NCBI GenBank assembly: GCA_036488085.1
Contig: DASXHZ010000089.1
Location: forward strand, 5,578 to 69,577
Direction: 5' to 3'
Length of the DNA stretch: 64,000 bases
DNA from: Thermoanaerobaculia bacterium
GTDB taxonomy: Bacteria > Acidobacteriota > Thermoanaerobaculia > Gp7-AA8
Part shown: positions 1-64,000 of the stretch, piece by piece
How positions within the stretch are numbered: the first letter of the stretch is position 1
How the letters are laid out: every line of letters begins with the position of its first letter
The notes under the pieces: model-generated
The model's database searches: none
Told to the model about the DNA's origin: nothing
Seen by the model: the letters and a program-made list of their open reading frames with translations, nothing else
Translations under genes and position numbers: made by a program

Positions 1-487
1 GAAAGAGATGCGGAAGTTCGGCGATGAGGTGAAGAAGTACCGGACCAAGCTTTACAAAGACGAGTATATGGAGCAGGTGCAGCCGTTTCCGTTCGTCGAG
101 CGGCTGTTCGAGACGTTGCGCGCGAAGAAGGTCCGGCTCGCGCTCGCGTCATCCTCGAACGAGGATGAGGTGGAGTACTATACGCGGCTCTTGAACGCCG
201 AGAAGTTCATCGAAGGGTCGACTTCGAAGAGCGACGCGCAGTTCTCGAAGCCGTCGCCGGAGATCTTCGAGGCCGCGCTTCAGCGCGCCGGCAGCGATCC
301 GAAGTACACGTTCGTGGTCGGCGACACGCCGTACGACATTCTGGCCGCGCATCGCATCGCCATGCCGGTCATCGCGGTGCTTTCCGGCGGCTTCGAGCGC
401 AACCTCCTCGCGAAAGCTGAATTCGTATTCAACGATGCGGGCGAGATCGGCGACAAATTTGACGACATAGGGGCCTGGTTTGAGTGA
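1..487 (+). CDS. HAD-superfamily hydrolase, 5'-truncated at window edge
   Basis: ORF 8..487 carries HAD motifs (VVGDTPYDI, SSSNEDE) but has no N-terminal DxDGT motif, so the gene starts upstream of the window. Confidence 0.65.
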   Translation, partial: KEMRKFGDEVKKYRTKLYKDEYMEQVQPFPFVERLFETLRAKKVRLALASSSNEDEVEYYTRLLNAEKFIEGSTSKSDAQFSKPSPEIFEAALQRAGSDPKYTFVVGDTPYDILAAHRIAMPVIAVLSGGFERNLLAKAEFVFNDAGEIGDKFDDIGAWFE

Positions 488-1586
488 AGTACATCGCCGA
501 TCGATCATCGTCGACGGTCATTGCGACACCCCGTACCGCGTTCTGCGGCGAAACATCCACATCGACGAACACGACACCGAGGCGCAGTGCGACCTGCGGT
601 CGCTGGAGGAGAGCGGCATCACCGCATCCTTTTTCGCCGCCTACGTGCCGCCCGCATACGCCGAGCGCGGCGCCGCGGCGCTCGCTTACCGGCTGTTCGA
701 CATCATCAAAGAGGAAGTCGGCCGAAGCGACGGAAGGCTCGCGTTCTGCACCGATTCCGCGGGCATTCGCACGGCGAAACGAGACGGCCAGATCGCGATC
801 CTGATCGGGGTCGAGGGCGGCCACGCCATCGAAGACTCGCTCGACACGCTGCGCGACTTCTACAAGCACGGCACGCGCTACATGACGCTCACGCACGTCA
901 ACACGAACAACTGGTGCGACTCGTCAGGTGATGCGGGCCGCCACGGCGGCCTGACGCCGTTCGGCCGCGACGTCGTCCGCGCGATGAACGACCTCGGCAT
1001 GATCGTCGACGTGTCGCACATCAGCGACCGCGCGTTCGATCACGTCATCGAGACGACGCGCGTGCCAGTAGTCGCCACCCACTCCTCCTGCCGCGCGCTC
1101 TGCAGCCATCCACGCAACATGACCGACGCCATGCTCCGCGACCTCGCGAAGAACGGCGGCGTCTGCATGATCAACTTCTTCTCCGCATTCATCAGCGAAG
1201 AGGTGGCTCAGGTCCTCGTGAAAGCACAGAAGCGGCCGAAGAAGGTCGGCAGCGGAACCGGAGGCACCGAGGAGCTGCCGGATGACCGCACGGACTGGGA
1301 TGAGTACCTCGAGTGGTTCCGCTCCCTCGGGTCACCCCACGCCACGATCGATCAGGTCGTCGACCACATCGTGCACGCGGCAACGGTCGCGGGCGTCGAG
1401 CATGTTGGCATCGGCAGCGATTTCGACGGCGTCCCGGCACTTCCGCAGGGTCTCGACACCGCCGCTTCACTCCCCCGCCTTACGGATCGCATGATCGAGC
1501 GCGGTATCAGCGACACAGACATCGAAAAGATCCTCGGCGCGAACTTCCTTCGCGTTTTCGAAGCGATCGAGGGCGCCGGGCAGTGA
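480..1586 (+). CDS. membrane dipeptidase, peptidase family M19
   Basis: DGHCD, LIGVEGGHAI and LTHVNTNNW motifs typical of renal-dipeptidase family. Confidence 0.85.
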   Translation: MSEVHRRSIIVDGHCDTPYRVLRRNIHIDEHDTEAQCDLRSLEESGITASFFAAYVPPAYAERGAAALAYRLFDIIKEEVGRSDGRLAFCTDSAGIRTAKRDGQIAILIGVEGGHAIEDSLDTLRDFYKHGTRYMTLTHVNTNNWCDSSGDAGRHGGLTPFGRDVVRAMNDLGMIVDVSHISDRAFDHVIETTRVPVVATHSSCRALCSHPRNMTDAMLRDLAKNGGVCMINFFSAFISEEVAQVLVKAQKRPKKVGSGTGGTEELPDDRTDWDEYLEWFRSLGSPHATIDQVVDHIVHAATVAGVEHVGIGSDFDGVPALPQGLDTAASLPRLTDRMIERGISDTDIEKILGANFLRVFEAIEGAGQ

Positions 1587-2368
1587 AGAAGATTGCCTCC
1601 CTCGCCGTCATTCTCGCGCTCACGTCCATCGCGCTGAGCGCTCAGACTCTTCCGAGCGGCACGCAACGCATCCTCCTTCCCATCCGTCCCCTCTACGTCC
1701 CTGGCGCCCTGGGTTCGGCGTGGCTCACGGAGGTGGGCCTCGCGAACCACGGCGATTCCGCGCTCACCGTGTATGGCGTCCCGCCGTGTACCACCGAGGG
1801 GTGTCCGTCATTCGTACAACTGGCACCGCATTCCACCGGCTGGGCGGGGCTGATCGGCGGCCAATGTTCGTCGCAGGGAATGCTGCTGGCGGTCGACAGT
1901 TCGCGTGCCACCGACCTCGCACTGACGGAACGGACGCACGATACTTCCCGCGACGCGAACGCCTGGGGCGTAATGGTGCCGATCGTGCGCGACGATCAGA
2001 TGCCGCCGCTTCGCTTCTCGCTCGTCGACGTTCCGATGGATCCGCGGTTCCGGGTGATGTTGCGCGTCTACGACATCGATCCCACCAAACCGCCGTCCGT
2101 TCGCGTCCGAGCCTACGCGGAAAACTACCCTGACGGCGGCGGGCACGCCGACACACTTCTGACCGAATTCACGCCGACGTTCGCGTCGAATGGGCAGGCA
2201 TTCTGCGTCGCCTCGGCCGAGATCCTCGTTTCCAACGATCCGCTGATCAACGCCGCACCGAGGGTACGGTTCGAAATCGAGTCGATCGACGGACGCCGCG
2301 ACTACTGGGCCTTCGCGTCGGTCACGAACAACGATACGCAGGAAGTGAGCGTCATCGCGCCGCAGTGA
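1583..2368 (+). CDS. hypothetical secreted protein
   Basis: GTG start overlapping upstream stop; N-terminal signal peptide KKIASLAVILALTSIALSAQ; GC3-rich codon usage. Confidence 0.5.
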   Translation: MKKIASLAVILALTSIALSAQTLPSGTQRILLPIRPLYVPGALGSAWLTEVGLANHGDSALTVYGVPPCTTEGCPSFVQLAPHSTGWAGLIGGQCSSQGMLLAVDSSRATDLALTERTHDTSRDANAWGVMVPIVRDDQMPPLRFSLVDVPMDPRFRVMLRVYDIDPTKPPSVRVRAYAENYPDGGGHADTLLTEFTPTFASNGQAFCVASAEILVSNDPLINAAPRVRFEIESIDGRRDYWAFASVTNNDTQEVSVIAPQ

Positions 2369-2391
2369 TGCCTAAGAGATAATCGCGCGCA

Positions 2392-5300
2392 ATGAAACGC
2401 ACGCTGGTTCTTCTCTCAGCCTGTCTCACCCTCTCGGCCCACGCAATGGAATGGCGCGGCATCGGGCCGTTCCGCGGCGGACGCACCGTTGCGGCGGTAG
2501 GCGTGCCGCAGCAGCCGAACGTCTTCTACATCGGCGTCAACAACGGCGGCGTCTGGAAGACGACCGACTACGGGCGCATCTGGATGCCGATCTTCGACGA
2601 CCAGCCGACCGGCTCGGTCGGCGCGATCGCCGTCGCTCCGTCCGATCCGAACGTCATTTACGTCGGCAGTGGCGAAGGACTGCAGCGCCCCGACCTCTCG
2701 ACCGGCGACGGCATCTACAAATCGACTGATGCCGGAAAGACGTGGGCGCACCTCGGGCTCCGCGACGGCCAGCAGATCCCGATGATCAGCGTCGATCCGC
2801 ACGACGCGAACCGCCTCTTCGTCGCCGTCCTCGGCCACCCGTACGGCCCGAACGAGGAGCGCGGCATCTTCCGTTCGACCGACGGCGGCAAGACCTTCGA
2901 GAAGGTCCTCTACAAGAACGAAAACGTCGGCGGCGTCGACGTCCTCTTCGATCCGTCGAACGCACAGACCGTCTACGCGGTCCTGTGGGAGCAGCGGCAA
3001 GGCCCGTGGGAAAACGGCTCCTTCCGCGGCAACGGCAGCGGCTTCTTCAAGTCGACCGACGGCGGATCGACCTGGAAACAGATCACCAACGGCCTGCCGG
3101 GATCGGACGACGGCCTCTCGCGCATCGGCCTCGGCAACTCACCTGCTGATCCGAAGCGCCTGTACGCCGTCGTCAACGCGACGAAGAAGGCAGGCGTGTA
3201 TCGCTCCGACGACGAGGGCGAGAGCTGGCACCTGATGAATGACGACGGCCGTCTCGTCGGCTACGGCGGAGACATGAACGAGATCCGCACCGATCCGAAG
3301 AACGCGGATGTCGTTTACATCGCCGCAGTGGCGTCATGGAAGTCGACCGACGGCGGCAAGACGTGGGGGATGTTCCGCGGGGCGCCGGGCGGCGACGACT
3401 ACCACCGCTTCTGGATCAATCCGGACAACCCGAACATCATCCTGCTCGCGGCCGACCAGGGAGCCGTGATCACGGTGAACGGCGGCGAGAGCTGGAGCTC
3501 CTGGTACAACCAACCGACCGCGCAGTTTTACCACGTGAGTACCGACAACGCGTTTCCGTACCGCGTCTGCGGCGGACAGCAGGAGAGCGGGTCAGCGTGT
3601 GTGGCGAGCCGCGGCGATGACGGAGAGATTACCTTCCGCGAGTGGCACCCGGTCGGCGCGGAGGAGTATGGATACGTCGTCGCCGATCCACTGAATCCCG
3701 ACATCGTCTTCGGCGGCAAGGTGTCGCGGTACGACCGCCGCACCGATCAGGTGAACGAAGTCGGACCGATGCCGCTGCGCGGCAAGAGTTACCGCACGCT
3801 CCGGACGATGCCGATCGTCTTCTCGCCGACCGATCCGCACGTCCTCTACTTCGCGTCGAACACGGTTTGGAAGACATTGAACGGCGGGCAGTCGTGGAGC
3901 GAGATCAGCCCCGACCTGACGCGTTCGACGTGGAGCGTCCCGGCGAACGTCGGCATCTACGCGAACAGTCCCGGCGCGAAACCGACGCAGCGCGGCGTCA
4001 TCTACGCGCTCGCACCGTCGCCGCTGGACGGAAATCGTATCTGGGCGGGGACTGATGACGGCCTGATTCAGGCCACGATCGATGGCGGCAAGAACTGGAC
4101 GAACGTCACGCCGAAGGAGCTCGTACCGTTCGCGAAGGTGTCGATCCTCGAGGCGTCGCACTTCCACGCCAGCGAGGCGTACGCGGCGATCAATACCTTG
4201 CGCCTCGACGACCTCCGGCCGCACATCTACCGCACGAAAGACGGCGGGAAAAGCTGGGTGCACGTCACGAACGGCATTCCCGACGGCGCAAACGTCAACG
4301 TCGTCCGCGAAGACCCGAAGAAGGAAGGTCTCCTCTTCGCCGGCAGCGAGACGCAGGTTTACGTCTCGTTCGACGACGGCGACCACTGGGAGTCGTTGCG
4401 CCTCAACATGCCGGCGAGCTCGGTGCGCGATCTGGTCATCCACGAAGACGACCTGGTCGCCGGCACGCACGGCCGCGGCGCCTGGATCCTCGACGACATC
4501 GAGCCGCTGCGGCAGCACGGCGGTACGACCCGCCTCCTGAAACCGGCGCGAGCGTGGCGGTTCCGCTGGAACAAGAACACCGACACTCCCCTGCCGCCCG
4601 ACGAGCCGGCCGCACCGAATCCTCCGGACGGCGCGATCATCGACTACTACCTCGCCTCGCCCGCAAGTGCGGTCACGCTCGTGATTCTCGACGCCAACGG
4701 GAAGCTGGTTCGGAAGTACTCCAGCAGCGATCCGTCGCAGCCGCCCACGGAAACCGATTCGGTGCCGGCGTACTGGATCCGTCCGCCGCAGACGCTCGGA
4801 ACGACCGCCGGCCTGCACCGGTACGTGTGGGACCTCCACTACACGCCCGCTCCCGGCGTCGAGTCGACCTACCCTATCGCCGCGATCGCCCACAATACGG
4901 CGCCGGCGCCGACCTCGCCGTGGGTGATGCCGGGGACGTACAGCGTCAAGCTTACGGTCACAGTTGACGGGAACGCGAAGTCGTTCACCGAGCCGCTCAC
5001 GGTACGGATCGACCCGCGCGTGAAGACGCCGCGCGAGGGGCTGGAGCAACAGTCCCGGATCTCGAAGCAGATGTACGACGGCGTCGTCAGGGCAAACGCG
5101 GCGCTCGAAGAGCTGCACGCGCTGCGCAAAACTTTGTCGAAGGAGCTCGGTGCGAAAGCGGCGGAGATCGAAGGGGAGTCGCGCGGCGGCTTCGAATACA
5201 GCTTCCCGCGCCCCATCGGCGCGCCGCGTGAGACGCTGAGCAGCGTCTCGCACTCCATGCTCTCGATCATGAACCTCGCACAACAGGCCGACGTCACGCC

Positions 5301-5394
5301 GAGCCAGCAGCTCGAGGCTGCCGCCGCCGACCGGCAGAAAGCGTTGGAAGAAGTTTTGGGCCGTTTTGGCGAACTGAAGAAGCAGATTCATTAG
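2392..5394 (+). CDS. BNR/Asp-box repeat, sortilin(VPS10)-like beta-propeller protein (putative glycoside hydrolase)
   Basis: 1000-aa ORF with signal peptide and repeated S-x-D-x-G-x-T-W Asp-box motifs (STDAGKTW, STDGGKTF, STDGGSTW, STDGGKTW, TIDGGKNW, TKDGGKSW). Confidence 0.75.
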   Translation: MKRTLVLLSACLTLSAHAMEWRGIGPFRGGRTVAAVGVPQQPNVFYIGVNNGGVWKTTDYGRIWMPIFDDQPTGSVGAIAVAPSDPNVIYVGSGEGLQRPDLSTGDGIYKSTDAGKTWAHLGLRDGQQIPMISVDPHDANRLFVAVLGHPYGPNEERGIFRSTDGGKTFEKVLYKNENVGGVDVLFDPSNAQTVYAVLWEQRQGPWENGSFRGNGSGFFKSTDGGSTWKQITNGLPGSDDGLSRIGLGNSPADPKRLYAVVNATKKAGVYRSDDEGESWHLMNDDGRLVGYGGDMNEIRTDPKNADVVYIAAVASWKSTDGGKTWGMFRGAPGGDDYHRFWINPDNPNIILLAADQGAVITVNGGESWSSWYNQPTAQFYHVSTDNAFPYRVCGGQQESGSACVASRGDDGEITFREWHPVGAEEYGYVVADPLNPDIVFGGKVSRYDRRTDQVNEVGPMPLRGKSYRTLRTMPIVFSPTDPHVLYFASNTVWKTLNGGQSWSEISPDLTRSTWSVPANVGIYANSPGAKPTQRGVIYALAPSPLDGNRIWAGTDDGLIQATIDGGKNWTNVTPKELVPFAKVSILEASHFHASEAYAAINTLRLDDLRPHIYRTKDGGKSWVHVTNGIPDGANVNVVREDPKKEGLLFAGSETQVYVSFDDGDHWESLRLNMPASSVRDLVIHEDDLVAGTHGRGAWILDDIEPLRQHGGTTRLLKPARAWRFRWNKNTDTPLPPDEPAAPNPPDGAIIDYYLASPASAVTLVILDANGKLVRKYSSSDPSQPPTETDSVPAYWIRPPQTLGTTAGLHRYVWDLHYTPAPGVESTYPIAAIAHNTAPAPTSPWVMPGTYSVKLTVTVDGNAKSFTEPLTVRIDPRVKTPREGLEQQSRISKQMYDGVVRANAALEELHALRKTLSKELGAKAAEIEGESRGGFEYSFPRPIGAPRETLSSVSHSMLSIMNLAQQADVTPSQQLEAAAADRQKALEEVLGRFGELKKQIH

Positions 5395-5403
5395 ACTGCG
5401 CCG

Positions 5404-7431
5404 ATGCGAAAAGCGATCTCCGTCATCGTCATTGCTCTCGGCCTGGCGTTCACGGCGTCGGCACAGACGCCGACGACGCTCCACGGCGTCTACGTGGACG
5501 ACATCGACAAGAACGCGAACGCCTGCACCGACTTTTTCCAGTACGCGAACGGGTCGTGGCGAGCGGCGAATCCGATCCCGGCGTCAATGGATCGCTGGAG
5601 CCGGCGCTGGGCCGCGGGCGAGCAGAACAAGGATCAACTGAAGTCGATCCTCGACGATGAGTCGAAGCGCCACGACTGGCCAAAAGGCAGCATCGACCAG
5701 CAGATCAGCGACTTCTACGGCTCCTGCATGGACGAGGCGCGCATCAACGCCCTCGGTATCACGCCGGTCAAGCCGATCCTCGACGAGATCGACTCGATCA
5801 AGACCGGCACCGCGCTGCAGCAGACCATCACCAAGCTCCACGACCTCCAGGTCTTCTCGCCCTTCGGCATCACGGCGACCCCTGACAACCACAACCCGAC
5901 TCAGGTCATCGCGAAGATCTTCGCCGCCGGCCTTGGTCTGCCCGACCGCGACTACTACCTCAAGCCCGATCAGCGCTTCGTCGACGCGCGCGCGAAGTAC
6001 CGCGAGCACGTGGCGAAGATGTTCGAGCTCGCCGGCTATGCGCCGGCGGCGGCGAAACACGCGAGCGATACGGTCTTCGCCATGGAGACGCGACTCGCGA
6101 AGGCGCAGCTCGACAACGTGGCGCTGCGCGATCCATCAGCAACCGACCATAAGGTCTCCGTCGCCGCGCTCCAGAAGATGACGCCGAAGTTCAACTGGGA
6201 GCGCTACCTCGACCGGGAGCACATCGCGCACGCTGACCTCAACGTCGACCAGCCGAAGTTCATGGAAGAGGTCGAGCAGGAACTGACGACCGCTCCCCTC
6301 TCGGACTGGAAGACGTACCTGAAGTGGGGCGTGCTCAACGCCGCCGCCTCGGCGCTCTCAAAGCCGTTCGTCGACGAAGACTTCGCGTTCTACGGCGCGT
6401 ACCTCCGCGGGCAGAAGGAGATCAAGCCGCGGTGGAAACGCTGCGTCGAAACGGAAGACGGCCTTCTCGGCGAGGCGCTCGGCCAACGCTATGTCGAGCG
6501 CTACTTCCCGCCGGCCGCGAAGGCGCGCATACAGGGTCTGGTGAAGAACGTCCTCAGCGCCATGGGCGACACCATCCGCGACATCGACTGGATGGGGCCC
6601 GAGACGAAGAAGCATGCGTTCGAGAAGCTCGCGACGTTCAATCCGAAGGTCGGCTACCCCGACAAGTGGAAGGACTACAGTAGCGTCGTCATCACCCCCG
6701 ACGCCTACTTCAAGAACGTCATGGCGGGACTGCGCTTCGTCTCCGCGGACGATCGCACGCAGATCGGCAAGCCGACCGACCGCGGTCGATGGGGAATGAC
6801 GCCGCCGACCTCCAATGCCTATTACAACCCGCTGCTGAACGAGATCGTCTTTCCGGCCGGCATCCTGCAGCCGCCGGCGTTCGACGTGAACGCGGTCGAC
6901 GCCATCAACTACGGCGCGATCGGCGTGGTCATCGGACATGAGATCAGCCATGGCTTCGACGACCAGGGCGCGCAGTTCGACGCGACGGGACGCCTGAACA
7001 ACTGGTGGACGGCGGACGACATGAAGCGCTTCCACGAGCGGACCGACTGCGTAGTGCGCCAGTTCGATGACTACTTCATCGAGCCCGGCATCCATCACAA
7101 CGGAAAGCTGGTCCTCGGCGAGTCGATCGGCGACCTCGCGGGCGCGAAGATCGCCTACCGCGCCTTCCAGAAGGCGCAGCAGACGACGCCCGCGCCGACG
7201 CTCGACGGCTTCACGCCCGACCAGCAGTTCTTCATCGCCTGGGGGCAGTTCCGCGGCGACGAGATCCGCCCGCAGACACAGCGGATGATGATCCAGGGCG
7301 ATCCGCATCCGATCGCGAAGTACCGCGTGATCGGACCGCTGTCGAACCTCCCGGAGTTCGCGAAGGCGTTCGGCTGCGGCGCCGACTCGTCGATGGTCCG
7401 CCCGGCAGACAAGCGCTGCGTGGTTTGGTAG
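5404..7431 (+). CDS. M13 family zinc metallopeptidase (neprilysin/PepO-like)
   Basis: signal peptide, HEISHGFDDQG zinc motif, NAYY motif, C-terminal CVVW. Confidence 0.85.
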   Translation: MRKAISVIVIALGLAFTASAQTPTTLHGVYVDDIDKNANACTDFFQYANGSWRAANPIPASMDRWSRRWAAGEQNKDQLKSILDDESKRHDWPKGSIDQQISDFYGSCMDEARINALGITPVKPILDEIDSIKTGTALQQTITKLHDLQVFSPFGITATPDNHNPTQVIAKIFAAGLGLPDRDYYLKPDQRFVDARAKYREHVAKMFELAGYAPAAAKHASDTVFAMETRLAKAQLDNVALRDPSATDHKVSVAALQKMTPKFNWERYLDREHIAHADLNVDQPKFMEEVEQELTTAPLSDWKTYLKWGVLNAAASALSKPFVDEDFAFYGAYLRGQKEIKPRWKRCVETEDGLLGEALGQRYVERYFPPAAKARIQGLVKNVLSAMGDTIRDIDWMGPETKKHAFEKLATFNPKVGYPDKWKDYSSVVITPDAYFKNVMAGLRFVSADDRTQIGKPTDRGRWGMTPPTSNAYYNPLLNEIVFPAGILQPPAFDVNAVDAINYGAIGVVIGHEISHGFDDQGAQFDATGRLNNWWTADDMKRFHERTDCVVRQFDDYFIEPGIHHNGKLVLGESIGDLAGAKIAYRAFQKAQQTTPAPTLDGFTPDQQFFIAWGQFRGDEIRPQTQRMMIQGDPHPIAKYRVIGPLSNLPEFAKAFGCGADSSMVRPADKRCVVW

Positions 7432-7521
7432 ACGATTCACCACCGAGGCACAGAGATCACAGACAACCTCTCTGAGACCTCTGTGTCTGTGGTGAGTGCT
7501 CGTTTACAATTCCGACGACAA

Positions 7522-7941
7522 ATGCCTACCGAAGTCGAAAAGCTGCGGGAGACGGCGCGCAAGTTCTGGCGCGGCGAAGACATCTTCTGCGACCGGCATC
7601 CGGGCGTGAAGATGGCCGGCACCTTCGTCCAGACGACGTTCGCTGACCACATCTTCCTCACCTGCCCGAACGGCAAAGAGACCATCACCATCCCGCAGCG
7701 CCCGCGACAGGTGGAGTTCCACCCGCAGCAGGTGATCGGGATGGTCGAGAACATCCAGCGCGGCGACAGCAACCTCTGTTTCCGCTGCCAGGCGAAGCTC
7801 GAGATCGAGGCGGTCGAGAACCCCGCCACCGGCGTCACCGACTACACCTTCACCTGCACCCGCTGCCTCTCGTGGGGCCGCTGGATGGGGCATCCCGAAG
7901 CTGCAAAGATCGGCAATCCGAAGAAGAAGAAAGCGAGTTGA
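7522..7941 (+). CDS. small Cys-rich (zinc-ribbon-like) hypothetical protein
   Basis: GC3-rich ORF with CxxC pairs (CFRC, CTRC) plus further Cys/His residues; Lys-rich C-terminus. Confidence 0.45.
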   Translation: MPTEVEKLRETARKFWRGEDIFCDRHPGVKMAGTFVQTTFADHIFLTCPNGKETITIPQRPRQVEFHPQQVIGMVENIQRGDSNLCFRCQAKLEIEAVENPATGVTDYTFTCTRCLSWGRWMGHPEAAKIGNPKKKKAS

Positions 7942-7997
7942 AAGTCGAGGTAGGGAATTACCCTTCTCCATCACTCCTTTATTGACGCGATCAGCAT

Positions 7998-8285
7998 ATG
8001 CAGCAGCGAAGCGGGGCCGAAACCGCCATCGAAGTCCTGGAGTGGGTTGATACCCGACCCCTCTCCAGTCTCGTCGCGAGCTTCGCGCGAGTGCACATCC
8101 TCCTCTCCGTTTTCAACGGCAACGCCGATGCGTGGCTCGCGATGATCGCGAGCAGCGGGACGGACGAAGAGGTCGTGAGTGACGCCCCATTCCTGACGGC
8201 ACTCAAGCGCCGACTCGTCGCGGAGCCGCACCTGATCGACGACCTGCGCACCGCAGTGCAGCAATTCGCCGAGCTGATGACATAG
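7998..8285 (+). CDS. hypothetical small protein
   Basis: 95-aa ORF with native codon bias immediately upstream of ndh. Confidence 0.35.
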   Translation: MQQRSGAETAIEVLEWVDTRPLSSLVASFARVHILLSVFNGNADAWLAMIASSGTDEEVVSDAPFLTALKRRLVAEPHLIDDLRTAVQQFAELMT

Positions 8286-8300
8286 ACTCCGCGCGCTGCG

Positions 8301-9560
8301 ATGCAGTCGCAAACTCCGCACGTCGTCATCATCGGCGGCGGCTTCGCCGGACTCTATGCCGCCCGCGCCCTCCGTCGCGCACCTGTGCGCATCACGCTGG
8401 TCGACCGTCACAACTACCACCTCTTCCAGCCGCTGCTCTACCAGGTTGCAACTGCCGCGTTGAATCCCAGCGACATCGCGGCGCCGATCCGCAGCATCCT
8501 TCGAGCGCAAAACAACGTTTCCGTCCTCCTCGGCGAGGCCGTGTCGATCGATCCCGCTCGAAAGATCGTCTCGCTCGCAGACGGTGCGGAGCTGGCCTAC
8601 GACTACCTTCTTCTCGCCACCGGAGCGACCCATTCGTACTTCTCGCATCCGGAGTGGGAGCCGAACGCTCCCGGCTTGAAGTCGATCGACGACGCCCTGG
8701 AGATCCGCCGCCGCGTGCTCCTCGCCTTCGAGGCGGCGGAGCGGGAGGAGGACGAAGCGCAACGCAACGCGCTGCTGACGTTCGTCATCGTCGGCGCGGG
8801 GCCGACCGGCGCGGAGCTCGCCGGAGCCCTCTCGGAGATCGCAAGGCAGACGATGCTCCGCGATTTCCGCCACATCAATCCGTCGAGCGCCCGCATCATC
8901 CTCATCGAAGGAAAGGAGCGCGTCCTACCGACGTATCCGCCCAGCCTTTCGAAAAAGGCGCAACGGCAGCTCGAGCATCTCGGCGTCGAGGTGATCACGA
9001 ACAGCGTGGTCACGTCGCTGAGTGACCGCGACGTCCGCATCGGCGAAAAGACCATCCCGACGCGCACCGTCCTCTGGGCTGCCGGCGTGAAGGCCTCGCC
9101 GCTCGCGCGCTCGCTCAGCGTCCCGCTGGACCGCGCGGGACGCGTCATGGTGAATCCCGATTTGACGATTCCTGGCCACCCGGAGGTCTTCGTCGCCGGC
9201 GACCTCGCGGCAGTCAGCGACGCTCCCGGCGTCGCTCCCGCCGCCATCCAGGAAGGAAACCACACTGCGGGGAACATCGAACGGGCGATCGCCGGCAAGC
9301 CGCTGCGTCCCTTCCACTACTTCGACAAAGGCTCGCTCGCGACGATCGGCCGCGCCGCCGCGGTCGCGGACATCCGCGGGCTGAAGCTCTCCGGTTTCAT
9401 CGCCTGGTTCGCGTGGCTGACGATCCACATCTTCTTCCTGATCGGGTTCCGAAACCGCTTCCTGGTCATCACGCAGTGGGCGTGGGCGTACGTGACCTAC
9501 CAGCGCGGGGCGCGCCTGATCACCGGCGACCCTGCAACCCCGCGGCGTCCATTTCCGTAG
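8301..9560 (+). CDS. ndh: type II NADH:quinone oxidoreductase (NDH-2)
   Basis: HVVIIGGGFAGL dinucleotide fold, second VIVGAGPTGAE fold, C-terminal membrane-anchor helices. Confidence 0.85.
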   Translation: MQSQTPHVVIIGGGFAGLYAARALRRAPVRITLVDRHNYHLFQPLLYQVATAALNPSDIAAPIRSILRAQNNVSVLLGEAVSIDPARKIVSLADGAELAYDYLLLATGATHSYFSHPEWEPNAPGLKSIDDALEIRRRVLLAFEAAEREEDEAQRNALLTFVIVGAGPTGAELAGALSEIARQTMLRDFRHINPSSARIILIEGKERVLPTYPPSLSKKAQRQLEHLGVEVITNSVVTSLSDRDVRIGEKTIPTRTVLWAAGVKASPLARSLSVPLDRAGRVMVNPDLTIPGHPEVFVAGDLAAVSDAPGVAPAAIQEGNHTAGNIERAIAGKPLRPFHYFDKGSLATIGRAAAVADIRGLKLSGFIAWFAWLTIHIFFLIGFRNRFLVITQWAWAYVTYQRGARLITGDPATPRRPFP

Positions 9561-9567
9561 ACCGTAC

Positions 9568-10437
9568 ATGCGCGTACTGAAGTCGATCGGGGCATTCGTC
9601 CTCTACATCGTCGCGACCGAGTTCCTCCACGGCGCCCTGCAGACCGCGATCGTAAGGGGCCACCTCTACACGCCGGGCGAAGGCTTCACCGCTCCCGACT
9701 TCATCGTGAGCGACGGCATCGGCATCATCGCCGCGACACTGATCGCCTGGATCTTCGCGATCATCGAGAAGCGCCGCGTCACCGATTACGGCATTCCGCC
9801 GCGCCGCAACGCGCTCCCGCAGGCGCTCGAAGGGTTCGTGTGGGGCACCGCGGTTCCGGTCGTCGTGGCGATCATCGTGATCGCACTCGGCGGGGGAACC
9901 TACCGCGGCTTTGCGATCCACGGTGAGGCGCTGCTTCGCGGCGCCGGGATCTGGCTACTCACGATGTTCGTCCTCGGCTTTTACGAGGAGTGGGCGTTCC
10001 GCGGGTATGCCTTCGACGTTCTCAAGCGCGGCATCGGCTTCTGGCCGACGGCGATCGTGAACGCCGTCGGATTCGGCGCGCTCCATTACTTCCTGAAAGG
10101 ACCGATGGAGAGCGTGGCCGACTTCGCCGGCGTCGCGCTCATCACGCTCTTCATGTGCGTCACCATCGGCCGCACCGGCGCGCTCTGGTTCGCGATCGGC
10201 TTCCATGCCGCGTTCGACTACTTCGCCCTCATCGTGCTCGCGGCACCGAATACGGGAAACAACGGCAAGCCGATCGAGGGACACCTGCTCGACATCCGCT
10301 ACACCGGCGCAAGCTGGCTCACCGGCGGCGTCTGCGGCCTGGAGGCGAGCGTGCCGATGCTCGTCGTCGTCGTGATCGCGATCGCGCTCTACCTCATGCG
10401 AACCAGATCGACCACGAGTTCACCTGCATCTTCGTGA
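9568..10437 (+). CDS. CPBP family intramembrane metalloprotease (CAAX/Abi-like)
   Basis: multi-TM protein with EEWAFRG and FGALH motifs. Confidence 0.75.
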   Translation: MRVLKSIGAFVLYIVATEFLHGALQTAIVRGHLYTPGEGFTAPDFIVSDGIGIIAATLIAWIFAIIEKRRVTDYGIPPRRNALPQALEGFVWGTAVPVVVAIIVIALGGGTYRGFAIHGEALLRGAGIWLLTMFVLGFYEEWAFRGYAFDVLKRGIGFWPTAIVNAVGFGALHYFLKGPMESVADFAGVALITLFMCVTIGRTGALWFAIGFHAAFDYFALIVLAAPNTGNNGKPIEGHLLDIRYTGASWLTGGVCGLEASVPMLVVVVIAIALYLMRTRSTTSSPASS

Positions 10438-10987
10438 TGTGGCCGTCTTGCGGCGCGACCCAGACGGTGTAGCGGTCGCCCGTGTTCGCGTCGGTGAAGT
10501 CATAGCGGCGGAGGTTGCCCTCCATGGAGAGCTGCGGCGTCCCCTCTTTCTTCTGCGGATCGGGGAAAACAGTGAGCCGCTCCCACAGTTTCTCGAACTT
10601 CCGCGGGATGTCCTTCACCGCTTTTCCCTTGTGCGTCCAGACGATCCCGGTGGCCTTAGCCTCCGCTCTCCACTCGCCGTCGCTCGTGTCGACGATCAGT
10701 AGCTCGGCGCCAGGCGTCTTCCGGATCATGTCGCCCGCGCCGTCCGTGGACTTGAACTGGAGCATTGCCGCGATGCGGATGCAGTCGACCGCGGCAGCGT
10801 ACGAGCCATCGCCGGCGCAATGCTGCGGCGTCGACTTGAGCGGCCGCTTCACCGCCTCGGGCGTAGGAGCCGGATGACGGATAACGGATAACGGATGACG
10901 ACTCACGGGAGGTTGCGGCTTCACGGGGTGCTCGCGCCCGCACGCAACGACAACCGCAAGAGCGAGAACGACGATCGAACGGCGCAT
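10394..10987 (-). CDS. hypothetical lipoprotein
   Basis: MRRSIVVLALAVVVAC lipobox-like N-terminus; co-oriented 13 nt downstream of the PilZ gene. Confidence 0.5.
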   Translation of the reverse strand: MRRSIVVLALAVVVACGREHPVKPQPPVSRHPLSVIRHPAPTPEAVKRPLKSTPQHCAGDGSYAAAVDCIRIAAMLQFKSTDGAGDMIRKTPGAELLIVDTSDGEWRAEAKATGIVWTHKGKAVKDIPRKFEKLWERLTVFPDPQKKEGTPQLSMEGNLRRYDFTDANTGDRYTVWVAPQDGHITKMQVNSWSIWFA

Positions 10988-11000
10988 CACGCCGCCGATT

Positions 11001-11347
11001 CTAATCGCCCTCTTCGCGCGGTTTCTCGAGGACCTGTTGAATGCGTTCGGCATCCGTTTCGGAGAGGTCGCGGAACTCGACGCCGACGTCGAAGCGGCCG
11101 TCGCGCAGCTCGTTCTCGTAGATCACGCGGGCGCGTGCCGTGACGACGCCTCCCTCCACGGCGATGAGGAGCTCGAGCGTCGAGCCGACGCCGATCCGTT
11201 CGCCGCTGACGACGGAACAACCGCCGACGGCGATCGTCTTCGTTTGCGCGAACCCCTCCATCTCGTCGCCGAGGCGTTTGAGCAGCACCGAATGGTGCGA
11301 GGCAATGCGCGGAAAGCGGCGTCGCGCCGAGAGATCTTCAGCAGCCA
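11001..11347 (-). CDS. stand-alone PilZ domain protein (putative c-di-GMP receptor)
   Basis: RRRFPR (RxxxR) followed by TIAVGG (DxSxxG-like) beta-barrel motif; ATG verified at 11347. Confidence 0.6.
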
Positions 11348-11397
11348 TGTTGGAGGACCCGGGCGGATTATCGCGGATTTCGAACGGTGCGACAACG

Positions 11398-12894
11398 TCA
11401 GTGGCGGACCGCGCGGTGGCGGGTGTCGACATACGTCGCAACCGACATCCGAAAGACCACCGAGACCGACTGCCCGCTCGAGATCGGGACCGGTTGCGCC
11501 GCGTCGTAGCTCGCAGCTCCGTCATAGAACGAAGGTGCGTAGTGCTGCAACGGATCGGACGCGACGAACTTGTACGTGCCCGGCGGCAGCGCCAGAGCGA
11601 ACGCGCCGGAAAGGGATGAACCGACACGCGCGATGTGGAACCCGTTCGCGTCGTACACGTCGATGAGGATGTTGCCGAGCGGGGCGCCGCTCACGGCGTC
11701 GACCACGTTCCCATTCACGGTTCCCGCGACCTGCATGACCAGATCGAGCCCGGAGATCGTCTGCGACGGCGCAACAGTGACGCTCGACTCCGATTCGAAG
11801 CTGACAGCACCGTTCAGATACGCATTGGCGTACTGCCCGGCCGAGTCGAAGGCGATGACCTTGAACGTGCCGGGCGGCACGACCAGCGTGTATTGACCGT
11901 TGACCGCGAACGTCACCGTTCGGACGCTGCCATCAGGGTTGTACGCCGCGACGAGCACGTTCGACAGCGGCGAGCCGCCCGACGTCCGGACGGTGCCGGT
12001 GAGATGGCCCGCGCGAGTCAGCGTGGCGTTCACATTCGTCGCCGGTGCCGTGACCGCCGAGGCGGCGAGGAATGACTCGGCGTTGGGGTAGAAGACCGCG
12101 GCGTAGACGCCGTTCGGATCCTCGAACACCATCCTGTACGTCCCGCTTCGCAGCGAGAGCTGATAGTGGCCGCTCGCGTCGGTGGTCGTGCCGAAGACGA
12201 TTCCGCTGTTGCCGTAGGCATTCACGATGACGCCGTTCAGCGGCGCCCCCGTTGTATCCGTGACCGTCCCGCTGATATGCACCGCCTCGGGGAGCGCGAA
12301 GTTGGCAATCGTCGTCTGTGAGACGGTAACGCCGAGGAGATCGGCCGACGAGAACGTCTCACGGCCGTTGTAGAACGTCGTCACGTACTTCAGCGTCGTG
12401 TCGAAAGCAGCAACCGCGTACGTACCCGGAGGCACGGCGAGAACATAGTGGCCGGCGCTGTCCGTCTGCGTGAATCCGCGCCGCGTCCCGTTCGTGTTGT
12501 AAGCGGCCACCGTGATGCCCGGCAGCGGCGTTCCGCTCTGCGACGCGACCGTGCCGGCGAGATATCCCGCCTTCACGAGCGCGAAGTTGATGTTCGTCAG
12601 ATCGCCGTTGACGTTCAGCAGCGTCGAGGTCTCGAACGACTCGGCATCGGCGTAGTAGCTCGTCGCGTAGAGGGCGCTCGGGTCGTACGCCAGGAGGTGA
12701 TACGCGCCGGGATTCACCGTCAGCGTGTACGCTCCGCTCGAATTCGTGGTCGCCTGCGCCACGAAATTGCCGCTCCCGTCATACGCCGCGACGACCATTC
12801 CTGGCGCGGGCGTGACCGTGCCGCTGATCGTGGCTGCCGAAGCGGCGGTGGCGATGAGTAGGGCAAAAAAAGTGGCGAAAAGGCGCGGTTTCAT
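11398..12894 (-). CDS. secreted protein of ~8 tandem carboxypeptidase-regulatory-like (CarbopepD_reg/Cna-B type) repeats
   Basis: signal peptide; repeated ~60-aa units of the form GxVxDxxGxPLxxVxVxAYxxxG....TxxxGxYxLxVxPGxY. Confidence 0.7.
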   Translation of the reverse strand: MKPRLFATFFALLIATAASAATISGTVTPAPGMVVAAYDGSGNFVAQATTNSSGAYTLTVNPGAYHLLAYDPSALYATSYYADAESFETSTLLNVNGDLTNINFALVKAGYLAGTVASQSGTPLPGITVAAYNTNGTRRGFTQTDSAGHYVLAVPPGTYAVAAFDTTLKYVTTFYNGRETFSSADLLGVTVSQTTIANFALPEAVHISGTVTDTTGAPLNGVIVNAYGNSGIVFGTTTDASGHYQLSLRSGTYRMVFEDPNGVYAAVFYPNAESFLAASAVTAPATNVNATLTRAGHLTGTVRTSGGSPLSNVLVAAYNPDGSVRTVTFAVNGQYTLVVPPGTFKVIAFDSAGQYANAYLNGAVSFESESSVTVAPSQTISGLDLVMQVAGTVNGNVVDAVSGAPLGNILIDVYDANGFHIARVGSSLSGAFALALPPGTYKFVASDPLQHYAPSFYDGAASYDAAQPVPISSGQSVSVVFRMSVATYVDTRHRAVRH

Positions 12895-14072
12895 CGAGCT
12901 CGCGTCAATGCAATGCGAACCGTGTTCCGCATCCTCTCGCTCTGCGCCACGCTCCAGTCGAGCGGCTGTGCCGAAAGGGTCACGTCGTGCGGCTGGTTGA
13001 AGAGCACCACCGCCCGGATTCCGGCGTACTTGTCGTGCATGTCGCGGAACGCGCTGTCATACCACTGGACCGCGTCGCCGCCCGACGCCAGCGAGCCGAA
13101 CTCCGTGATCATGATCGGCTTCCCGAACTTCTGCAGCGTCGGATACGCCTTCTCGATGATCTGGTGGAACGTCCACCAACGCGACCACTGCGCGACGTCG
13201 CCGTAGTTCAGGACCCCCGTGCCGATCCAGTCGACCCACTCCGGCCCCGGGTAGTAATACTCGAACCATGGCATCGAGATGTGCGGCGACCAGACCCATA
13301 GGACATTTGTCGCGTTCATCTTCTGGAAGATGAGGTGGACGTGCTTCCACGCGGCGATGAAGTCGTCGGGACGGTTCCCGTTCTGCGGCCCCCACGGATA
13401 CCGGTACGGATCGTTCATCTCATGCGCGAAGCGGAGGAAGATCGGTTTCCGGTACTGCGCCGCACCGCGCGCCCACGCGGCGATGTAGAAGTCGTAGTCG
13501 CCGCGCGCGATGGCTGCAAGCGAGGCGTACTCGCGCTCGGCCGGCGGCGGCAGGTTCGTTCGAAGCGTCGAGTCGAAGTCGCGCACCCACGGCTCCCACG
13601 TCACCATCGGCACCGAGCCGAGGCGGTCGATCGTCTCCATCGTGCGGAGCGGGAAGTGCGCCTCGTCCGGACGGTCGCCCCACGCCTGATAGAACGAGAT
13701 GATCGGAAAGCGGTACTGCATTTGCGACTCGAGCTGTGTGAAGCCGTTGAACGACTCGGGGAAATTGCCGTCGAAAGCGCCGAACAGCAGGCGGTTCGGC
13801 TTCGCGAGCCACGCGCGCGACTCCAGCGACGGATAGAGAGTCTGCATGTCATCACGCCGCGAACCGTGCCGCGTCTTCTCGAGCGCCGACCCCTCGGTAT
13901 CCGAGATCGTCTGCCCGACCCGCGCCAGATTCTCCTCGATCGAGTCGTACCCGAGGCGGAGGTAGCGGCGGACGCCGAACTGGAACGCGACGCCGATCGC
14001 GATCAGCCAGCCGAGGGCGAAGAAGGCGACTTCGTAGCGGCGTCGGGCCGTGTGTGATCGGAGTCTTTCCAT
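12891..14072 (-). CDS. membrane-anchored clan GH-A glycoside hydrolase, GH26-like
   Basis: N-terminal TM helix; RFAHEMN (GH26 acid/base RxxHExN) and MITEFG (nucleophile) motifs; ATG at 14072 verified; 4-nt overlap with downstream gene. Confidence 0.7.
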   Translation of the reverse strand: MERLRSHTARRRYEVAFFALGWLIAIGVAFQFGVRRYLRLGYDSIEENLARVGQTISDTEGSALEKTRHGSRRDDMQTLYPSLESRAWLAKPNRLLFGAFDGNFPESFNGFTQLESQMQYRFPIISFYQAWGDRPDEAHFPLRTMETIDRLGSVPMVTWEPWVRDFDSTLRTNLPPPAEREYASLAAIARGDYDFYIAAWARGAAQYRKPIFLRFAHEMNDPYRYPWGPQNGNRPDDFIAAWKHVHLIFQKMNATNVLWVWSPHISMPWFEYYYPGPEWVDWIGTGVLNYGDVAQWSRWWTFHQIIEKAYPTLQKFGKPIMITEFGSLASGGDAVQWYDSAFRDMHDKYAGIRAVVLFNQPHDVTLSAQPLDWSVAQSERMRNTVRIALTRAR

Positions 14073-15610
14073 GCCGCGTACAAGCGTCCGCTCATGAAGA
14101 CGACGTTGACGGCGACGAAACCGATCATGCCCGCCGTCGCCTCCGTGGTGATGCGCACCTGCGCCTCCGAAAGGACGAACAGGCGTTGCATCACCGCGTA
14201 AACGACCGTCGCTGCTGAGAGCGTGACGACGCTCAGCGGAACGGCCGCTAAACGCCAGAAATTGCCCGTGCGCCGCTCCTTCGCCGTCGGGATGTACGGC
14301 ACCGCGACATTGCCGAGCGCGAGCATGAACGCCTTCAGATAGACGCTCCAGCAACCGATCTTGAGCAGCGTTCCGCGCCAGTGCCACCCGCGCTCGCGAG
14401 CTGGATCGCACATCCACCGCTGGACGAATCGATAGATCGCCACGCCGAACACGCCGACCGGCAGCGCATGGACGACGTATTCGGAAAGGAACATCGCAGC
14501 CGGCTGCAATCCGGTGAGGAGGTAGAGCAGCGGAATCGTCAGGTAGATGAGCGAGGTCAGCCCGACGAGGTAGTAGGTTCCGATCATCGCGTACGAAATC
14601 CGCTGATGGTTGGTCAGGTGCCGGAAGGCGCGCGGGTATTCGCGGAAGAGGACTTCGTACACCCCCCTCGCCCACTTCAGTTGCTGCCTGAGAAACGAGT
14701 CGAGGTCTTCCGGGACGAGGCCGCGCGCGACGACCTCCGGCACGTAAACCGACTTCCACCCTTTCGCGTGCAGCCGGATCGCCGTGACGAGATCCTCGGC
14801 CAGTCCGATTCCGTGGCCGCCGATCGAGTCGAGCGCCGCGCGCCGGAATGTGCAGTTCGCTCCGATCGCGACCGCCGTCCCAGTTCCGTGCATCCCCTGG
14901 AGGATCGGTCCGTAGAACGAGAACGTCTGCTCCGCCGCCGCGCGCGCGACGAACGAACGCGGTGCGTTGTAGTACGTCTGCGCCACCTGCACGAACCCGA
15001 CGTGCTCGTCATCGAAGTAGCCGAGCACACGGTCGAGGAACTCCGGAAACGGGACGTGGTCGGGATCGAGCACGAGGACGATCTCTTCGGTCGTCCGCTT
15101 CAGCGCCGCATTGACCTTCCCCGCCTTCGCGGCCGGTATGCCGACAAGCTCGAGGTGCACCGTGCCCATCTCCTCCGCGAGCGCCGCTATCTGCGGGTCA
15201 CGCGTGTCGTCGAGGAGATACGTCGTATGCGGATACTGGACGTCCCGCGCCGCCGCGAGCGTCCTCTCGAACATCGCCAACGGCTCCCCCGGCGCCGCCG
15301 TCGTGAAAATCGCGACTGTTCTCTGTAGCGCTGGCAATCCCGCGGGCGCCGGCTGTTCGATATGAAAAACGTTGTACCAACCCACCAGCATCCGCGAGAT
15401 GCCGTACCACGTCGCGAACGACAGCAGCACGAACAGCGGCAGGTTCCCGACGTGCTCCGCGCGGAACCACCAGAGGGCGAAGATCACTACGCTCTGCAGG
15501 CCGAGGAAAAGCAGCACGCCGAGAACCCACCGCTCCCACCGCGCGATCGGTTTCGCGCGGCGCCAGCGGAAGACCTCAGAACCGTCCTGCCACGCTCGCG
15601 TGGATCTCAT
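14003..15610 (-). CDS. processive family-2 glycosyltransferase, cellulose-synthase-like, no PilZ domain
   Basis: LLDDT, VLDPD, AEDL and QQLKW (D,D,D,QxxRW) motifs with 2 TM helices N-terminal and several C-terminal. Confidence 0.8.
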   Translation of the reverse strand: MRSTRAWQDGSEVFRWRRAKPIARWERWVLGVLLFLGLQSVVIFALWWFRAEHVGNLPLFVLLSFATWYGISRMLVGWYNVFHIEQPAPAGLPALQRTVAIFTTAAPGEPLAMFERTLAAARDVQYPHTTYLLDDTRDPQIAALAEEMGTVHLELVGIPAAKAGKVNAALKRTTEEIVLVLDPDHVPFPEFLDRVLGYFDDEHVGFVQVAQTYYNAPRSFVARAAAEQTFSFYGPILQGMHGTGTAVAIGANCTFRRAALDSIGGHGIGLAEDLVTAIRLHAKGWKSVYVPEVVARGLVPEDLDSFLRQQLKWARGVYEVLFREYPRAFRHLTNHQRISYAMIGTYYLVGLTSLIYLTIPLLYLLTGLQPAAMFLSEYVVHALPVGVFGVAIYRFVQRWMCDPARERGWHWRGTLLKIGCWSVYLKAFMLALGNVAVPYIPTAKERRTGNFWRLAAVPLSVVTLSAATVVYAVMQRLFVLSEAQVRITTEATAGMIGFVAVNVVFMSGRLYAAWKDSDHTRPDAATKSPSSPSAG

Positions 15611-16751
15611 TCGCCGTATAGAACGCGGTTCGCGACCGCTCCGCCGAGACGTTCAATATCGCGCCACTCGCGAGCGGGAACGCCGTCGATACCGCCACGC
15701 GCCATGGGTGGAAGGTACCGGCGACGCGATCGTATGCGACACCGGCGTCGACGTGTAGGCCGAGACGCTTCCACGTCGTTGCGGCGATCGCACGCCCTTC
15801 GCGCTCGCCGATCGGCGTCCAGTAGGGATCGTACGTGCCGTTCACGAAGTGCGACTCCTTCGTATCGCGGTACCCCGCCGAGGCGCCAAGGAGGAACGAG
15901 CGCACCGGAACCAGCCAATAGCCGTCCACGTTGTTGCCGCTGTTCTGGTCGAAATACCGGAAGTGCGACGCCGAAAATGCAGCATTTCCGTTCGGCGTCC
16001 ACCGGAGCGCCGTCACGTCCGCGAACGGATGCGAACGCACTGCCGTGGCGCTGCGAAGGAGCGCGCGCCGGTCGAACGACAGCGACAGCCTGCCGCGCGT
16101 GACCGTCGCATCGGGCATGATCTGCGATCGGCCGTCCGGAAACCGCGTCCAACCGAGCCCCGCGGCGACCGTCGTTCGCGAATGCGGAAGCACCGCGGAG
16201 ACGCCGCCGCGAACCGTCTCCGAGTCGTCGTCGCCGAGGTTTGTGTTCATCCGGAGGGCGGAGCCGGAGAGCGACCACTTCGTGAGCGGATCGAAGAGGC
16301 CGTAGACCATTGCAGAGGGCATGAACAGCCGCGCCGGCTGGTCGTCGTCGATGAAGCCGCCGTCGACGACATACCCCGGCCGCGACTGCGCACGGATCTC
16401 CTCGAGGCCGCGTCTCGCGTCGTTGTCCTTCGGGTCGCGCGCGACGAGCGCCGCGAACAGCCGCTCCGCCTCGCGGTACCGGCCTTCCCACAGGTACACG
16501 CGCGCCAGCGCCAGTTGCGCGTCGCGTGACTCGGGCGCCTGCCGCACCGCCTCCAGCGCCACCCGCTCCGCGCCGACGAGATCGTTCTTCTGGGCGAGCT
16601 CCGTCACGCGGTCGAGCACCTGCGCCGTCTGGAGGAAGATGAACAGAACCGCAACCACGAGCGGCATTATGAACGGCGCGCCCCACGTCAGCACGATACG
16701 AACGCGCTCGCGAAAGGCGCCCTGGGCGCGCCTACGGCGCACAGCGCTCAC
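15576..16751 (-). CDS. TPR-containing outer-membrane beta-barrel exporter (PgaA/BcsC-like)
   Basis: N-terminal hydrophobic segment, TPR-like helical region, then alternating-hydrophobic beta-strand region ending in aromatic residue (..SVAGRF). Confidence 0.55.
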   Translation of the reverse strand: MSAVRRRRAQGAFRERVRIVLTWGAPFIMPLVVAVLFIFLQTAQVLDRVTELAQKNDLVGAERVALEAVRQAPESRDAQLALARVYLWEGRYREAERLFAALVARDPKDNDARRGLEEIRAQSRPGYVVDGGFIDDDQPARLFMPSAMVYGLFDPLTKWSLSGSALRMNTNLGDDDSETVRGGVSAVLPHSRTTVAAGLGWTRFPDGRSQIMPDATVTRGRLSLSFDRRALLRSATAVRSHPFADVTALRWTPNGNAAFSASHFRYFDQNSGNNVDGYWLVPVRSFLLGASAGYRDTKESHFVNGTYDPYWTPIGEREGRAIAATTWKRLGLHVDAGVAYDRVAGTFHPWRVAVSTAFPLASGAILNVSAERSRTAFYTANEIHASVAGRF

Positions 16752-17049
16752 AACCTCCCTACATCACGCCTTCGGCGGCGTCATCGATGGATCGTGCGGA
16801 GCGCCGGCGCGTTCGTCGTCGTGGCCAGCGTCGTTGCCGGTGCCGTACTCGGAGTGGGCGACTGAGGGTCCTGAGCCGTCTTCTTACGGCGCGAGAAGCT
16901 CCTCAACCGCTTCACTTCCTGAATGTGCGGCACCAGGACCGCGTTGTCCGGATTCCGTATGAGCTGCGTCCCGATTGCGACCGCCTGCGCCGTAATGAAC
17001 GCGAGCTTCTGACGGCGCAACGTCATACAAGCGGAGTGAATATACGGCC

Positions 17050-17535
17050 CCGCGATACGGCGAGGGCGCCCCTCGCAGCGGCAACGGAGCCCCTCGTTGC
17101 GGCCGGGTCGCCACTCAAGGTCGTCAACCCACCCCCTCGACGTGGCGAGAGTGCCCCTCGCAGTGGTGCGCGGCCTCTCGACGCCGGCGGTACGCCCTCT
17201 CCAAGGGGAAAGGCGGCCCCTCCAAGGGGGAGCGCGGTCGCTTCCTGGTGAAGATGTTGCCCCTCGCAGTGACCGCGTTGCCGCTTCCGGTGGCCACGCG
17301 GCCCCTCGCGGTGGACGCTGTCCCGCTCGATGCGATTCCGCGGCCCCTCGTCGTGGACGTCGTACTCACTCGCGGGGGCCACGGTCCCCCTCGGAGCGGC
17401 CGCGGTTTCCCCTCGCGGGGCCACCTACCCTCACGGAGGGTCCGGCGTCTCACTCGCGGGGGCCACGATCCCGTTCGCGGCGGCCGCCGTCCTACGCGCA
17501 GCGGCAACGATCCCGCTCGCAAGAGCCGCCGGCGC
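17050..17535. repeat. degenerate 21-bp tandem repeat array (~23 units, core CCCCTCGCGG)
   Basis: CCTCG-type cores recur at 17071, 17092, 17135, 17156, 17217, 17262, 17304, 17325, 17346, 17389, 17411, 17473... with 21-22 bp spacing. Confidence 0.7.
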
Positions 17536-17672
17536 ACTTCTGACGGTACGGTCTTCCCCCGATGTGATTGCGCGCCCGCTGCTGTTGGCCGTGCCGGCGC
17601 CGCGGGCTAGACCTGCACCGCATCCCGTTCGGGTCGTATAGGGCTCGAGCGCTCCATGACCGCGCTGCACCA

Positions 17673-18170
17673 TTACCGGCGACGCGGGATATTCGCCAGC
17701 ATCGAGCCGTCGCCGACCTTCCCGCGTGCGACGACGGTGAGCTCGCCGTTCGGCTCGAGCACGACGGCGGCGACGTCACCGATCGAGCCGAGGCCTTGCC
17801 GGCGAATGGCGTGATTGACCTCGTCTTCGCTGAACGCCTCTTGCAGCATCATGTCGTGCAGGTACTGGCCATCCTCGACGAGCATCACCGCCGTCGAGGT
17901 TGCCACGTGCTCGAATCTGCGCGACCGCGCCGCGATGTAGGCGACGAGGAGCTCGAGGCTGACCGGAACGGCGAGCGCGATCACCGCCTGGCCCGCCGAG
18001 ATGTCCTTCGAAGTAACGATCGTGGCCATGGTCGAACCGAGCGCGATGACGATGACGAAATCGAACACGTGCAACGTGGCGAGCGTTCGCTTTCCGGCCA
18101 GTCGGAGAACGATCGAGAGGCCGACATAGACAGTCACGGCCGCGACAAACGTGTGAAGGAGCGGTCCCAT
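17673..18170 (-). CDS. DUF421/YetF-like membrane protein
   Basis: 165-aa C-terminal part of long ORF; ATG verified at 18170; TM helices plus conserved C-terminal soluble domain. Confidence 0.55.
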   Translation of the reverse strand: MGPLLHTFVAAVTVYVGLSIVLRLAGKRTLATLHVFDFVIVIALGSTMATIVTSKDISAGQAVIALAVPVSLELLVAYIAARSRRFEHVATSTAVMLVEDGQYLHDMMLQEAFSEDEVNHAIRRQGLGSIGDVAAVVLEPNGELTVVARGKVGDGSMLANIPRRR

Positions 18171-18223
18171 CCGCCTTTCATCTCCAGCGTAAGCCGTGCC
18201 ACCGATCCGGCGACGTCCTCCCT

Positions 18224-20254
18224 CTACGCCTGAACGCCGTTCCGCACGATCCTCGCGACGTCGTCGACCAGATCGGCGGGGTCGACGGGCTTGGTGAGGT
18301 AGCCGTTGAACATGACGTCGCTGGCCTGGGCGGCGGCGGGGAAGGCGCTGAGGATGATCAGCTTCACGCCATCGAGCTCCGGACGCGCGCGCATCTCGCG
18401 GGAGAAGGCATAGCCGTCCATCTCCGGCATGGCGATGTCGGTGATGACGGCGTCGGGGCGTATCCGGGTCAGTTCGGCGAGGGCGAGCGGTGCAGACTCG
18501 ACCGCCGTCACGTCGGCGCCGGCCTGTCTCAGGATCGCGGAGATGAGTCCGCGCGCCTCGACATCGTCGTCTAGCAGCAGCAGTGAGATGCCGCGGAGTC
18601 GGTCGGGATTGATCGTGCGGATCGGCTCTTCGGCGCTTTGCGTGTGCGGCGCCTCGTTGGAGATGGTTGCGACGGCGGCGACCGGAAGGGTGACGGTGAA
18701 CGTTGCGCCGCTTCCGCGACCCTCGCTTTCGGCGGTGATGCTTCCGCCGTGCGCCTCGACGATGTAGCGGACGATCGAGAGGCCGAGTCCGAGGCCGCCG
18801 TGGACGCGCGTCTGCGGGTTCTCCGCCTGGCGGAACGGCTCGAAGACGTGCGGGAGGAACTGCAGGTCGATCCCTTCGCCGGTGTCGCAGACCTCGATCT
18901 CGAGGTGCGACGACGTCCGCCGGGCGCTGACGTGGATGCTGCCGCCCTTCGGCGTGAATTTCACGGCATTGGTGAGCAGGTTCCACATCACCTGCTGCAA
19001 CCGGGTCGGGTCGGCGACGATCCACCCGAGGCCGGCGGAGAAGGACGTTTCGATGCGAATGCCACGGGCGCCCGCGCTGGGACGCACCGCCTCGAGCGAT
19101 GAGTTCAGGATGTTCTCGACATTCAGCCGCTCGCGCGTCAGCCGCATCTTGCCGGAGACGATGCGCGAGACGTCGAGCACGTCGTCGATGAGGCGGGCCT
19201 GGAGCTGTGCGCCGCGCGCGATCGACGAGACCGCTTCCCGGAACATCGGATCGGCCGGCGACATGGTCGGCAGCAGACGCGCCCACCCGAGGATCGCGGT
19301 CATGGGCGTCCGCAGCTCGTGCGACAACGTCATGAGGAACTCGTCTTTCGCCCGGTTCGCCTCCTGGGCGACGCGGAACGACGCCTCGGCACGCCGGCGT
19401 TCTTCTTCTGCCGCGAGCCGCGCCTCACGCTGCTGCATCAGCGCACGCTGCGTCTCCTCGGCCTGCTTGCGGTCGGTGATGTCGCGCGTCACTTTCGCGA
19501 ATCCGCGCAGGACGCCCTGCTCGTCGTGGACGGCGGTGATGACGACGTTCGCCCAGAAGCGGCTGCCGTCCTTGCGGAGACGCCATCCCTCTTCTTCGTA
19601 CACGCCGTACTCACGCGCGATCTCGAGCTCCCGCGGCGGCTTCCCGCTCCGGATGTCCTCCTCGGGATAGAAGATCGAGAAGTGTTTCCCGATGATCTCG
19701 TCGGACGTGTACCCCTTGATGCGGTGCGCCCCCGCGTTCCACGACGCGATGTGGCCTCCCGTATCGAGCATGAAGATGGCGTAGTCCTGGACGTTCGCGA
19801 CCAGGAGCCGGAACATCTCCTCACTCTCCCGCAGCCGCTCGTCCGCCGCGCGGCGCAGCGTCAGGTCGCGCGTGACTTTGGCGAAGCCGCGCAGCTTGCC
19901 GTCCGGGGTACGGAGTCCGGTGATGACGGTGTTGACCCAGAAACGCGTTCCATCGCTGCGGAGGCGCCACCCTTCGTCCTCGATGCGCCCCTCGCGGTCG
20001 GCGACCTCCAGCTCGTGCTGCGGCTTCCGGTTGTCGAGGTCTTCCTTCGAATAGAAGATCTGGAAGTTCCGGCCGATCACATCGTCGGCCGCGTAGCCGA
20101 AGATGCGCGCGGCACCGCGATTCCAGGTGCGGATCTCCCCATGAATTCCCATGAGGAAGATCGCGTAGTCCTGCACCTCGTCGATGAGGAGTGCCAGCTC
20201 GTCGCTCGTGGGCACGGGCACATCGAGCCTACGTTTGTTAGGTGTGTCAGCCAT
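18224..20254 (-). CDS. hybrid sensor histidine kinase (2x PAS, HisKA, HATPase, C-terminal receiver)
   Basis: two PAS repeats (DYAIFLM..., DYAIFMLD...), SHELRTP H-box, N/G-boxes, receiver with DIAMPEMDG and conserved D/K. Confidence 0.85.
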   Translation of the reverse strand: MADTPNKRRLDVPVPTSDELALLIDEVQDYAIFLMGIHGEIRTWNRGAARIFGYAADDVIGRNFQIFYSKEDLDNRKPQHELEVADREGRIEDEGWRLRSDGTRFWVNTVITGLRTPDGKLRGFAKVTRDLTLRRAADERLRESEEMFRLLVANVQDYAIFMLDTGGHIASWNAGAHRIKGYTSDEIIGKHFSIFYPEEDIRSGKPPRELEIAREYGVYEEEGWRLRKDGSRFWANVVITAVHDEQGVLRGFAKVTRDITDRKQAEETQRALMQQREARLAAEEERRRAEASFRVAQEANRAKDEFLMTLSHELRTPMTAILGWARLLPTMSPADPMFREAVSSIARGAQLQARLIDDVLDVSRIVSGKMRLTRERLNVENILNSSLEAVRPSAGARGIRIETSFSAGLGWIVADPTRLQQVMWNLLTNAVKFTPKGGSIHVSARRTSSHLEIEVCDTGEGIDLQFLPHVFEPFRQAENPQTRVHGGLGLGLSIVRYIVEAHGGSITAESEGRGSGATFTVTLPVAAVATISNEAPHTQSAEEPIRTINPDRLRGISLLLLDDDVEARGLISAILRQAGADVTAVESAPLALAELTRIRPDAVITDIAMPEMDGYAFSREMRARPELDGVKLIILSAFPAAAQASDVMFNGYLTKPVDPADLVDDVARIVRNGVQA

Positions 20255-20338
20255 CCGTCCCAGCCCCTAGGTTTTGCGGTAAATGGGCCAAGAGGGAAAC
20301 TCGATGCAAGAAACGTGCGGCCGAGACTGGTGTGGAGC

Positions 20339-22039
20339 TTACGGCAAGCCGCGAGTCCTCCTCCGGACGCTCGGGGGCGTCCGCAGACCCGGCGTCTCCT
20401 GTATGGCGGCCGGAGCCGCCTGGAACCGCCGTTTCGGCTGCGTGATGGCGTCGAGCACGTGATGTGCCGAGAGCACCGCTCCCTCCTGCCAGCCCGACAG
20501 GTAGGACAGCTGGTCGCCGGCGATCCAGAACTGGCCGTCCGGCTTCAGCAGAACGTTGGGGATGGGACCTGCCGAACCCGGCTCTTTCTTGCAGCTCCAA
20601 TCATCTGCCCAACCGCCGAGCTGATACGGTACCTGCTTCCAGGCGATCGACACGCCGAGGTCCAGCCGCACGTGCTTGTCGAAATCGGGATGGAGCTTTT
20701 TCGCCTCTTCCCGCGCCTTCACGAGCCGCTCGTGCGGTTTCAACTTGGCCAGCTCGTCGGCGTCGGTGTCGTAGTTGTAGGCGCCCGTGAGGATCCCCTT
20801 CTTACTGAAGTACGCATACGACGGGTACCACATCTGCGTCATGTTCTGGTTGGTGTACGAGATGCCGCCGTACATCTGGTTCTGCGTCTCCCAGAAGCGC
20901 GACTCCGTCTGCCATCCGACCTTGCATGTCGCCGCGAATTGGATCTCTTTGATCGCCTCCTCGTACTCGTCCGAGAGGTTTTTGTCTTTGATATCCCGAA
21001 GGATCGGGATCGGAATCGTGGAGATGCACCAGTCGGCGGTGATCGACTCGCCATGTTGCTCGCTGCCGGAGTGACGGTAGCGCACCGTCACTTTCTTCTT
21101 CTCGCGGTCGATGTGGAGGCCGGCGACCTCGCGGCCGTAGTGGATCATGCCGGCGGGCAGCTTCTTGAGGAAGCCCTTCCAGATGTGATCCATCCCGTGC
21201 ACCGGCTGGAAGAGCGTCGGCTGCCACTCGTACTCCTCCGACTGCATCACGCGGTGGTCCCAGAAGTCGGACTTCACGAGATCTTCGAGCGTGAGCGGCG
21301 GTAGGAGGCGCCCGCAGCTCGTGATCCCCGGCTCGACCGCGTAGCCGGAGCGCGACGAGCCCTTGTAGTCGTAGTCGTCGGTCTCCTCGACGTCGCCGAA
21401 TGAGGCGAGCAGGCTGAGGAGACCCGCTTTGTCGACGTCGTGGAGCCGGTCGTCGAGCGATCCCTTGTTGATCGCTTTCGCGAGGAGGTCGGAGATCCAG
21501 CCGCGCGTGTCGTTGATGATGCGGCGGTTCGTCATCGCCGCGCCGCTCCATGCGCTCTCCGTCTGGAAGAAGTTCGCGCGCGTCATCATGTTGTAGACCT
21601 CGAGCTCGACGCCGAGGAGGTTGCAGTAGTGGAGGATCGCGGTGTGGTGGTACGGGAGGCGTCCAGGGCCGGCGTTGAGGTACATCTGCGGCCCTTCGTC
21701 GAACATGCAGGTCTGCTCGGTCCCGGTGGTCTCCTTGATGATGTCGCCGCGGCGGACCGTGTAGCTGCGGCCGCCGGCGCGGTGCTGCGCCTCGAGGACG
21801 TCGACCTTGTAGCCGGCCTTGTGCAACTCGTACGCGGCAGTGAGTCCGGCAATGCCGGCGCCGAGGATGACGACGCTCTTCCCTTTGCCGTGGTCGGGCG
21901 CGAGATCGGGCGGACCGGCGAACGCCTCAGGGGTCCGGATCAGCCCCATCGCGACCATCGTCTCGTACACGGCGGCTGCGCCACCGGCCGCACCAACCGT
22001 CTCGAGGAACCGGCGCCTGGTCCACTTTCCGTCGCTCAT
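20339..22039 (-). CDS. TAT-secreted flavin-containing amine oxidase (monoamine oxidase / L-amino-acid oxidase family)
   Basis: RRRFLETVGAAGGAAA twin-arginine signal; VVILGAGIAGLTAAYEL FAD fold; amine-oxidase C-terminal region. Confidence 0.8.
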   Translation of the reverse strand: MSDGKWTRRRFLETVGAAGGAAAVYETMVAMGLIRTPEAFAGPPDLAPDHGKGKSVVILGAGIAGLTAAYELHKAGYKVDVLEAQHRAGGRSYTVRRGDIIKETTGTEQTCMFDEGPQMYLNAGPGRLPYHHTAILHYCNLLGVELEVYNMMTRANFFQTESAWSGAAMTNRRIINDTRGWISDLLAKAINKGSLDDRLHDVDKAGLLSLLASFGDVEETDDYDYKGSSRSGYAVEPGITSCGRLLPPLTLEDLVKSDFWDHRVMQSEEYEWQPTLFQPVHGMDHIWKGFLKKLPAGMIHYGREVAGLHIDREKKKVTVRYRHSGSEQHGESITADWCISTIPIPILRDIKDKNLSDEYEEAIKEIQFAATCKVGWQTESRFWETQNQMYGGISYTNQNMTQMWYPSYAYFSKKGILTGAYNYDTDADELAKLKPHERLVKAREEAKKLHPDFDKHVRLDLGVSIAWKQVPYQLGGWADDWSCKKEPGSAGPIPNVLLKPDGQFWIAGDQLSYLSGWQEGAVLSAHHVLDAITQPKRRFQAAPAAIQETPGLRTPPSVRRRTRGLP

Positions 22040-22105
22040 GGCAACCTCCGGATTCAGTCTTTAGGAATGAGGGAAGGATAACCCGGAGCCATACAATCGC
22101 GCGTA

Positions 22106-22618
22106 ATGACCCGGCGCACGCGCGACCAGCTTCGATTCGTCCTGAAGTTCGCCATCTTCCTCGCCGTCTTCTACGCGATCGTGACTCCTGAGCCGGTCGA
22201 CCGGACGGTGATCGTGCCGTTCTCGCACGCCCTCAGCGTCGTCTCCGGCGCGATTCTGAATCTCCTCGGGCAGCACGTCCGCGTCGCCGGAACGGTGATC
22301 GCGGGGAACGCGTTCGCCGTCGACATCAAGAACGGCTGCAACGGCATCGAGGCGGTCGTCTTTCTCTGCGCCGCGATCGCCGCGTTTCCCGCCACCTGGC
22401 GTGCGCGCCTCCTCGGCATCCTCGCCGCGTGCACGATCGTCGAGGGGCTGAACATCATCCGGATCGTGTCGCTCTACCTGATCGGACGCTACCGGCCGTC
22501 AGCGTTCGGCGCGTTTCACCTCGCCGTCTGGCAGAGCGTGATCTTCGCCGCTGCCGTATTCCTGTTTGTGGCATGGACCTCACGCGTCCGCCGAACCGAT
22601 GCTGTCGCGAGCCGCTAG
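22106..22618 (+). CDS. short exosortase/archaeosortase-family-like membrane protein
   Basis: multi-TM 170-aa protein with NGCNGIE (Cys motif) and GLNIIRIV (NxxR motif) resembling exosortase active-site signatures. Confidence 0.4.
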   Translation: MTRRTRDQLRFVLKFAIFLAVFYAIVTPEPVDRTVIVPFSHALSVVSGAILNLLGQHVRVAGTVIAGNAFAVDIKNGCNGIEAVVFLCAAIAAFPATWRARLLGILAACTIVEGLNIIRIVSLYLIGRYRPSAFGAFHLAVWQSVIFAAAVFLFVAWTSRVRRTDAVASR

Positions 22619-23111
22619 ATTCATCGCCGGCTTCGCCGCCGCGACGCTCGTCTGGCTCTGGGTGTCGCCTTTTCTCGCGAGCGGTATGGCTCTGGCGACC
22701 GAGCCACTCCTGCACCTCGACGCCCGCTTCCGCGACGCACAGCTCTCAGCCTCGGAGTCAATGGTCTCCGTGGACGCGCCGCACGGCACGTTCCCGCAGA
22801 CGAAGTACCCCGCCGATCAGCTCACGTTCAACCTGATCCTGCTCGTCGCGCTCTTCGCGTCGAACAAGAAGCCGTGGCGCGACCGGAACATCATCGCCTT
22901 CGCCGTCTCGCTCGCGATCGTCCTCGCCCTCCAGCCGCTCTCCCTGCTCGTGACGATCGAGACCTACTACGCGGACTTCACGAAGTGGGGCGAGACGCAG
23001 TACGGCAACGTCGCCGCCAACGTCTGGCTCGTCCTCCAGATGTTCTGGCGCCTGGTGGGCATGTTCGGCGTCGTGTTCGTGTGCTGGTGGGTGGCGCCGT
23101 CACGGGAGTAA
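22599..23111 (+). CDS. membrane protein, putative partner of the exosortase-like protein
   Basis: overlapping or coupled multi-TM ORF; no recognisable catalytic motifs. Confidence 0.4.
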   Translation: MLSRAARFIAGFAAATLVWLWVSPFLASGMALATEPLLHLDARFRDAQLSASESMVSVDAPHGTFPQTKYPADQLTFNLILLVALFASNKKPWRDRNIIAFAVSLAIVLALQPLSLLVTIETYYADFTKWGETQYGNVAANVWLVLQMFWRLVGMFGVVFVCWWVAPSRE

Positions 23112-23200
23112 GCGGGGCACCGCCGAACCACACGGCAAGGGGCTCGAAGCCGCCGCTGTCATCGCGACGAAGAGAGTTGACGCCCCCGCAATGGCAGCCT

Positions 23201-23872
23201 TCATCTAGGGATGCCGGGCGTCGTGTTCGTTCTTATTGTGAGCAGCTCTTCCACCTCTTCGTCAGTGGTCTGGCGGAAGTCGCGGTACCAGAGGCCGACG
23301 GACTGGAACGGCTCGGGCGTCCGAAGGCAGATCATCTCGTCGACGATGCTTTGAAACTCGGCGCACGTCGACGGCGCCGCTACCGGCACAGCGACGACGA
23401 TCTCCTTCGGCTTCATCTTCTGTAGTGCCTCAACGGCGGCGCGCATCGTCGACCCCGTGGCGAGGCCGTCGTCGACAATGACGACCGTCTTTCCGGTGAC
23501 GTCGAGCGGCGGACGATCGCGCCGATATGCGCGCTCCCGGCGCTCGAGCTCGCGCGCCTCAAACTCAGCGACCCTTTCGATCGTCGATGTCGGTACCGGC
23601 ACGTATCGCAGCACCTCGTCATTGAGCACGCGGACGCCGCCGCTGGCTATCGCGCCCATCGCCAGCTCTTCCTGTCCCGGCACGCCGAGCTTGCGGACGA
23701 TGAAGACGTCGAGCGGCGCATCGAGCGCGCGTGCGACCTGGTAGCCGACCGGCACGCCTCCGCGCGGAAGCGCCAGGACGACCAGGTCCTGGCGCTTCCC
23801 GACTCGCCGCACCACCTCGGCGCCGAGGAGTTTCCCCGCCTCAGCGCGGTCGGCGAAAGGCTCGTATCTCAC
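23201..23872 (-). CDS. predicted phosphoribosyltransferase
   Basis: likely GTG start giving MRYEPFADRAEAGKLLG; VVIVDDGLATGSTM PRPP-binding motif; upstream in-frame extension is REP-element derived. Confidence 0.65.
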   Translation of the reverse strand: MRYEPFADRAEAGKLLGAEVVRRVGKRQDLVVLALPRGGVPVGYQVARALDAPLDVFIVRKLGVPGQEELAMGAIASGGVRVLNDEVLRYVPVPTSTIERVAEFEARELERRERAYRRDRPPLDVTGKTVVIVDDGLATGSTMRAAVEALQKMKPKEIVVAVPVAAPSTCAEFQSIVDEMICLRTPEPFQSVGLWYRDFRQTTDEEVEELLTIRTNTTPGIPR

Positions 23873-23934
23873 GAGATCAAATCGTGCAACGGATGTTCCG
23901 CCGACGGCGAGTTGCCGGTTCGCCGAAGGCCTGG

Positions 23935-24100
23935 TGAGCGTCAGCGCCCACCACCAAAGCCCTCTCCCTTGGGAGAGGGTGGCCGAAGGCCGGGTGAGGG
24001 GCGTGCGTCCCGCGACCAACCACGTTTTTTCGTGAGCAACACGCCCCTCATCCGCCGCTTCGCGGGACCTTCTCCCGAGGGAGAAGGGATGGTGTGGTAG
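23935..24100. repeat. hairpin repeat element, family D (CCCTCTCCC-N4-GGGAGAGGG plus CGGGTGAGGGGCG arms)
   Basis: two perfect or near-perfect hairpins; same motifs recur at 62776-62960. Confidence 0.5.
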
Positions 24101-24151
24101 CGTCTCGCGCGGCCCGTCTCCCCAACCCTGCTAGACTTCCTGCACGGTCCC

Positions 24152-27100
24152 ATGCCCCGAAAAGTCCTGCTCGCGGTCGCGATGCTTTTGGCTTTGCGCC
24201 TCCTTGCCGCGGAGGAGTGGACGCCGACGCGCGCGTTCCGGATCTTCAGCAAAACGACGGATCGCGGGCTGCCGCAGTCGTCGATCGTGGCGCTGGCGCA
24301 GGACGGCGATGGGCTCATGTGGATCGGCACGCTCGACGGCGCGGCGACGTTCGATGGGCGCACGATAACGCCCGTCCCGGCCGTCGCCGGTGCACCGGTA
24401 CGCGGGATGATTCCGGCGATCGTCACGCTGAGAAATGGCGGCGTCGCGATCGCATCGCCTGCCGGGGTGCATCTGTTCGACGGCAAGAGCTGGCGTCTGA
24501 TCGCGTCGCACAAGCCGCCGAACGCGATTGCCGAGACGACGGACGGTGCGCTTTGGATGGCGGACAACGAGGGAGCGCTGTGGGCTCTCGGTGCGCACGA
24601 CGCGTGGGAGCGGCATCGCGAAGCGGGACATGCGGTCGCGCTCGCGGCGGCGAGCGACGGCTCGCTCTGGATTGCGACCGACGACGGCGCCGAGCGGATG
24701 CACGGCGGCAAGATCGAACCGGTCGCCAGTACGGCGGTAAACGGACGTCCGGGCGCGCTTCTCGTCGCGCACGACGGGCGTGTCTGGATTGCAACGCTCA
24801 ACGGCACGGTCTACTGGAGCCGAGGAGCCGACGGGTGGCATCAGGCGCAGTTCGCGCCGTGGGCGCGCAGCGCGTTCCACGCCATCGCGGAGGATCGGCG
24901 TGGCCGTATATGGGTCGGCGCGTACGGCGGTGGCGTGGCGTTCGGCAACGCCGAGATGCCGTGGACGGTGTGGTCCTCCCCGACCAACGGCCCGTTCATG
25001 GCCGGCGTGATGTCGATCCTCGGCGACCGTGAAGGGAGCGTCTGGTTCGGCGAGAACGCCATCGGCCTCATTCAGTGGCTCGGCGAGGAGTGGTCGCATC
25101 GCGCGGTCGTCGATCCGGCGCAGCTTGGGTCGCTCACGTATGGCGGCTTCCAGATCAGCCGAGGGGCGGCGCCGCATACGCTGCTCGTCGCCGCATTCGA
25201 AAAGGGATTCCTCCGCTGCGATGAGCGCGGCTGTAAGCAGTTCAACGCCGCAAACGGACTGACCGAGGACACGCGCGCCGTCGTCGAGCCGTCGCCGGGG
25301 CTCCTCGTTGCCGGCACACGTTTCGGCATCTTCGAATCGCACGACGGCAAGCCGTTCCAGCAGGTGGTGAAGTTGCCGGCCGGCTTTGTGATGGGGATCT
25401 TCGAGAGTCCCGATCACCGCTGGTACGCGGCGACTAACACACAAGGCATCCTCGTTCGTACCGATAAGGGCTGGATCCCGGCGCCCGACCTCAACGCGCG
25501 CCTCGTCGATATGCACGTTCGCGGGATGACGTGGCGGAAGAATGGCGAGCTGTGGATCGCGACGCTGCGCGGCATCACGGTCTACCGCGGCACCGACGCC
25601 GAGCAGTTGACGTCCAAGCGGATCGCGGCGCTCCCTGACACGGTCAATGCGGTGCTCGATGTCTCCGATGACGAAGTGTGGGTCGCCGGCACCGGCGGCA
25701 TCGCCGTGCGCCGCGGCGAGACGTGGAAGCGGATGGACGAGAGCAACGGCCTTCCCGGCTCCACGGTCTACTCGCTCGCGCGCGGAAAAGACGGCGCGGT
25801 CTGGGCGGGCGGCTCCGCCGGCATCGGCCGCTTCCTGCACAACGAATGGAAGACGTGGGACTCGCGCTCGGGTCTCGTCAACGACGAGTGCAATCTCGGC
25901 GGCATGCTCGTCGACCGTGCCGTCGACAGCGATGGTTCGGTCTACGTCGGCTCCCTCGGCGGCCTCGCGAGATTCGACCCGAAGGTGACGGCCATCGCGC
26001 CGCCGCCGCTGAAACTCGTCTGGCGCACGACGCCTTCGCGCGACGCTGCCGGCGTCGCACAACTTCCGCGGAGCGAGCGGGCGCTGCATCTCCGATGGAC
26101 GGCGCCGTGGCTCGGCCCGCGCGCCGTGCAATACCGCACGCGCATCCCCGGCGTCCGAGACGAGTGGTCGGCGCCGACATACGAGGAGCACCTCGACATC
26201 GAGAACGTCGGCGCCGGACGAACGCGAGTCGAAGTCGAAGCGCGCGTCGAGGGCTCCAATTCGTGGACGCCGCCGCTCGCGCTCGACGTCGACGTTCCGC
26301 CGTTCTGGTACGAGACGCCGCTCGCGCGCATCGCCGGGATCGCGCTTCTCATCGCGATCATTTACCTCATCATCCGGCTGCGGATGCGGGCGCTGCACCA
26401 GCGTGCCGCGGCGCTCGAGGCGACGGTTCAGCAGCGGACGGCGGAGCTGGCGGAGAAGGTCGAGCAGCTTCACGACTCCGAGCAACGCGCGCTCGCGGCC
26501 AGCCGCGCGAAGAGCGCATTCCTCGCGAACATGAGCCACGAGCTACGGACGCCGCTCAACGGGGTGCTCGGGTTCGCGCAACTCCTCAACCGCCGCAAAG
26601 AACGCGACACCGAGGATCGTGAAGGTCTCGCGATCATCATGAAGAGCGGCGAGCACCTGCTCAACCTGATCAACGACGTTCTCTCGTTGTCTAAGATCGA
26701 GGCCGGCCGCGTGACGCTCGACCGCGAGCCGTTCGACCTCGAGACGCTGGTGCACGACGTCGAGAGCGTCCTCCGTTTCCGCGCCGAGGAGAAGAGTCTC
26801 CGCCTCACCTGCACGATCGGCGGCAATCCTCCGCGCGCGGTCCTCGGCGACGAAGGGAAGCTGCGGCAGATCCTCCTCAATCTCCTCGGCAATGGCGTGA
26901 AGTTCACCGATCGCGGCTCCGTTTCTTTGCGCGCGTCGTGGACGAACGGCCGCGCGGTATTCGAGGTCGAGGACACCGGCGCCGGCATCGCGCCGGAAGA
27001 GCTGCCGCGCCTCTTCGAGCCATTCGTTCAGACCGAGAGCGGCCATCGCACGAAGGAAGGCACGGGCCTCGGCCTCGCCCTCTCGCGCGATCTCGCCCGG

Positions 27101-28000
27101 CTCATGGATGGCGACGTCACGGTCGAGAGCACGCCCGGCGCGGGATCGAAGTTCCGCGTCGAGATCAGTTTGCCGGAAGCCGCGGCGGGCGCCATGGTGA
27201 TCGCGAAAGACGGCCGCCGCGTCGCGCGCCTCGCGCCGGGGCAGGATGCGGTGCGGATCCTGGTCGTCGACGACACGCCGCTCAACCGCATCGTTCTCAC
27301 CAAGCTCCTTGCGTCGGTCGGCTTCGAAGTGCGTGACGCCGGCTCGGGCGACGAGGCGCTGCAGATCTGGGAGACGTGGCAGCCGCATCTGATCTGGATG
27401 GACAAGCGGATGCACGGACTCGACGGCCTGGAAGTGACGCGCCGCATTCGCGCGCGCGAGAAAGTAGAGCGCCGCAAACGCGTCCCGATCCTCGCCCTCT
27501 CCGCGAGCGCGCTGGAGCACGAGCGCGGCGAGATCATGGACGCGGGCTGCGACGACTTCGTTCCGAAGCCGTATCGCGAGTCGACGATCTTCACGAAGAT
27601 CCGCGAGCACCTCGCCGTCCGCTACGTCTACGAAGACGAAGCGGCGCCGGTGGCGGCCGAGGGTCGGTCGGTGCTGCTCGTCGACGACGACTCCATCTGC
27701 CGCCAGATCGCGCAGGAGCTGCTGCGCGGCCACGGAATCTCCGTCACCAGCGCGACGAACGGCCGCGAAGCGGTCGACCTCGCGCGCAAACAGAAATTCG
27801 ACCTCGTCCTGATGGACCTCCGCATGCCGGGCATGGACGGCATCGAGGCGACTCGCCACATCAAGGCGCTTCAGGGGATGGATCGCCTCCCGATCATCGC
27901 CATGAGCGCCGAGCCGGCGGATCACGAAGGGATGGACGACGCGATCTCGAAGCCGGTCGAGCCCGAGGCGCTGAATGCCGCGCTGCGCCGGTGGCTGTAG
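24152..28000 (+). CDS. hybrid two-component sensor with periplasmic beta-propeller (Reg_prop) domain, TM, HisKA-HATPase and two receiver domains
   Basis: signal peptide, long WIAT/WIGT-type repeated propeller region, single TM (IAGIALLIAIIYLII), SHELRTP, two DD..D..K receiver domains. Confidence 0.85.
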   Translation: MPRKVLLAVAMLLALRLLAAEEWTPTRAFRIFSKTTDRGLPQSSIVALAQDGDGLMWIGTLDGAATFDGRTITPVPAVAGAPVRGMIPAIVTLRNGGVAIASPAGVHLFDGKSWRLIASHKPPNAIAETTDGALWMADNEGALWALGAHDAWERHREAGHAVALAAASDGSLWIATDDGAERMHGGKIEPVASTAVNGRPGALLVAHDGRVWIATLNGTVYWSRGADGWHQAQFAPWARSAFHAIAEDRRGRIWVGAYGGGVAFGNAEMPWTVWSSPTNGPFMAGVMSILGDREGSVWFGENAIGLIQWLGEEWSHRAVVDPAQLGSLTYGGFQISRGAAPHTLLVAAFEKGFLRCDERGCKQFNAANGLTEDTRAVVEPSPGLLVAGTRFGIFESHDGKPFQQVVKLPAGFVMGIFESPDHRWYAATNTQGILVRTDKGWIPAPDLNARLVDMHVRGMTWRKNGELWIATLRGITVYRGTDAEQLTSKRIAALPDTVNAVLDVSDDEVWVAGTGGIAVRRGETWKRMDESNGLPGSTVYSLARGKDGAVWAGGSAGIGRFLHNEWKTWDSRSGLVNDECNLGGMLVDRAVDSDGSVYVGSLGGLARFDPKVTAIAPPPLKLVWRTTPSRDAAGVAQLPRSERALHLRWTAPWLGPRAVQYRTRIPGVRDEWSAPTYEEHLDIENVGAGRTRVEVEARVEGSNSWTPPLALDVDVPPFWYETPLARIAGIALLIAIIYLIIRLRMRALHQRAAALEATVQQRTAELAEKVEQLHDSEQRALAASRAKSAFLANMSHELRTPLNGVLGFAQLLNRRKERDTEDREGLAIIMKSGEHLLNLINDVLSLSKIEAGRVTLDREPFDLETLVHDVESVLRFRAEEKSLRLTCTIGGNPPRAVLGDEGKLRQILLNLLGNGVKFTDRGSVSLRASWTNGRAVFEVEDTGAGIAPEELPRLFEPFVQTESGHRTKEGTGLGLALSRDLARLMDGDVTVESTPGAGSKFRVEISLPEAAAGAMVIAKDGRRVARLAPGQDAVRILVVDDTPLNRIVLTKLLASVGFEVRDAGSGDEALQIWETWQPHLIWMDKRMHGLDGLEVTRRIRAREKVERRKRVPILALSASALEHERGEIMDAGCDDFVPKPYRESTIFTKIREHLAVRYVYEDEAAPVAAEGRSVLLVDDDSICRQIAQELLRGHGISVTSATNGREAVDLARKQKFDLVLMDLRMPGMDGIEATRHIKALQGMDRLPIIAMSAEPADHEGMDDAISKPVEPEALNAALRRWL

Positions 28001-28013
28001 CTAGAATGAGGGC

Positions 28014-28409
28014 ATGAACGACTCGGCATCCTCACGCATCGACGACAGGATCAAAGAGCTGGACGACTGGCGCGGAAAGACGCTCGCCAAAGTCCGGCAG
28101 CTCATCAAAGCGGCCGACCCGGAGATCGTCGAAGAGTGGAAGTGGGCCAAAGCGAGCACCCCCGGAACGCCCGTCTGGTCGCACGACGGCATCATCTGCA
28201 CCGGTGAGAGTTACAAGAGCGTCGTAAAGCTGACGTTCCTGAAGGGCGCCTCATTGAAGGATCCCTCGCGGCTGTTCAACTCGAGCCTGGAGGGAAACGC
28301 CAGGCGCGCCATCGACATCTACGAGGACGACAAGATCGACGCGGCGGCGTTCAAGAAACTGATCCGCGACGCTGTGGACCTCAATGTCGAAGGTAAGAAG
28401 AAGAAGTAG
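28014..28409 (+). CDS. DUF1801 (YdhG-like) domain protein
   Basis: 131-aa ORF matching DUF1801 architecture (WRGKTLAKVRQLI.. EEWKWAK). Confidence 0.65.
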   Translation: MNDSASSRIDDRIKELDDWRGKTLAKVRQLIKAADPEIVEEWKWAKASTPGTPVWSHDGIICTGESYKSVVKLTFLKGASLKDPSRLFNSSLEGNARRAIDIYEDDKIDAAAFKKLIRDAVDLNVEGKKKK

Positions 28410-28439
28410 CGGCCGGAACACGTCTCCGCAGGCCTGCAC

Positions 28440-28505
28440 GCCCTCACTCGGCGGCTGGCTCGCTTTGCGCCTTCCAGGCTGATGACTCCTACCTTACGAT
28501 CGGAG
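28440..28505 (+). ncRNA. candidate fluoride riboswitch (crcB motif) with SD-sequestering expression platform
   Basis: GGCGGCUGGCUCGC hairpin then GGCUGAUGACUCCUAC, resembling conserved CUGAUGAUxCCUAC 3' element; CUCCUAC can pair with the GGAGGUAG Shine-Dalgarno 10 nt before crcB. Confidence 0.45.
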
Positions 28506-28533
28506 GTAGTGTGAGTCGCAGAGAGAACCAAGA

Positions 28534-28905
28534 ATGAGCCGGTTTCTCGCCGTCGCGTGCGGCGGCGCGCTTGGGGCGGTGGCGCGGTACGGTGTCGCGC
28601 TTTTCGTGGCGTTGTTCTGGCGGCGCGACTTCCCGCTGGCGACGCTGCTGATCAACGTCAGCGGCTGTTTCGTTCTCGGCTTCTTCTCGACGTTCGCCGC
28701 TGAACGGTCGGCGCTCGATCCGGTGTGGCGGCTCTTCGTGGCGACCGGCTTCGTCGGCGCCTACACGACGTTCTCGACGTTCGAATATGAGACGCAGCGC
28801 CTCACCGAGTCGGGCGCGCTATGGTGGGGAGCGCTCAACGTGATCGGCTCCGTGGCGGCGGGATACGCCGCCGTGCACCTCGGCATCGTGCTGGCGCGGC
28901 GGTAA
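28534..28905 (+). CDS. crcB: fluoride ion channel CrcB/Fluc
   Basis: 4-TM 123-aa protein with GxxGAxxRY and TTFSTFxxE motifs. Confidence 0.85.
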   Translation: MSRFLAVACGGALGAVARYGVALFVALFWRRDFPLATLLINVSGCFVLGFFSTFAAERSALDPVWRLFVATGFVGAYTTFSTFEYETQRLTESGALWWGALNVIGSVAAGYAAVHLGIVLARR

Positions 28906-28914
28906 GGAGGGAAC

Positions 28915-29637
28915 GTGCTCGAACGCGGACCGGCGAAACGGCTCATCATCACGATCAACGAGGCGTCGCGCTGGCACGGCCCGAGCCTTTACAACGCGCT
29001 CCTCGAACTGTTCCAGCACAAAGGACTCGCCGGTGCGACGGTGTCGCGCGGCATCGCCGGATTCACCGGCCACGGCGCGATCCACACCATCAACATCGTC
29101 GACCTCTCGACCGACCTCCCGGTCCGCATCGAGATCGTCGATACATCCGAGGCGATCGACCGCATCCTGCCGGACGTCTTCGACATGGTCGACAAGGGGC
29201 TGGTCGAGGTGCAGGACACGACCGTCATCAAGTTCGCGTCCGGCGAGGCGCCGGCGGCGCCCGCGGCAAAGAAGGAGAACCTCATGCGGCTGATCGGAAA
29301 AGCGAAGATGCTCCGCGTTCACATCGGGGAGGACGACCGGTGGGAGGGCGCGCCGCTCTATGAGGCGATCGTCAAACGCGCCGCGCAGCTCGACATCGCC
29401 GGCGCCACAGTCTACCGCGGCATCCTCGGGTATGGCGCGCACAAACGCATCCACCGCCACAAGACGATGACGTTCTCCAGCGACGACCCGATCATGATCT
29501 CGATGGTCGACGAGGAGGAGAAGATCAACCAGATGATCGCCGCGCTCGACACCATGGTCTCCGGCGGCTGCCTCATCGCGATCTCCGACGTCACCGTCGT
29601 GAAGTACGTCGAGCACGGCAGCGAGCGGATGAGCTGA
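28915..29637 (+). CDS. tandem DUF190 (PII-like) domain protein
   Basis: two homologous halves (RLxIxxxEADRWxGxxLYxAxV... GATVxRGIxGxG); DUF190 commonly accompanies crcB. Confidence 0.7.
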   Translation: MLERGPAKRLIITINEASRWHGPSLYNALLELFQHKGLAGATVSRGIAGFTGHGAIHTINIVDLSTDLPVRIEIVDTSEAIDRILPDVFDMVDKGLVEVQDTTVIKFASGEAPAAPAAKKENLMRLIGKAKMLRVHIGEDDRWEGAPLYEAIVKRAAQLDIAGATVYRGILGYGAHKRIHRHKTMTFSSDDPIMISMVDEEEKINQMIAALDTMVSGGCLIAISDVTVVKYVEHGSERMS

Positions 29638-29639
29638 CG

Positions 29640-30608
29640 CTATTTCCCGAGCGCGAACGCGAGGCCACGCGGGCCGCCGTCGACCGCCGGCACGAAGACG
29701 TCGATGAACGCGCCGCTCTTGCCGTCGAAGCGGAGCACCGAGCCGGCGGATCCGCTCGCGTCGGAGCTGCTCACGTAGATGTTCCGGTCGGGCCCGATCG
29801 CGACGTATAGCGGCTCCATTCCGTCGCGCTTGATGAACGTGGCGTTCGTGACGAGACGGCTCAGGCGCGGCGGAAAGCGAAGGATGACCGAGTCGCCTAC
29901 GCCGAAGTTCGCAACGAGCAGATCTCCTGAAGGCGTGAACGCCAGCTTCCACGGCTCGCGAAGACCGCCGCGGCCGTTCGCGATGTAGATGCCCTCGAAC
30001 TCGCCGGTGATTCCGTCGAAGCGAACGATCTCGCCACGCGAGCCGGTGCAGCCGAACGGACCGTTCACGCACGAATCGAAGTTGCTCACGTACAGATCGC
30101 CGTCGGGACCGAACGCGATGCCGTGGATCTCGGCGAGCGTGTAGCCGTGCGTGAACACATCGACGAGCTGGCGCGTGACAATGTCGTACCGCATCACCGC
30201 CCCGGCGCCCGCGGCGTAGAGGTTGCCGTCGGCGCCGAACGCGAGGTCATAGAACGCGCCATCCGATACGAACGTCTCGAAGGCTCCGGGCGAGCTGTTG
30301 AACGGACCGTTGATCTTCACGATCGCCGGCGAACCCGCCTGGTTCGCGACGTACAGCGCTCCGTCAGGACCGAACGCCATCCCCCACGGCCGCCGCGCCA
30401 CCGGCTGCGCGAAGAGGACGGATGTCCCGGCGCTCGCGCTCAGCGGCCCCGCCGCCCGTTGCACGCTCGACGAGAAAAAGCCGCTCACGTAGAGATCGGG
30501 CGAGTGCGGCCGTAGCGGAAGCGCCGCGAGGAGTAAAGCGGCAAGTGTCACGCTCGCGATTGTAAGCACTTCTCGCGCCGGGACGCGGGCTGGAAGCCCG
30601 CGCCACAC
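29640..30608 (-). CDS. NHL/SMP-30-like beta-propeller repeat protein
   Basis: repeated GIAFGPDGxLYVxN-type blades. Confidence 0.6.
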   Translation of the reverse strand: MWRGLPARVPAREVLTIASVTLAALLLAALPLRPHSPDLYVSGFFSSSVQRAAGPLSASAGTSVLFAQPVARRPWGMAFGPDGALYVANQAGSPAIVKINGPFNSSPGAFETFVSDGAFYDLAFGADGNLYAAGAGAVMRYDIVTRQLVDVFTHGYTLAEIHGIAFGPDGDLYVSNFDSCVNGPFGCTGSRGEIVRFDGITGEFEGIYIANGRGGLREPWKLAFTPSGDLLVANFGVGDSVILRFPPRLSRLVTNATFIKRDGMEPLYVAIGPDRNIYVSSSDASGSAGSVLRFDGKSGAFIDVFVPAVDGGPRGLAFALGK

Positions 30609-30614
30609 GACGAT

Positions 30615-32885
30615 TCAGAAGCTCGTACGCACGCCGATGCGGACCGCGCGCTTCTCGATCGGATGGAAGTGCACGTCGGCGACGCCGTCGAGCGGCTCGC
30701 CAGGGAGGCGGGACGTGTAGAAGTAGTCGACGTCACTTACCTGCGCGTTGAGGATGTTGAGCACGTCGGTGGAAACGCGGATGCGCGAGGTGACGGCGTA
30801 TGCGACCCGCGCGTTCAGCGTGTTCGACGCCTTCGAGCGGACGCTGTTGTCTTCGATGAGCGGGCGCGGGCCGAAGTAGCGGTCGCGCAACTCGCCCGAG
30901 AAGCGGGCGAGACTCGCGATCGAAACGCCGATCGACGCCACTCCTTCCACCGCGCCGGGTATCCGATCGCCCGCCGGATCCGCATCGGTGAATCGGGCGC
31001 GCGAGTAGGCGTAGTCGGCGTCGAAGGAGAGCCATTCCCGCGCGTTGAATCCCGACTCCAGCTCGATGCCGGTACGGCGGCTCGGACGGCTCGGCTCCGT
31101 CGTGCCGGCGTCGCCGGCAAAGAGCAGCTCCGACGCAATGTCGAGACCCCAGAGCGATGCAGTGAGGTGGAAGCGCGGCACCGGCGCGGTGCGAAGGCCG
31201 AGCTCCGCCCCTTTCGTTCGCACCAGCGGGTTGACGTCATTCACGACTTCGCGCGCGTCGTTGCTGTGGAAGCCGTACCCGGCGTCGGCATACAGCTCCG
31301 TATTGCGCCACGGTCCGGCGATGAGGCTGAATTTCGGGCTGACGAGCGTGCTGTCGCGCGTCACGCGATCGTCGAATCGGAACCGGTCGGTGCGGAGACC
31401 TACGACGCTGCGCAGATGCTCGCTCCACTTCAGCGACGACTGCGCGAAGAGCGCGCCGCTCGTCTCCAGCACCTGATCCTGCCGCTCCGTGTCGAGGCGG
31501 TGGCGCGCGCGCGTGTGGTACAGCGCGACGTTGCCGATGTCGTCGGCGCGCGTCTGCACGCCGACGACGTTCTCCACCGCGACGCCGCCCCACGTGGCGA
31601 GCCACCGGTGGCTCGCGTTGACGCCGAAGACATGCCGCCGATCGGCCTGTTCGAACTGATCGCCGTTCACCGGGTCGTCGAGGAAATACGTAAAGTTCGA
31701 GAAGAGATCGAGCCGGTAGTCGACGGCGTACGCGGCGACTTCCGTCAGCGTCGTCGAGCCGTTGCGCTGCCATTCGGTGGAGAGCGACAGCCGTTTGGTA
31801 TTGCCGCCGTCCGTCCCGTCGACGAGCCCGAAGCGCGGGATGGCGCCGCCCGCGACCGCGCGTTCCGGGATCTGATCGCTCGAGTTCCACTTGGCGTCGT
31901 AGGCCATTCCCGTGATCGAGAATCCGCCGCGCTGATCGCCGCGCGAGTAGCGCAGGATGCCGTTCAGCTTGTGAAAATCGTCCGGGCGCTGCCACGGTCC
32001 GTTGTTCCGCTCCCCTTCGAACGCGTACAACAGGTAGCCGTCCCCCACTTTCGGCGACTCGGCGTACAACGCGCGCTCGAATCCGAACGTGCCCCCCTCC
32101 GCGACGCCGATCGGATGGTCGACCAGACTGAGGTAGTTGATGTTCACCGCCCCGGCGCTCGCGAAGTCGCCCTCGTCCGCCGAGTACGGACCTTTCTTGT
32201 ACTGCACGCCGCTGATCAGCTCCGGGATGACGAAGTTCGCGTCGGCGTAGCCCTGGCCGTGCGCATGCGTCGGCATGTTCAGCGGCACGCCGGCGACCGT
32301 GATCGCGATGTCGGTCCCGTGATCGAGGTTGAAGCCCCGCAAATAGTACTGATTCGCCTTCCCCTCCCCGCTGTGCTGGCTGATCACGACGCCCGGCACG
32401 GTTTCCATCACCTCCCCCGCCCGCGCGAACGGCCTTCGATCAATCTCCTCGGCGGTCACGACGCCGACCGTCGCCGCATCCGCAATCCCGATCAGGTTCG
32501 TCGCCTCGTTCATGTCGGTGAGATTCCGGAACGTCTGCTTCCCCGTAACGACGACCTCCGCGCTGGCCGACAGGTAAAGTGTGGCGTCGAGCGTCTTCGC
32601 GTTCTCGACCACCACGCCGCGCTTCACCGTCGTCGCGAAGTTGATCAACTTGAACGCCACGTCATACGAACCGTTCAGGACGTCGATCGCATACGTTCCA
32701 TCAACTCGGGTGACCCCGACGATCGCCCTCCCGCCCCCGCTCGGCGTCGCCTCGACCGTCACCCCCGGCAGGACGGCCGAGGTGGAGTCGTAAACGTGTC
32801 CGCGGAGTTGGGCGGCTTGGGCGTGCAGTGCCGCAGCGAACAGGGCGAGCGCGATCGGCAGACGCATCGATGTGATTACGATCAT
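30615..32885 (-). CDS. TonB-dependent receptor with N-terminal carboxypeptidase-regulatory-like domain
   Basis: signal peptide, GHVYDSTSAVLPGVTVEA CarbopepD domain, plug and 22-strand barrel, terminal aromatic ...RTSF. Confidence 0.85.
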   Translation of the reverse strand: MIVITSMRLPIALALFAAALHAQAAQLRGHVYDSTSAVLPGVTVEATPSGGGRAIVGVTRVDGTYAIDVLNGSYDVAFKLINFATTVKRGVVVENAKTLDATLYLSASAEVVVTGKQTFRNLTDMNEATNLIGIADAATVGVVTAEEIDRRPFARAGEVMETVPGVVISQHSGEGKANQYYLRGFNLDHGTDIAITVAGVPLNMPTHAHGQGYADANFVIPELISGVQYKKGPYSADEGDFASAGAVNINYLSLVDHPIGVAEGGTFGFERALYAESPKVGDGYLLYAFEGERNNGPWQRPDDFHKLNGILRYSRGDQRGGFSITGMAYDAKWNSSDQIPERAVAGGAIPRFGLVDGTDGGNTKRLSLSTEWQRNGSTTLTEVAAYAVDYRLDLFSNFTYFLDDPVNGDQFEQADRRHVFGVNASHRWLATWGGVAVENVVGVQTRADDIGNVALYHTRARHRLDTERQDQVLETSGALFAQSSLKWSEHLRSVVGLRTDRFRFDDRVTRDSTLVSPKFSLIAGPWRNTELYADAGYGFHSNDAREVVNDVNPLVRTKGAELGLRTAPVPRFHLTASLWGLDIASELLFAGDAGTTEPSRPSRRTGIELESGFNAREWLSFDADYAYSRARFTDADPAGDRIPGAVEGVASIGVSIASLARFSGELRDRYFGPRPLIEDNSVRSKASNTLNARVAYAVTSRIRVSTDVLNILNAQVSDVDYFYTSRLPGEPLDGVADVHFHPIEKRAVRIGVRTSF

Positions 32886-33033
32886 CACCGGAAGTCGGAC
32901 TGGTAGCAAACCTCGCCCTGCATCGCCGGCCATCGAGACGTGTGTAGGGACCGGCTCTCAGCCGGCCCTGGTGCGGCCTAACCCGGATTAAGGCGGGCGC
33001 GGGCTGGAAAGCCCGCGCCACACGGATGGCTAT

Positions 33034-33297
33034 CTACCGCCGGTAGTGCGAGCGGTGGTGATGGCGATGACGGAGAGCGTGGGAGTGACGGGCGTACTGG
33101 ACGCCGTTGCCGATCGCGGCGCCGGCGACTGCACCGGCGGGACCGAGGACCAGGCCGGCGGCGGCGCCGATCGTGGCGCCACGGGTGCGGCTCTTCGGTT
33201 TCGACCAGTCGTTTGCGAAAGCACTCTCAGCAGGGACCAGCAGCGCGCCCGCGAGCAGCGCTGCAATCATCTGTTTCTTACCGTTGAGGAATGTCAT
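33034..33297 (-). CDS. small secreted glycine-zipper protein with His-rich tail
   Basis: signal peptide, GAAAGLVLGPAGAVAGAAIG glycine zipper, HRHHHRSHYRR tail. Confidence 0.4.
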   Translation of the reverse strand: MTFLNGKKQMIAALLAGALLVPAESAFANDWSKPKSRTRGATIGAAAGLVLGPAGAVAGAAIGNGVQYARHSHALRHRHHHRSHYRR

Positions 33298-33416
33298 TAC
33301 GTTCGACCTCCTTACCCCTCGAATAGTGCGAAGATGGTACCAGTCCGATGCCGCGCAAGCTGCTGACTACACGGCAGTTACCACGCCAGAAAACCCTTTC
33401 CGGTGACGACCGTCTA

Positions 33417-34091
33417 ATGAAGATGGACCTGAGACAGCCCCTCCGACTCCTCTGCGCGGCCGCGCTCGCCGTGATGATCGTTCCCGCCGCATTCGCCCAG
33501 CGTGGCGAGGCCCCCGTTCGACACGGACCCGGCACCGGCAACCCCGACGTCCAACTCGTGCCGTGGAAGTACCTCCAGAGCGACACGCTCGTCCACGATG
33601 CCCCGTTCACTCTCTATTGGCTGCCGGCCAACAACGCGCAGGTGGACCGCTCGCCGCTCTTCGACTCGAAGGTGCTCCTGAGCGCCGCCACGCGCTGCGT
33701 CGGATTCGAGATCGTGACGCCCGACCGCGCGAACGTCATCCGCAACCTCGGCGAGACTGACAAGCTCCCGGCAGCGCTCGTGCTCGACCGCGAGGGGAAG
33801 ACCGTCGCGAAGCTCGAGAATCCGCGCGGAGAGCTCTTGACGAAAAACGTCGAGACGCTCCTCGGCGACCAGCTCGACCTGCGCGACCAGACGATGTTCC
33901 GCTCGATCATGGCCGCCAGCCAGGAAGCGGCAACCGGCCGGACCAAGGACGCGATCGATATCTACCAGGGGATCTGGAAGGACCGCTGCCTCTTCCCACT
34001 CGCGGGGAACGAGGCGAAGAAAGCGCTCCTGGACCTCGGCGTCAAAGTCACCGACACGCCGGCACCGGCGCAGACGACCACCGCGAAGTGA
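33417..34091 (+). CDS. hypothetical secreted protein
   Basis: signal peptide MKMDLRQPLRLLCAAALAVMIVPAAFAQ; native codon usage. Confidence 0.5.
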   Translation: MKMDLRQPLRLLCAAALAVMIVPAAFAQRGEAPVRHGPGTGNPDVQLVPWKYLQSDTLVHDAPFTLYWLPANNAQVDRSPLFDSKVLLSAATRCVGFEIVTPDRANVIRNLGETDKLPAALVLDREGKTVAKLENPRGELLTKNVETLLGDQLDLRDQTMFRSIMAASQEAATGRTKDAIDIYQGIWKDRCLFPLAGNEAKKALLDLGVKVTDTPAPAQTTTAK

Positions 34092-34184
34092 CGGTTCCCG
34101 CGCAAAGACACGGATAAGGAGCAGTGATCGGGAAACTGACGTAACATCAGCACAACCATCCAGACGGCAAGGAGCGAGTACGTC

Positions 34185-36452
34185 ATGAAGCGAACGCTCT
34201 CCCTTCTCCCGGTTGTGCTCTCGCTCGCAGTCGCGGCTCCCGCGATCGCGGATGAAGCGTGGGTCCTCGACATCCCCGTCCGCGGCAACGCGCAGCAGGA
34301 GACCGGCGAAGTCCGCATGGTCCTCGGCCTCAGCGCGGCGCCAAATGGATCGCAGATGGTCATCAACGGCAGCACGACGCTGACGCTGGGTCAGACCGCC
34401 GCGGTGGGTACCGATTCGGCGACCTACGAGCTCGTCTCCGGCAACACGGTGCGCGTCGTCTATCGCCCGCTCTCGAACTTCTCGGGCGACTTCTGCACGG
34501 GTGCGGGCGCGGTCGAAAAGATGGTCCCGATGCGTTTCGTCGGCGCACAGGACGTCGTCGACTACCGCGTCTCCACCTACATCGTGGCCGCGCCGAACGC
34601 CGAGTGCTCGCAGGTGTCGAAGCACACCGGCGACACGCCGGCGACCGTCACTCCGCAGGCCGACGGTGTCGCGCCCGCGCTCGCCGCCGTCTTCAAAGGC
34701 CGCATCGACTTCGACGTCGTGCTCGTCCTCGACAAGTCGGGCAGCATGGCGGACAACCCCCCCGGCGCCGCTGTCCCTCCGAGCAAAGCGGACATTCTGA
34801 AGTCGGCGGTCCAGGGCTTCGTTTCGCAGTGGGAGCAGGTCGATGCGCAATGCGGCGGCTGCACCTCCGACTACTCGCCCGATCGCATTGGCCTCGTCTT
34901 CTTCGACAGCACCGCCGCGCCGCAGACGCTCGTGGGTGCCGATCCTCCCGCGAACTTCTTCCTGCAGCGCGGCGCAGGCATTGCGTGGAACGGCGTCATC
35001 AACCAGGCGAATACGCTCTCGCCGTCGGGCTCGACCTCGATCGGCGGCGGGATCAACGCCGCGATGCAGCAGTGGAAGAGCGATCCGAAGAACGATCTCA
35101 GCCTGATCGTCATCACCGACGGGATGCAGAACACCGCTCCGCTGATCTCGCCTACCGGCAGCAGCTTCCTCGGCCTCACACCGGTCGCCGGTTTCCCGCA
35201 GGAGCTGCGCCAGCGTTTCGTACCAATCCAGACCATCGCGTTCGGCCAGCCGGCGCAGGTCGACGATGACCTCCTGCGCAATATCGCACTCGAGACGGCG
35301 GGGAACTCGTACCTCACCGTCAACCCCTCGACGCTCTTCACGATCTTCGGCCAGACCCTCGTCGCGCTCCTCAAAGGCAACACCGTCTCGCTCGCGACGA
35401 ACCGTGAGAAGACATACAGCGGTCAGGTGCCGTCGGCTCCCGTCCCGGTTGTACTCGATCGTTCGGCGCAACGCGTCGTCTACTCGGTGCAATGGGCGCC
35501 GCCGCTCGTCAACGCGCTCGATCTCGATGTCTTTGCGCCGGGTAGCGCGACGCCAACTTCACCGACGTCGACGAAGAAGACTCCGCAAGCATCGATCCAG
35601 TCGTTCGACATGATCAACCGGCCGATTGGCAACTGGAGCGTCAGCGTCAAACGCGGCGGGAAGGGAAACGAAATCGTCCCCTACTCGCTGAACGTCTTCG
35701 TCGCCGAGCGCCACCTCGACTACCAGTTCACACTCTCGAACCTGCATGCCGCGGCCGGTGACACGCTCGGAATTCGCGTCGTGGTCGACTGGGACGGGAA
35801 GCCGCTCACCGGCCTCCCCGACGGCGCGATCACCGTGCGCATTCAAGCGCCTCCGGAAGCCTTCGGCACGATCCTTCACGACACGCGACGCCCCGTCCCC
35901 TCGGGCACGACAATCCTGCCGTCAGGCGACGTCCAGACGCCCGTCTACGCCAAGATCGCGTCGTTCAAAGGGATGTCGCTGCTCGAGCGCATCACGCCGA
36001 GGGACGTGATCACCATTCCGCTGAAAGAGGTCGGAAACGGCGTCTACGCCGCGAGCTTCTCCGACACCAAGATCCCGGGCGCGTACGTCTTCAACGCCGT
36101 TCTCGACTGGGTGAACGAGCGCAACGGTCACGTGCATCGCGAAGAGCGGCTCGAAGAGAACCTGAAGGTGAAGGCCGATCCGGTGCGATCCACCATCGCT
36201 CTCACGTCGCCCTCCGCCGGCACGTTCATCGCGACGATCACGCCGCGCGACGCCTTCGGCAATTACCTCGGACCCGGCTACGCCGGCCGCATCCACGTCG
36301 TCGTCCGCGGCGGCAAGCTCCGCACCGAGGTCGCCGCAGATCCCGACCAGACGGGCGTCTACTCGTTCACCATCGTCGACGTCCCGGCGGGAACGACGCC
36401 GCAACTCGAGGTGAATGTGGACGGCGTGATCCTCGGGCGGCGGGCATCCTGA
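34185..36452 (+). CDS. secreted von Willebrand factor type A (VWA) domain protein
   Basis: signal peptide; DVVLVLDKSGSM MIDAS motif; large C-terminal beta-rich region. Confidence 0.75.
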   Translation: MKRTLSLLPVVLSLAVAAPAIADEAWVLDIPVRGNAQQETGEVRMVLGLSAAPNGSQMVINGSTTLTLGQTAAVGTDSATYELVSGNTVRVVYRPLSNFSGDFCTGAGAVEKMVPMRFVGAQDVVDYRVSTYIVAAPNAECSQVSKHTGDTPATVTPQADGVAPALAAVFKGRIDFDVVLVLDKSGSMADNPPGAAVPPSKADILKSAVQGFVSQWEQVDAQCGGCTSDYSPDRIGLVFFDSTAAPQTLVGADPPANFFLQRGAGIAWNGVINQANTLSPSGSTSIGGGINAAMQQWKSDPKNDLSLIVITDGMQNTAPLISPTGSSFLGLTPVAGFPQELRQRFVPIQTIAFGQPAQVDDDLLRNIALETAGNSYLTVNPSTLFTIFGQTLVALLKGNTVSLATNREKTYSGQVPSAPVPVVLDRSAQRVVYSVQWAPPLVNALDLDVFAPGSATPTSPTSTKKTPQASIQSFDMINRPIGNWSVSVKRGGKGNEIVPYSLNVFVAERHLDYQFTLSNLHAAAGDTLGIRVVVDWDGKPLTGLPDGAITVRIQAPPEAFGTILHDTRRPVPSGTTILPSGDVQTPVYAKIASFKGMSLLERITPRDVITIPLKEVGNGVYAASFSDTKIPGAYVFNAVLDWVNERNGHVHREERLEENLKVKADPVRSTIALTSPSAGTFIATITPRDAFGNYLGPGYAGRIHVVVRGGKLRTEVAADPDQTGVYSFTIVDVPAGTTPQLEVNVDGVILGRRAS

Positions 36453-36454
36453 GG

Positions 36455-36512
36455 CTGGTGTGTGGGGCCGGCTCTCAGCCGGCCCGGGTCGGCTAAGAGC
36501 CGACCCCGCACA
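36455..36512. repeat. family B REP doublet downstream of the VWA gene
   Basis: GTGTGTGGGGCCGGCTCTCAGCCGGCCCGGGTCGGCTAAGAGCCGACCCCGCACAC. Confidence 0.7.
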
Positions 36513-38699
36513 CTATTCGATGCGTTTCCAGACCACTACCGCGCCCTGCTCGAACGCCGGCTGGAAGTGCTCTTGTAGGTACGCCCAGACGAGCGGGGCA
36601 CGTTCGCGGTTGGGGACGGCGTCCATCTCGTAACGGTCGTACGACGCCGGGATCAGCGCGTAGGTCACCTCGCGCTGCTGTTCGAGACAGCGGATCACTT
36701 CGCGCTGTCCGGACGCCGTCTCGTACGCCGCGACCTCGTTCATCGGCACGGGACAGCGCCGGTCGAGCAGGTAATAGATCAACCCGTGATTCGTGAAGTC
36801 GAAGAACGTTTCGGTGGGACCGAGGTTCTGTGAGAAGTAGTTGTTGAGCGTCGTGAGGTACTCGGCGTCCGGTTTGTCCATGAGGATCCCGCGGGCGCGG
36901 TGGATTTCGCGCACCTCGGTGACGTTCGTGTCCGTCGTCCCGCGTTGCCGCCGTACGCTCGACATCACCGCGATGTTCGGCGTGATGCCGGCGGCAACGA
37001 AGAGGATGGCTGCTGCAACGATGCCGCAGACGCGCGCCGCCTGCCGCCGATCGCGCAGGAGCAGCGCCGTCGCGGCGAAGACCATCGGGTAGCCGCCGTT
37101 CTCGATCGGATAGAGGTGACGCCGCTCCGCGTACGACAAGCCGGTCGCGGCGACGAACGCGGCGAGGATGACGAGCGGCGCGTAGTTGCGCGGCACGTTC
37201 ATCGCTAAACCGATCGCGAGAATCAGCACCGCGGCGATCCAGACACCGATCGCCATCGACGGCCGCTGGAGAAACGCGTAGAGGACGTCGGGGAAGTAGC
37301 GGAGGTCGTGCAGTAACTTCGGCGCCATGAAGAACCCGCTGCTGCTGCCGGGAGCGAGTGAGCCGAGGGCGAGAGTGCGCGAGATGGCAGCAGTGAGAAT
37401 GCCGAAGATCGCGAAGAGGAGAACGACGGGCGCCGCGGCGATCGCGATGCCGGCGCCGATCGCCTTGAATGCCGAGCGGCGCGGAGTCATGAGAATCGCG
37501 GTCACGATCAAAGCGAGTACCGCATACGCTCCGAAGTCGAGGCTCGTGAGGCAGGCGACGACGGTCAGCACCGCCGCGCGCCGCAGCAGGACGAACGACT
37601 CGCGGCGGTATGCGGCGACCATCAGCGCGACCGCGAAGAGCGCGAACGCGCATCGCAGCGAGGAGCCGCCGTTCGCGAAGAGCACGGCGAGAAGGCCTGC
37701 GGCGGGCGACGCCGCGGCCGCCGTCGTCACGGCGTACATCGCCGGAGCGTTGAGCTGCGACGCGAGCTCGTGGCCCTTCATCACCGATCCCGCGGTCCGC
37801 GCTCCGAACCGCATCAGCACGTAATCGAGCGCCCCGTCTTCGATGAAGCCGTGCATCGGGACGGTCTCACGGTACGGCCGCGCGCCGTGCATCATGTCGG
37901 ACGCGCGCAAGACGCTGTGTCCCGCCTCGAAGAAGCTGACGCGCAGCACTCCCTCGGACGCCCAGAGGCTGCACGCCAGTGGGAGGAAGTAGACGAACGC
38001 GGGGTACGCGACGAACGTGAGCACCTTCTTCGATCCGCGGCCGATCCACGGTGTGACGAAGACGATGGCGAGCGCCAGCACGTTCAGCCACGCGCGATGT
38101 CCGAAGAGGAGCGTCGCCTCGGGGATGATGCCGAGTGGCGTGAACGCGAAAGCGTTGGTTTTCCGCGAGAGCGCGAGGCGCATCGCGAAGAGGACGAATG
38201 CTGATGCAATCAGCAGCAGCCGTCCGTCTGCGTCCGTCAGATCGAGCAGCGCGAAGAACGTGACGATGAATGCCGGAAGCAGCACGACGTCGTCGGATGA
38301 GAAGCGGGCGTCGAACCGGCGCAGGATGAACGCGAGCGGAACGAAGAGCACCACCGGCGCGATGACGTACGCGACGTCGGGCGAGATCACCGCGAGCCAT
38401 ATCGAGGCCGCGCACGCCGCCCAACACGTCATCCTCGCCCACGGCTGTGCGTCGCTCTCCGACAGAATCGCGCTCAAACGCCGCGTTGCAAAGGCGACGA
38501 TCAGCGGAAGTACGACCAGCGTCACCGTGAACCAGAACGGGCCGCGTGCGTCGAGGCCATGCGTCCGCATGTATCCCGGCACCTGGCCCGACGGCGCCGG
38601 CCGCGTCCACAGCGGCTGCGACGCAATCGCCACCGCAAACCCGAATGCCGCAAACGCGAGGCTGCACGCGTAGGAGTAGAGGCGCTCGGAATCCGTCAA
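36513..38699 (-). CDS. large polytopic membrane protein of unknown function with C-terminal soluble domain
   Basis: 728-aa ORF with more than 12 predicted TM helices; immediately downstream of phoB. Confidence 0.55.
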   Translation of the reverse strand: MTDSERLYSYACSLAFAAFGFAVAIASQPLWTRPAPSGQVPGYMRTHGLDARGPFWFTVTLVVLPLIVAFATRRLSAILSESDAQPWARMTCWAACAASIWLAVISPDVAYVIAPVVLFVPLAFILRRFDARFSSDDVVLLPAFIVTFFALLDLTDADGRLLLIASAFVLFAMRLALSRKTNAFAFTPLGIIPEATLLFGHRAWLNVLALAIVFVTPWIGRGSKKVLTFVAYPAFVYFLPLACSLWASEGVLRVSFFEAGHSVLRASDMMHGARPYRETVPMHGFIEDGALDYVLMRFGARTAGSVMKGHELASQLNAPAMYAVTTAAAASPAAGLLAVLFANGGSSLRCAFALFAVALMVAAYRRESFVLLRRAAVLTVVACLTSLDFGAYAVLALIVTAILMTPRRSAFKAIGAGIAIAAAPVVLLFAIFGILTAAISRTLALGSLAPGSSSGFFMAPKLLHDLRYFPDVLYAFLQRPSMAIGVWIAAVLILAIGLAMNVPRNYAPLVILAAFVAATGLSYAERRHLYPIENGGYPMVFAATALLLRDRRQAARVCGIVAAAILFVAAGITPNIAVMSSVRRQRGTTDTNVTEVREIHRARGILMDKPDAEYLTTLNNYFSQNLGPTETFFDFTNHGLIYYLLDRRCPVPMNEVAAYETASGQREVIRCLEQQREVTYALIPASYDRYEMDAVPNRERAPLVWAYLQEHFQPAFEQGAVVVWKRIE

Positions 38700-38720
38700 T
38701 GTGCCCGCAATATTAGCTGG

Positions 38721-39398
38721 CTACCCTGGCGGGTCGTAGCGATAGCCGAAACCGACGACGGTGGAGATGCGGTCCGGGCCGATTTTCTTGCGGAGGTTGC
38801 GGATGTGGGCGTCGACGGTCCTCGTCTCGACCTCATCCGACATCTGCCACACTTCGGACAAGATCCGGTCGCGCGAGATGACGGACCCTTTGTTCCGCAC
38901 CAGAAGCCACAGCAGCTCGAACTCTTTCTTCGCGAGCTTGACCTCGGTGCCATGGCGGTGGACGCGGAACGACTTCTCGTCGATCCGGATCTCCCCGTCT
39001 TCGTACGTCGACGAGTCCTCCGGGGCGACGCGGGCACGTCGCCAGACGGCGGCAACGCGAGCGACGAGCTCGCGGACGCTGAACGGTTTGGTCAGGTAAT
39101 CGTCGGCGCCGAGCTCGAGGCCGGTGATTCGGTCGCGCTCCGCGCCGCGCGCGGTCAGCATCATGATCGGGATCGCCTGCGTCTTGGGGTCGCGCCGCAG
39201 CTCGCGGCAGATCGTGAGGCCGTCGAGGTCGGGCAGGTTGAGGTCGAGGATCACGAAGTCGAAGCCGCCGCGCTGCACGGCGTGCAGACCGTCCTGCCCC
39301 CGTCCGAAGATCGTGACGGTGTAGCCGTCGCGCTCCAGGTTCAGACGAACCGTAAAGGCGATGTCGTTGTCGTCCTCGATCAGTGCGATCCGCTTCAT
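38721..39398 (-). CDS. phoB: OmpR-family response regulator PhoB
   Basis: receiver (DDNDIAFTV.. D.. K) plus winged-helix C-terminus; 4-nt overlap with phoU; pst context. Confidence 0.85.
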   Translation of the reverse strand: MKRIALIEDDNDIAFTVRLNLERDGYTVTIFGRGQDGLHAVQRGGFDFVILDLNLPDLDGLTICRELRRDPKTQAIPIMMLTARGAERDRITGLELGADDYLTKPFSVRELVARVAAVWRRARVAPEDSSTYEDGEIRIDEKSFRVHRHGTEVKLAKKEFELLWLLVRNKGSVISRDRILSEVWQMSDEVETRTVDAHIRNLRKKIGPDRISTVVGFGYRYDPPG

Positions 39399-40063
39399 GG
39401 CTGGTCGGCGTTGGTGTGCTTGATCATCCGGCCTTCGACGAGGTAGACGACCATCTCACAAATATTGGTCGCGCCGTCGGCCATCCGCTCGAAATACTTG
39501 CCGATGAAGGTGAGGCGTATCGCGGGCGAGATGTAGCGCGGGTTCTCCAGCATGTACGTGAGCAGGGTACGGAACGACTCGACGGTGAGCTGATCGACGA
39601 CGTCGTCTTCCTTGATCACCGCGCGCGCCAGGTTCGCGTCGCCGCGGACGAATGCGTCAAGCGACTGCCGCACCATCCGCTGTGCGTCTTCGGCGAGGCG
39701 TGGCAGGTGGACGAGCGGCTTGAGCATCGGCTCCTTCGCCAGCTCGATGACGCGCTCGCAGACGTCCTGCGCCAGATCGGCGATGCGCTCCAGCTCCGGC
39801 GTGATCTTCATGGCGGTCGCGACGAAGCGGAGGTCGCCGGCGGCCGGCTGCATCTTCGCGATCAGCTCGATGACGCGCTGGTCGATCTGCACCTCCATCT
39901 CGTCGATGCGGTCGTCGTTCGCGATCACCTGCTCGGCAATCCGGATGTCGTTCTCCAGGAGGGCGCGAATCGACTGCTGCATCGCGTCCTCCACCATCGC
40001 ACCCATGCGCAGCAGGAGGTCTTTGATGTCTTCGATGTCGCGGTCGAAATGGCGAAGTGTCAT
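39395..40063 (-). CDS. phoU: phosphate signalling complex protein PhoU
   Basis: two PhoU repeats with ERIADLAQDV and ERMADGATNI motifs. Confidence 0.9.
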   Translation of the reverse strand: MTLRHFDRDIEDIKDLLLRMGAMVEDAMQQSIRALLENDIRIAEQVIANDDRIDEMEVQIDQRVIELIAKMQPAAGDLRFVATAMKITPELERIADLAQDVCERVIELAKEPMLKPLVHLPRLAEDAQRMVRQSLDAFVRGDANLARAVIKEDDVVDQLTVESFRTLLTYMLENPRYISPAIRLTFIGKYFERMADGATNICEMVVYLVEGRMIKHTNADQP

Positions 40064-40158
40064 AGTTTCGTTACTCGTTACTCGTTATTCGTTACTCGGG
40101 GAACCGTTATCTGTTATCCGTTATCCGAGTAACGAATAACGAATAACGAACCGCGTTC
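40064..40158. terminator. AT-rich heptamer-built palindrome between pstB and phoU (putative terminator or attenuator)
   Basis: (CGTTAYT)x4 - GGAA - (CYGTTAT)x3 - (ARTAACG)x3; outer blocks form ~26-bp imperfect stem. Confidence 0.55.
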
Positions 40159-40968
40159 CTACCCAAACCGCCCAGTCACATAGTCTTCCGTAATTTTTTC
40201 CCGCGGGTTCATGAAGATCGTATTCGTGTCGCCGTACTCCACGAGCTTGCCGAGCATGAAGAAGGCGGTCTTGTCGGAGACACGCGCGGCCTGCTGCATG
40301 TTGTGGGTGACGATCACGATCGTGTAGTTGGCTTTCAGCTCCCAGATCAGCTCTTCGATCTTGGTGGTGGCGATCGGGTCGAGGGCGGACGCCGGCTCGT
40401 CCATGAGAAGGATCTCCGGATCGACGGCGAGAGCGCGGGCGATGCAGAGACGCTGCTGCTGGCCGCCGGAGAGCGCGAACGCGGAGTCGTTGAGGCGGTC
40501 CTTCACCTCGTCCCACAGCGCAGCGCGCCGCAGCGACTTCTCGACCGTCTCGCTGAGCGTCCGCTTCCCGCGAATGCCGCCGATCCGGAGACCGTACGCG
40601 ACGTTGTCGTAGATCGACTTCGGGAACGGATTCGATTTCTGGAACACCATCCCGACACGGCGCCGCAGCTCGACGGCGTCGGTGTCGGGTGAGTAGATGT
40701 TGCGGCCGTCGATCTCGATCGTCCCGACGCCGCGGGCCTCCGGGATGATGTCGTTCATCCGGTTGATGGAGCGGACGAACGTCGACTTCCCGCAGCCCGA
40801 CGGCCCGATCAGCGCCGTTACCTGCTGCTCCGGAACGTCGAGGTTGATGTCGTGCAGCACGTGCGCACCGCCGTAAAAGAAGTTGAAGTCCTTCACGGTG
40901 ATCTTCGGCGGCACGAAGCTCGTCGCGGTCGCTGTCGGTGTCGGTATCTGCATCGTCGTCGGTTCCAT
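40159..40968 (-). CDS. pstB: phosphate ABC transporter ATP-binding protein
   Basis: Walker [10 protein letters not shown], signature LSGGQQQRL, Walker B LLMDEP; ATG at 40968 verified. Confidence 0.9.
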
Positions 40969-40982
40969 TGGGATCAGCGTAG

Positions 40983-41822
40983 TCACGGGCGGTTCATCCT
41001 CTCGAGGCGGCGAACGGCGAGGCGGGCGACGATCGAGAGCGTGAGGATGATCATCACCAGGAGGAACGCACCGGCCCACGCCTGCCGGTGCCAGTCGTCA
41101 TACGGCGAGATCGCGTACGTGAAGACCTGCACGGTCAGCGACGCGATCGGCTGCGTGATGTTGGCCGAGAAGAACTGGTTGCTGAATGCGGTGAAGAGCA
41201 GCGGCGCCGTCTCCCCCGCCACACGCGCGAGCGCGACGAGGATTCCGGTGAGGATGCCTGGCAGCGCGGCCGGGAGAATCACGGTGAAAACCGCGCGGCT
41301 GCGTGTCGCGCCGAGGGCGAGTGCGCCTTCGCGCAGGCTGCTCGGGACGAGACGGAGCAGTTCTTCGGTCGTCCTGACGATGATCGGCAGCATCAGGATG
41401 CCGAGGGCGACGCCGCCTGCGATGGCGCTGAAACGCTTCACCGGGAGGACGACGAGACCGTACGCGAAGATGCCGATGACGATCGACGGCACGCCGTTCA
41501 ACACGTCGGCGGAGAAGCGGACCGCGCTCCCGAATTTCCCGCCAGGATATTCGGAGAGGTAGATGCCGCTCATGCAGCCGATCGGCACCGCGAAGAGCGC
41601 CGCGAGGCCGACTAGGATGAGCGTGCCGACGATCGCATTCGCCATCCCGCCGCCCGTCTCGCCGACGGGCTTCGGCATGTGCGTGAAGAAGGCGAGATTC
41701 AGCGAACCGATCCCCTCTTTGACGACATAGAAGAGGATCATCGCGAGCGGGACGAGCGCGAGCAGCACCGAGACGGCGCAGAAGATTTCGGCGAGTCGCG
41801 AAACGAGCTTGCGGCGGCTCAT
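40983..41822 (-). CDS. pstA: phosphate ABC transporter permease PstA
   Basis: 6-TM permease with EAA-like loop; pst operon position. Confidence 0.9.
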
Positions 41823-42709
41823 ATCTTCTTCGTCCCCCAGATCAGGAGGCGCGACATCGCGTTGATGACGATGGTGATGATGAACAGCAGCAGCCCGATC
41901 TCGATCAACGCGTGCAGATACAGCTCATCCGCCGCCTCGGTGAACTCGTTCGCGATGACCGCGGCCATCGTGTACTGCGGTGCGAGGAGCGAGGCGGTCA
42001 CCTTCGGGCTGTTGCCGATGACCATCGTCACCGCCATCGTCTCGCCGAGGGCACGGCCGAAGCCGAGCATGACCGCGCCGATGATTCCCGTCTTGCCGTA
42101 GCCGATGGCGACTTTGATCGCTTCCCAGCGCGTGGCGCCGAGGGCGTATGCGGCCTCGCGCTGCGTGACCGGAACGTTCTTCAGGATCTCGCGCGCGACC
42201 GATGATGTGAACGGGACGACCATGACCGCGAGGATCAGCGCGGCGGTTCCCATCCCCACTCCGAGCGGAGGACCTTTAAAGAACGGGATGTGCCTGAGCG
42301 AGTCCGGCAGCGCGACCTCCGCCTTCCGGACGATCGGCACGAGCACGAAGATCCCCCAGAGGCCGTAGACGATCGACGGGATCGCGGCGAGGAGTTCTGT
42401 GAGATACGTCAGCGGCTGTCGCAGCAGCCGCGGCGACAGCTCCGAGATGAAGATGGCGATGCCGAGGGCGATGGGCGTCGAGAGCAGCAACGCCAGGAGC
42501 GACGAGTAGAGCGTTCCCCAGATGAACGGGAGCGCGCCGAAGTCGCCCGACACCGGGTCCCACGTCGTTCCCTTCCAGAACGCGAAGCCGAACTTCGTGA
42601 TCGAGAGCATCGACTGGCGCGACAGCTCGAACGCCAGGCCGAGGACGGTCAGGAGAACGAGAGACGCGAATCCGCCCGTGACGATCCGAAACCACCGATC
42701 GTCCTTCAC
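41819..42709 (-). CDS. pstC: phosphate ABC transporter permease PstC
   Basis: GTG start overlapping pstS stop (GTGA); 4-nt overlap with pstA. Confidence 0.85.
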   Translation of the reverse strand: MKDDRWFRIVTGGFASLVLLTVLGLAFELSRQSMLSITKFGFAFWKGTTWDPVSGDFGALPFIWGTLYSSLLALLLSTPIALGIAIFISELSPRLLRQPLTYLTELLAAIPSIVYGLWGIFVLVPIVRKAEVALPDSLRHIPFFKGPPLGVGMGTAALILAVMVVPFTSSVAREILKNVPVTQREAAYALGATRWEAIKVAIGYGKTGIIGAVMLGFGRALGETMAVTMVIGNSPKVTASLLAPQYTMAAVIANEFTEAADELYLHALIEIGLLLFIITIVINAMSRLLIWGTKKI

Positions 42710-43731
42710 AGACGCGGGAGCTCCTTGTCGACGACCGGCTTCGGAAGCGGCGCGTACCCGAGTGCCTTCGCGTACTGCTGGCCATCGGTGAGCGCCCACT
42801 TCATGAAGTCGCGCATCACCTTGGCGCGGCCGGCGTCCTGCGGCTGTTTGTAGAGGAGCATCCAGGTGAACGACGCGATCGGATACGCGTCCTTGCCGTC
42901 CGGGTCGGTGATCGAAACGCGGAAGTCGTCGGGGACGTTCACCCCGGCCGCCGCGGCGGTGACGCTATCGAGCGAGGCGGTGACGAACGTTCCCGCCTTG
43001 TTCTGCACCGTGCCGTACGGAATCTTGGTCTGCAGCGCGTAAATGAGCTCGACGTAACCGATCGCACCGGGCGTCTGTTTCACGAGACCAGAGACACCTT
43101 CGTTCCCCTTCCCGCCGACGCCCGCCGGCCACTGCACGGCGGTCGACGCGCCGACTTTCTGCTTCCACTCCGGCGACGTCTTCGAGAGGAAGTCGCAGAA
43201 GATGAACGTCGTCCCCGAGCCGTCGGATCGATGGACGACCGCGACGTCGGTGGCTGGCAGCGAGACGCCGGGATTGAGCTGCGCGATCGCCGGATCGTTC
43301 CACTTCGTGATCTTGCCGAGGTAGATCTGCGCGAGGAGCGCGCCGTTGAAGCGGATCGGTGCGGTGATGCCGGGGACGTTGTAAACCGGAACGACCGCGC
43401 CGAGGACGGTCGGGAAGTGGAGGATCGGTGCGGGCGCCGCCTTGAGCTGTTCGTCGGTCATCGGCATGTCGCTGGCGCCGAAGAAGACGGTCTGCGCGGA
43501 GAGCTGCTTGATGCCGCCGCCCGAACCGATCGACTGGTAGTTGATCCGGACGTTCGGATTCTTCTTCCCGTACTCGTCGAACCATTTCGAATAGATCGGA
43601 TACGGGAACGTCGCGCCGGCGCCGTTGATGGTGAGCGCGTTCGAGGTGCTGGTGCTGGTGGTCCGCTCCGTGGGAGCGCACGCCACGAGAAGAGCGGCTG
43701 CGGATAGATACACGAGTGCTGTTCGAAACAT
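42706..43731 (-). CDS. pstS: phosphate-binding protein PstS (paralog 1)
   Basis: signal peptide/lipobox, GAGATFPYPIYSKWF motif. Confidence 0.9.
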   Translation of the reverse strand: MFRTALVYLSAAALLVACAPTERTTSTSTSNALTINGAGATFPYPIYSKWFDEYGKKNPNVRINYQSIGSGGGIKQLSAQTVFFGASDMPMTDEQLKAAPAPILHFPTVLGAVVPVYNVPGITAPIRFNGALLAQIYLGKITKWNDPAIAQLNPGVSLPATDVAVVHRSDGSGTTFIFCDFLSKTSPEWKQKVGASTAVQWPAGVGGKGNEGVSGLVKQTPGAIGYVELIYALQTKIPYGTVQNKAGTFVTASLDSVTAAAAGVNVPDDFRVSITDPDGKDAYPIASFTWMLLYKQPQDAGRAKVMRDFMKWALTDGQQYAKALGYAPLPKPVVDKELPRL

Positions 43732-43775
43732 GCGCGGATTGTCGAAGTTCGCCGATGCAGCGGGATAGCGAGGTG

Positions 43776-43793
43776 TGTAAATTCGGTGTGAAG
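43776..43793 (-). promoter_or_regulatory. Pho-box-like direct repeat upstream of pstS1 (TTCACA-ccgaa-TTTACA on minus strand)
   Basis: two TTYACR hexamers 11 bp apart, ~45 nt upstream of pstS1 start; same 18-mer upstream of porin. Confidence 0.45.
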
Positions 43794-43795
43794 GC

Positions 43796-44818
43796 CTACA
43801 TCTTGATGCGCTTCAGCGCCTCCATCTCCAGCGCGACCACTTCCTTCGGCAGCGGCGCGTAGCCGAGGCCCTCGCAGTAGCGCTGGCCGTCGGTGAGCGC
43901 CCAGTGGATGAAGTCGGAGAGGATGTGGGCGCGGGTGCGGTCCTTCGGGCTCTGCTGCACGAGGAGCCAGGTGAACGAGGAGATCGGGTAGACGTTCTTG
44001 CCGGGGGCGTTCGTGATCGAGACTCGAAAATCACGAGGCATGTTCCGCGCGGCTGCGGCCGCGGCGTTCGAGACCGTCTCGACCGAAGCGCGGAGGAACT
44101 CGCCCGCCTGATTCTGCACCGCACCGTACGGAATCTTGTTCTGCAGCGCGTAAATCAGCTCGACGTAGCCGATGGCGCCCGGCGTCTGCTTCACCAGACC
44201 GGCGACGCCTTCGTTTCCCTTCCCCCCGACGCCGGCCGGCCAGTTGACCGACGTCGCGACGCCGACGCTCTTCTTCCAGTCGGGCGAGACCTTCGCGAGG
44301 TAATCGCACCAGATGTAGCTCGTGCCGGAGCCGTCGGAGCGATGCACGACCGTGATGTCGGTGGCCGGCAGGCTCACGCCGGGATTCGCGAGACGGATCG
44401 CCGCGTCATTCCACTTCGTGATCTTGCCGAGAAAGATGTCGGCGAGGATCGGGCCGGTGAAGCGGAGCTCCGCGCTGACGCCCGGGATCTCGTACACCGG
44501 AACGACGCCGCCGAGGACCGTCGGGAAGTGGAGGATCGGGAAGCCGGCGGCGAGGATCTGTTCATTCGTCATCGGGCCGTCCGACGCGCCGAAGAAGACC
44601 GTTCCGGCGGTGAGCTGGCGGATGCCGCCGCCCGAGCCGATCGACTGGTAGTTGATCTCCGCGTTCGGATGCGCCTTGTGGTACTCGTCGAACCACTTCG
44701 AATAGATCGGGTACGGGAACGTCGCGCCGGCGCCGTTCATCTGCACCGTCTGCGCCGATACCTGTGTGGATAGAGCTGTCGCCAGCAGCGCGATGAGCGC
44801 CGCGAAAATTGCCTTCAT
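43796..44818 (-). CDS. pstS: phosphate-binding protein PstS (paralog 2)
   Basis: signal peptide; GAGATFPYPIYSKWF; 13 nt downstream of porin gene. Confidence 0.9.
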   Translation of the reverse strand: MKAIFAALIALLATALSTQVSAQTVQMNGAGATFPYPIYSKWFDEYHKAHPNAEINYQSIGSGGGIRQLTAGTVFFGASDGPMTNEQILAAGFPILHFPTVLGGVVPVYEIPGVSAELRFTGPILADIFLGKITKWNDAAIRLANPGVSLPATDITVVHRSDGSGTSYIWCDYLAKVSPDWKKSVGVATSVNWPAGVGGKGNEGVAGLVKQTPGAIGYVELIYALQNKIPYGAVQNQAGEFLRASVETVSNAAAAAARNMPRDFRVSITNAPGKNVYPISSFTWLLVQQSPKDRTRAHILSDFIHWALTDGQRYCEGLGYAPLPKEVVALEMEALKRIKM

Positions 44819-44831
44819 GTTTGTCCTCCGA

Positions 44832-45923
44832 TTAGAAGTTGATGAGCAGTTTCAGGCCGTAACGGGTGTCGTTGGCCTGACCGAAGCTGGAACGATCGAG
44901 CTTGTCGTAGTCGGCCATGAGCGCCGACGTCACGCCTTGCAGGTGCTGGAACCAGTACGCGATGCCGACGATGTCGCGCTTCCGCTTCTGGCTGCTGATG
45001 CTCTTGTTCGGCGTGAACTCGTCGTGGCGGAGCAGCGCCTCCCATCCCGACGTGCCGAACTTCGGCGTCGCCCAGATCGTGTAGCCCCTGCCGTCGACTT
45101 CCGACTTCGTCGCCGAGGTGCGGTCCTTCGCCGAGACGACGTCGGCGCCGATGTTCACGAGCGGATGCTCGAACGTCACCTGGCCCACCGCCCGCGTGCG
45201 CTTGGCGTCCTGGACGTAGTGGTCCTCATCGATGTAGCCGGTGACGCGCAGCCCCTTCCAGATGCCGCCGAGCGGCAGCGGGCGGAGCGAGCCGCGGATC
45301 TGGAACGCCTTTTCGTTGTTCGTCTCGGCCTTGCTGTAACCCTCGCCGTTGAAGAAGCCGGCCTGCACGTCGCCGTAGCCGCCCGGCGCGTTCCAGTGTC
45401 CGGAGACGCCGGCGTCCGACGACGGGAAGAGGCCTTCGCGGTCTTCGAACGTGGTCCCCTGGAAGCGATAGCGGTAGATGCTCTCGTTGTAGTCGATGAA
45501 CGGCGTCTGCTGGAGGCCGAAGCGCACCCACGAGCCTTTGTTCGTCCAGTCGTCGAGGTTGAACTGGCCGTACGCGTACTTGAGGCGAAACGTGTACGAG
45601 CCGCTCAGCGAGCTTCCCGTCCCGCTCTCACGCGTGATGTCGGGCGTGACGCGGTACGCGATCAGGTGATTCAGATTTCCGGTGAAGTTGACGTATGCGC
45701 GGCTGATGTTGAACGAGCTGTTGTGGATCGTGTTGCCGTCCGAGTCGGTGCCGGTGGGCGACTCGTTGTAGGTGTAGTCCGCGAAGATCGTCGCGCCGAC
45801 TTTGAAGGACGGCGTGTCGTTCGGCGGGGTGTATCCCGCCGCGGGCGTGACCTGACCGAACGCAGCGGCCGCGAGTGAGCCGCAGATCGCAGCGGCAAGG
45901 GCGAAACCGATTTTCATCTGCAA
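44832..45923 (-). CDS. phosphate-selective porin OprO/OprP-like
   Basis: signal peptide, beta-barrel pattern, terminal aromatic ..LLINF; heads the pst cluster. Confidence 0.7.
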   Translation of the reverse strand: MQMKIGFALAAAICGSLAAAAFGQVTPAAGYTPPNDTPSFKVGATIFADYTYNESPTGTDSDGNTIHNSSFNISRAYVNFTGNLNHLIAYRVTPDITRESGTGSSLSGSYTFRLKYAYGQFNLDDWTNKGSWVRFGLQQTPFIDYNESIYRYRFQGTTFEDREGLFPSSDAGVSGHWNAPGGYGDVQAGFFNGEGYSKAETNNEKAFQIRGSLRPLPLGGIWKGLRVTGYIDEDHYVQDAKRTRAVGQVTFEHPLVNIGADVVSAKDRTSATKSEVDGRGYTIWATPKFGTSGWEALLRHDEFTPNKSISSQKRKRDIVGIAYWFQHLQGVTSALMADYDKLDRSSFGQANDTRYGLKLLINF

Positions 45924-45991
45924 AGCCTCCCTATGGAACCAATGTTGTCGCGCATGGTAGCGGCAGCCTCATGCAGCCCGTTAGTCGAACC

Positions 45992-46009
45992 CGTAAATTC
46001 GGCGTGAAG
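45992..46009 (-). promoter_or_regulatory. Pho-box-like direct repeat upstream of porin-pstS2 (TTCACG-ccgaa-TTTACG)
   Basis: near-identical to the pstS1 box, ~70 nt upstream of porin start. Confidence 0.45.
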
Positions 46010-46019
46010 CGCGCCGCGG

Positions 46020-46502
46020 TCAAACGCAATCCCGAATACGATCCGGATACATCTCCTTGTGATCCCAGCCGCCAAGCTGCGACGCGTCGGGATTGTTCAA
46101 CACGTACTCGATCGTCTGCGCCAGTTCACGCGCGTTCCGAATCAGGCGGTCAAAGTAATCCTTCTGCCACAGCCTCCCGCCCGCGATTGCACGCGCAGTC
46201 ACGCTCTTCCAAGTCTTGATGATCGTCGCGATCGAGGCAGTCGGACGAAAAATCACGTGAACGTGGTCCGGCATGACACACCACACGAGCAGCAGGTAGT
46301 CGCGTTCATCGTCATGCCGGAGTACCTCGGCGACGATGTCTGCGTCCGCATGGGTGAGCTGACGGCGAGCGCCGACGCAAAACGTGACGAATTGCGTGCC
46401 ATGCGCTGCGTCCCAATGCGGCAGCTTCTTGCGACGATGCACCGTCACCGCACCTGGCTCGAACGTACCGTAGACACCCGACAGATCGCGCACCAGCGTC
46501 AC
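46020..46502 (-). CDS. REP-associated tyrosine transposase (RAYT, IS200/IS605 TnpA-like Y1 HUH)
   Basis: MPDHVHVI HUH motif and WQKDYFDRLIRN catalytic-Tyr motif; flanked by REP doublet. Confidence 0.75.
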   Translation of the reverse strand: MTLVRDLSGVYGTFEPGAVTVHRRKKLPHWDAAHGTQFVTFCVGARRQLTHADADIVAEVLRHDDERDYLLLVWCVMPDHVHVIFRPTASIATIIKTWKSVTARAIAGGRLWQKDYFDRLIRNARELAQTIEYVLNNPDASQLGGWDHKEMYPDRIRDCV

Positions 46503-46539
46503 GTTTCGAGACTACCTCGGATCCGGTGTCCCCCCAGCG

Positions 46540-46745
46540 CGGCTATCGCCGCGCAGGCGGACGAGGGCGTCCGCCTCTCCAGGCGGTGGAATCGCAACTT
46601 GCCAGGTGAGGCGCACGCAGCGCGGCTATCGCCGCGCGGGCGGACGAGGGCGTCCGCCCCTCCAAAAGCGCGACCCGGGAGGGGGGCACGCCGCCCAGGC
46701 TGGAGAATCGCGAAACTTGCCCGGAGGGGCGCACGCCCTCGTGCG
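46540..46745. mobile_element. REP doublet (family A hairpins GGCGGACG-cccT-CGTCCGCC) adjacent to RAYT, forming a REPIN-like unit
   Basis: two copies of ~95-bp unit each with GGCGGACGAGGGCGTCCGCC and GGCGCACG..CGTGCGCC hairpins; reverse-complement of 58.6-kb tandem repeats. Confidence 0.6.
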
Positions 46746-46774
46746 CCCAGCCGCGCGTCAGCGCGGCGAATCGC

Positions 46775-46793
46775 CTTCACACCGATTTTGGAC
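46775..46793 (+). promoter_or_regulatory. Pho-box-like site upstream of ppx (CTTCACACCGATTTTGGAC)
   Basis: 15/19 match to the pstS1 box, same orientation relative to transcription, ~40 nt upstream of ppx ATG. Confidence 0.35.
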
Positions 46794-46830
46794 CGGCGCG
46801 CGCGCTCCGCTTGCATACTCTCCGACGCAG

Positions 46831-48315
46831 ATGGCGACACCACGGCGGATTGCGGCGATCGATGTGGGGACGAACTCGATCCATATGATCGTGGCGGAAC
46901 TGCAGCGGCGCGGGTATCGGGTGGTCGACAAAGAGAAGGAGATGGTGCAGCTCGGCCTCAGCAGCCTCGATGGCGCGCCTCTGAGCGAGAGCGCCATGAG
47001 CCGCGGCGTCGACGCGATCGCGCACATGGCGGAAGTCGCGCGCGGCTGGGAGGTGGAGGAGATCATCGCCGTCGCAACCAGTGCCGTCCGAGAGGCGCCG
47101 AACCGCCGCGAGTTTCTGCGGCGCGTCAAAGACGCCTCCGGCGTGAAGCTGCGCTGCATCTCCGGCGAGGAGGAAGCGGACTACATCTACCGCGCCATCC
47201 GCTCCTCGGTCGACCTCGGCGGCGGCACGTCGCTCTGCATCGACATCGGCGGCGGCAGCGTGGAGTTCATCATCGCAACCGCGTCGGAGATCTACTTCAC
47301 CGCGAGCGAACCCCTCGGGTCATTGCGTCTCGCGCAGCGTTTCCGCCTGCAGGACCTCGCGACGGCCGACGACATCGCAGCCTGCCGCCGCTTCGCCGCC
47401 GGGCATCTGAAAAAGGTCCACAAACAGGTGCGGCTGATCGGCGTCGACCAGTGCATCGGGACCTCGGGAACGATTCAGGCGCTGGCGACCCTCGTCCCGC
47501 AGCCGTTCACGCGCGCGGCGCTCGAAGAGCTCCTCGGCCGCCTGACCGGCACGACGGCGAAGGAGCGCGTCGAGCGATTCGGCATCGAAGAAAAGCGCGC
47601 GAACACGATCCTCGGCGGCGCCGTCGCCCTGGTCGCGATCTTGGAGACGCTCGGCATCGAGTCGCTGATCGTCTCCCCCGCCGCCATTCGCGAAGGGATC
47701 ATCGTCGCGCGGGCGGCGGTGAAGACATCGGCGAGCGCGCGTTCGCTGCGGCGCTCGTCCGTGCTGGCGCTCGCGGAGCGGAGCGACTGCGACAAGCGGC
47801 ACGCGCGGCACGTGGCGCTGCTCGCGGCGCGCATCTTCGATCAGACGGCGCGGCTGCACGCGCTGCCGCTCGACAGCCGCGAGCTCCTCGAGCATGCCGC
47901 CCTTTTGCACGAGGTCGGGATGCACGTGAGCGATCGCGGCTACCACAAGCACTCGTACTACCTGATCCGCCATGCGGCGCTGCGCGGCTTCAGCGACGAG
48001 GAGCTCGCCGTGATCGCGAACGTGGCGCGCTATCACCGCAAGTCGGAGCCGGATGACGATCACGAGAACCTTGCGGAGCTGTCGGCGGCGCAGCGGGGCG
48101 ACGTCGAGAAGCTCTCCGCGATCCTCCGGATCGCCGAGGCGCTCGATCGGAGCCATCGGCAATCGGTGCGCGACGTCGCGGTGCGGCTCGACGGGAACGT
48201 CAAGTTCCTCGTCCGCGCGCGGTCAAACGCCGCGGTCGAGATCGCCGCCGCGGAGAAGCGCGCCCGCTACTTCGGCACGCTGTTTGAGCGCAAAGTGCGC
48301 TTCGAGGTGGTGTGA
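46831..48315 (+). CDS. ppx: exopolyphosphatase Ppx/GppA with C-terminal HD domain
   Basis: IAAIDVGTNSIHMIV actin-like fold start; HD motif region; ATG at 46831 verified. Confidence 0.85.
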   Translation: MATPRRIAAIDVGTNSIHMIVAELQRRGYRVVDKEKEMVQLGLSSLDGAPLSESAMSRGVDAIAHMAEVARGWEVEEIIAVATSAVREAPNRREFLRRVKDASGVKLRCISGEEEADYIYRAIRSSVDLGGGTSLCIDIGGGSVEFIIATASEIYFTASEPLGSLRLAQRFRLQDLATADDIAACRRFAAGHLKKVHKQVRLIGVDQCIGTSGTIQALATLVPQPFTRAALEELLGRLTGTTAKERVERFGIEEKRANTILGGAVALVAILETLGIESLIVSPAAIREGIIVARAAVKTSASARSLRRSSVLALAERSDCDKRHARHVALLAARIFDQTARLHALPLDSRELLEHAALLHEVGMHVSDRGYHKHSYYLIRHAALRGFSDEELAVIANVARYHRKSEPDDDHENLAELSAAQRGDVEKLSAILRIAEALDRSHRQSVRDVAVRLDGNVKFLVRARSNAAVEIAAAEKRARYFGTLFERKVRFEVV

Positions 48316-48797
48316 TGCTGATCGTGCTGCTGCGTCATGGGATCGCGGAGGAAAAGGGCGGCGACAAGCCGGACGAGGAACGCCGTCTCACGCGCGACGG
48401 CAACGACAAGATGAAACGCGTCGCGCGCGCGCTCGCGGAGATACTGCCGGATGCCGGCGCGATCTACAGCAGCCCGCTCGTGCGCGCGTACGAGACGGCG
48501 GAATGGGTGGCGAAGGCCTATGGCACGAAGCTGGAGATCGAAACCACCGACGCCCTCGCGCCCGGTCACGACCCTGCCGAGTTCCGCGACCTGTTGCGAC
48601 GGAGCGGCGGGAAATACAAGTGCGCCTACTACGCCGGCCACGAGCCGCACCTGACGACGCTCATGCTCGCACTGACGAGCATGCATGGCGATGGCGAGCT
48701 CTCGCTCAAGAAAGGCGGCTGCTACGGCCTCGACATCAACGACGCCGATGCCCCCGCCCGCCTCCGCTTCATGCTCGCGCCGGGCTTATTGATCTAG
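48312..48797 (+). CDS. sixA: phosphohistidine phosphatase SixA
   Basis: LLRHGIAE RHG motif of histidine phosphatase superfamily; 4-nt overlap with ppx. Confidence 0.8.
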   Translation: MMLIVLLRHGIAEEKGGDKPDEERRLTRDGNDKMKRVARALAEILPDAGAIYSSPLVRAYETAEWVAKAYGTKLEIETTDALAPGHDPAEFRDLLRRSGGKYKCAYYAGHEPHLTTLMLALTSMHGDGELSLKKGGCYGLDINDADAPARLRFMLAPGLLI

Positions 48798-48814
48798 CTC
48801 TGGGAGCGCGGCGC

Positions 48815-49135
48815 CTCGGCCCCCGTCATCCTGAAAGGTCGTGAAGAAATTTCCCCATCCGTCATCCTGAGTCGCCGAAGCCGCGAAGCGGCGCAGGACG
48901 GCGAAGGAACTCAAAATTCGCAGCTTGTGGCTCACGCGGCGCATTCTGAGATCCTTCGCTGCGCTACGCGGCGGAGCCGCTCCGCCAAGCTCAGGATGAC
49001 GGAAACGAGATTTCTTCACAGCCTCTGAGCCGCCGAAGCGAAGGACGGCGAAGGATCTCAAAATGCGAGGCCTGAGCCGCGCGCAACGCATCTTGAGTTC
49101 CTTCGCTGCGCTTCGCCAGCTCAGGATGACGGTGG
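48815..49135. repeat. family C inverted-repeat elements (GTCATCCTGAG...CGAAGGA type), two to three copies
   Basis: CGTCATCCTGAGTCGCCGAAGC..GCGAAGGAACTCAAAAT and reverse-complement partners; translate to recurrent ..SFAALR.. in shadow ORFs. Confidence 0.55.
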
Positions 49136-49537
49136 GGCGCTGGCCTTCTTCTTCTTTGCCGGCGCCTTCTTCTTCACCGCCTTGTCGTTCTTTTTCGGGG
49201 CCTTGTCGTTCTTCTTCGCGGCCTTCTTGTTCTTCTTCAGCGTCTTCGCCGATTTCTTCAGCACCTTCTTCGCCGACTTCACCGCCTTCTTCCCCACTTT
49301 GACGCCGATGGGGAGGAGGGCGGAGGCGGCGATCACTTCGCCGACCGAGGAGGAAACGCGCGTCACGAAGGCATCCTTCTGTTCGGTGCTCATCGCGCGC
49401 CAGTGCGCGACGAGCGTTTGGAGCGCGTCGGGCTCGGCGCCCTCGGCAGGCGGCGCGGCGCCATCCGCCAGGTGGTCGAGCGCGCGTATCCCGGTGTCGT
49501 GAATGTACGACGCGAGTTTTTTCGGCAAAGCATCCAT
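49121..49537 (-). CDS. lysine-rich histone-H1/AlgP-like protein
   Basis: 138-aa ORF 16 nt downstream of ppk1; C-terminal KKAVKSAKKVLKKSAKTLKKNKKAAKK repeats; overlaps family C repeat. Confidence 0.4.
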   Translation of the reverse strand: MDALPKKLASYIHDTGIRALDHLADGAAPPAEGAEPDALQTLVAHWRAMSTEQKDAFVTRVSSSVGEVIAASALLPIGVKVGKKAVKSAKKVLKKSAKTLKKNKKAAKKNDKAPKKNDKAVKKKAPAKKKKASAPPSS

Positions 49538-49552
49538 GTTCCCTACACCCTC

Positions 49553-51751
49553 CTACTTCTTCTTCTTTTTCGCCTTCCTGCGGAACGAGCCGGCGCGATG
49601 AAGAATCTCTTCGTACGGTCCGATGGCGACCGCCTCCGAGCGCGCCAGCGCGATGAACGCCTCCTGGCTCCGCACCGCCTTCCCGTCCGGCTCGCGGCGG
49701 TGATACTTCCCCTCGGCGTCGAGGTACCACCCCTTCACGTTGTCGGCCAGCGAGATCGGCAGGATCTGCTCCTCGATGCGCCGCTTGATCGTCTCCGAGC
49801 GCACCGGGATCGTCACCTCGATCCGGCGGATGAAATTGCGCGGCATCCAGTCGCCGCTCGAGATCCAGATCTCCGGCGCGCCGGCGTTCTCGAAACGAAA
49901 GACGCGCGAGTGTTCGAGGAAGCGGTCGATGACCGACGTGACGCGGATGTTCTCGCTGACCGACGGCACGCCCGGCACGAGGCAGCAGACCCCGCGCACC
50001 ATCAGGTCGATCTTCACGCCGGCCGAGCTCGCGGCGTACAGCGCCGTGATGACCGCCGCATCGACCACCGCGTTCATCTTCGCGACGATGCGCGCCGGCT
50101 TCCCCTCGCGCGCGTTGCGCGTTTCGCGATCGATCATCGAGAGCGCCCAGCGGTGATAGTCCATCGGCGCCACGACCAGCTCGCGCCACGTGAGCGCCGG
50201 CTCCTTCTGATCGAGCATCTCCTGCACTCCCGCGACGCTGAAACCGGTGAGGAGATTGAGAAGCTGCGCGGCATCCGCAGTGATCTTCTTGTCGGCCGTC
50301 ATCAGATCGAGGTCGGTGTAGAGACGCGCCGTCGTGGCGTTGTAGTTGCCGGTCGAGAGGTGGACGTACCGCCGGAGCGCCGTCCCCTCGCGGCGCACGA
50401 CCAGGCACACCTTGCAGTGCGTCTTCATTCCGATGAGGCCGTACACCACCTGCACGCCCGCCTCTTCGAGGTGCCGCGCCCAGGTGATGTTCTTCTGCTC
50501 GTCGAAGCGCGCCTGCAGTTCGACCACCGCCGTCACCTGCTTGCCGCGTTCCGCCGCCCGGCGCAGCGCCTCGATGGCGGGCGAGTCGGGATCGGTGCGG
50601 TAGAGCGTCTGCTTGATCGCGACGACGTCGGGATCCTCCGCCGCCGACTGCACGAAATCGATCACCGCCGCGAACGAGTCGTACGGGCGGTGCAGCAGCA
50701 CGTCGCCCTTGCGGATGATCGAGAAAATATCCTCGCTCGTCGCGAGCTGCGCCGGGATGCGCGGATTGAACGGCGGATCCTTCAGCCGCGCGTTCCCCTC
50801 GACCTCGTACAGCATCATGAGCTCGTCGAGTTTGAGCGGCCCGGGCGCGGTGTAGACGTCTTCGCGCGCCGCCCCGGTCTTCGCGAGGATCATCGAGAGG
50901 ATGCGCTCGTCCGATCCCGCCTCCACCTCGACCCACACCACCTCGCGCCGCTCGCGCCGCCGCAGCTCGCTCTCGACGCTCTTGAGGAGGTCCTGCACCT
51001 CCTCTTCCTTGATCGAGATGTCGGAGTTGCGGATGACGCGAAAGACGACCGACTTGCGGATCTTCAGCCCGGGGAAGAACTGCTCGATGTGCGACGTGAT
51101 CACGTCTTCGAGCAGGACGAATCTCCCCTTCTCGCCATAAAACACGACCCGCGGCGAGAGCTCCGGAATCTTGACGACGACCAGATACCGCTCGCCGCGT
51201 CCCGACTCGAGCTGCAGCGCGAGGTTCAGCGCGCGATTCGCGAGAAACGGAAACGGATGTCCCGGGTCGATCGCCAGCGGCGTGAGGATCGGCTCGAGGT
51301 CGCTGTTGAAGTACTCCTGAACTGCGGCGCGATCGCGCTTGCCGAGGTCGGCGACGCGGTCGATGCGGATCCCTTCCCTCTTCAGCGCAGGGAGCACCTC
51401 GTCGGTGAGACACCCGTACATCCCGTCCAGGAGGTGGCGCACCCGCTTGCGGATCGCCTCGAGCTTCTCCACCTGCTGCGCGGTCGGAACGGCCTGCGCG
51501 GTGATCAGGTCGCGCACCTCGCCGACGCGGATCATCAGGAACTCGTCGAGGTTGTGCGCCGCGATGGAGAGGAACTTCAGGCGCTCCAGCAGCGGGACGT
51601 CGGGGTTCTGCGCCTCGCCGAGAACCCGGCGGTTGAACTCGATCCAGCTCAGCTCGCGGTCGAACAGCGGCGCCCGAACCTCCGCGATGGGCGGCGGTGG
51701 GGTACTCTCGCTCGGCGCGATCGTCCCAACTTCCTCGGGAGTGACCGACAT
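49553..51751 (-). CDS. ppk: polyphosphate kinase 1
   Basis: 732 aa; N-domain, autophosphorylated-His region and two PLD-like C domains. Confidence 0.9.
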   Translation of the reverse strand: MSVTPEEVGTIAPSESTPPPPIAEVRAPLFDRELSWIEFNRRVLGEAQNPDVPLLERLKFLSIAAHNLDEFLMIRVGEVRDLITAQAVPTAQQVEKLEAIRKRVRHLLDGMYGCLTDEVLPALKREGIRIDRVADLGKRDRAAVQEYFNSDLEPILTPLAIDPGHPFPFLANRALNLALQLESGRGERYLVVVKIPELSPRVVFYGEKGRFVLLEDVITSHIEQFFPGLKIRKSVVFRVIRNSDISIKEEEVQDLLKSVESELRRRERREVVWVEVEAGSDERILSMILAKTGAAREDVYTAPGPLKLDELMMLYEVEGNARLKDPPFNPRIPAQLATSEDIFSIIRKGDVLLHRPYDSFAAVIDFVQSAAEDPDVVAIKQTLYRTDPDSPAIEALRRAAERGKQVTAVVELQARFDEQKNITWARHLEEAGVQVVYGLIGMKTHCKVCLVVRREGTALRRYVHLSTGNYNATTARLYTDLDLMTADKKITADAAQLLNLLTGFSVAGVQEMLDQKEPALTWRELVVAPMDYHRWALSMIDRETRNAREGKPARIVAKMNAVVDAAVITALYAASSAGVKIDLMVRGVCCLVPGVPSVSENIRVTSVIDRFLEHSRVFRFENAGAPEIWISSGDWMPRNFIRRIEVTIPVRSETIKRRIEEQILPISLADNVKGWYLDAEGKYHRREPDGKAVRSQEAFIALARSEAVAIGPYEEILHRAGSFRRKAKKKKK

Positions 51752-51792
51752 GCCCTTTTCGGCGCCATCCTATGTTGCGGAGTTCTGCGGTG

Positions 51793-51811
51793 GTGTAAAT
51801 TTCCCATGAAG
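51793..51811 (-). promoter_or_regulatory. Pho-box-like site in divergent ppk1/ppk2 promoter (TTCATG-ggaaa-TTTACA on minus strand)
   Basis: matches TTYAYR-N5-TTTACA pattern, 42-60 nt upstream of ppk1. Confidence 0.35.
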
Positions 51812-51825
51812 CCCGAGCCAACCTC

Positions 51826-52596
51826 ATGAAATTTCGACTCGATGATTTCGACCCGGGCGACACCAGCGCCGCGCCCGGCGACAAGGACCAGACCCACAAG
51901 AAACTCGAAAAGGCGGAGGAACGCCTCGGCGAGCTGCAGGAGCTGCTCTTCGCCGACCACAGCCGCGCGCTCCTGATCGTGCTTCAAGGGATGGACACCT
52001 CGGGGAAGGACGGCACCGTCCGCCACGTGATGCACGGCGTCAGCCCCCTCGGCGTCCGCGCCGTTCCGTTCAAGAAGCCGACCGCCGCCGAGCTCGATCA
52101 CGACTTCCTCTGGCGCGCGCACGCACAGACGCCCGGCAAGGGCGAGATCGTCATCTTCAACCGCAGCCACTACGAAGACGTGCTCATCGTCCGCGTCCAC
52201 GGCTGGATCGACGAGGACGAGTGCAAGCGCCGCTACGACCGGATCAACGACTTCGAACGGCTGCTCGTCGACAACGGGACGATCGTCCTCAAGTTCTTCC
52301 TCAACATCAGCAAAGACGAGCAGCGCAAGCGCCTCCGCAACCGCGTCGAAGACCCGACCAAGCGCTGGAAGTTCCAGTTCGGCGATCTCGACGAGCGGAA
52401 GCTGTGGTCCGAGTATCAGGACGCGTACGAGGCGGCCATCGAGAAGACGTCGGCCAAGCACGCGCCGTGGATCGTCGTCCCCGCCGACCACAAGTGGGTG
52501 CGCAACTACGTCGTCGCAAAAACGATCGTGGAGAAGCTCGAAAGCCTCGACCTGAAATACCCCGACCCCGATCTGAAAGCCGCGGTGATCGATTGA
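51826..52596 (+). CDS. polyphosphate kinase 2 family protein
   Basis: Walker A GMDTSGKDG, lid and Walker B typical of PPK2. Confidence 0.85.
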   Translation: MKFRLDDFDPGDTSAAPGDKDQTHKKLEKAEERLGELQELLFADHSRALLIVLQGMDTSGKDGTVRHVMHGVSPLGVRAVPFKKPTAAELDHDFLWRAHAQTPGKGEIVIFNRSHYEDVLIVRVHGWIDEDECKRRYDRINDFERLLVDNGTIVLKFFLNISKDEQRKRLRNRVEDPTKRWKFQFGDLDERKLWSEYQDAYEAAIEKTSAKHAPWIVVPADHKWVRNYVVAKTIVEKLESLDLKYPDPDLKAAVID

Positions 52597-52603
52597 GGAG
52601 AGC

Positions 52604-54280
52604 GTGACCTCCGCGGTCCCGCTCTCGATCGCGCCGCGCGAGGACCAGGTGTGGCCCACGCTGACGCCGGCGCAAATCGAGCGCATCGCGAAGCACGGCC
52701 GGCACCGCTCGCTACAGGCGGGCGACGTGATCCTCGAGGCGGGCCAGTTGGAGTTCCCGTTTTTCGTCGTGACCGCCGGAGAGCTCGCCGTCATGCGCCC
52801 CACGTGCGATGGGGAGCAGCTCCTCGCGACGTATCGCCGCGGGTCGTTCAGCGGGGAGATCAACATCCTCTCCGGCCGCCGCCCGATGGTCACCATTCGC
52901 GCCGTCGCGGCGAGCGAGGTGATCGAGGTGCCGCGCGACGCGCTGCTCGCCCTCGTGCAAACCGACGGGGAGCTGAGCGCGGTCCTGATGCGCGCGTTCA
53001 TTCTCCGGCGCTCGCTCCTCCTCGATCAGGGTTTCGGCGACGTTCTGATCCTCGGCTCCGCGTACTCGCCGCGAACGCTGCAGCTCCGCGAGTTCCTCGT
53101 GCGCAACGCGCACCCGGCGACGTTCATCGATCTCGACCGCGACGCGATCGCGCAGGAGATCCTCGACCATTTCAACGTCTCGGTCGATGAGATTCCGCTC
53201 GTCGTCTGCCGGCGCGAGGTCGTGCTGCGCGATCCGACGAACGCCGAAGTGGCGGAGTGCCTCGGCTTCAACGAATCGATCGACTTCGATGAGCAGCACG
53301 TCCGCGACGTCGTCATCGTCGGCGCGGGACCGGCCGGTCTCGGCGCCGCCGTCTACGCGGCATCGGAAGGGCTGGACGTGCTCATGATCGAGGGGAACGC
53401 GCCCGGCGGTCAGGCCGGCTCCAGCATGCGCATCGAAAACTACCTCGGCTTTCCCTCGGGCATCACCGGCCAGGAGCTCGCCACGCGCGCGTTCACCCAG
53501 GCCGAGAAATTCGGCGCACAGCTCCTGATCGCTCGAACCGCGGCGCGCCTCGGCTGCGACACGCGTCCGTTCACGGTCGAGATCGACAAGGGGACGCGGC
53601 TCCATGCCAGAACCGTCATCATCGCGACCGGAGCCGAGTATCGCGGGCTCCCGGTCGAGAACCTGTCGAAGTTCAACGGCGCCGGCGTCTACTACTTCGC
53701 GACGCCGATGGAGGCGCAGCTCTGCAAGGGCGAGACGGTGATGCTCGTCGGCGGCGGCAACTCCGCGGGCCAGGCCGCCGTCTACCTCGCCGAGCGCGCG
53801 AACCGCGTCATCATGATGGTGCGGAAGGGGGAGCTCGCCGACAGCATGTCGCGCTACCTCGTCCGCCGCATCGAAGACAACCCCGCGATCGAAGTCCGGA
53901 CGCAGTGCGAGGTGGTTGCCGTCGAAGGCGGCGACCACCTCGAGCGCGTCCATTGCCGCAACGGCGCGACGGGCGCCGTGGACGTCGAGCAGATCCGGCA
54001 CCTCTTCGTGATGACCGGCGCGCTTCCGGCGACGAAGTGGCTGGAGGGCTGTGTGGCGCTCGACGACCGCGGCTTCATCAAGACCGGCCCCGACCTCACG
54101 CGCGAGGACCTCGACGCCGCGCAATGGCCGCTGACCCGTTCGCCGCATCTCCTCGAGACCAGCCTCCCCGGCGTCTTCGCGGTCGGCGACGTCCGCGGCG
54201 GCAACATCAAACGCGTCGCCTCGGCAGTCGGCGAAGGCGCCATCGCCGTCGCCTTCGTGCATCAAGTTCTCAGCGAATAG
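52604..54280 (+). CDS. cyclic-nucleotide-binding domain fused to thioredoxin-reductase-like FAD/NAD(P) oxidoreductase
   Basis: N-terminal cNMP-binding beta-barrel (FGEINILSGRRPMVTIRA), then VVIVGAGPAGLGAAVYAA and LVGGGNSAGQAAVYLA dinucleotide folds. Confidence 0.8.
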   Translation: MTSAVPLSIAPREDQVWPTLTPAQIERIAKHGRHRSLQAGDVILEAGQLEFPFFVVTAGELAVMRPTCDGEQLLATYRRGSFSGEINILSGRRPMVTIRAVAASEVIEVPRDALLALVQTDGELSAVLMRAFILRRSLLLDQGFGDVLILGSAYSPRTLQLREFLVRNAHPATFIDLDRDAIAQEILDHFNVSVDEIPLVVCRREVVLRDPTNAEVAECLGFNESIDFDEQHVRDVVIVGAGPAGLGAAVYAASEGLDVLMIEGNAPGGQAGSSMRIENYLGFPSGITGQELATRAFTQAEKFGAQLLIARTAARLGCDTRPFTVEIDKGTRLHARTVIIATGAEYRGLPVENLSKFNGAGVYYFATPMEAQLCKGETVMLVGGGNSAGQAAVYLAERANRVIMMVRKGELADSMSRYLVRRIEDNPAIEVRTQCEVVAVEGGDHLERVHCRNGATGAVDVEQIRHLFVMTGALPATKWLEGCVALDDRGFIKTGPDLTREDLDAAQWPLTRSPHLLETSLPGVFAVGDVRGGNIKRVASAVGEGAIAVAFVHQVLSE

Positions 54281-54318
54281 CTCTCGATCCAGGGCCGGCT
54301 GAGAGCCGGCCCCACACA

Positions 54319-54729
54319 CTAGTCGATCAGGAACATCCGAAGGCGTTGCTGTATCCCGTCGCGAACGCTGCGAAAGGCGCTCAGACGCTCCTCGTCCGTG
54401 CCGGTCGCCTTGCTCGGGTCGTCGAAGCTCCAGTGAATTCGCTGCGTGCCGTTCGGGAACAGCGGGCAGGTCTCGTTCGCGCGGTCGCAGACGGTAATCA
54501 CGTAGTCGAAATGCTGTCCCGCGAGCTCGCCGAGCGTCTTCGAGCGCTGGCTGCTGATGTCGACACCGATGTCACGCATCGCCGCGATCGCGAGCGGGTG
54601 GACCCGTGTGGCCTCGGTTCCCGCGCTGAACGCCTCGAATTGATCGCCCGCCATCTCGCGGAGCAGCCCTTCCGCCATCTGACTCCGGGCGGAGTTGTGC
54701 GTGCAGAGGAAGAGAACGCGTTTCTTCAT
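54319..54729 (-). CDS. arsC: arsenate reductase, LMW-PTP/thioredoxin-coupled type
   Basis: VLFLCTHNSARSQMAE CX5R P-loop, additional Cys residues; ATG at 54729 verified. Confidence 0.8.
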   Translation of the reverse strand: MKKRVLFLCTHNSARSQMAEGLLREMAGDQFEAFSAGTEATRVHPLAIAAMRDIGVDISSQRSKTLGELAGQHFDYVITVCDRANETCPLFPNGTQRIHWSFDDPSKATGTDEERLSAFRSVRDGIQQRLRMFLID

Positions 54730-55385
54730 TTGGTGTCCTTGCCGAGCCACCGAAACAGGAGAGTGGCGGCCAGCGCCCCGGCGAGCTGCGCCGCGATGAA
54801 GGCCGGGATTCCGCTCGGTTCGATGCCGGAGAATGTGTCGGTCAGTCCGCGCGCCACGGTCACCGCGGGATTCGCGAAGCTCGTGCTCGACGTGAACCAG
54901 TACGCCGCGGTGATGTAGGCGGCGACCGTCAGCGGCACTACCGCCGCGCGCTTGCCCGTCCCGTGGATGACGACGAGCAGGCCGAACGTCGCGACGAACT
55001 CGCTGAAGAGCATCGCGCCGCCGGCACGCGAGTGATGCGACAGAACGATCAGTGGATGTTCGAACATCGCGTGCGCGGCCATGACGCCGGCGATCGCGCC
55101 GGCCGTCTGCGCCACGATGTAGCCGGGGACGCGCCGCCACGCGAACCCGCCTTCCAACGCCGCCGCAAGCGAGACCGCCGGATTGAAGTGTGCGCCGGAG
55201 ATCGGAGCAAAGGTGAAGATGAGCGTGACGAGCACGGCACCCGTCGCGATGCTGTTCGCCATCAGCGCCAAAGCGAGATTGCCGCCGGACAGCCTCTCCC
55301 CCATGATTCCCGAGCCGACGACTGCCGCCACCAGCAACGCCGTTCCGATGGCTTCGCTCACGAACGAACGCATCGCCTTCATCAT
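54726..55385 (-). CDS. MIP-family aquaglyceroporin (putative arsenite channel)
   Basis: two NPA boxes (HFNPAVS, FANPAVT); 4-nt overlap with arsC. Confidence 0.85.
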   Translation of the reverse strand: MMKAMRSFVSEAIGTALLVAAVVGSGIMGERLSGGNLALALMANSIATGAVLVTLIFTFAPISGAHFNPAVSLAAALEGGFAWRRVPGYIVAQTAGAIAGVMAAHAMFEHPLIVLSHHSRAGGAMLFSEFVATFGLLVVIHGTGKRAAVVPLTVAAYITAAYWFTSSTSFANPAVTVARGLTDTFSGIEPSGIPAFIAAQLAGALAATLLFRWLGKDTK

Positions 55386-55406
55386 ATCCGCTTGCGCGGA
55401 TGCATG

Positions 55407-55434
55407 GACTAGTGACTAGTGACTAGTGACTAGT
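55407..55434. repeat. (GACTAGT)x4 perfect heptamer tandem, each unit containing the palindrome ACTAGT
   Basis: read directly; lies 22 nt upstream of aquaporin ATG and encodes the last codons and stop of the EAL gene. Confidence 0.8.
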
Positions 55435-56234
55435 CGCATCACCCGTGTACTGACCGCGCGCGATAGCAGTTGCGGCCGCGGCATCGGCCGGCCGAAAAGG
55501 AATCCCTGCGCCCATTCGACGCCGCAGGCGACGAGCGCCTCCGCTTCCTGCCACGTCTCGACCCCCTCGGCGATCAGCACCGCGCCGATGTTCCGCGCGA
55601 ACTCGGTCATCGACCGGACGATCCGCTGTTTATACGGCTCGCGGTCGACGCGGCGCGTCACCGCCATGTCGAGCTTGAGGTAGTGCGGCACGCACGAGAT
55701 CAGCGTCCGCAGACCGCTGTTGCCGGCGCCGAAGTCGTCGAGCGCGATGTCGAACCCCTGGCCGGCGTAGTGGCGCACCAGCGCCTCGAACTTGTCGTAG
55801 TCGCCGATCGACGCGCGCTCGGTGATCTCGATGACGATCTGCGACGGCGCGATTCCATGCTGCTCGAGCACCGCGCGTGTGAAGCCGCTCACGAAGCGCG
55901 GATCGTCCAGCACGTCGGGGCTGACGTTGAGGAAATACGTGTACTGGCGCAGCGTCTTCGGCAGCGCGGCGATGGCGCCGAGCCCCGCGATCCGGCAGGC
56001 GCGCTCCAGCTCCCACGTCGCGCCGATCTCGCGGGCCCGGTCGAACAGCCGGCTCGGCGCCGTGAACGGCTCGGGACCGCGCGAGAGAACTTCGAAGCCG
56101 GCCGCGACGCCGTGGCGGAGGTCGACGATCGCCTGAAACATCGGCGTGATCAGCGACGCGTCGATGCCGGCGAGCAGCGAGTCGAGGGCAAAGTCGGATT
56201 CCTGTGCGAGAGCGGACATGACGAAGGCCTCCAT
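55416..56234 (-). CDS. stand-alone EAL domain protein (putative c-di-GMP phosphodiesterase)
   Basis: EIT.ER (EVIEITER-like), DDFGAG, and KLD loop motifs. Confidence 0.8.
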   Translation of the reverse strand: MEAFVMSALAQESDFALDSLLAGIDASLITPMFQAIVDLRHGVAAGFEVLSRGPEPFTAPSRLFDRAREIGATWELERACRIAGLGAIAALPKTLRQYTYFLNVSPDVLDDPRFVSGFTRAVLEQHGIAPSQIVIEITERASIGDYDKFEALVRHYAGQGFDIALDDFGAGNSGLRTLISCVPHYLKLDMAVTRRVDREPYKQRIVRSMTEFARNIGAVLIAEGVETWQEAEALVACGVEWAQGFLFGRPMPRPQLLSRAVSTRVMRLVTSH

Positions 56235-56285
56235 GGCCGAGAGCCTATGGAGCGCCGCGTTCGCAGTCCGCCGAGTTGCGTGAGG

Positions 56286-56345
56286 AGGGAGTAAAGGTTC
56301 TGTGTGCGGGGTCGGCTCTCAGCCGACCCAGGGCCGGCTGAGAGC
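56286..56345. repeat. family B REP doublet (GGTCGGCTCTCAGCCGACC + GGCCGGCTGAGAGCCGGCC flanked by TGTGTG/CACACAC)
   Basis: same hairpin pair at 36455-36512, single hairpins at 32940-32975, 54283-54318, 56495-56545, 58935-58965. Confidence 0.7.
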
Positions 56346-56700
56346 CGGCCCCACACACTACTCCTCCGTGCGCTTGCGCCGCTTCTTCTGCCGCTCGAGC
56401 TTCCGGAGGCGCTGCATCTCCTCGTAAATGGGGATCAACTGCTCGTTCTCGGGTAAGCGCACCAGGTGCTTGGTCACGGCGAAGGCGTGGTCAGCGATCG
56501 GCTCTCAGCCGACCCAGGGCCGGCTGAGAGCCGGCCCCACACACTACTCCTCCGTGCGCTTGCGCCGCTTCTTCTGCCGCTCGAGCTTGCGGAGACGCTG
56601 CATCTCCTCGTAAATGGGGATCAGTATCTCGTTCTCGGGTAAGCGCACGAGATGCTTCGTCACGGCGAAGGCGTGGTCGGCGATCAACCCGAGCTTGTAG
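56305..56700. repeat. ~195-bp direct tandem duplication including gene 3' end plus REP hairpin
   Basis: 56310-56498 vs 56499-56690 near-identical; creates a duplicated C-terminal fragment (..ADHAFAVTKHLVRLPENE(Q/I)LIPIYEEMQRLRKLERQKKRRKRTEE). Confidence 0.7.
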
Positions 56701-57011
56701 CGGCGCATGAGGTTGGCGCTGCTGACGCCGTTGAAGATCTCCCGAAGATCGGCTTCTACCGCCGCCCACCGGGTGGTCAGCATGATGAGATCTGTGACTT
56801 CATCGGACGACAGCCCGATGGCGGCGGAAACCCTGTCCGACGTTCCGATGGCACTCATCGCTGCGGACACCGTCTCAGGCGAGTGCCTGATGCGATCGCG
56901 AAGGTCGCGCCGCTGCTGCGCCGTCATCGGCGTGTAATCATCTTCGATGGTAGAGCGCACGGCGCGCAACTGCTGCTGAACGTCTTCCGGCGTCGATTTC
57001 TGCTTCGGCAT
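56544..57011 (-). CDS. hypothetical protein with possible PhoU-like repeat (LIADHAFAV)
   Basis: 155-aa ORF from MPKQKS..; ORF stays open a further 123 codons upstream through the 21-bp repeat array, so true start uncertain. Confidence 0.4.
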   Translation of the reverse strand: MPKQKSTPEDVQQQLRAVRSTIEDDYTPMTAQQRRDLRDRIRHSPETVSAAMSAIGTSDRVSAAIGLSSDEVTDLIMLTTRWAAVEADLREIFNGVSSANLMRRYKLGLIADHAFAVTKHLVRLPENEILIPIYEEMQRLRKLERQKKRRKRTEE

Positions 57012-57017
57012 CACTTG

Positions 57018-57360
57018 CTCTCCCCAGGCGAGCAATTCTACGCTCAAAGTGAGCAGTTGTCCGCTCCAGGAGGCCAAATGATCGCTCTGCACGAGCATTT
57101 CCACGCTGGCAACGCACAATTGTACTCTCCTTACAAGCAGATCCCCGCTCCTAGCAAACATTTGTGCTCTTCTAGCGAATACTTGCTCGCTTAATACTGC
57201 CAAATGTTCGCTTCGAGAGTACGATTGATCTCTCGCGGCGAGCAATTGCGCGCTCACAGCGAACAAGTGCTGGCTTGATACGAACAATCTCTCGCCACGA
57301 GCGGACAGTTTCTCGCTCCGAGCGGACAGATGCTCGCTCGGGGCGAACAGTTGATACTCG
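57018..57360. repeat. 21-bp x 16 tandem repeat, consensus GARCARWTGNTCGCTCNNAGC, ~50% GC
   Basis: units aligned by eye; conserved CA..T....CGCT core; in-frame with downstream ORF giving SxxLxxR heptads. Confidence 0.8.
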
Positions 57361-57634
57361 CCGCCCGCGCGGAGCGCCATTCAGCCGCACAACCGTCACA
57401 GGCACTTCCCTTGCTCAACCGTTACGCCGGAGGTAACTGAAGTGCTTCTGACTCTCGCAATCATTCTCCTGATCGCGTGGCTTCTCGGGCTCGTGGCGTT
57501 TCACGTAACGGCGTGGTTCATTCACATCCTCATCGTCCTCGCCGTCATCATCTTCATTCTCCACTTCGTCCGCGGGCGTCCCGCGGTCTGACCCGGTTGC
57601 AGGGGTGTGCGCTTTGTGCTACAAAGCGCACACC

Positions 57635-58006
57635 ATGAAGACGCTCGATCGCCTCGTCGCCGCCGGCGAGTTGCTGCTCATCTCCCCCGCCGCGCTCTTC
57701 ATGTCCGCGCTCTTCGTGCGCAATCTCTCGCCGAAGACCGCCGAGCCGGCGCTGACGGCGGAGCGCGTCGTCATGCTCTACGCCTCGAACGTGCACGTTG
57801 GCCTCTGGCTGCTGCTCATCGGCCTGCCGCTCGCCGCCCTCGGCATCGGCTGCGCCACGCTACTGTGGCGTTGGAGCGATGATCCGGCGCTGCGTCAGGC
57901 CGTCGCCTCACTGCGCGCGCACGTCGCAACGCTCCTGATCGCCCTCGCCACGGTAGCCTCTGCCGGCTTCCTCGGCGCCATCGGGATCCACGTGCTGACG
58001 GACTGA
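57635..58006 (+). CDS. small hypothetical membrane protein
   Basis: three predicted TM helices; native codon usage. Confidence 0.4.
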   Translation: MKTLDRLVAAGELLLISPAALFMSALFVRNLSPKTAEPALTAERVVMLYASNVHVGLWLLLIGLPLAALGIGCATLLWRWSDDPALRQAVASLRAHVATLLIALATVASAGFLGAIGIHVLTD

Positions 58007-58029
58007 CCGGGTCCGCTGAGAGCCAACCC

Positions 58030-58611
58030 CTACATTACGAACGGGAGGACGAAGTAGACGATCGCGACGATGCCGGTCACGAACGACGCGATCCAGACGG
58101 CGCGCAGCCGGGTGAGCGCGCCGACGGCGCCGAGGGCGATGGCGATCTGGAAGATGGCCACGGCCGCGGCGAACTTGTGGTGGCGGTGAATGAGCTCGTC
58201 CGCCTCCGAAGACTTGACGTCGCGCTCCTTCTCGAGCTTCTTCGCCTCGATCGAGATCTGTTGCTGTTCGGCGGTGTATCGCTTGGCCGTGGCTGCGACG
58301 TCAGCCGGCACCGGATGTCCGGACGCCGACCATGACGCGCCAATCGCGGACTGCACGGCGGCCTTGATCCCCTTCGCCTGGTAATACGCCCACTGATCCG
58401 ACGCCTGCCCTTGCAGCTGCGCCGCCTCGTTCTTCAGCACCAGCGCTTCGTTGATCGTGCTCCCCGCGAGGAGCGACGCGACCGCGGCGATCGCCGCGAA
58501 GATCGCCGTCGTCAGCGCGATCTGTTTGACGAGCGAGCCGCCTTCGTGCTCCAGCTCCTCGTGAATCGCCTCGTGCAGGCGATCGGTATCGACCTCGGGA
58601 CCTTCAGGCAT
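58030..58611 (-). CDS. DUF4337 domain membrane protein
   Basis: MPEGPEVDTD..HEEL N-terminus and C-terminal TM helices typical of DUF4337. Confidence 0.65.
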   Translation of the reverse strand: MPEGPEVDTDRLHEAIHEELEHEGGSLVKQIALTTAIFAAIAAVASLLAGSTINEALVLKNEAAQLQGQASDQWAYYQAKGIKAAVQSAIGASWSASGHPVPADVAATAKRYTAEQQQISIEAKKLEKERDVKSSEADELIHRHHKFAAAVAIFQIAIALGAVGALTRLRAVWIASFVTGIVAIVYFVLPFVM

Positions 58612-58619
58612 GCGCGTCA

Positions 58620-58965
58620 TTGTACAGATTGAATCGGAGGGGCGGACGCCCTCGTCCGCCTGCGCGGCGAAGCCGCGCTATCGCGCGGCCGGGCGCACGA
58701 GGGCGTGCGCCCCTCCATGAAGACCCGAGGTACACATGGATCGTCTGGCCGATTGAATCGGAGAGGCGGACGCCCTCGTCCGCCTGCGCGGCAGAGCCGC
58801 GCTATCGCGCGGCCGGGCGCACGGGGGCGTGCGCCCCCCCAGGAAAACCCGAGGTACACATGTTTCGTCTGGCCGATTGAATCGGAGGGGCGGACGCCCT
58901 CGTCCGCCTGCGCGGCGAAGCCGCGCAACCAAGGGCCGGCTAAGAGCCGGCCCCTTACACGAAGG
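58620..58965. repeat. three tandem ~123-bp copies of family A REP unit (RAYT-type hairpins) ending in a family B hairpin
   Basis: GGCCGATTGAATCGGAGGGGCGGACGCCCTCGTCCGCCTGCGCGG..GGCGCACGAGGGCGTGCGCC repeated at ~58640, 58745, 58870. Confidence 0.8.
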
Positions 58966-58971
58966 CGAAAA

Positions 58972-60684
58972 TCACTGCACGTTGAGCGCGAAGTCGTCGA
59001 CGACGAACGACGTCTGATCGAGGCTGTCCTCGGCGCCGACGAGGTAGACCTGGATCGTCTGGCCGATGTACGAGTTGAGGCTGAACGACTTCTGCGAGTA
59101 GCCGGTGTTGTGGTTCAGATTCGAGTACGTCGCGAGCGTGGCGAGCACGGTGCCGGACGAGTTGCGGATCTGCACCTTCAGCGTGTCGTACGCCGTCGTG
59201 GTGGTCGTCTCGGCGGTGTCGATGTGGAGGTAGAACGTCAGCGTCGCCGACGTCTTACCCGACGGAATCGCGACCTGCTGGTAGAGCGTGTCGGTGTGCG
59301 TGGTGCCGTAGCCGTCCATCCACGCATCCCATGAACCGGTGTGCGGCGGCTCGTTCGTCGAGTTGCTGACGACGCTAGCGCTCGCGACCCACGGCGAGGC
59401 CGTGCCGGTCTCGAAGCCGGGGTTGACGAGGAGCTGCGTCGAGCCGGTGGAGTTGTTCACGGTGACGGTGACGGTCGACGACGTGCCGACGTTCCCCGCC
59501 GCGTCGTAGGCCTTCGTGACCAACGAGTGCGAGCTGTTCGCGAACGTGGTCGTGTCCCAGCTCCAGGAGTACGGCGAGGTGGTATCGGTCGTGCGCAACG
59601 CGCCGTCCATATAGAACTCGACCTTAGTCACGCCGACGTTGTCGGACGCGTTCGCAGTCACGTTCACGGTTCCGCTGACGGTCGATCCGTTCGTGGGAGC
59701 AGTGATGGAAGTCGTCGGAGGCGTGGTGTCGCCGCCGCCACCGCCCCCCGATCCGTTCGCGAGCCAGGCGACCGCGTTGGCGTAAATCAGCCCGTTGTCG
59801 TAGCTCGGATCGTTGTACCCGAGGTACGTCGTGTGGCCGCAGGAGTTCGTGGCATCTTCACCGGTCGACGAGTCGCCGACGGCGGCGACGCGGCCGGTGC
59901 CGTAGGTCGACGTCGCGAACGTGACGCCGGTGGTCGAGCCTTTCGCGACGCCGGTCTTCCAGATGTGGGCCTTCGCGGCGCCGCTGACCGTCATCGAGCT
60001 GGAGCCGAACAGGCCGAGACCTCTTCCGGACGATGGGACGCCGAAGGCGCCCGTGAAGACGATCGGCGAGGTCGTGTCTGTCGTGTAGTTGTCGTCGGGA
60101 TGGTTGTCGAACCATCCGAAGCTGCTGTCGGAGGAGTTGTCGTTGTAGGTGATGCCGAAGACCGACGGGCTGCCCATGAGCTGATTGAACACGCCTGCCG
60201 CGTCGATGCCGTCGTTGTTGCGGTCGGCGCCGGCATGGTCGGAGATCATGAAAAGACCGCCGCCGCCGTTCACGAAGTTGCGGATCGCGGTGATCTCGGC
60301 GGACGTGAAGGCGATGTTCGGCTCGGGGATGACGAAGACGTTGTAGTTCTTGAGGTCCTGGGCGTTGGTGCCGTCGTTGTAGCTGATACGGCCGGTGGTC
60401 GGAAGGCTCTCGACGTGGAAGCCTTTCTTCACGAGGTCGACGCCCATCGCGGAGAACCCGCCCGACCAGTAGGTCTCGGCGGTCGACGACGTGATCCCCG
60501 CCTGGTCGGGGGTCGGGAAGCGCTGGGCGACGCCGCACGAGTCTTCATCGAGCGTCCAGTCGGCGTTGCCGGCCGTCTGCGCGTGCTTGGCGTCGAAGAG
60601 AATGGTTTTCTGCTGCGCGAATGCGGTGAGGGAAACGACGAGAAGCAGAGAGAAAACGAGGGCCCTGAGAGAGAACGTGGTCAT
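58972..60684 (-). CDS. secreted protein with Ig-like (Big) domain and C-terminal CBM-like beta-sandwich
   Basis: signal peptide; GGGGGG linker; TAPTNGSTVSGTVNVTANASDNVGVTKVEFY Ig-like unit; C-terminal LLVNPGFE...DDF carbohydrate-binding-like region. Confidence 0.6.
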   Translation of the reverse strand: MTTFSLRALVFSLLLVVSLTAFAQQKTILFDAKHAQTAGNADWTLDEDSCGVAQRFPTPDQAGITSSTAETYWSGGFSAMGVDLVKKGFHVESLPTTGRISYNDGTNAQDLKNYNVFVIPEPNIAFTSAEITAIRNFVNGGGGLFMISDHAGADRNNDGIDAAGVFNQLMGSPSVFGITYNDNSSDSSFGWFDNHPDDNYTTDTTSPIVFTGAFGVPSSGRGLGLFGSSSMTVSGAAKAHIWKTGVAKGSTTGVTFATSTYGTGRVAAVGDSSTGEDATNSCGHTTYLGYNDPSYDNGLIYANAVAWLANGSGGGGGGDTTPPTTSITAPTNGSTVSGTVNVTANASDNVGVTKVEFYMDGALRTTDTTSPYSWSWDTTTFANSSHSLVTKAYDAAGNVGTSSTVTVTVNNSTGSTQLLVNPGFETGTASPWVASASVVSNSTNEPPHTGSWDAWMDGYGTTHTDTLYQQVAIPSGKTSATLTFYLHIDTAETTTTTAYDTLKVQIRNSSGTVLATLATYSNLNHNTGYSQKSFSLNSYIGQTIQVYLVGAEDSLDQTSFVVDDFALNVQ

Positions 60685-60777
60685 CCTTCCTCCATCGATC
60701 GGTTTTCGGGTCGGGGGATTGTGCCGCACAAGACGCGTTTCCGCACCTATTTCCTGTGAAGTTCGTGGGGGGGGGTG

Positions 60778-61971
60778 TTACGCGGCGTCTTTCCAGTCCA
60801 TCAGCACCGTCCTTGGGCCGAGACGGGTCGCATGGCCGCGCCACGTCACGCGGTCGTCGAAATACGGGACGAACTGGGCGCCGAAGTGGAGCAGGTCGAA
60901 GAGCGGTACCAGAAGCAGCTCGAAGATGCCGAGCGGAGCGTCTGTCGCCCGGGCAAGCATCGCGACCTGCAGCAGACGCAGCGCGAGAATGGCGACGGGC
61001 AACGGCCATGCGGCCGGGCGGAAGAGGGCGGCGAGCGACGCGAATGCGAACGGGAAGAGCAGGAGCTCCGACGCGTAGGTCCGCTTCGAGAAGGCGTAAC
61101 GGATCTTGTTCCAGCGAATCTGGCGGTCGAGCGCGCGCCGGAGCGTGCGGTTCACGACGATGTTGCGGACGACCACCGGCGACAGGCCGACGTCGTACCC
61201 CGCATCCCGCACCGCGAGCCCGATCGCCTGATCCTCGGCGAGCACGTGTACGAACGCCTCGAAGCCGCCGACGGCCGCGAGCACGTCGCGCCGGATCGCC
61301 ATCGACTTCCCGACCACGCACGGAATGTTCGCCATCGCCGCGATGACCGCGCCGGGAACGACGAAGCTGAGGAGATGCAGCGACTCGATCGACGCGCCGA
61401 ACGTCCGCGCGCCGGAGCCGGTGAAGAGGTTCGAGACGCAGCCGAGCAGCGGATCGTCGAACGCGTGGACGGTCATCGCGACGTCGTCCGGCTCGACGCG
61501 AACGTTCGAGTCGGAGATCAGCAGGACGTCCCCCTTCGCGTGCCGCATCGCAGCGATGAGCCGCGCGACCTTTCGGTTGTACCTCTCGAGCTTCGGATCG
61601 CCGCCGACTACGAGCTTCCACGCGACGTTCGCATGGCGCGCCATGACGCGCTCGACGATCGGCAGAGCGGGGTCGTAGAGGTCGGCGATGGAGACGATCA
61701 CCTCGTACTCAACGCCGCGGATGGCGGCGAAGGAGTCGAGGTTCGCTTCCAGCTCGTCATCGAGTCCGCAGACCGGCTTGAGGATGGAAACCTGGCGGCG
61801 GCGGGAGAAAACGCCCTGCCGGAAACGGCCCGCCCAGCCCGAAGGGACGTGCGGGCCGTGGTCGAAAAAACGGCGGCGCCTCCGGAACAGAAGCGTCAGG
61901 CCGGTCTGCAGCGTCGTGATCAGCGCGCCGAGGCCAGCGAGTATTGCGGCAACGACCGAGATGAGAAACAT
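60778..61971 (-). CDS. GT2-fold glycosyltransferase, ceramide-glucosyltransferase-like
   Basis: ATG at 61971 verified; N-terminal TM, DSN/DxD region, RQIRWNKIR (QxxRW-like), C-terminal TM helices. Confidence 0.65.
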   Translation of the reverse strand: MFLISVVAAILAGLGALITTLQTGLTLLFRRRRRFFDHGPHVPSGWAGRFRQGVFSRRRQVSILKPVCGLDDELEANLDSFAAIRGVEYEVIVSIADLYDPALPIVERVMARHANVAWKLVVGGDPKLERYNRKVARLIAAMRHAKGDVLLISDSNVRVEPDDVAMTVHAFDDPLLGCVSNLFTGSGARTFGASIESLHLLSFVVPGAVIAAMANIPCVVGKSMAIRRDVLAAVGGFEAFVHVLAEDQAIGLAVRDAGYDVGLSPVVVRNIVVNRTLRRALDRQIRWNKIRYAFSKRTYASELLLFPFAFASLAALFRPAAWPLPVAILALRLLQVAMLARATDAPLGIFELLLVPLFDLLHFGAQFVPYFDDRVTWRGHATRLGPRTVLMDWKDAA

Positions 61972-62678
61972 GAGATCACCTCTTGCGGCGACGGCTCGAG
62001 GCGCGTCACCGCGAGTCCGCTGCCGCGCTTGAGCGTGCGGACGACGTCCGCGAGACTGCGCTCGCACGGCAGTAGGGTTTTCCACGCGTACAGGTGCGCG
62101 CGGTCGTGAAAGTCGCTGTTGCCGACGAACGGCATGCGATGGCGCGCCACCGGCGGAAACAGGTCCCACCGGCAGGCGAGCTCCCATAGATGGATGGCGT
62201 GCGCGACTTCATTGCGTCGATTCCATAGATAGAAGGTGTTTGCGAACCACTCCGACTGTTCGTGCGGATGACAGGCGATGACGACGGCGCCGCTGTCGTT
62301 GGCGCGCACGAGCATCTCTTCCACGCTGCCTTCGGCCGAGATGAAATCGTCGATGCCGAGGGCCAGGACGTGCGCGGAGCTGGCGCGGCGGATCCGGTTC
62401 TGCGTCAGCTCGGCGCCGGCGATGACGAGCATCCCGTACTCGTCCCACGCCCGCTTCGCCTCCGCCTCGACCTCGGCGCGATACGCGCCGAAGTTGTCTT
62501 TCGTCAGCGTCAGGCCGAAGCGATGGGTGACCTTGCCGATGACGTTGTCGCTGTTGACGATGTGATCGGTGATGGCGATGACGTCATGCCCGCTTCGTCC
62601 GAAGAGATCGATGACCTCAGGAATCGAAAGGCGCCCATCCGACCACGTGGTGTGAATGTGCAGATCTGCCAGCAACAT
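61920..62678 (-). CDS. PHP-domain metal-dependent phosphoesterase
   Basis: ADLHIHTTWSDG and ITDH motifs. Confidence 0.7.
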   Translation of the reverse strand: MLLADLHIHTTWSDGRLSIPEVIDLFGRSGHDVIAITDHIVNSDNVIGKVTHRFGLTLTKDNFGAYRAEVEAEAKRAWDEYGMLVIAGAELTQNRIRRASSAHVLALGIDDFISAEGSVEEMLVRANDSGAVVIACHPHEQSEWFANTFYLWNRRNEVAHAIHLWELACRWDLFPPVARHRMPFVGNSDFHDRAHLYAWKTLLPCERSLADVVRTLKRGSGLAVTRLEPSPQEVISCFSSRSLPQYSLASAR

Positions 62679-62775
62679 TCGCCCGCCCCTCCTTTCGCGT
62701 GCCTCATGATTGCAAGCCGCGCGTACAGAGGCTTGCGTCGCGGGTAAAGAACGGGCGAAGTTTGTGGGGAGTTGT

Positions 62776-62960
62776 CGCGAGAGCCACGTCCCTCACCCGC
62801 AGGAGAACGGGATTGTGGCGAGAGCCGCGCCCCTCACCCGCCGCTTCGCGGCACCCTCTCCCGGAGGGAGAGGGACGAGAACACACAACACAGCTCCCTC
62901 TCCCCGCGGGAGAGGGTGGCCCCGAGCGAAGCGAGCGGACGGGTGAGGGGCGTGGCTCTC
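62776..62960. mobile_element. MITE-like element with ~23-bp terminal inverted repeats (GCGAGAGCCACGTCCCTCACCCG ... CGGGTGAGGGGCGTGGCTCTCGC), family D
   Basis: perfect TIRs; internal CCCTCTCCC-GGGAGAGGG hairpins shared with 23935-24100. Confidence 0.55.
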
Positions 62961-63025
62961 GCGCTTCATGCGATGCTTTTCGTCTCTCTGTGGGGCGCCG
63001 GCGGCCTCGCCGGCGGTGCCGCGCG

Positions 63026-64000
63026 TCAGCGCGGCTGTCGCCGCGCCGAGCCGGCGAGGCCGCCGGCTCCCCCACTGAGAAACCGCGCACCCGCGCGCCG
63101 AAACGTCTCCACCGAGGGACGCGGACGCCGCTCGAGCGTCGTCCGGTCGACTTCGTACAAGCCGAACTTCGGGCCGAAGCCGTCGAGCCATTCGTAGTTG
63201 TCGAGGAGCGACCAGTGGAGGTAGCCGTGCACCGGGACGCCGCAGCGCTCGATGGCGGCGAGGTGTGATTCGATGAAGTCGCCGCGGAAGCGATCGCCGG
63301 CGTCGGCCAGGCCGTTCTCGGTCACGATCAGCGGCAAGCGCGATCGCGCCGCTTCGCGCAGCAGTCCTTCGAAGGCCTCGGGGATGATCTCCCATCCGTT
63401 GTCGGTGAGCCCGCGCCCGCTCGGATCGCGGTAGGTGAAGTCGCCGATGATCCGCTCGCGACCCGGCGACCGGAGGTGCAGCCGCGAGTAGAAGTTCACG
63501 CCGAAGAGGTCGATGCTGTAGACGAGATCGTCGCGCCGGCCGCGGACGCGCGTTCGCGGCGGCATCAGGAAGTCCCAGCGCCCCGTAGCGAACGCCTCGA
63601 TGAGCCCGCGGTTGTACGAGCGATGCGCCAGCGACGTCAGCGCGCGGTCGAGCGGGTTCCACCGCCGCTCCGGCTCGAACGCCATCATGTTGTGCGCGAC
63701 GCCGATCGCCGCGCGCGGCTGGATCTCGCGAATCTCCGCCGCCGCCGCGCAGTGCGCCGCGAGGAGGTGGTCGACGACGCGCACGAGCGCGCGGCCGTCG
63801 CCGATGCCCGGCGGAATCTGCGCGTCGAAATAGCCGGCGAGCGCGAAGACGAGCGGCTCGTTCAGCGGGATGTAGAGCCGCACGCGGTCGCCGAGCTCCT
63901 GCGCCACGCGCCGGGCGAACTGCGCGAAACGGTCGACGGACGCCGTGGAGGTCCATGGCGTCTGCTCGTGAAACCAGCGCGGGTGGGTGTAGTGAAAGAG
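63026..64000 (-). CDS. GH1 family beta-glucosidase, N-terminus beyond window end
   Basis: LIVTENGLAD nucleophile motif and LHWSLLDNYEW; reading frame stays open to position 64000. Confidence 0.8.
   Translation of the reverse strand, partial: LFHYTHPRWFHEQTPWTSTASVDRFAQFARRVAQELGDRVRLYIPLNEPLVFALAGYFDAQIPPGIGDGRALVRVVDHLLAAHCAAAAEIREIQPRAAIGVAHNMMAFEPERRWNPLDRALTSLAHRSYNRGLIEAFATGRWDFLMPPRTRVRGRRDDLVYSIDLFGVNFYSRLHLRSPGRERIIGDFTYRDPSGRGLTDNGWEIIPEAFEGLLREAARSRLPLIVTENGLADAGDRFRGDFIESHLAAIERCGVPVHGYLHWSLLDNYEWLDGFGPKFGLYEVDRTTLERRPRPSVETFRRAGARFLSGGAGGLAGSARRQPR

Follow-up and report, generated by a model that had tools for sequence, protein, structure and literature searches.

A PilZ-less BcsA-like synthase, a GH26 hydrolase and a TPR-barrel porin in a probable, widely conserved polysaccharide secretion module of Acidobacteriota and other phyla

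The hydrolases of the named exopolysaccharide systems belong to different families: GH8 in Bcs, GH153 in Pga, GH166 in Pel and GH39 in Psl. In the Bcs system, the synthase BcsA has two extra N-terminal TM helices and the porin BcsC contains well above two TPRs. The Pel synthase, PelF, is a GT4 and not a GT2 enzyme, and Pel depends on c-di-GMP through a separate receptor, PelD, which gives a precedent for regulation in trans. According to the available portions of two papers on the rhizobial Bgs system, its operon, bgsBA, is bicistronic and the synthesis depends on TolC (PMC13438883), while the C-terminal domain of BgsA binds c-di-GMP (PMC5567048). Literature searches found no paper describing a PilZ-less BcsA-like GT2, a GH26 enzyme and a TPR-barrel porin in combination without BcsB or an MFP, in agreement with the initial annotation of the locus analysed here, which had matched it to no named system.

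The window, i.e. the whole analysed stretch of 64,000 nucleotides from a Thermoanaerobaculia bacterium, contains six ORFs at positions 10394–16751, all in one orientation on the minus strand, as had been reported, and a profile search of each gene returned Pfam matches for the glycosyltransferase, GH26, PilZ, CarboxypepD and TPR domains named initially. The host is a soil acidobacterium, and the genomes concerned are, every one, MAGs of uncultured organisms. The six genes are as follows:

Gene A, 15576..16742, minus strand, predicted outer-membrane exporter (Pfam TPR_19 and TPR_14; predicted structure)
Gene B, 14003..15610, minus strand, predicted inner-membrane processive GT2 synthase-translocase, BcsA-like (Pfam Glyco_trans_2_3 and Cellulose_synt)
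Gene C, 12891..14072, minus strand, predicted lichenase-type GH26 hydrolase, periplasmic and anchored in the membrane (Pfam Glyco_hydro_26)
Gene D, 11398..12894, minus strand, predicted secreted repeat protein (Pfam CarboxypepD_reg, 7.2e-45)
Gene E, 11001..11348, minus strand, stand-alone PilZ-domain protein of 115 aa (Pfam PilZ, 6.1e-12)
Gene F, 10394..10987, minus strand, predicted lipoprotein of 197 aa (lipobox, no family match)

The reading frames overlapped by 35 nt at the A/B junction, by 70 nt at B/C and by 4 nt (ATGA) at C/D, and gaps of 49 and 13 nt followed at D/E and E/F, respectively; of the junctions given earlier, only the 50-nt gap needed correction. We consider it probable (roughly 0.7) that genes A–C, joined by D in the loci of the Acidobacteriota type, form a self-contained polysaccharide secretion module from which E and F are separate. 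A synthase-dependent exopolysaccharide system with unusual parts, as originally proposed, was supported by a PilZ-less BcsA-like GT2, a GH26 enzyme and a TPR-barrel porin, and the Pfam and NCBIfam searches bore out that no BcsB-like or MFP-like co-polymerase gene is present among the six.

The ORF of gene A spans 15576–16751, with alternative starts at 16751 and 16667; the GTG at 16742 is a more likely start than 16751, giving a product of 388 aa that is 100% identical to a protein (P0241) from an NCBI Thermoanaerobaculia MAG. The product starts with a signal/anchor helix at its N-terminus, followed by two TPR motifs (TPR_19 match of 9.8e-9) and a 16-stranded beta-barrel with the C-terminal end SVAGRF. 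Its AlphaFold model, built with 20 homologues, had a pLDDT of 86 and 16 strands, and the best structural matches of the barrel were BcsC, PgaA and PelB, with BcsC in first place; a TPR-barrel porin of the BcsC/PgaA/PelB class is supported by this model.

Gene B matched Glyco_trans_2_3 (1.3e-21) and Cellulose_synt (1.1e-14) in Pfam and scored 171 bits with the NCBIfam CelA profile (cutoff 699) and 54.5 bits with PgaC/IcaA (cutoff 422). BcsA was found both by sequence search of the PDB (4.4e-39) and as the best Foldseek match (4p00, E 9.6e-24, TM 0.73), followed by plant CesA and HAS, with the predicted model (pLDDT 82, pTM 0.84), which shows the full BcsA-type channel architecture; in sequence and fold, the protein was far nearer to BcsA/CelA than to PgaC, NodC, HAS or chitin synthases. 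Its motifs include DD (134–135), DPD (182–184), AED (271–273) replacing TED, QQLKW (309–313) and a gating-loop-like YIPTAK (439–444), and the catalytic aspartates, QQLKW and the YxPTxK motif did not vary among the 68 family members compared. The QxxRW signature ascribed to the synthase earlier is in fact QxxKW, reading Q309-Q-L-K312-W, with K in all 68 members. As expected from the initial annotation, a PilZ domain was detected neither with Pfam nor with NCBIfam profiles; the C-terminal tail is short, poorly predicted and missing from many homologues.

Gene C, whose start at ATG 14072 is fixed by the conserved residues Y13..L23 of its N-terminal TM helix, encodes a catalytic domain behind this helix and passed the Glyco_hydro_26 threshold (4.7e-10, 39.8 bits against a cutoff of 20.2). 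The anticipated RxxHExN and ITEFG motifs were present as RFAHEMN, with the acid/base Glu218 in HEMN, and as ITEFG with the nucleophile Glu324, both glutamates being invariant in 18 homologues. In the PDB, the best match was CtLic26A/Endoglucanase H (2.6e-24, 34% identity over 181 residues, half of the length of the gene C product), while a beta-1,3-xylanase (4e-7) and mannanases (1.6e-3 or weaker) matched less well.

A GT2 sequence does not reveal which sugar the enzyme uses. The most likely product would be a beta-glucan that is cellulose-like or has mixed beta-1,3/1,4 linkages, a glucan being favored because the GH26 protein is nearest to the lichenase CtLic26A and the GT2 is nearest to BcsA; from the "mannan or glucan" suggested originally, the glucan gained ground and the mannan lost it, with mannanase matches of only about 2e-3. 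With an identity to CtLic26A of 34% over half of the GH26 protein, mannan, xylan-like and other beta-polymers would also be compatible. One alternative, which we regard as unlikely, is a misleading resemblance to lichenase and a product other than glucan, such as beta-1,4-mannan or glucomannan, a beta-1,3-xylan-like or an amino-sugar polymer. GH26 splits into lichenase, xylanase and mannanase branches (PMC6556568) and its characterised members are mostly mannanases (PMC6556568; PMC13390465), the next-best solved relative is the xylanase, and the low CelA score of the GT2 and its unusual QQLKW and AED motifs would also fit such a product; against it stand the CtLic26A match, about 20 orders of magnitude above that of any mannanase, and the proximity of the synthase to BcsA/CelA.

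A total of 381 species genomes had a relative of the GH26 protein, and the 80 best GH26 loci repeated the A-B-C order, so that the arrangement of A–D exceeds chance. In 81 of the 83 loci examined, the GT2 gene lay directly upstream of the GH26 gene, and 69 loci had the TPR-barrel gene upstream, the remainder being mostly cut contigs. The loci belong to Acidobacteriota (Thermoanaerobaculia, Holophagales and Vicinamibacterales), Gemmatimonadota and some Bacteroidota, the order with overlapping reading frames being kept across at least three phyla. Gene D starts with a Sec signal peptide (AASA/A), followed by five tandem transthyretin-like CarboxypepD_reg repeats of approximately 93 aa (five Pfam stretches, with boundaries placed by eye), instead of the eight or so counted previously. 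In 60 of the 83 loci, a homologue followed the GH26 gene at a downstream distance of approximately 5 kb or less, and none did so in L067–L083; homologues were absent from the loci of Gemmatimonadota, Saprospirales and Vicinamibacterales, and D is separated from A–C by a gene on the opposite strand in many loci of Thermoanaerobaculia. This distribution speaks against the co-polymerase slot once assigned to gene D, which is probably an accessory partner of the module solely in the Acidobacteriota-type loci.

Another alternative, which we find doubtful, is the initially proposed single coupled operon of six genes, in which the PilZ protein would bind c-di-GMP and gate the GT2 in trans, in place of the C-terminal PilZ that BcsA has, and the lipoprotein would be an accessory of the periplasm or outer membrane, comparable to PelC or AlgK. 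The common strand, the short gaps and the lack of a terminator-like site between D and F in a scan of the region are in its favor, as are the first PilZ motif, kept as RRRFPR (RRxxxR), and the gating-loop-like motif of the GT2 as a possible target; co-transcription and a functional link in the lineage of the window are possible. The D/E gap contains the sole sigma-70-like promoter match of the region, weak evidence that points the other way. Gene E scored 34 bits with TIGR02266 (cutoff 68.7), and its second c-di-GMP motif reads T-I-A-V-G-G and not D/NxSxxG, D/N and S being replaced by T and A; the D/N and S residues were mostly missing across 133 subfamily members. Gene F had no match in Pfam, NCBIfam or PDB, and its product is a predicted lipoprotein, as in the initial parts list, owing to a lipobox-like V-V-A-C in its N-terminus, MRRSIVVLALAVVVAC, as read from the sequence. 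The six-gene order was kept, with PilZ proteins at least 80% identical, in L001/L084, L005, L086 and L088. These are close relatives (approximately 83% nucleotide identity to L001), and the linkage of PilZ with the module is uninformative there because the flanking housekeeping genes are also syntenic. PilZ relatives at 50–58% identity were located in loci where no A–D gene lies within 8 kb. Among these loci, L095 retains the NDH2 neighbor and has the PilZ-lipoprotein pair without A–D; a pair without A–D may also occur in L090 and L093, whose flanking sequence is too short for a full judgement. The PilZ relatives at 50–58% identity were paired either with the lipoprotein or with an Lnb_N-domain protein, and the remaining loci examined showed no PilZ gene at up to 10 kb from the module. 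The membership of PilZ in the module is, therefore, doubtful, and gene F looks to travel with the PilZ gene and not with the polysaccharide genes: the order that is conserved is A-B-C(-D), PilZ and the lipoprotein following the module in the nearest relatives of the window only, and the functional unit of six genes is not supported.

Control of the module family by c-di-GMP is nevertheless plausible because most relatives carry a dedicated GGDEF-EAL gene: 38 related loci include a HAMP-PAS-GGDEF-EAL gene, and its GGDEF, EALxR and DDFGTG motifs were intact in 34 of 34; in L001, an RR-GGDEF gene lies just upstream of the module. The lineage of the window is without the usual GGDEF-EAL gene and has the PilZ-lipoprotein pair in about its place, which would suit the six-gene operon. 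Since the 64-kb window has no GGDEF gene, the family-level argument is not directly transferable to it. A stand-alone EAL protein does exist at 55416–56234 (Pfam EAL, 1.2e-46), as noted before, but nothing ties it to the circuit of the operon, and the gating role attributed to PilZ fits poorly with a second motif that is non-canonical subfamily-wide and with most family loci having no PilZ nearby.

A chance neighborhood, in which the GT2 would make a glycan of the periplasm or membrane, OPG-like or a glycolipid, and the GH26 enzyme and the barrel would serve unrelated uptake or degradation, is very improbable: gene A does have a very short TPR part of two repeats, unlike BcsC, PgaA and PelB, but the overlapping A-B-C order in at least three phyla, the barrel matching three exopolysaccharide export porins specifically and the BcsA-type channel all speak against it.

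In the self-contained module preferred here, the GT2 in the inner membrane would polymerise a nucleotide sugar (UDP-glucose is the most likely one) and thread the chain through its own channel of approximately six TM helices, with neither a BcsB-type partner required nor a built-in PilZ brake. The GH26 enzyme, whose single N-terminal helix would anchor it in the inner membrane and place the lichenase-like barrel in the periplasm, may trim or release the chain, a task that BcsZ, PgaB, PelA and AlgL have in the named systems, and the TPR-barrel protein would take it over and pass it through the 16-strand outer-membrane pore. The five beta-sandwich repeats of gene D most likely bind the polymer in the periplasm or matrix. 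PilZ and the lipoprotein would be a separately conserved pair adjoining the module in a narrow lineage only, possibly co-transcribed here.

Compared to the known systems, the module has most in common with Bcs: a processive inner-membrane GT2 closest to BcsA in sequence and fold with the gating-loop-like motif kept, an operon-encoded periplasmic endo-hydrolase, and a TPR and 16-strand barrel porin with BcsC as the best structural match. It differs from Bcs in the absence of BcsB, of the PilZ domain in the synthase and, in the predicted model, of the additional pair of N-terminal TM helices that BcsA has, in having QQLKW and AED instead of QxxRW and TED, a lichenase-like GH26 instead of a GH8 hydrolase and two TPRs where BcsC has many more, in its C-A-Z-like gene order with the porin first, and in a synthase far under the CelA equivalog cutoff. 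PgaABCD, producing poly-beta-1,6-GlcNAc, is also headed by the porin gene, but the module GT2 is far below the PgaC/IcaA cutoff, and the module has a hydrolase of another family and neither a deacetylase domain nor PgaD. With Pel it shares a periplasmic hydrolase (the PelA hydrolase/deacetylase), of another family, while the synthase class is different (GT4 versus GT2) and PelC-, PelD-, PelE- and PelG-like genes are lacking. The rhizobial BgsBA, as far as the available parts of the sources go, resembles the module in a BcsA-like PilZ-less GT2, a beta-glucan product and c-di-GMP control (PMC5567048, PMC13438883), and a mixed-linkage beta-glucan would suit a lichenase-type enzyme; in these parts, BgsA has a C-terminal c-di-GMP domain in contrast to the short, poorly predicted tail of the module GT2 (PMC5567048), TolC stands in contrast to the TPR-barrel porin, and no hydrolase gene is named in the two-gene operon (PMC13438883). 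The locus would represent a compact, widely conserved polymer machine of three to four genes outside the named systems, most likely producing slime of the beta-glucan type.

Six minus-strand genes follow each other closely between 10394 and 16751 of the window, which has a G+C content of 63–70%. Starting from the upstream end, they are:

15576–16751, minus: gene A, TPR-barrel porin; likelier start GTG 16742
14003–15610, minus: gene B, GT2 synthase; ORF with Pfam GT2/Cellulose_synt
12891–14072, minus: gene C, GH26 hydrolase; ORF with Pfam GH26
11398–12894, minus: gene D, repeat protein; ORF with Pfam CarboxypepD_reg
11001–11348, minus: gene E, stand-alone PilZ protein (115 aa); ORF with Pfam PilZ
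10394–10987, minus: gene F, predicted lipoprotein (197 aa); ORF without a Pfam match

Genes A and B overlap by 35 nt, B and C by 70 nt and C and D by 4 nt; gaps of 49 and 13 nt separate D from E and E from F. Read from GTG 16742, gene A encodes 388 aa with 100% identity to P0241, a protein of an NCBI Thermoanaerobaculia MAG, which makes this start more likely than 16751, and ATG 14072 was fixed as the start of gene C because the residues of its N-terminal membrane helix are conserved in 18 homologues. The domains named in the initial annotation were all recovered by Pfam (TPR; GT2/Cellulose_synt; GH26; CarboxypepD_reg; PilZ). The N-terminus of gene F, MRRSIVVLALAVVVAC, is lipobox-like as read from the sequence. 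At its 3' end this gene overlaps by 44 nt (10394–10437) with the 3' end of a convergent Rce1-like/CPBP intramembrane protease gene (9568–10437, plus strand).

A structure model was needed to recognize the barrel of gene A, because its profile reached only TPR proteins among the PDB sequences, i.e., the TPR part alone was detected. The model (20 homologues, pLDDT 86) combined an N-terminal helix with two TPR motifs and a barrel of 16 strands, and its top structural matches, BcsC, PgaA and PelB, are the outer-membrane pores of named synthase-dependent systems. Gene A provides the outer-membrane TPR-containing β-barrel porin which is generic to this class. The membrane-integrated processive glycosyltransferase, also forming the translocation channel, is probably provided by gene B, judging from its motifs and model. 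The best match of the latter was BcsA both in the PDB sequence search (4.4e-39, residues 34–379) and in the fold search (4p00, E 9.6e-24, TM 0.73), followed in the fold search by plant CesA and hyaluronan synthases. The model shows the GT domain, two TM helices at the N-terminus, an interface helix bearing the QQLKW signature and, toward the C-terminus, four more helices in the membrane or at its interface. This signature had been given as QxxRW in the initial annotation, but the lysine in it, K312, is shared by all 68 family members. AED is present where TED is expected, and the aspartates DD134-135 and D182xD184 are invariant. A cytosolic loop of the model holds VPYIPTAKER, with Y439, T442 and K444 invariant, which we take to be comparable to the FxVTxK gating loop of the BcsA and CesA structures. 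Neither Pfam nor the structure model revealed a PilZ domain in gene B, and its C-terminal tail was short, poorly predicted and missing from many homologues.

The assignment of gene C to GH26 was confirmed by PF02156 (39.8 bits; cutoff 20.2), with a match covering only profile positions 139–244 of 311; the same family was carried by 120 of 120 gene C homologues among the matches listed. Its closest solved relative was the lichenase CtLic26A (Endoglucanase H) of Clostridium thermocellum (2.6e-24, 34% identity over 181 residues), and the other PDB matches included a β-1,3-xylanase (4e-7) and mannanases (1.6e-3 or weaker). H217-E218-M-N220 and E324 of ITEFG align with HEAN and AEF of CtLic26A, the two catalytic glutamates (acid/base E218, nucleophile E324) being invariant in 18 homologues. 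GH26 comprises separate branches of mannanases, xylanases and lichenases (PMC6556568), and by its sequence gene C appears to be nearer to the CtLic26A-like lichenase branch than to the other two. One TM helix is located at the N-terminus, ahead of the GH26 domain, and the positive-inside character of this terminus would orient the enzyme toward the periplasm, where it would represent the polymer-modifying or polymer-cleaving enzyme generic to operons of this class. Gene D encodes, after a Sec signal peptide, five repeats of ~93 aa, corresponding to five CarboxypepD_reg stretches in Pfam (repeat boundaries and signal peptide were read from the sequence), rather than the approximately eight repeats initially estimated.

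The GT2 and the GH26 proteins each had well over 100 homologues at 63–90% identity, those with names all coming from Thermoanaerobaculia or Acidobacteriota MAGs. A scan with the GH26 alignment, using one genome per species, found relatives in 381 genomes. Gene order was compared in the best 80 of these 381 together with loci L001–L003, and the key counts were obtained by phmmer against raw ORFs.

Gene order around the GH26 gene in the 83 loci compared
GT2 immediately upstream of the GH26 gene: 81/83
TPR-barrel gene upstream of GT2: 69/83 (most others are contigs that end there)
CarboxypepD-repeat gene downstream of the GH26 gene: 60/83
PilZ and lipoprotein genes with the module: 2/83 (L001, L005)

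The conserved core among the relatives consists of the porin, GT2 and GH26 genes only, and this triad was present in MAGs of Thermoanaerobaculia, Holophagales, Vicinamibacterales, Gemmatimonadota and Saprospirales. Loci L067–L083 yielded no repeat protein; most of them are from Gemmatimonadota, and Saprospirales, Bacteroidota, Vicinamibacterales and Longimicrobiales contribute one MAG each. The module is real and conserved, a variant among the synthase-dependent exopolysaccharide machines that apparently has no name.

All six genes had initially been regarded as a single operon with the PilZ protein as its c-di-GMP gate, which included two genes too many: genes E and F are linked with the module only in the closest relatives. 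The PilZ domain of gene E itself is well above the cutoff (PF07238, 46.2 against 22.5 bits). R10 and R14 of its RRRFPR sequence (RxxxR motif) are conserved in 124 and 125 of the 133 aligned members, the exceptions being eight N-terminally truncated sequences and one with K, while its second c-di-GMP motif reads T38-I-A40-V-G-G and departs from D/NxSxxG. When all representatives of 50%-identity clusters were searched, 271 relatives of this PilZ protein appeared at E ≤ 1e-3. In the subfamily RR[FY]PR is near-invariant and the second motif has the form T-x-x-h-[G/S/A]-x-G-G-C-x-F: the S position is occupied by G in 96, S in 29 and A in 8 of the 133, and the D/N position by D or N in only 28. Since the second motif is mostly non-canonical, c-di-GMP binding is possible in this subfamily but should not be assumed.

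A scan of metagenomes with the PilZ alignment produced 15 loci. The six-gene order was kept in those with a PilZ identity of at least 80% and enough flank (L084, which is the same as L001; L086; and L088), and these loci are so closely related that synteny extends to the CPBP and NDH2 genes on the flanks. At 50–58% PilZ identity no homologues of genes A–D were found within 8 kb in the loci with long flanks (L091, L094, L095, L096, L098). In the distant loci the PilZ gene is followed either by a lipoprotein gene (L090, L093 and L095, the last retaining its NDH2 neighbor) or by a gene for an Lnb_N-domain protein (L091, L094, L096). The latter partner is a periplasmic protein of 271 aa (L091:8336–9148, L094:1848–2663, L096:8339–9151). 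This suggests that the small PilZ protein works with changing envelope partners. The lack of genes A–D in the distant loci indicates that the PilZ-lipoprotein pair has its own history and that the module stands beside it only in one narrow lineage. PDB sequence searches with the PilZ protein and the lipoprotein gave no usable match. The sole sigma-70-like match within 10200–17800 falls in the D/E gap, in which no terminator-like site was found; with promoter and terminator counts no higher than in shuffled sequence, this background-level scan gives only a hint. The regulatory weight initially placed on the PilZ protein is not supported: the comparative data do not tie it to the system, and its second motif is non-canonical.

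Systems of this class are typically activated after translation through a c-di-GMP receptor, and a possible c-di-GMP connection of another kind was present in 38 loci (L002, L017, L018 and 35 more), where an opposite-strand gene of ~848 aa with the recorded Pfam architecture HAMP-PAS-GGDEF-EAL (for example, L002:12937–15432, minus) lies between the GH26 and repeat genes or just past the repeat gene. Its GGDEF, EALxR and DDFGTG motifs were intact in 34 of 34 full-length copies. The gene is missing from the window's own lineage. In L001, an 83%-identical relative, genes for a PAS kinase, RR-GGDEF, RR and a Ser/Thr kinase are located upstream of the operon; the window lacks the RR-GGDEF, RR and kinase genes and has in that place a DUF421 gene and ~920 nt without an ORF. 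The DUF421/YetF-like small membrane protein gene (17673–18170, minus) is upstream on the operon strand and not syntenic with L001, and the next gene, a hybrid PAS-PAS-HisKA-HATPase-receiver kinase on the same strand (18224–20254, minus), is syntenic. The window contains one EAL gene (55416–56234), and tblastn found no GGDEF or additional PilZ genes in it; the proposed link of this EAL gene to the operon has nothing that connects the two. An Rfam scan of 10000–18400 with E up to 1 gave no match, so that neither a c-di-GMP riboswitch nor any other known RNA is indicated upstream. In one Thermoanaerobaculia subclade (L002, L018, L021, L022, L025, L026, L039, L041, L046, L050, L051, L055) genes for FHA, trypsin-FHA, PP2C and Ser/Thr kinase proteins are located upstream of the module and genes for an FHA-GAF-guanylate cyclase and an S26 signal peptidase downstream; these neighbors hint at phospho-signaling and cyclic-nucleotide control of the module.

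The region upstream of gene A (300–770 nt) also includes an array of ~22 units with a 21-nt period at 17057–17520 on the minus strand, with a strand-specific (C)GAGGGG(C) core and a lag-21 autocorrelation of 0.51; it holds 9 of the 22 minus-strand CGAGGGG sites of the window. No spanning ORF and no Rfam family was found for it, and L001 has its RR-GGDEF, RR and Ser/Thr kinase genes in this position. The array might be what remains of a heptad-repeat gene, or else a DNA or RNA element with a regulatory or structural role that precedes the operon. Between the array and gene A lies an 81-aa ORF (16781–17026, minus) with coding-like GC3 (0.80); it matched no Pfam family, and no homologue of it turned up among the related loci examined. 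Two more 21-nt periodic stretches have differing units: the one at 49015–49414, with the unit TCTTCTTC..GCCTTC, resembles a Lys/Ala-rich seven-residue coding repeat read in antisense, and the one at 56953–57436 is located inside an ORF (56544–57380, minus) encoding a heptad S-x-x-L repeat protein. Comparable lag-21 arrays were present in L002, L010, L044, L045 and L048.

From the observed folds, motifs and gene order we infer a scheme in which the gene B product would synthesize a β-linked glycan and move it across the inner membrane, the gene C product, tethered in the inner membrane and facing the periplasm, would cleave or trim the chain, the gene A product would export the polymer through the outer membrane and the secreted gene D product would bind it. 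With a BcsA-like GT2 and a lichenase-like GH26 paired in one module, the best guess for the product is a β-glucan, either cellulose-like or mixed β-1,3/1,4. A more far-reaching reading, to which we assign a probability of roughly 0.3, is that the triad represents an unnamed phylum-spanning synthase system of Acidobacteriota, Gemmatimonadota and some Bacteroidota, producing a mixed-linkage or otherwise non-cellulosic β-glucan without BcsB or PilZ, and that its dedicated GGDEF-EAL control acts via a receptor site of a new kind on the GT2 or on the CarboxypepD-repeat partner, the window's lineage having recruited a non-canonical PilZ protein instead.

Acidobacteriota and Gemmatimonadota rank with the most abundant bacteria of soils, nearly all of them uncultured, and their matrix polymers influence soil aggregation and carbon retention; to our knowledge, these polymers are almost unknown at the gene level. 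Being compact (three core genes) and conserved (GH26 relatives in 381 species genomes), the module is a tractable candidate for heterologous expression. It would reveal how a BcsA-type synthase operates without BcsB or a PilZ brake and what role a lichenase-type GH26 has within a biosynthetic machine. It could also tell whether bacteria beyond rhizobia and Firmicutes make mixed-linkage β-glucans. The analysis also corrects the tempting reading of the adjacent PilZ protein as the switch.

Literature searches turned up no account of this set of parts, neither for GH26 in combination with synthase-dependent systems, with cellulose synthase or with PilZ, nor for Thermoanaerobaculia in combination with cellulose synthase; the single GH26 match concerned a Wzx/Wzy cluster in Actinoplanes. 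A census of biofilm operons makes no mention of Acidobacteria or Gemmatimonadetes and presumes that a functional cellulose locus has bcsA and bcsB (PMC7112194). BcsA-type bacterial synthases of mixed-linkage glucan are known, namely BgsA (PMC5567048) and RiGT2 (PMC10374906). The Bcs system has a BcsA equivalog with a C-terminal PilZ domain, a BcsB co-polymerase and the GH8 hydrolase BcsZ, whereas gene B lacks PilZ and is below the cutoffs of its nearest NCBIfam family, TIGR03030 CelA (171 against 699 bits), and of PRK11498 (138 against 992), Pfam and NCBIfam searches show no BcsB match among the six proteins, and gene C is a GH26. PgaABCD has a PgaC/IcaA-type synthase, the deacetylase PgaB and PgaD; gene B scores only 54.5 bits against the 422-bit cutoff of TIGR03937, with PgaC, NodC and others much further away than CelA, and the six proteins include no deacetylase domain and no PgaD. 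Pel-specific parts are likewise absent from the six genes. The initial annotation, which had recognized the system class and most of the parts, was right that no named system matched. The module works like the Bcs/Pga/Pel class and is a member of none of them: a new system, widespread in soil phyla that are important and uncultured, yet assembled from familiar modules.

Follow-up and report, generated by a model that had tools for sequence, protein, structure and literature searches.

To our knowledge, experimental work on RAYT genes and their REP repeats has been confined almost entirely to Enterobacteria, Pseudomonas and Stenotrophomonas. TnpA_REP of E. coli contacts the REP foot through W94, Q95, E100, H101 and R104, and REPs are usually viewed as species-specific. 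In the E. coli K-12 REPtron (YafM/RayT, 4ER8) the gene for a small Y1 HUH enzyme adjoins hairpin repeats with a 5′ tetranucleotide foot. The canonical REP is a GC-rich, extragenic, repeated hairpin with a stem of 7–20 bp, a loop of 2–5 nt and a 5′ GT[A/G]G (Nunvar 2010; PMC3733652, PMC6006769). In the REPIN-RAYT system of P. fluorescens SBW25, inverted REP doublets (REPINs) fold as a long hairpin, the RAYT flank contains the commonest short oligonucleotides, and the orthologues are single, syntenic and vertically inherited (PMC3116915). Acidobacteria are not mentioned in Nunvar 2010 or Bertels 2017; some were taken into in-silico surveys (PMC3733652, PMC6006769). The acidobacterial TIRYT/TIRtron (PMC3733652) and the class 3 TnpA_Y1 of Solibacter (PMC6006769) are tyrosine transposases bracketed by inverted repeats that are also dispersed. 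Their TIRs are described as unrelated to tetranucleotide-footed REPs and show the motif GGGGWSAS or a foot CnGA (PMC3733652, PMC6006769), and the class 3 proteins have Y-x4-Q and W[TA] (PMC6006769).

Here we analyse a 64-kb window, the whole stretch of 64,000 nucleotides from a Thermoanaerobaculia bacterium (Acidobacteriota), which very probably contains a REPtron, that is, a chromosomal gene for a domesticated transposase of single-stranded DNA (RAYT, TnpA_REP) with copies of its cognate REP, the hairpin repeat that it would most likely mobilise. Our reading is based on family and structure searches and invariant catalytic residues, and also on the flanking-repeat test in the window, the recurrent linkage of REP and RAYT, and the spread of the REP to places that lack the gene. 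The same evidence supports the preliminary description, which had proposed a RAYT-class Y1 gene beside cognate REPs. The main elements are the following.

46020–46502, minus strand: RAYT / TnpA_REP-like Y1 HUH transposase gene, 160 aa, GTG start
46535–46770, unstranded: REP cluster A, a BIME-like array of three intact and two decayed REPs with accessory GCGCGGC/GCCGCGC hairpins
58627–58926, unstranded: REP cluster B, a 124-bp unit (81-nt REPIN plus 43-nt linker) repeated 2.4 times

The 160-aa product carries PDHVHVI and WQKDYFDRLIRN, both named in the preliminary description. The former was confirmed as the HUH motif (H80-V-H82), and both histidines are invariant. The latter had been taken for the catalytic tyrosine motif (Tyr of WQKDYFD). 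This assignment was wrong: the segment aligns to W94-Q95...R104 of the E. coli enzyme and corresponds to the foot-recognition motif W112-Q113...R122, and the catalytic tyrosine is Y133, within IEYVLNNP, with N137 completing Y-x3-N-P. The closest PDB sequence match was TnpA_REP 4er8 (E 3.6e-6); its HUH motif is aligned with that of the window protein, and Y133-V-L-N-N137-P138 stands opposite E. coli Y115-I-Y-I-N119-P, which pairs Y133 with Y115 and N137 with N119. The residues T40, H80, H82, W112, R122, Y133 and N137 are invariant in 20 sequences including that of E. coli, so the alignment that was to decide on the HUH and Tyr residues finds all of them present. The profile check suggested earlier was also passed, since Pfam Y1_Tnp (PF01797) scored 33.4 bits with a cutoff of 23. 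The top NCBIfam model was REP_Tyr_transpos (NF047646) at 66.3 bits, which does not reach its equivalog cutoff of 80; transpos_IS200 scored 25.6 bits (cutoff 55). We take the sub-cutoff NF047646 score as the mark of a divergent clade, not of a different family. An AF2 model, computed from an alignment that left out the E. coli sequence, had a pLDDT of 84 and found 4er8_A as its top fold match (E 7.9e-8, rmsd 3.0 Å); the rmsd to the TnpA of IS608 and ISDra2 was 9–11 Å. The gene is under purifying selection (dN/dS 0.11–0.33), and its catalytic residues are all intact. A search of the 64-kb window with 27 RAYT-family queries found no second Y1 gene, and no tnpB was found in the window either.

The window RAYT and E. 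coli TnpA_REP are only about 21–23% identical (18% in the multiple alignment). They share the HUH motif, the catalytic Tyr, the essential Asn of Y-x3-N-P and W-Q...R. While W112, Q113 and R122 are kept, E100 and H101 of the E. coli enzyme give way to D118 and R119, a replacement also reported for subclasses 2.5 and 2.7 (PMC6006769). A further difference is an extra N-terminal K-L-P-H-W motif, of which L27-P-H-W30 is clade-specific. By its motif signature, compared with the published motif table only, the protein appears nearest to class 2 subclasses 2.7 and 2.5 (PMC6006769). Subclass 2.7 is defined by [ND]HVH / WQ / YI[LR][NQ]NP, close to DHVH / WQ / YVLNNP here; subclass 2.5 (Bertels group 3) has short REPs and proteins of ~151 aa (PMC6006769), and the window REP is likewise of the short-hairpin type. 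The length of subclass 2.7 is matched by distant members of the clade (202–235 aa, NHVH, YI/VxxNP), and the window RAYT is without the ~45-aa insertion of these 200+-aa relatives. Its clade is a small short-form clade within the very large COG1943 'RayT' family. The claim that such systems are essentially uncharacterised in Acidobacteria holds for experiments; however, automatic annotation as RayT is already common in the wider protein family, and in-silico surveys exist for some Acidobacteria (PMC3733652, PMC6006769). The REP search of PMC6006769 required GT[AG]G, and a REP with a GGAG foot would therefore have gone unscored there. In contrast to the TIRtron and class 3 systems, the window has a footed REP hairpin and a protein with WQ and Y-x3-N-P.

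Cluster A lies in a divergent intergenic region of 331 nt between the starts of the RAYT gene (46502) and of ppx/gppA (46834). The repeats had been placed 3′ of the gene. However, the gene is on the minus strand, and the repeats are therefore upstream (5′), in the region shared with ppx/gppA; the 96-nt 3′ flank of the RAYT holds no REP. This one-sided arrangement is a difference from the E. coli REPtron. The REPs and remnants of cluster A are as follows.

46556–46580, minus strand: REP of GGACG type, 5′-GGAGA-GGCGGACG-CCCT-CGTCCGCC, hairpin 46556–46575
46605–46618, plus strand: truncated GCACG-type REP remnant GGTGAGGCGCACGC, directly abutting the accessory hairpin that follows
46639–46663, minus strand: REP of GGACG type with foot GGAGG, hairpin 46639–46658; accessory hairpin 46620–46637 adjoins
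46678–46696, plus strand: decayed REP GGAGGGGGGCACGCCGCCC, lacking 7 internal nt of the GCACG-type consensus
46723–46747, plus strand: REP of GCACG type with foot GGAGG, hairpin 46728–46747

The repeated units at 46535–46581 and 46618–46664 are 83 bp apart and 96% identical, and each unit carries a GCGCGGC-TATC-GCCGCGC hairpin and a GGACG-type REP. Two copies had indeed been described, with a unit length of ~95 bp that should read 83 bp. Both hairpin types had also been assigned to each unit; the GGACG type is in both, but its GCACG-type partner is intact only once next to the RAYT gene, at 46723–46747. The REP at 46556–46580 is separated from the downstream RAYT start by 53 nt, in which the accessory hairpin 46537–46554 is located, and points its foot away from the gene. 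The REP at 46723–46747 is followed by a hairpin GCCGCGC-GTCA-GCGCGGC (46750–46767), left over from the loop of a REPIN without its second arm.

The consensus of the 25-nt REP is 5′-GGAG-G-GGCG[G/C]ACG-CCCT-CGT[C/G]CGCC, and the conserved foot GGAG(G/A) is part of the full repeat. The hairpin core is GGCGGACG-N4-CGTCCGCC in the GGACG type (5′-GGAG-GGGCGGACGCCCTCGTCCGCCC with the foot) and GGCGCACG-N4-CGTGCGCC in the GCACG type. With a perfect 9-bp stem (GGGCGGACG/CGTCCGCCC) and a 4-nt loop it is of canonical REP size; the E. coli REP, in contrast, has a long bulged stem and the foot GTAG. We detected eight intact 25-nt REPs at two extragenic loci of the window, with 0.39 expected by chance. Matches to the hairpin numbered nine (0.39 expected), a count reached in 0 of 100 shuffles. 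As in SBW25, frequent short oligonucleotides are found beside the gene: a 16-mer in the RAYT 5′ flank ranks joint first in frequency in the 64-kb window. The foot is GGAG in seven of the eight REPs and GGGG in the other, and the canonical GT[A/G]G is not present among them. Among the matches listed, the foot is GGAG in all Thermoanaerobaculia copies of the REP and GTAG in most Terriglobia and Firmicutes copies of the same hairpin. A scan of the whole window at Rfam gathering thresholds returned no family match, and a full-text search of a collection of papers returned no match to the hairpin sequence. Promoter and terminator scans around both REP clusters gave nothing beyond shuffle expectation and the window REPs have no T-runs, and a reading of the REPs as terminators was dropped.

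The second locus, at 58.6 kb, had been described as a tandem cluster of the same REP. The cluster is real, with a period of 124 bp, 2.4 copies and 93% identity, and lies between the genes of a Big_7-domain protein (58972–60729, minus strand) and a DUF4337 protein (58030–58620, minus strand). It contains three GGACG-type and two GCACG-type REPs, with hairpins at 58641, 58692, 58765, 58816 and 58889, in the following units.

58636–58716, unstranded: REPIN 1, 81 nt, GGACG-type REP 58636–58660 (plus) and inverted GCACG-type REP 58692–58716 (minus)
58760–58840, unstranded: REPIN 2, GGACG-type REP 58760–58784 (plus, foot GGAGA) and GCACG-type variant 58816–58840 (minus)
58884–58926, plus strand: half REPIN 3, GGACG-type REP 58884–58908 and accessory hairpin 58910–58926

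Both 58636–58716 and 58760–58840 are REPINs, each made of inverted REPs in the order 25 + 31 + 25 nt. The variant REP at 58816–58840 has the foot GGGGG and the loop CCCC. As single-stranded DNA, REPIN 1 forms a 25-bp stem that contains two mismatches (dG −43.5 kcal/mol, z −6.7; 0 of 200 shuffles as stable), and its 31-nt loop has hairpins of its own. Unlike in SBW25, the two REPIN arms are of different subtypes, with a compensated G:C to C:G swap that leaves the long stem with G.G and C.C mismatches. Clean REPINs occur only in cluster B. The doublet that had been reported beside the gene is thus a feature of the 58.6-kb locus, and next to the RAYT there are only decayed or half units in a decayed BIME-like array. 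In both clusters the GGACG and GCACG types strictly alternate in orientation, with periods of 124 bp and 83 bp, and in their two subtypes, alternating orientation and tandem amplification they resemble E. coli BIMEs (Y and Z types). Half REPIN 3 stops at a hairpin, 58934–58952, which belongs to a second repeat family (GTGG/GTAG-GGCCGGCT...).

Scans of genomes and metagenomes for the REP gave ~240 stretches outside the window, and the figures below cover the matches listed. In two genome stretches, L003 and L004, RAYT orthologues are bracketed by inverted copies of the same REP, the inverted repeats being 29–31 nt. The REP is also upstream of a RAYT 72% identical to the window gene (L001) and brackets another that is 35% identical (L097). 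It is present on both sides of the RAYT in L003, L004, L097, L126 and eight metagenome loci. In at least 9 of 120 metagenome stretches listed, which were picked by REP sequence only, the REP adjoins a RAYT. Thus, RAYTs 35–72% identical to the window gene are flanked by the same REP at more than ten independent loci with differing neighbour genes. Far more often the REP is found without a RAYT (in 115 of 117 stretches from genomes and 111 of 120 from metagenomes among the matches listed), and in the sister MAG SMAG_U5216 it is on at least four contigs, only one of which has a RAYT. In related metagenome DNA the REPs are mostly singlets among the matches listed, in contrast to SBW25. The GCACG type looks lineage-private, with 0 of 139 metagenome copies outside the source species among the matches listed. 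For the source species itself there are two REP loci in 64 kb, and a further 8.7 kb beyond the window contains no REP. This small number of loci, the sub-cutoff NF047646 score, the non-canonical foot, the one-sided REPs of the window and the lack of any observed transposition weigh against the REPtron reading. The RAYTs of L003 and L004 share a syntenic site and are 63% identical, with neighbour genes 46–89% identical, which, as in SBW25, supports vertical descent of the gene in that lineage. Between lineages its chromosomal sites differ.

We infer REP binding, the cleavage chemistry, the guide role of GGAG and any current mobility from homology to E. coli TnpA_REP and IS200/IS605 TnpA. The 160-aa protein would bind the REP hairpin (9-bp stem, 4-nt loop) in single-stranded DNA, for example at the replication fork, and would read the 5′ GGAG foot via the W112-Q113...D118-R119...R122 region. 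With H80 and H82 holding a metal ion and Y133 as nucleophile, it would then cut and rejoin the strand beside the hairpin, and REPs or REPINs could thereby spread to other extragenic sites. The RAYT gene itself would stay single-copy and vertically inherited, and both its array at 46.5 kb and the one at 58.6 kb would have expanded or contracted by ordinary tandem duplication and slippage. Whether the foot is GGAG or GTAG is not reflected in any obvious residue change of the foot-recognition motif; WQ..Y.DRLIR is found both in the window protein (GGAG foot) and in the protein P0014 (GTAG foot).

Could the domesticated RAYT have lost REP mobilisation, with the arrays now maintained by the host only and the enzyme kept for another REP-directed role such as nicking? 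We consider this unlikely, and equally so the host uses that belong to it, in which REPs would act as mRNA 3′-end stabilisers, protein-binding sites or recombination substrates. It would fit that no transposition event was seen in the REP family: cluster B is identical in a second, independent assembly (L248), no REP insertion polymorphism was found, and the sole polymorphism is in tandem copy number, cluster A having three 83-bp units in the independent assembly L250 and two in the window, a difference that could be an assembly artefact. For the same reason the view that the tandem cluster marks an active system was not borne out. Some of the REPs next to the gene are decayed, and RAYTs have been described as housekeeping-like and vertical, with host benefit unresolved (PMC5581495, PMC6006769). 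Against such a loss stand the intact catalytic residues under purifying selection and the occurrence of the REP at many unrelated loci in related genomes among the matches listed; dispersal of this kind requires some spreading mechanism at some time. The lack of T-runs and of terminator-scan matches likewise speaks against host use.

An autonomous IS200/IS605-family insertion sequence, transposing as one unit that is bounded left and right by the hairpins, is very improbable. The Y1_Tnp match, the weaker transpos_IS200 score, the inverted repeats around the gene in L003 and L004, and the differing chromosomal sites between lineages can be cited for it. However, Y-x3-N-P is of the class 2 / TnpA_REP type and not the Y-x3-Q of IS200 TnpA (PMC6006769), and the fold is far nearer to 4er8 than to the IS608 or ISDra2 enzymes. 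Moreover, the window is without tnpB or a second gene copy and has hairpins on one side of the gene only, the flanking hairpin is overwhelmingly found without the gene among the matches listed, and the syntenic orthologues diverge like their neighbours. Finally, a coincidental proximity of generic terminators or regulatory hairpins, to which the extragenic position of the hairpins and the location of cluster B downstream of a gene might point, is strongly disfavoured and hardly credible, because the same 25-mer adjoins RAYTs at all these independent loci, the conserved asymmetric foot is a trait of REPs and not of terminators, and there are neither T-runs nor an Rfam match.

The RAYT and its REPs thus represent a well-formed example from Thermoanaerobaculia, a little-studied lineage of Acidobacteriota. 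The kind of system is already known, and the understanding of its working is unchanged. Mildly notable are the GGAG foot in place of GT[A/G]G and the recurrence of the 20-nt hairpin in different RAYT lineages and in several phyla. The hairpin flanks RAYTs only ~35% identical to each other and was found, among the matches listed, in Thermoanaerobaculia, Terriglobia, Calditrichota, some Firmicutes and one alphaproteobacterial MAG, with a foot that varies by lineage (GGAG, GTAG, GTGG, GGCA...). We tentatively raise the possibility, with considerable doubt, that a large RAYT lineage has been overlooked and has this module (GGCGGACG-N4-CGTCCGCC) as its conserved REP core. If true, this would contradict the view of REPs as species-specific, and the lineage would have been largely missed by surveys demanding GT[AG]G. 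Should the foot work as a guide, as it does in IS608, these RAYTs would form a natural series in which hairpin recognition is kept and the enzyme is retargeted through the foot.

For annotation and REP-finding software it is useful that a GGAG foot is possible and that a hairpin core can be shared far beyond the species. REP arrays also break or collapse short-read assemblies, as the differing unit numbers of cluster A illustrate, and they yield spurious ORFs with a high content of Arg, Pro and Gly.

The gene for the REP-associated tyrosine transposase (RAYT) lies on the minus strand of the window, which has a G+C content of 65.6%, and is accompanied by two arrays of short hairpin repeats (REPs):

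46020-46502, minus strand: RAYT ORF, GTG start, 160 aa
46535-46770: REP cluster A, 5′ of RAYT, two units with 83-bp spacing
58627-58926: REP cluster B, between two minus-strand genes, 2.4 copies of a 124-bp unit

The ORF is the one named in the preliminary description, and its product is 100% identical to a database protein annotated ‘MAG TPA: transposase [Thermoanaerobaculia bacterium]’. The gene neighbourhood is phosphate-related, with a porin-like gene and pstS 3′ on the same strand and, divergently oriented on the 5′ side, ppx/gppA (start 46834) and a SixA-like phosphatase gene. The repeats of cluster A are located inside the 331-nt divergent intergenic region between RAYT and ppx/gppA, and therefore 5′ of RAYT rather than 3′ as initially described. 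A 16-mer that shares the top frequency in the window (5 occurrences) sits in the 5′ flank of RAYT, and none was found in the 3′ flank. Comparison with three orthologues resulted in dN/dS values of 0.11–0.33, with dS near saturation; the gene is under purifying selection.

The Pfam Y1_Tnp profile search suggested with the preliminary description scored the RAYT protein above the cutoff (33.4 vs 23 bits). The top NCBIfam model was REP_Tyr_transpos with 66.3 bits, under its equivalog cutoff of 80, and transpos_IS200 scored far below it (25.6 bits). By sequence, the nearest solved structure is E. coli TnpA_REP (4ER8, E 3.6e-6). In this alignment H80-V-H82 forms the HUH motif, as proposed, Y133 (IEYVLNNP) falls on the catalytic Y115, and N137 on N119. 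The segment originally taken for the Tyr motif, WQKDYFDRLIRN, aligns instead to E. coli W94-Q95...R104, a region that touches the GTAG foot of the REP (PMC6006769). Residues T40, H80, H82, W112, R122, Y133 and N137 are invariant among 19 relatives and E. coli, and the N-terminal L-P-H-W is also invariant inside the RAYT clade. An AlphaFold model based on an alignment of relatives (pLDDT 84, pTM 0.80) has 4er8_A as its closest fold (rmsd 3.0 Å), with IS608, ISDra2 and IS200 TnpA at 9–11 Å; the predicted structure thus fits TnpA_REP much better than IS-type TnpA. The signature DHVH / WQ / YVLNNP and the D and R found where E. coli has E100 and H101 would by motif, not by phylogenetic placement, bring the protein closest to subclasses 2.7 and 2.5 of the published motif table. 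The wider family comprises at least 5766 protein clusters at E <= 1e-10 and is already auto-annotated ‘REP element-mobilizing transposase RayT’; only ~13 clusters have the short form (149–161 aa) to which the window RAYT belongs.

The REP is 25 nt long and reads 5′-GGAG-(G/A)-GGCG[G/C]ACG-CCCT-CGT[C/G]CGCC in canonical orientation, a tetranucleotide foot followed by a perfect 8–9-bp stem with a 4-nt loop. The hairpin pattern has 9 matches in the window vs 0.39 expected, a number that no shuffle attained; the eight intact copies are confined to the two clusters. In the stem, a compensated exchange of G:C for C:G distinguishes two subtypes (GGACG/CGTCC vs GCACG/CGTGC), which always have opposite orientation, similar to Y- and Z-type REPs in E. 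coli BIMEs. The unit of cluster B consists of an 81-nt REPIN (a REP, a 31-nt loop with small hairpins of its own, and an inverted REP) and a 43-nt linker. As single-stranded DNA, the first of these REPINs is predicted to form a stem of 25 bp that contains two mismatches (−43.5 kcal/mol, z −6.7). The triple-tandem cluster reported at 58.6 kb is a real tandem array, of 2.4 copies. Cluster A is a decayed form of this architecture. Each of its units contains an accessory hairpin and a GGACG-type REP; of the three GCACG-type REPs, one is intact, one is truncated and one has an internal deletion. The units do not each carry both hairpins, and their spacing is 83 bp instead of the ~95 bp first given.

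The REP arrays give rise to spurious ORFs of 60–110 aa with a high content of Arg, Pro, Gly and Ala (…GGRGRPPL…, …RTRASAP…):

46499-46843, minus strand: spurious ORF
46543-46734, minus strand: spurious ORF
58617-58928, minus strand: spurious ORF
58620-58880, plus strand: spurious ORF

The N-terminal stretch of a database ‘protein’, P0012, matches the translated REP at 58765-58797, and protein catalogues may therefore be contaminated by REP translation.

Independent loci indicate that the REP is cognate to the window RAYT, as originally proposed: it adjoins related RAYTs elsewhere and is also dispersed without them. At L003 and L004, two Thermoanaerobaculia-like contigs (RAYT 59 and 50% identical), inverted REP copies bracket the gene with their feet outward. 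At L001 (RAYT 72% identical) the REP is found upstream along with a compensated GGATG/CATCC variant, and homology to the window covers the 40 nt preceding the start codon. The same hairpin brackets a RAYT of only 35% identity in a Sulfotelmatobacter MAG (L097). A metagenome scan with the GGAG-foot 25-mer resulted in at least 120 stretches, and exact copies of the 20-mer GGCGGACGAGGGCGTCCGCC are present in at least 117 genome stretches of many species. Among the matches listed, 9 of 120 metagenome stretches have a RAYT directly beside the REP, eight of these belonging to a further, P0019-like clade; no RAYT accompanies the REP in 111 of the 120 metagenome stretches and in 115 of 117 genome stretches. 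In the sister MAG SMAG_U5216, at least four contigs contain the REP and only one of these has a RAYT. More distant clade members possess their own REPs, often again with a GGAG foot: GGAG-CGCGGACA-CTCC-TGTCCGCG flanks the RAYT on both sides at L126, the REP of L125 is GGAGGAGCGACACTCCTGTCGC, and L123 has a double hairpin with a GTAG foot.

In L003 and L004 the RAYT occupies one syntenic site, flanked by pseudouridine synthase (PseudoU_synth_2) and nucleoside-transporter genes with inverted REPs around:

L003 6995-9951: conserved RAYT site
L004 4471-7326: conserved RAYT site

The two RAYTs are 63% identical and their neighbours 46–89%, which conforms to the vertical inheritance described for RAYTs (PMC5581495). 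The window and L001 have the gene at two other sites. Between lineages, the RAYT gene (or REPtron) has therefore changed its position, although within them it is stable.

In published surveys a GT[AG]G foot is the defining mark of canonical REPs, whereas the window REP has GGAG. The surveys also report that acidobacterial TIRYTs and class 3 enzymes carry non-REP repeats (PMC3733652, PMC6006769). The preliminary reading was right in substance, and the system is a REPtron of known type with a variant foot. Its most interesting loose end is the breadth of the hairpin across phyla. Among the matches listed, Terriglobia account for the majority of GGCGGACGAGGGCGTCCGCC stretches, and the 20-nt hairpin has a GTAG foot in most Terriglobia and in low-GC Ruminococcus/Clostridia MAGs. 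It forms classic inverted doublets with a GGCA (GGCAA) or GTCC (GTCCA) foot in Calditrichota MAGs, and has the foot GGGAT in a Methylobacteriaceae MAG. The few actinobacterial matches, in DNA of >68% G+C, look like chance, and single matches such as that in Chitinophagaceae may be MAG contamination. A cross-phylum hairpin core with a lineage-specific foot, as seen in MAGs among the matches listed, is unusual for REPs and differs from the published description of REPs as species-specific (PMC6006769).

Our data establish the family, fold and catalytic residues of RAYT and the linkage and dispersal of its REP. By analogy with TnpA_REP and IS200/IS605 TnpA (PMC6006769), RAYT would bind the folded REP in single-stranded DNA, read its 5′ foot, and cut and rejoin beside the hairpin via a 5′-phosphotyrosine on Y133, with H80 and H82 holding the metal ion; this could disseminate REPs or REPINs. 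The system had also been described as apparently active. Two independent assemblies from JGI represent essentially the same strain as the window and were used for comparison. In L250 (99.97–100% identical over 13 kb) the 83-bp unit upstream of RAYT, with accessory hairpin, REP and truncated partner, is present three times vs twice in the window:

window 46535-46664: two units
L250 4073-4263: three units

This is a real tandem copy-number change or short-read assembly collapse, not transposition, and as the only difference in this REP family it does not bear out the claim. In L248 (99.95% identical) cluster B is identical, and no further REP was found in the 8.7 kb beyond the window. Therefore, only two loci of the family are known in ~73 kb of the species.

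A second, unrelated REP/REPIN family, 5′-GTG(T/C)GG- or GTAG-GG(C/T)CGGCT-N3-AGCCG(G/A)CC, is also present in the window:

32949-32967: family-2 REP
36466-36505: family-2 REP
54293-54311: family-2 REP
56310-56350: family-2 REP
56496-56536: family-2 REP
58934-58952: family-2 REP

Its pattern has 13 matches in the window vs 0.03 expected. The foot is a canonical one (GTGG/GTAG), the compensated subtypes are again two (GGCC/GGTC), and the hairpins often form inverted doublets with a 2–3-nt spacer. In 16-mer frequency, this family and the RAYT-flanking REP share first place in the window. No cognate RAYT was found in the window, and the family was absent from all comparison loci gathered before the metagenome scan. 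The 3′ end of the DUF4337 gene differs between the window (58007-58036) and L248 (14643-14709), two assemblies of 99.95% identity. In the window a single decayed family-2 REP (30 nt) provides the stop codon through its GTAG foot (…PFVM*); L248 has a 67-nt inverted doublet with a GTAG foot and the C-terminus …PFVAR*. This polymorphism is possibly a recent REPIN gain or loss, associated with family 2 and not with the RAYT-flanking family. At 56312-56685, a minus-strand gene has its 3′ end and the accompanying family-2 hairpin doublet duplicated in tandem (186 bp, 2.0 copies, 94% identical).

Intergenic 7-nt tandem repeats occur in inverted arrays in the window and its relatives:

window 10871-10900: heptamer array
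window 40066-40150: heptamer array
window 55407-55434: heptamer array
L001 873-1037: heptamer array
L003 2017-2169: heptamer array
L003 10007-10192: heptamer array

For instance, (TCGTTAC)x4 and (CGAATAA)x3.6 can form a long hairpin with a (CCGTTAT)x3 array in its loop, and related Thermoanaerobaculia loci have similar hairpins built of other heptamers. Finally, positions 17194-17520 of the window contain degenerate 21/42-bp repeats (62–83% matches) rich in CCCCTCGCGG and GGCCAC motifs.

Follow-up and report, generated by a model that had tools for sequence, protein, structure and literature searches.

The locus described here lies on the minus strand of a 64,000-nucleotide stretch of DNA from a Thermoanaerobaculia bacterium, referred to below as the window. 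It comprises a gene for a 155-residue protein (56544..57011, minus strand), a tandem array immediately upstream of that gene, made up of 16 units with a length of exactly 21 bp (57024..57359, minus strand), and a non-repetitive spacer (57360..57441) which holds a fortuitous ATG at 57380 and lies between the array and a divergently transcribed DUF5670 gene (57442..57591, plus strand). The neighbours of the 155-aa gene in the window are this DUF5670 gene and an EAL gene. The end of the 155-aa gene has been duplicated in tandem, with its last 47 codons and a GC-rich hairpin of ~57 nt occurring as two 186-bp copies, 94% identical, in 56312..56685. The hairpin downstream of the gene has no T-run. 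The downstream duplicate remnant encodes ENEQLIP, like relatives, and the live copy ENEILIP. The window protein lacks the Pro/Glu-rich tail that is present in relatives.

The protein belongs to an uncharacterised family specific to Thermoanaerobaculia. It is basic, with a pI of 9.6, and many of its nearly invariant residues are arginines. The AlphaFold2 model, derived from an alignment of 80 sequences (pLDDT 89.8, pTM 0.66), has six helices, of which four are short (residues 8-25, 31-40, 45-57 and 59-65) and two form a long hairpin (69-121 and 125-153), followed by a basic tail. Nothing significant is found for the protein in Pfam, NCBIfam, PHROGs, PADLOC, a PDB sequence profile search or Foldseek searches of PDB and BFVD. 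The best Foldseek matches of the model are helix-turn-helix proteins (SmtB, Fis and MarR-type), all non-significant with E values of at least 5 and probabilities <0.06. Weak, sub-threshold matches to DUF5312 in 20 of 40 members were judged uninformative. The family has no relatives on 72,556 plasmids or on IMG/VR viral contigs; its loci lie among housekeeping genes in chromosomal contigs of up to 6.6 Mb. It occurs only in this class, an uncultured group of soil Acidobacteriota, and literature searches found no published description of the gene with its array.

A position-weight matrix built from the units gives 16 matches on the minus strand of 57024-57359 at exact 21-bp spacing (57024, 57045 ... 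57339). Lag-21 identity in 57018-57380 is 0.541 compared with 0.254 +/- 0.024 in shuffled sequence (n=2000; z ~12), and this is the top lag-21 signal among all 363-bp stretches of the window, the second being an array at 17.2 kb. The array of sixteen 21-bp units that an earlier sequence-only reading had described at this place is therefore real. The degeneracy of the units is the reason why Tandem Repeats Finder detects no more than 2.9 copies (57291-57350). A sub-periodicity of 7 or 10.5 bp is not among the top lags of the array. The low GC content noted earlier holds, since the array is in the lowest 0.7% of windows, but the figures given for it (~50% against 68%) do not; they are 55.6% for the array and 65.6% for the window mean. 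The low value results from AATT-centred units and the promoter.

On the minus strand, the consensus of the unit is AGCGAGCAATTGTTCGCTCGG, which consists of an 18-bp quasi-palindrome, AGCGAGCAATTGTTCGCT, and a 3-bp spacer, with the half-sites GCGnnCA and TGnnCGC. The first 18 bases form a near-perfect palindrome in which 8 of 9 pairs match, a property that the earlier reading did not mention. The palindromy of single units is poor, as only 34-50% of their arm positions pair, weakly above shuffles. The information profile along the unit is roughly mirror-symmetric, with two conserved blocks per half-site (GCG..CA / TG..CGC) and half-site centres ~10 bp apart, and this symmetric pattern resembles that of operators of dimeric helix-turn-helix proteins. 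As 21 bp corresponds to two helical turns, all sites lie on one face of the helix. The unit layout continues into a partial 17th unit (GGAGAGCAAGTGATGCCGAAG, 57003..57023, minus strand), which overlaps the ribosome-binding site and start codon of the gene. Isolated matches to the unit matrix elsewhere in the window, searched as a possible regulon, are at chance level. Dyad symmetry of the whole array, or a cruciform, was rejected as there is no preference for a register; phasing of Dam/GATC sites was also rejected, GATC being found in every unit only in the GAGATCGC subtype and not in the window.

The minus-strand frame is open through the whole array, as the earlier reading had stated, and an ORF of 278 aa (56544..57380) starting at the ATG at 57380 spans all units, whose translation has an S-E-x-L-x-x-R heptad pattern. 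On these grounds the array had been proposed to encode a heptad-repeat N-terminal domain, so that the product of the gene would be 278 aa in length. The homologues argue otherwise. There are 73 close homologues of the 155-aa protein, nearly all of 155-167 aa, and all of them begin with M-x-K-Q-K-x-T-P-E-D-V, so that their start matches the ATG at 57011 in the window. The wider family, collected by a profile search of 1.84 billion representatives, consists of 412 clusters, mostly of 155-200 aa, in which the few longer calls are non-repetitive mis-extensions. No heptad-repeat extension occurs among the 73 close homologues and 412 clusters. Of 22 related loci, 21 have stop codons in the array frame, and even in L060, from a strain whose protein is 99% identical and whose array has the same number of units as the window with zero indels, there is a TGA in this frame. 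GC3 is 0.61 in the array frame, 0.82 in the gene and 0.80-0.91 in neighbouring genes, so the remark that third-position GC is atypical was correct, while the horizontal acquisition suggested to explain it is not supported, given the native GC3 of the gene itself. Among the units, codon positions 1 and 2 are no more conserved than position 3, and several other frames are also open over long stretches of the array because the unit contains no stop codons. A conserved ribosome-binding site and -10 element immediately precede the ATG at 57011, and no gene is called inside the arrays in L061-L064 or in the other related loci inspected. Homologue starts, stops in relatives, GC3 and the lack of excess conservation at any codon position together refute the heptad domain, to which hardly any credence can be given. 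The array is non-coding and the 278-aa ORF is a fortuitous extension; homologue starts and GC3 agree on 56544..57011 as the true coding region. Gene callers can thus wrongly extend this gene by 123 codons through a stop-free repeat.

The array contains the predicted sigma-70-type core promoter of the 155-aa gene. A promoter scan finds a -35-like hexamer, CGGACA, inside the penultimate unit (57058..57063, minus strand) and a -10-like hexamer, TAGAAT, inside the last full unit (57035..57040, minus strand), the latter also marked by the alignment of relatives, giving CGGACA-17-TAGAAT at 57063-57035. The ribosome-binding site GGGGAGAG (57018..57025, minus strand) is 6 nt upstream of the ATG. When the last 110 bp before the gene are aligned for 21 loci, G.GTAnnAT is invariant in the last unit and is followed by GGAG(G) and then the start codon. 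At the homologous place L016 has ATGACA-17-TATAAT, with 11 of 12 matches. In the clade with ~50% protein identity the -10 element is kept and no recognisable -35 was found. Deep clades have a conserved TTGACT-17-TAnATT promoter with a long leader behind it, and there the array is located ~95 bp before this promoter. The array precedes or overlaps the core promoter in each of these arrangements, and most of it would therefore be outside the mRNA. A sigma-54 promoter was considered for some loci of the ~50% clade, where TGG-N9-TTGC fits, and rejected, since its GG/GC elements vary in spacing and bases whereas TAnnAT is invariant. The leader of the deep clade (L050 2576-2945; also L035, L039-L043, L047-L058 and L067/L068) is a highly conserved sequence of ~345 nt between array and gene. 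It shows covariation, with compensatory changes in 20 of its 92 predicted pairs, and has no Rfam match; it is a candidate for a new structured 5' leader RNA and is absent from the window.

The association of array and gene can be assessed in 59 related loci taken from GTDB genomes and JGI metagenomes, in which every named genome record is Thermoanaerobaculia. With an array defined as a lag-21 segment of at least 250 bp located no more than 700 bp upstream of the gene, 46 loci are testable and 30 of these have an array upstream of the family gene, so that the absence of the repeat from all relatives, which the sequence-only reading had considered as evidence against its proposal, is not what is found. 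The 178 kb of other sequence examined contain just two segments of this kind, both of them HAMP-like coding regions. The module of array and gene is distributed in soil Thermoanaerobaculia on chromosomal contigs, and array and gene stay together over a range of protein identity from 79% to ~30%, while the neighbouring genes vary across loci. Array size ranges from 13 to 30 units across the family, and in some deep-clade relatives the array is missing or reduced to 2-3 units (L065, L067). The orientation of the units relative to the gene is conserved.

The period is 21 bp throughout, and the unit sequence changes with the protein clade while a palindromic core is kept. The window clade has the unit GAGCGAGCAATTGyTCGCTyG with the palindrome AGCGAGCAATTGyTCGCT, and the ~50%-identity clade has GAGATCGCAATTGCGCGCTCG or GAGAGCGCAATTGCGCGCTCG with the palindromic core GAGATCGCAATTGCGCGCTC. 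The units of L011 and L013 are GGGACTGGCAGTCCGCAGCAT and GACGGGCACGCCGTGCCCGCC, with cores GGGACTGgCAGTCCC and GGGCACGCCGTGCCC respectively; L066 has TCCGGAC-N5-GTCCGGA and L035 has the core ACCCGGGT, whereas the unit of L050 is asymmetric and is present in 8 forward and 7 inverted copies. Paralogs within single MAGs (L012, L013) differ in their unit sequences. Among the proteins of the ~50% clade there is no residue whose identity follows the two unit variants, and the co-divergence of unit and protein is confounded by shared ancestry.

Orthologous arrays can be aligned one unit at a time and vary by whole units, with indels of about one unit (20-22 bp); this is the kind of copy-number variation for which the earlier reading had suggested a comparison of relatives. 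The whole-unit indels, together with the zero indels between window and L060, mean that the phase is preserved. The proximal units are strongly conserved. Of the substitutions that separate window and L060, 31 are located in the 231 bp of units 4-14 (13%) and 10 in the remaining 813 bp (1.2%); the three units at either end of the array and the flanking genes show few or no differences. The central units (window 57078-57280) thus show a more than 10-fold excess of divergence without indels, and substitutions are ~2x denser at low-information positions. Intra-array conversion or relaxed constraint could be the cause. In three samples that share an identical protein the arrays are identical as well, so that hypermutability over short periods was rejected. 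L017 (79% identity) has TGA as the codon of the invariant Trp82 and the most degenerate array of its clade, and L037 has an apparent frameshift; both may be pseudogenised modules or sequencing errors. In six loci (L007, L008, L014, L033, L044 and L057) the metagenome or MAG contig stops at or within the family gene; for L007 and L008 this is at residue 14, beside the expected place of the array, and such arrays may break short-read metagenome assemblies. In the deep-clade loci L050 (3493-3924), L065 (4632-5108) and L066 (4707-5156) the family gene is directly followed by another small gene (143-158 aa), which the window does not have; L050, L055 and L058 have a very divergent paralog in this place (HMM E ~1e-6).

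The window contains another array of this period at 17040..17530 (minus strand), with ~23 units of 21 (+/-1) bp that form a GC-rich quasi-palindrome, GAGGGGcc...ggCCCCcgC. It directly abuts an 81-aa ORF (16781..17026, minus strand), reaching up to its ATG. The ORF, found by tblastn (E=1e-9), hmmsearch (E=1e-23) and ORF listing, is a truncated paralog of the 155-aa protein which retains only the C-terminal third (profile positions 118-180); no ribosome-binding site is evident before it, and it is probably a decayed paralog. The truncated paralog beside this array identifies the two 21-bp arrays of the window as two copies of one kind of module with different units, and the connection which the earlier reading had drawn between them, from their common period, is thereby shown to be right. 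A third 21-bp repeat at 49.1 kb was rejected as a module since it is an unrelated, coding, lysine-rich tail. It belongs to a 138-aa ORF (49121-49537, minus strand) next to polyphosphate kinase, whose histone-H1-like tail is made of lysine-rich repeats (KKAVKSAKKVLKKSAKTLKKNKKAAKK...).

The comparisons establish a non-coding array that is tied to its gene family, keeps its period, changes length by whole units, has units peculiar to each paralog and contains a promoter; that a protein binds it, which protein this is and in which direction it regulates the gene are inferred. The reading preferred here, to which about an even chance is assigned, is that the array is a non-coding double-stranded DNA cis-element that is bound cooperatively as a phased filament, most likely by the product of its own gene, and serves autoregulation together with nucleation or titration. 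Its components differ in strength. The array is very probably a functional non-coding cis-element, and it is probably an array of protein-binding sites in double-stranded DNA; that the product of the adjacent gene binds it is a proposition that falls slightly short of even. According to the proposed mechanism, dimers of a sequence-specific DNA-binding protein would load cooperatively along the array and form a phased, one-faced nucleoprotein filament. The basic, all-helical product of the adjacent gene would be the most likely binder, the promoter-proximal units would control transcription of the gene and hence its autoregulation, and the distal units would provide a high-capacity platform for nucleation or titration. 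The adjacent gene is the only constant companion of the array and paralogs in one genome differ in their units, so the simplest hypothesis is that the protein binds its own array. The different units of the two modules in the window and of the paralogs within MAGs argue for cognate binders rather than one global factor. Of the proposal that the array is a non-coding phased binding array, made in the sequence-only reading as the alternative to coding, the general part, a putative binding array upstream of the gene, is supported by the comparative evidence, while in the strict sense the array is not an iteron, as there are no Rep, plasmid or origin features.

The binder might also be something other than the adjacent product, namely a separate regulator, a nucleoid protein, or RNA polymerase sensing promoter-like units. 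This is rather unlikely. In its favour, no recognisable DNA-binding domain was found in the 155-aa protein by Pfam, NCBIfam, PHROGs and PDB sequence searches, which counts against binding by the gene's own product. Moreover, each unit resembles weak -35 and -10 elements, and 21-bp phasing would suit architectural proteins too. However, the array is tied to one gene family while its neighbours vary, the differing units of same-genome paralogs would require several unlinked specific binders, and the GC-rich unit types exclude a general role in AT-tract curvature.

The array could instead act as RNA, as a leader or non-coding RNA of tandem hairpins that serves as a protein sponge or as an element of stability or translation. 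The predicted minus-strand fold is stable (-173.8 kcal/mol, z=-6.6 vs shuffles), the units are palindromic, and deep-clade relatives have a structured leader RNA before the gene. This explanation is nevertheless considered unlikely. The predicted fold is one long hairpin, the generic pairing expected of any palindromic units, and has no preferred register (anti-diagonal 10.75 vs mean 10.24); only 1 compensatory pair is found among the 31 substitutions between window and L060, and arm covariation within units is weak. The 10-bp palindromes of some clades (CTTCGCGAAG) are too short for hairpins, and the conserved -10 in the last unit, like the position of deep-clade arrays upstream of the promoter, does not fit a transcribed element. 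Rfam 15 has no matches in the array, and only sub-threshold matches of miRNA models to the downstream terminator hairpin.

In incC/RepA, a small gene lies next to tandem phased repeats that extend over its promoter. The same arrangement at this locus, seen also in parC/ParR and the omega sites (PMC2241845, PMC9499535), could indicate a plasmid-type iteron origin or the partition centromere of an integrated mobile element. Such an origin is improbable, for none of the loci inspected has a neighbouring Rep, ParA, ParM or TubZ gene, the plasmid and viral collections searched hold no relatives, and the loci have the chromosomal, housekeeping surroundings described above. Still less probable is a functionless, neutral minisatellite produced by replication slippage, which would account for degenerate units, copy number changing by whole units and the fast divergence of the central units, but not for the retention of the array with the gene over the full range of protein identity, the constant period and palindromic core, the conserved orientation to the gene or the strong conservation of proximal units.

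A protein-bound, autoregulatory array has parallels among known systems. Theta-plasmid iterons (P1 incC/incA with RepA; RK2, R6K) are direct repeats of 17-22 bp, about two helical turns apart, of which one set overlaps the promoter of the binder gene for autoregulation and extra copies titrate the binder. The 16 units at exactly 21 bp directly upstream of a gene are iteron-like in this respect. Unlike iterons, which are asymmetric, the units of the module are palindromic, and the module has no Rep-like winged-helix protein and is not on its own replicon; inspection of the 60-bp flank revealed no evident AT-rich unwinding element or DnaA boxes. ARG boxes are 18-bp palindromes 3 bp apart, hence at 21-bp spacing, and adjacent boxes are bound cooperatively. 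The 18-bp imperfect palindrome and 3-bp spacer of the array have the geometry of paired ARG boxes. However, ARG boxes and MetJ met-boxes number 2-5 compared with the 13-30 units of the arrays, and their sequences and proteins are unrelated.

Plasmid centromeres provide further parallels. In R1 parC, two sets of five 11-bp repeats flank the promoter and are bound by ParR (PMC2241845), and in parC/ParR, omega and TubR/tubC the cooperative, filament-like binding doubles as autoregulation (PMC2241845, PMC9499535, PMC6009700). Families of ParR/parC coexist in Clostridium perfringens with cognate specificity of repeat and binder (PMC9426499). Like R1 parC/ParR, the omega heptads of pSM19035 and TubR/tubC, the module has phased repeats that lie upstream of a gene for a small protein and overlap its promoter, and the direct and inverted units of L050 recall the omega sites. 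Unlike these centromeres, it is chromosomal and without an adjacent motor NTPase, its protein is all-helical with no ribbon-helix-helix or winged-helix match, and its units are longer (21 bp) and more numerous (13-30). The sopC site of the F plasmid, with 12 43-bp repeats that each contain a 16-bp inverted repeat for dimeric SopB (PMC3177203), is similar in having direct repeats of palindromic sites. It differs in its 43-bp period and its location downstream of sopAB, where it does not contain the promoter, and its binder SopB, a helix-turn-helix protein of the ParB family, has ParA as a partner. By analogy the module appears closest in its working to plasmid centromere and operator arrays, as an autoregulatory phased binding array with an unknown protein family. 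It is a member of none of the known systems, since it has no motor NTPase, Rep, plasmid context or recognisable ribbon-helix-helix, ParB or winged-helix fold and has far more units than chromosomal operators.

If the inference of binding holds, the module would be a chromosomal, motor-less counterpart of plasmid centromere and iteron arrays, built around a family without known fold or annotation. The several paralogous array-protein pairs of a genome, with differing palindromes at one two-turn spacing, would then represent a natural set of orthogonal protein-DNA recognition pairs and a tractable case in which to study how specificity co-diverges while filament geometry is kept. A wider and more tentative proposal is that these are self-contained chromosomal 'address' modules, each combining a new all-helical DNA-binding fold with a private array of 13-30 phased sites; orthogonal paralogous pairs in one genome might form motor-less filaments for chromosome organisation, anchoring or ultrasensitive switching.

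Several other repeats occur in the window. In the pstB-phoU intergenic region (40064-40158), tandem heptamers, TCGTTAC (x4) and CCGTTAT (x3) followed by TAACGAA (x3) as their inverse, combine into a long imperfect hairpin, and this is the lowest-GC spot of the window. Perfect or near-perfect heptamer repeats are also found at 10871-10900 (CGGATAA/CGGATGA x4) and at 55407-55434 (GACTAGT x4), the latter separating the EAL gene from the start of a MIP-family channel gene. A 124-bp repeat of 2.4 copies with 93% identity (58627-58926) is located between a DUF4337 gene and the gene for a 585-aa secreted protein.
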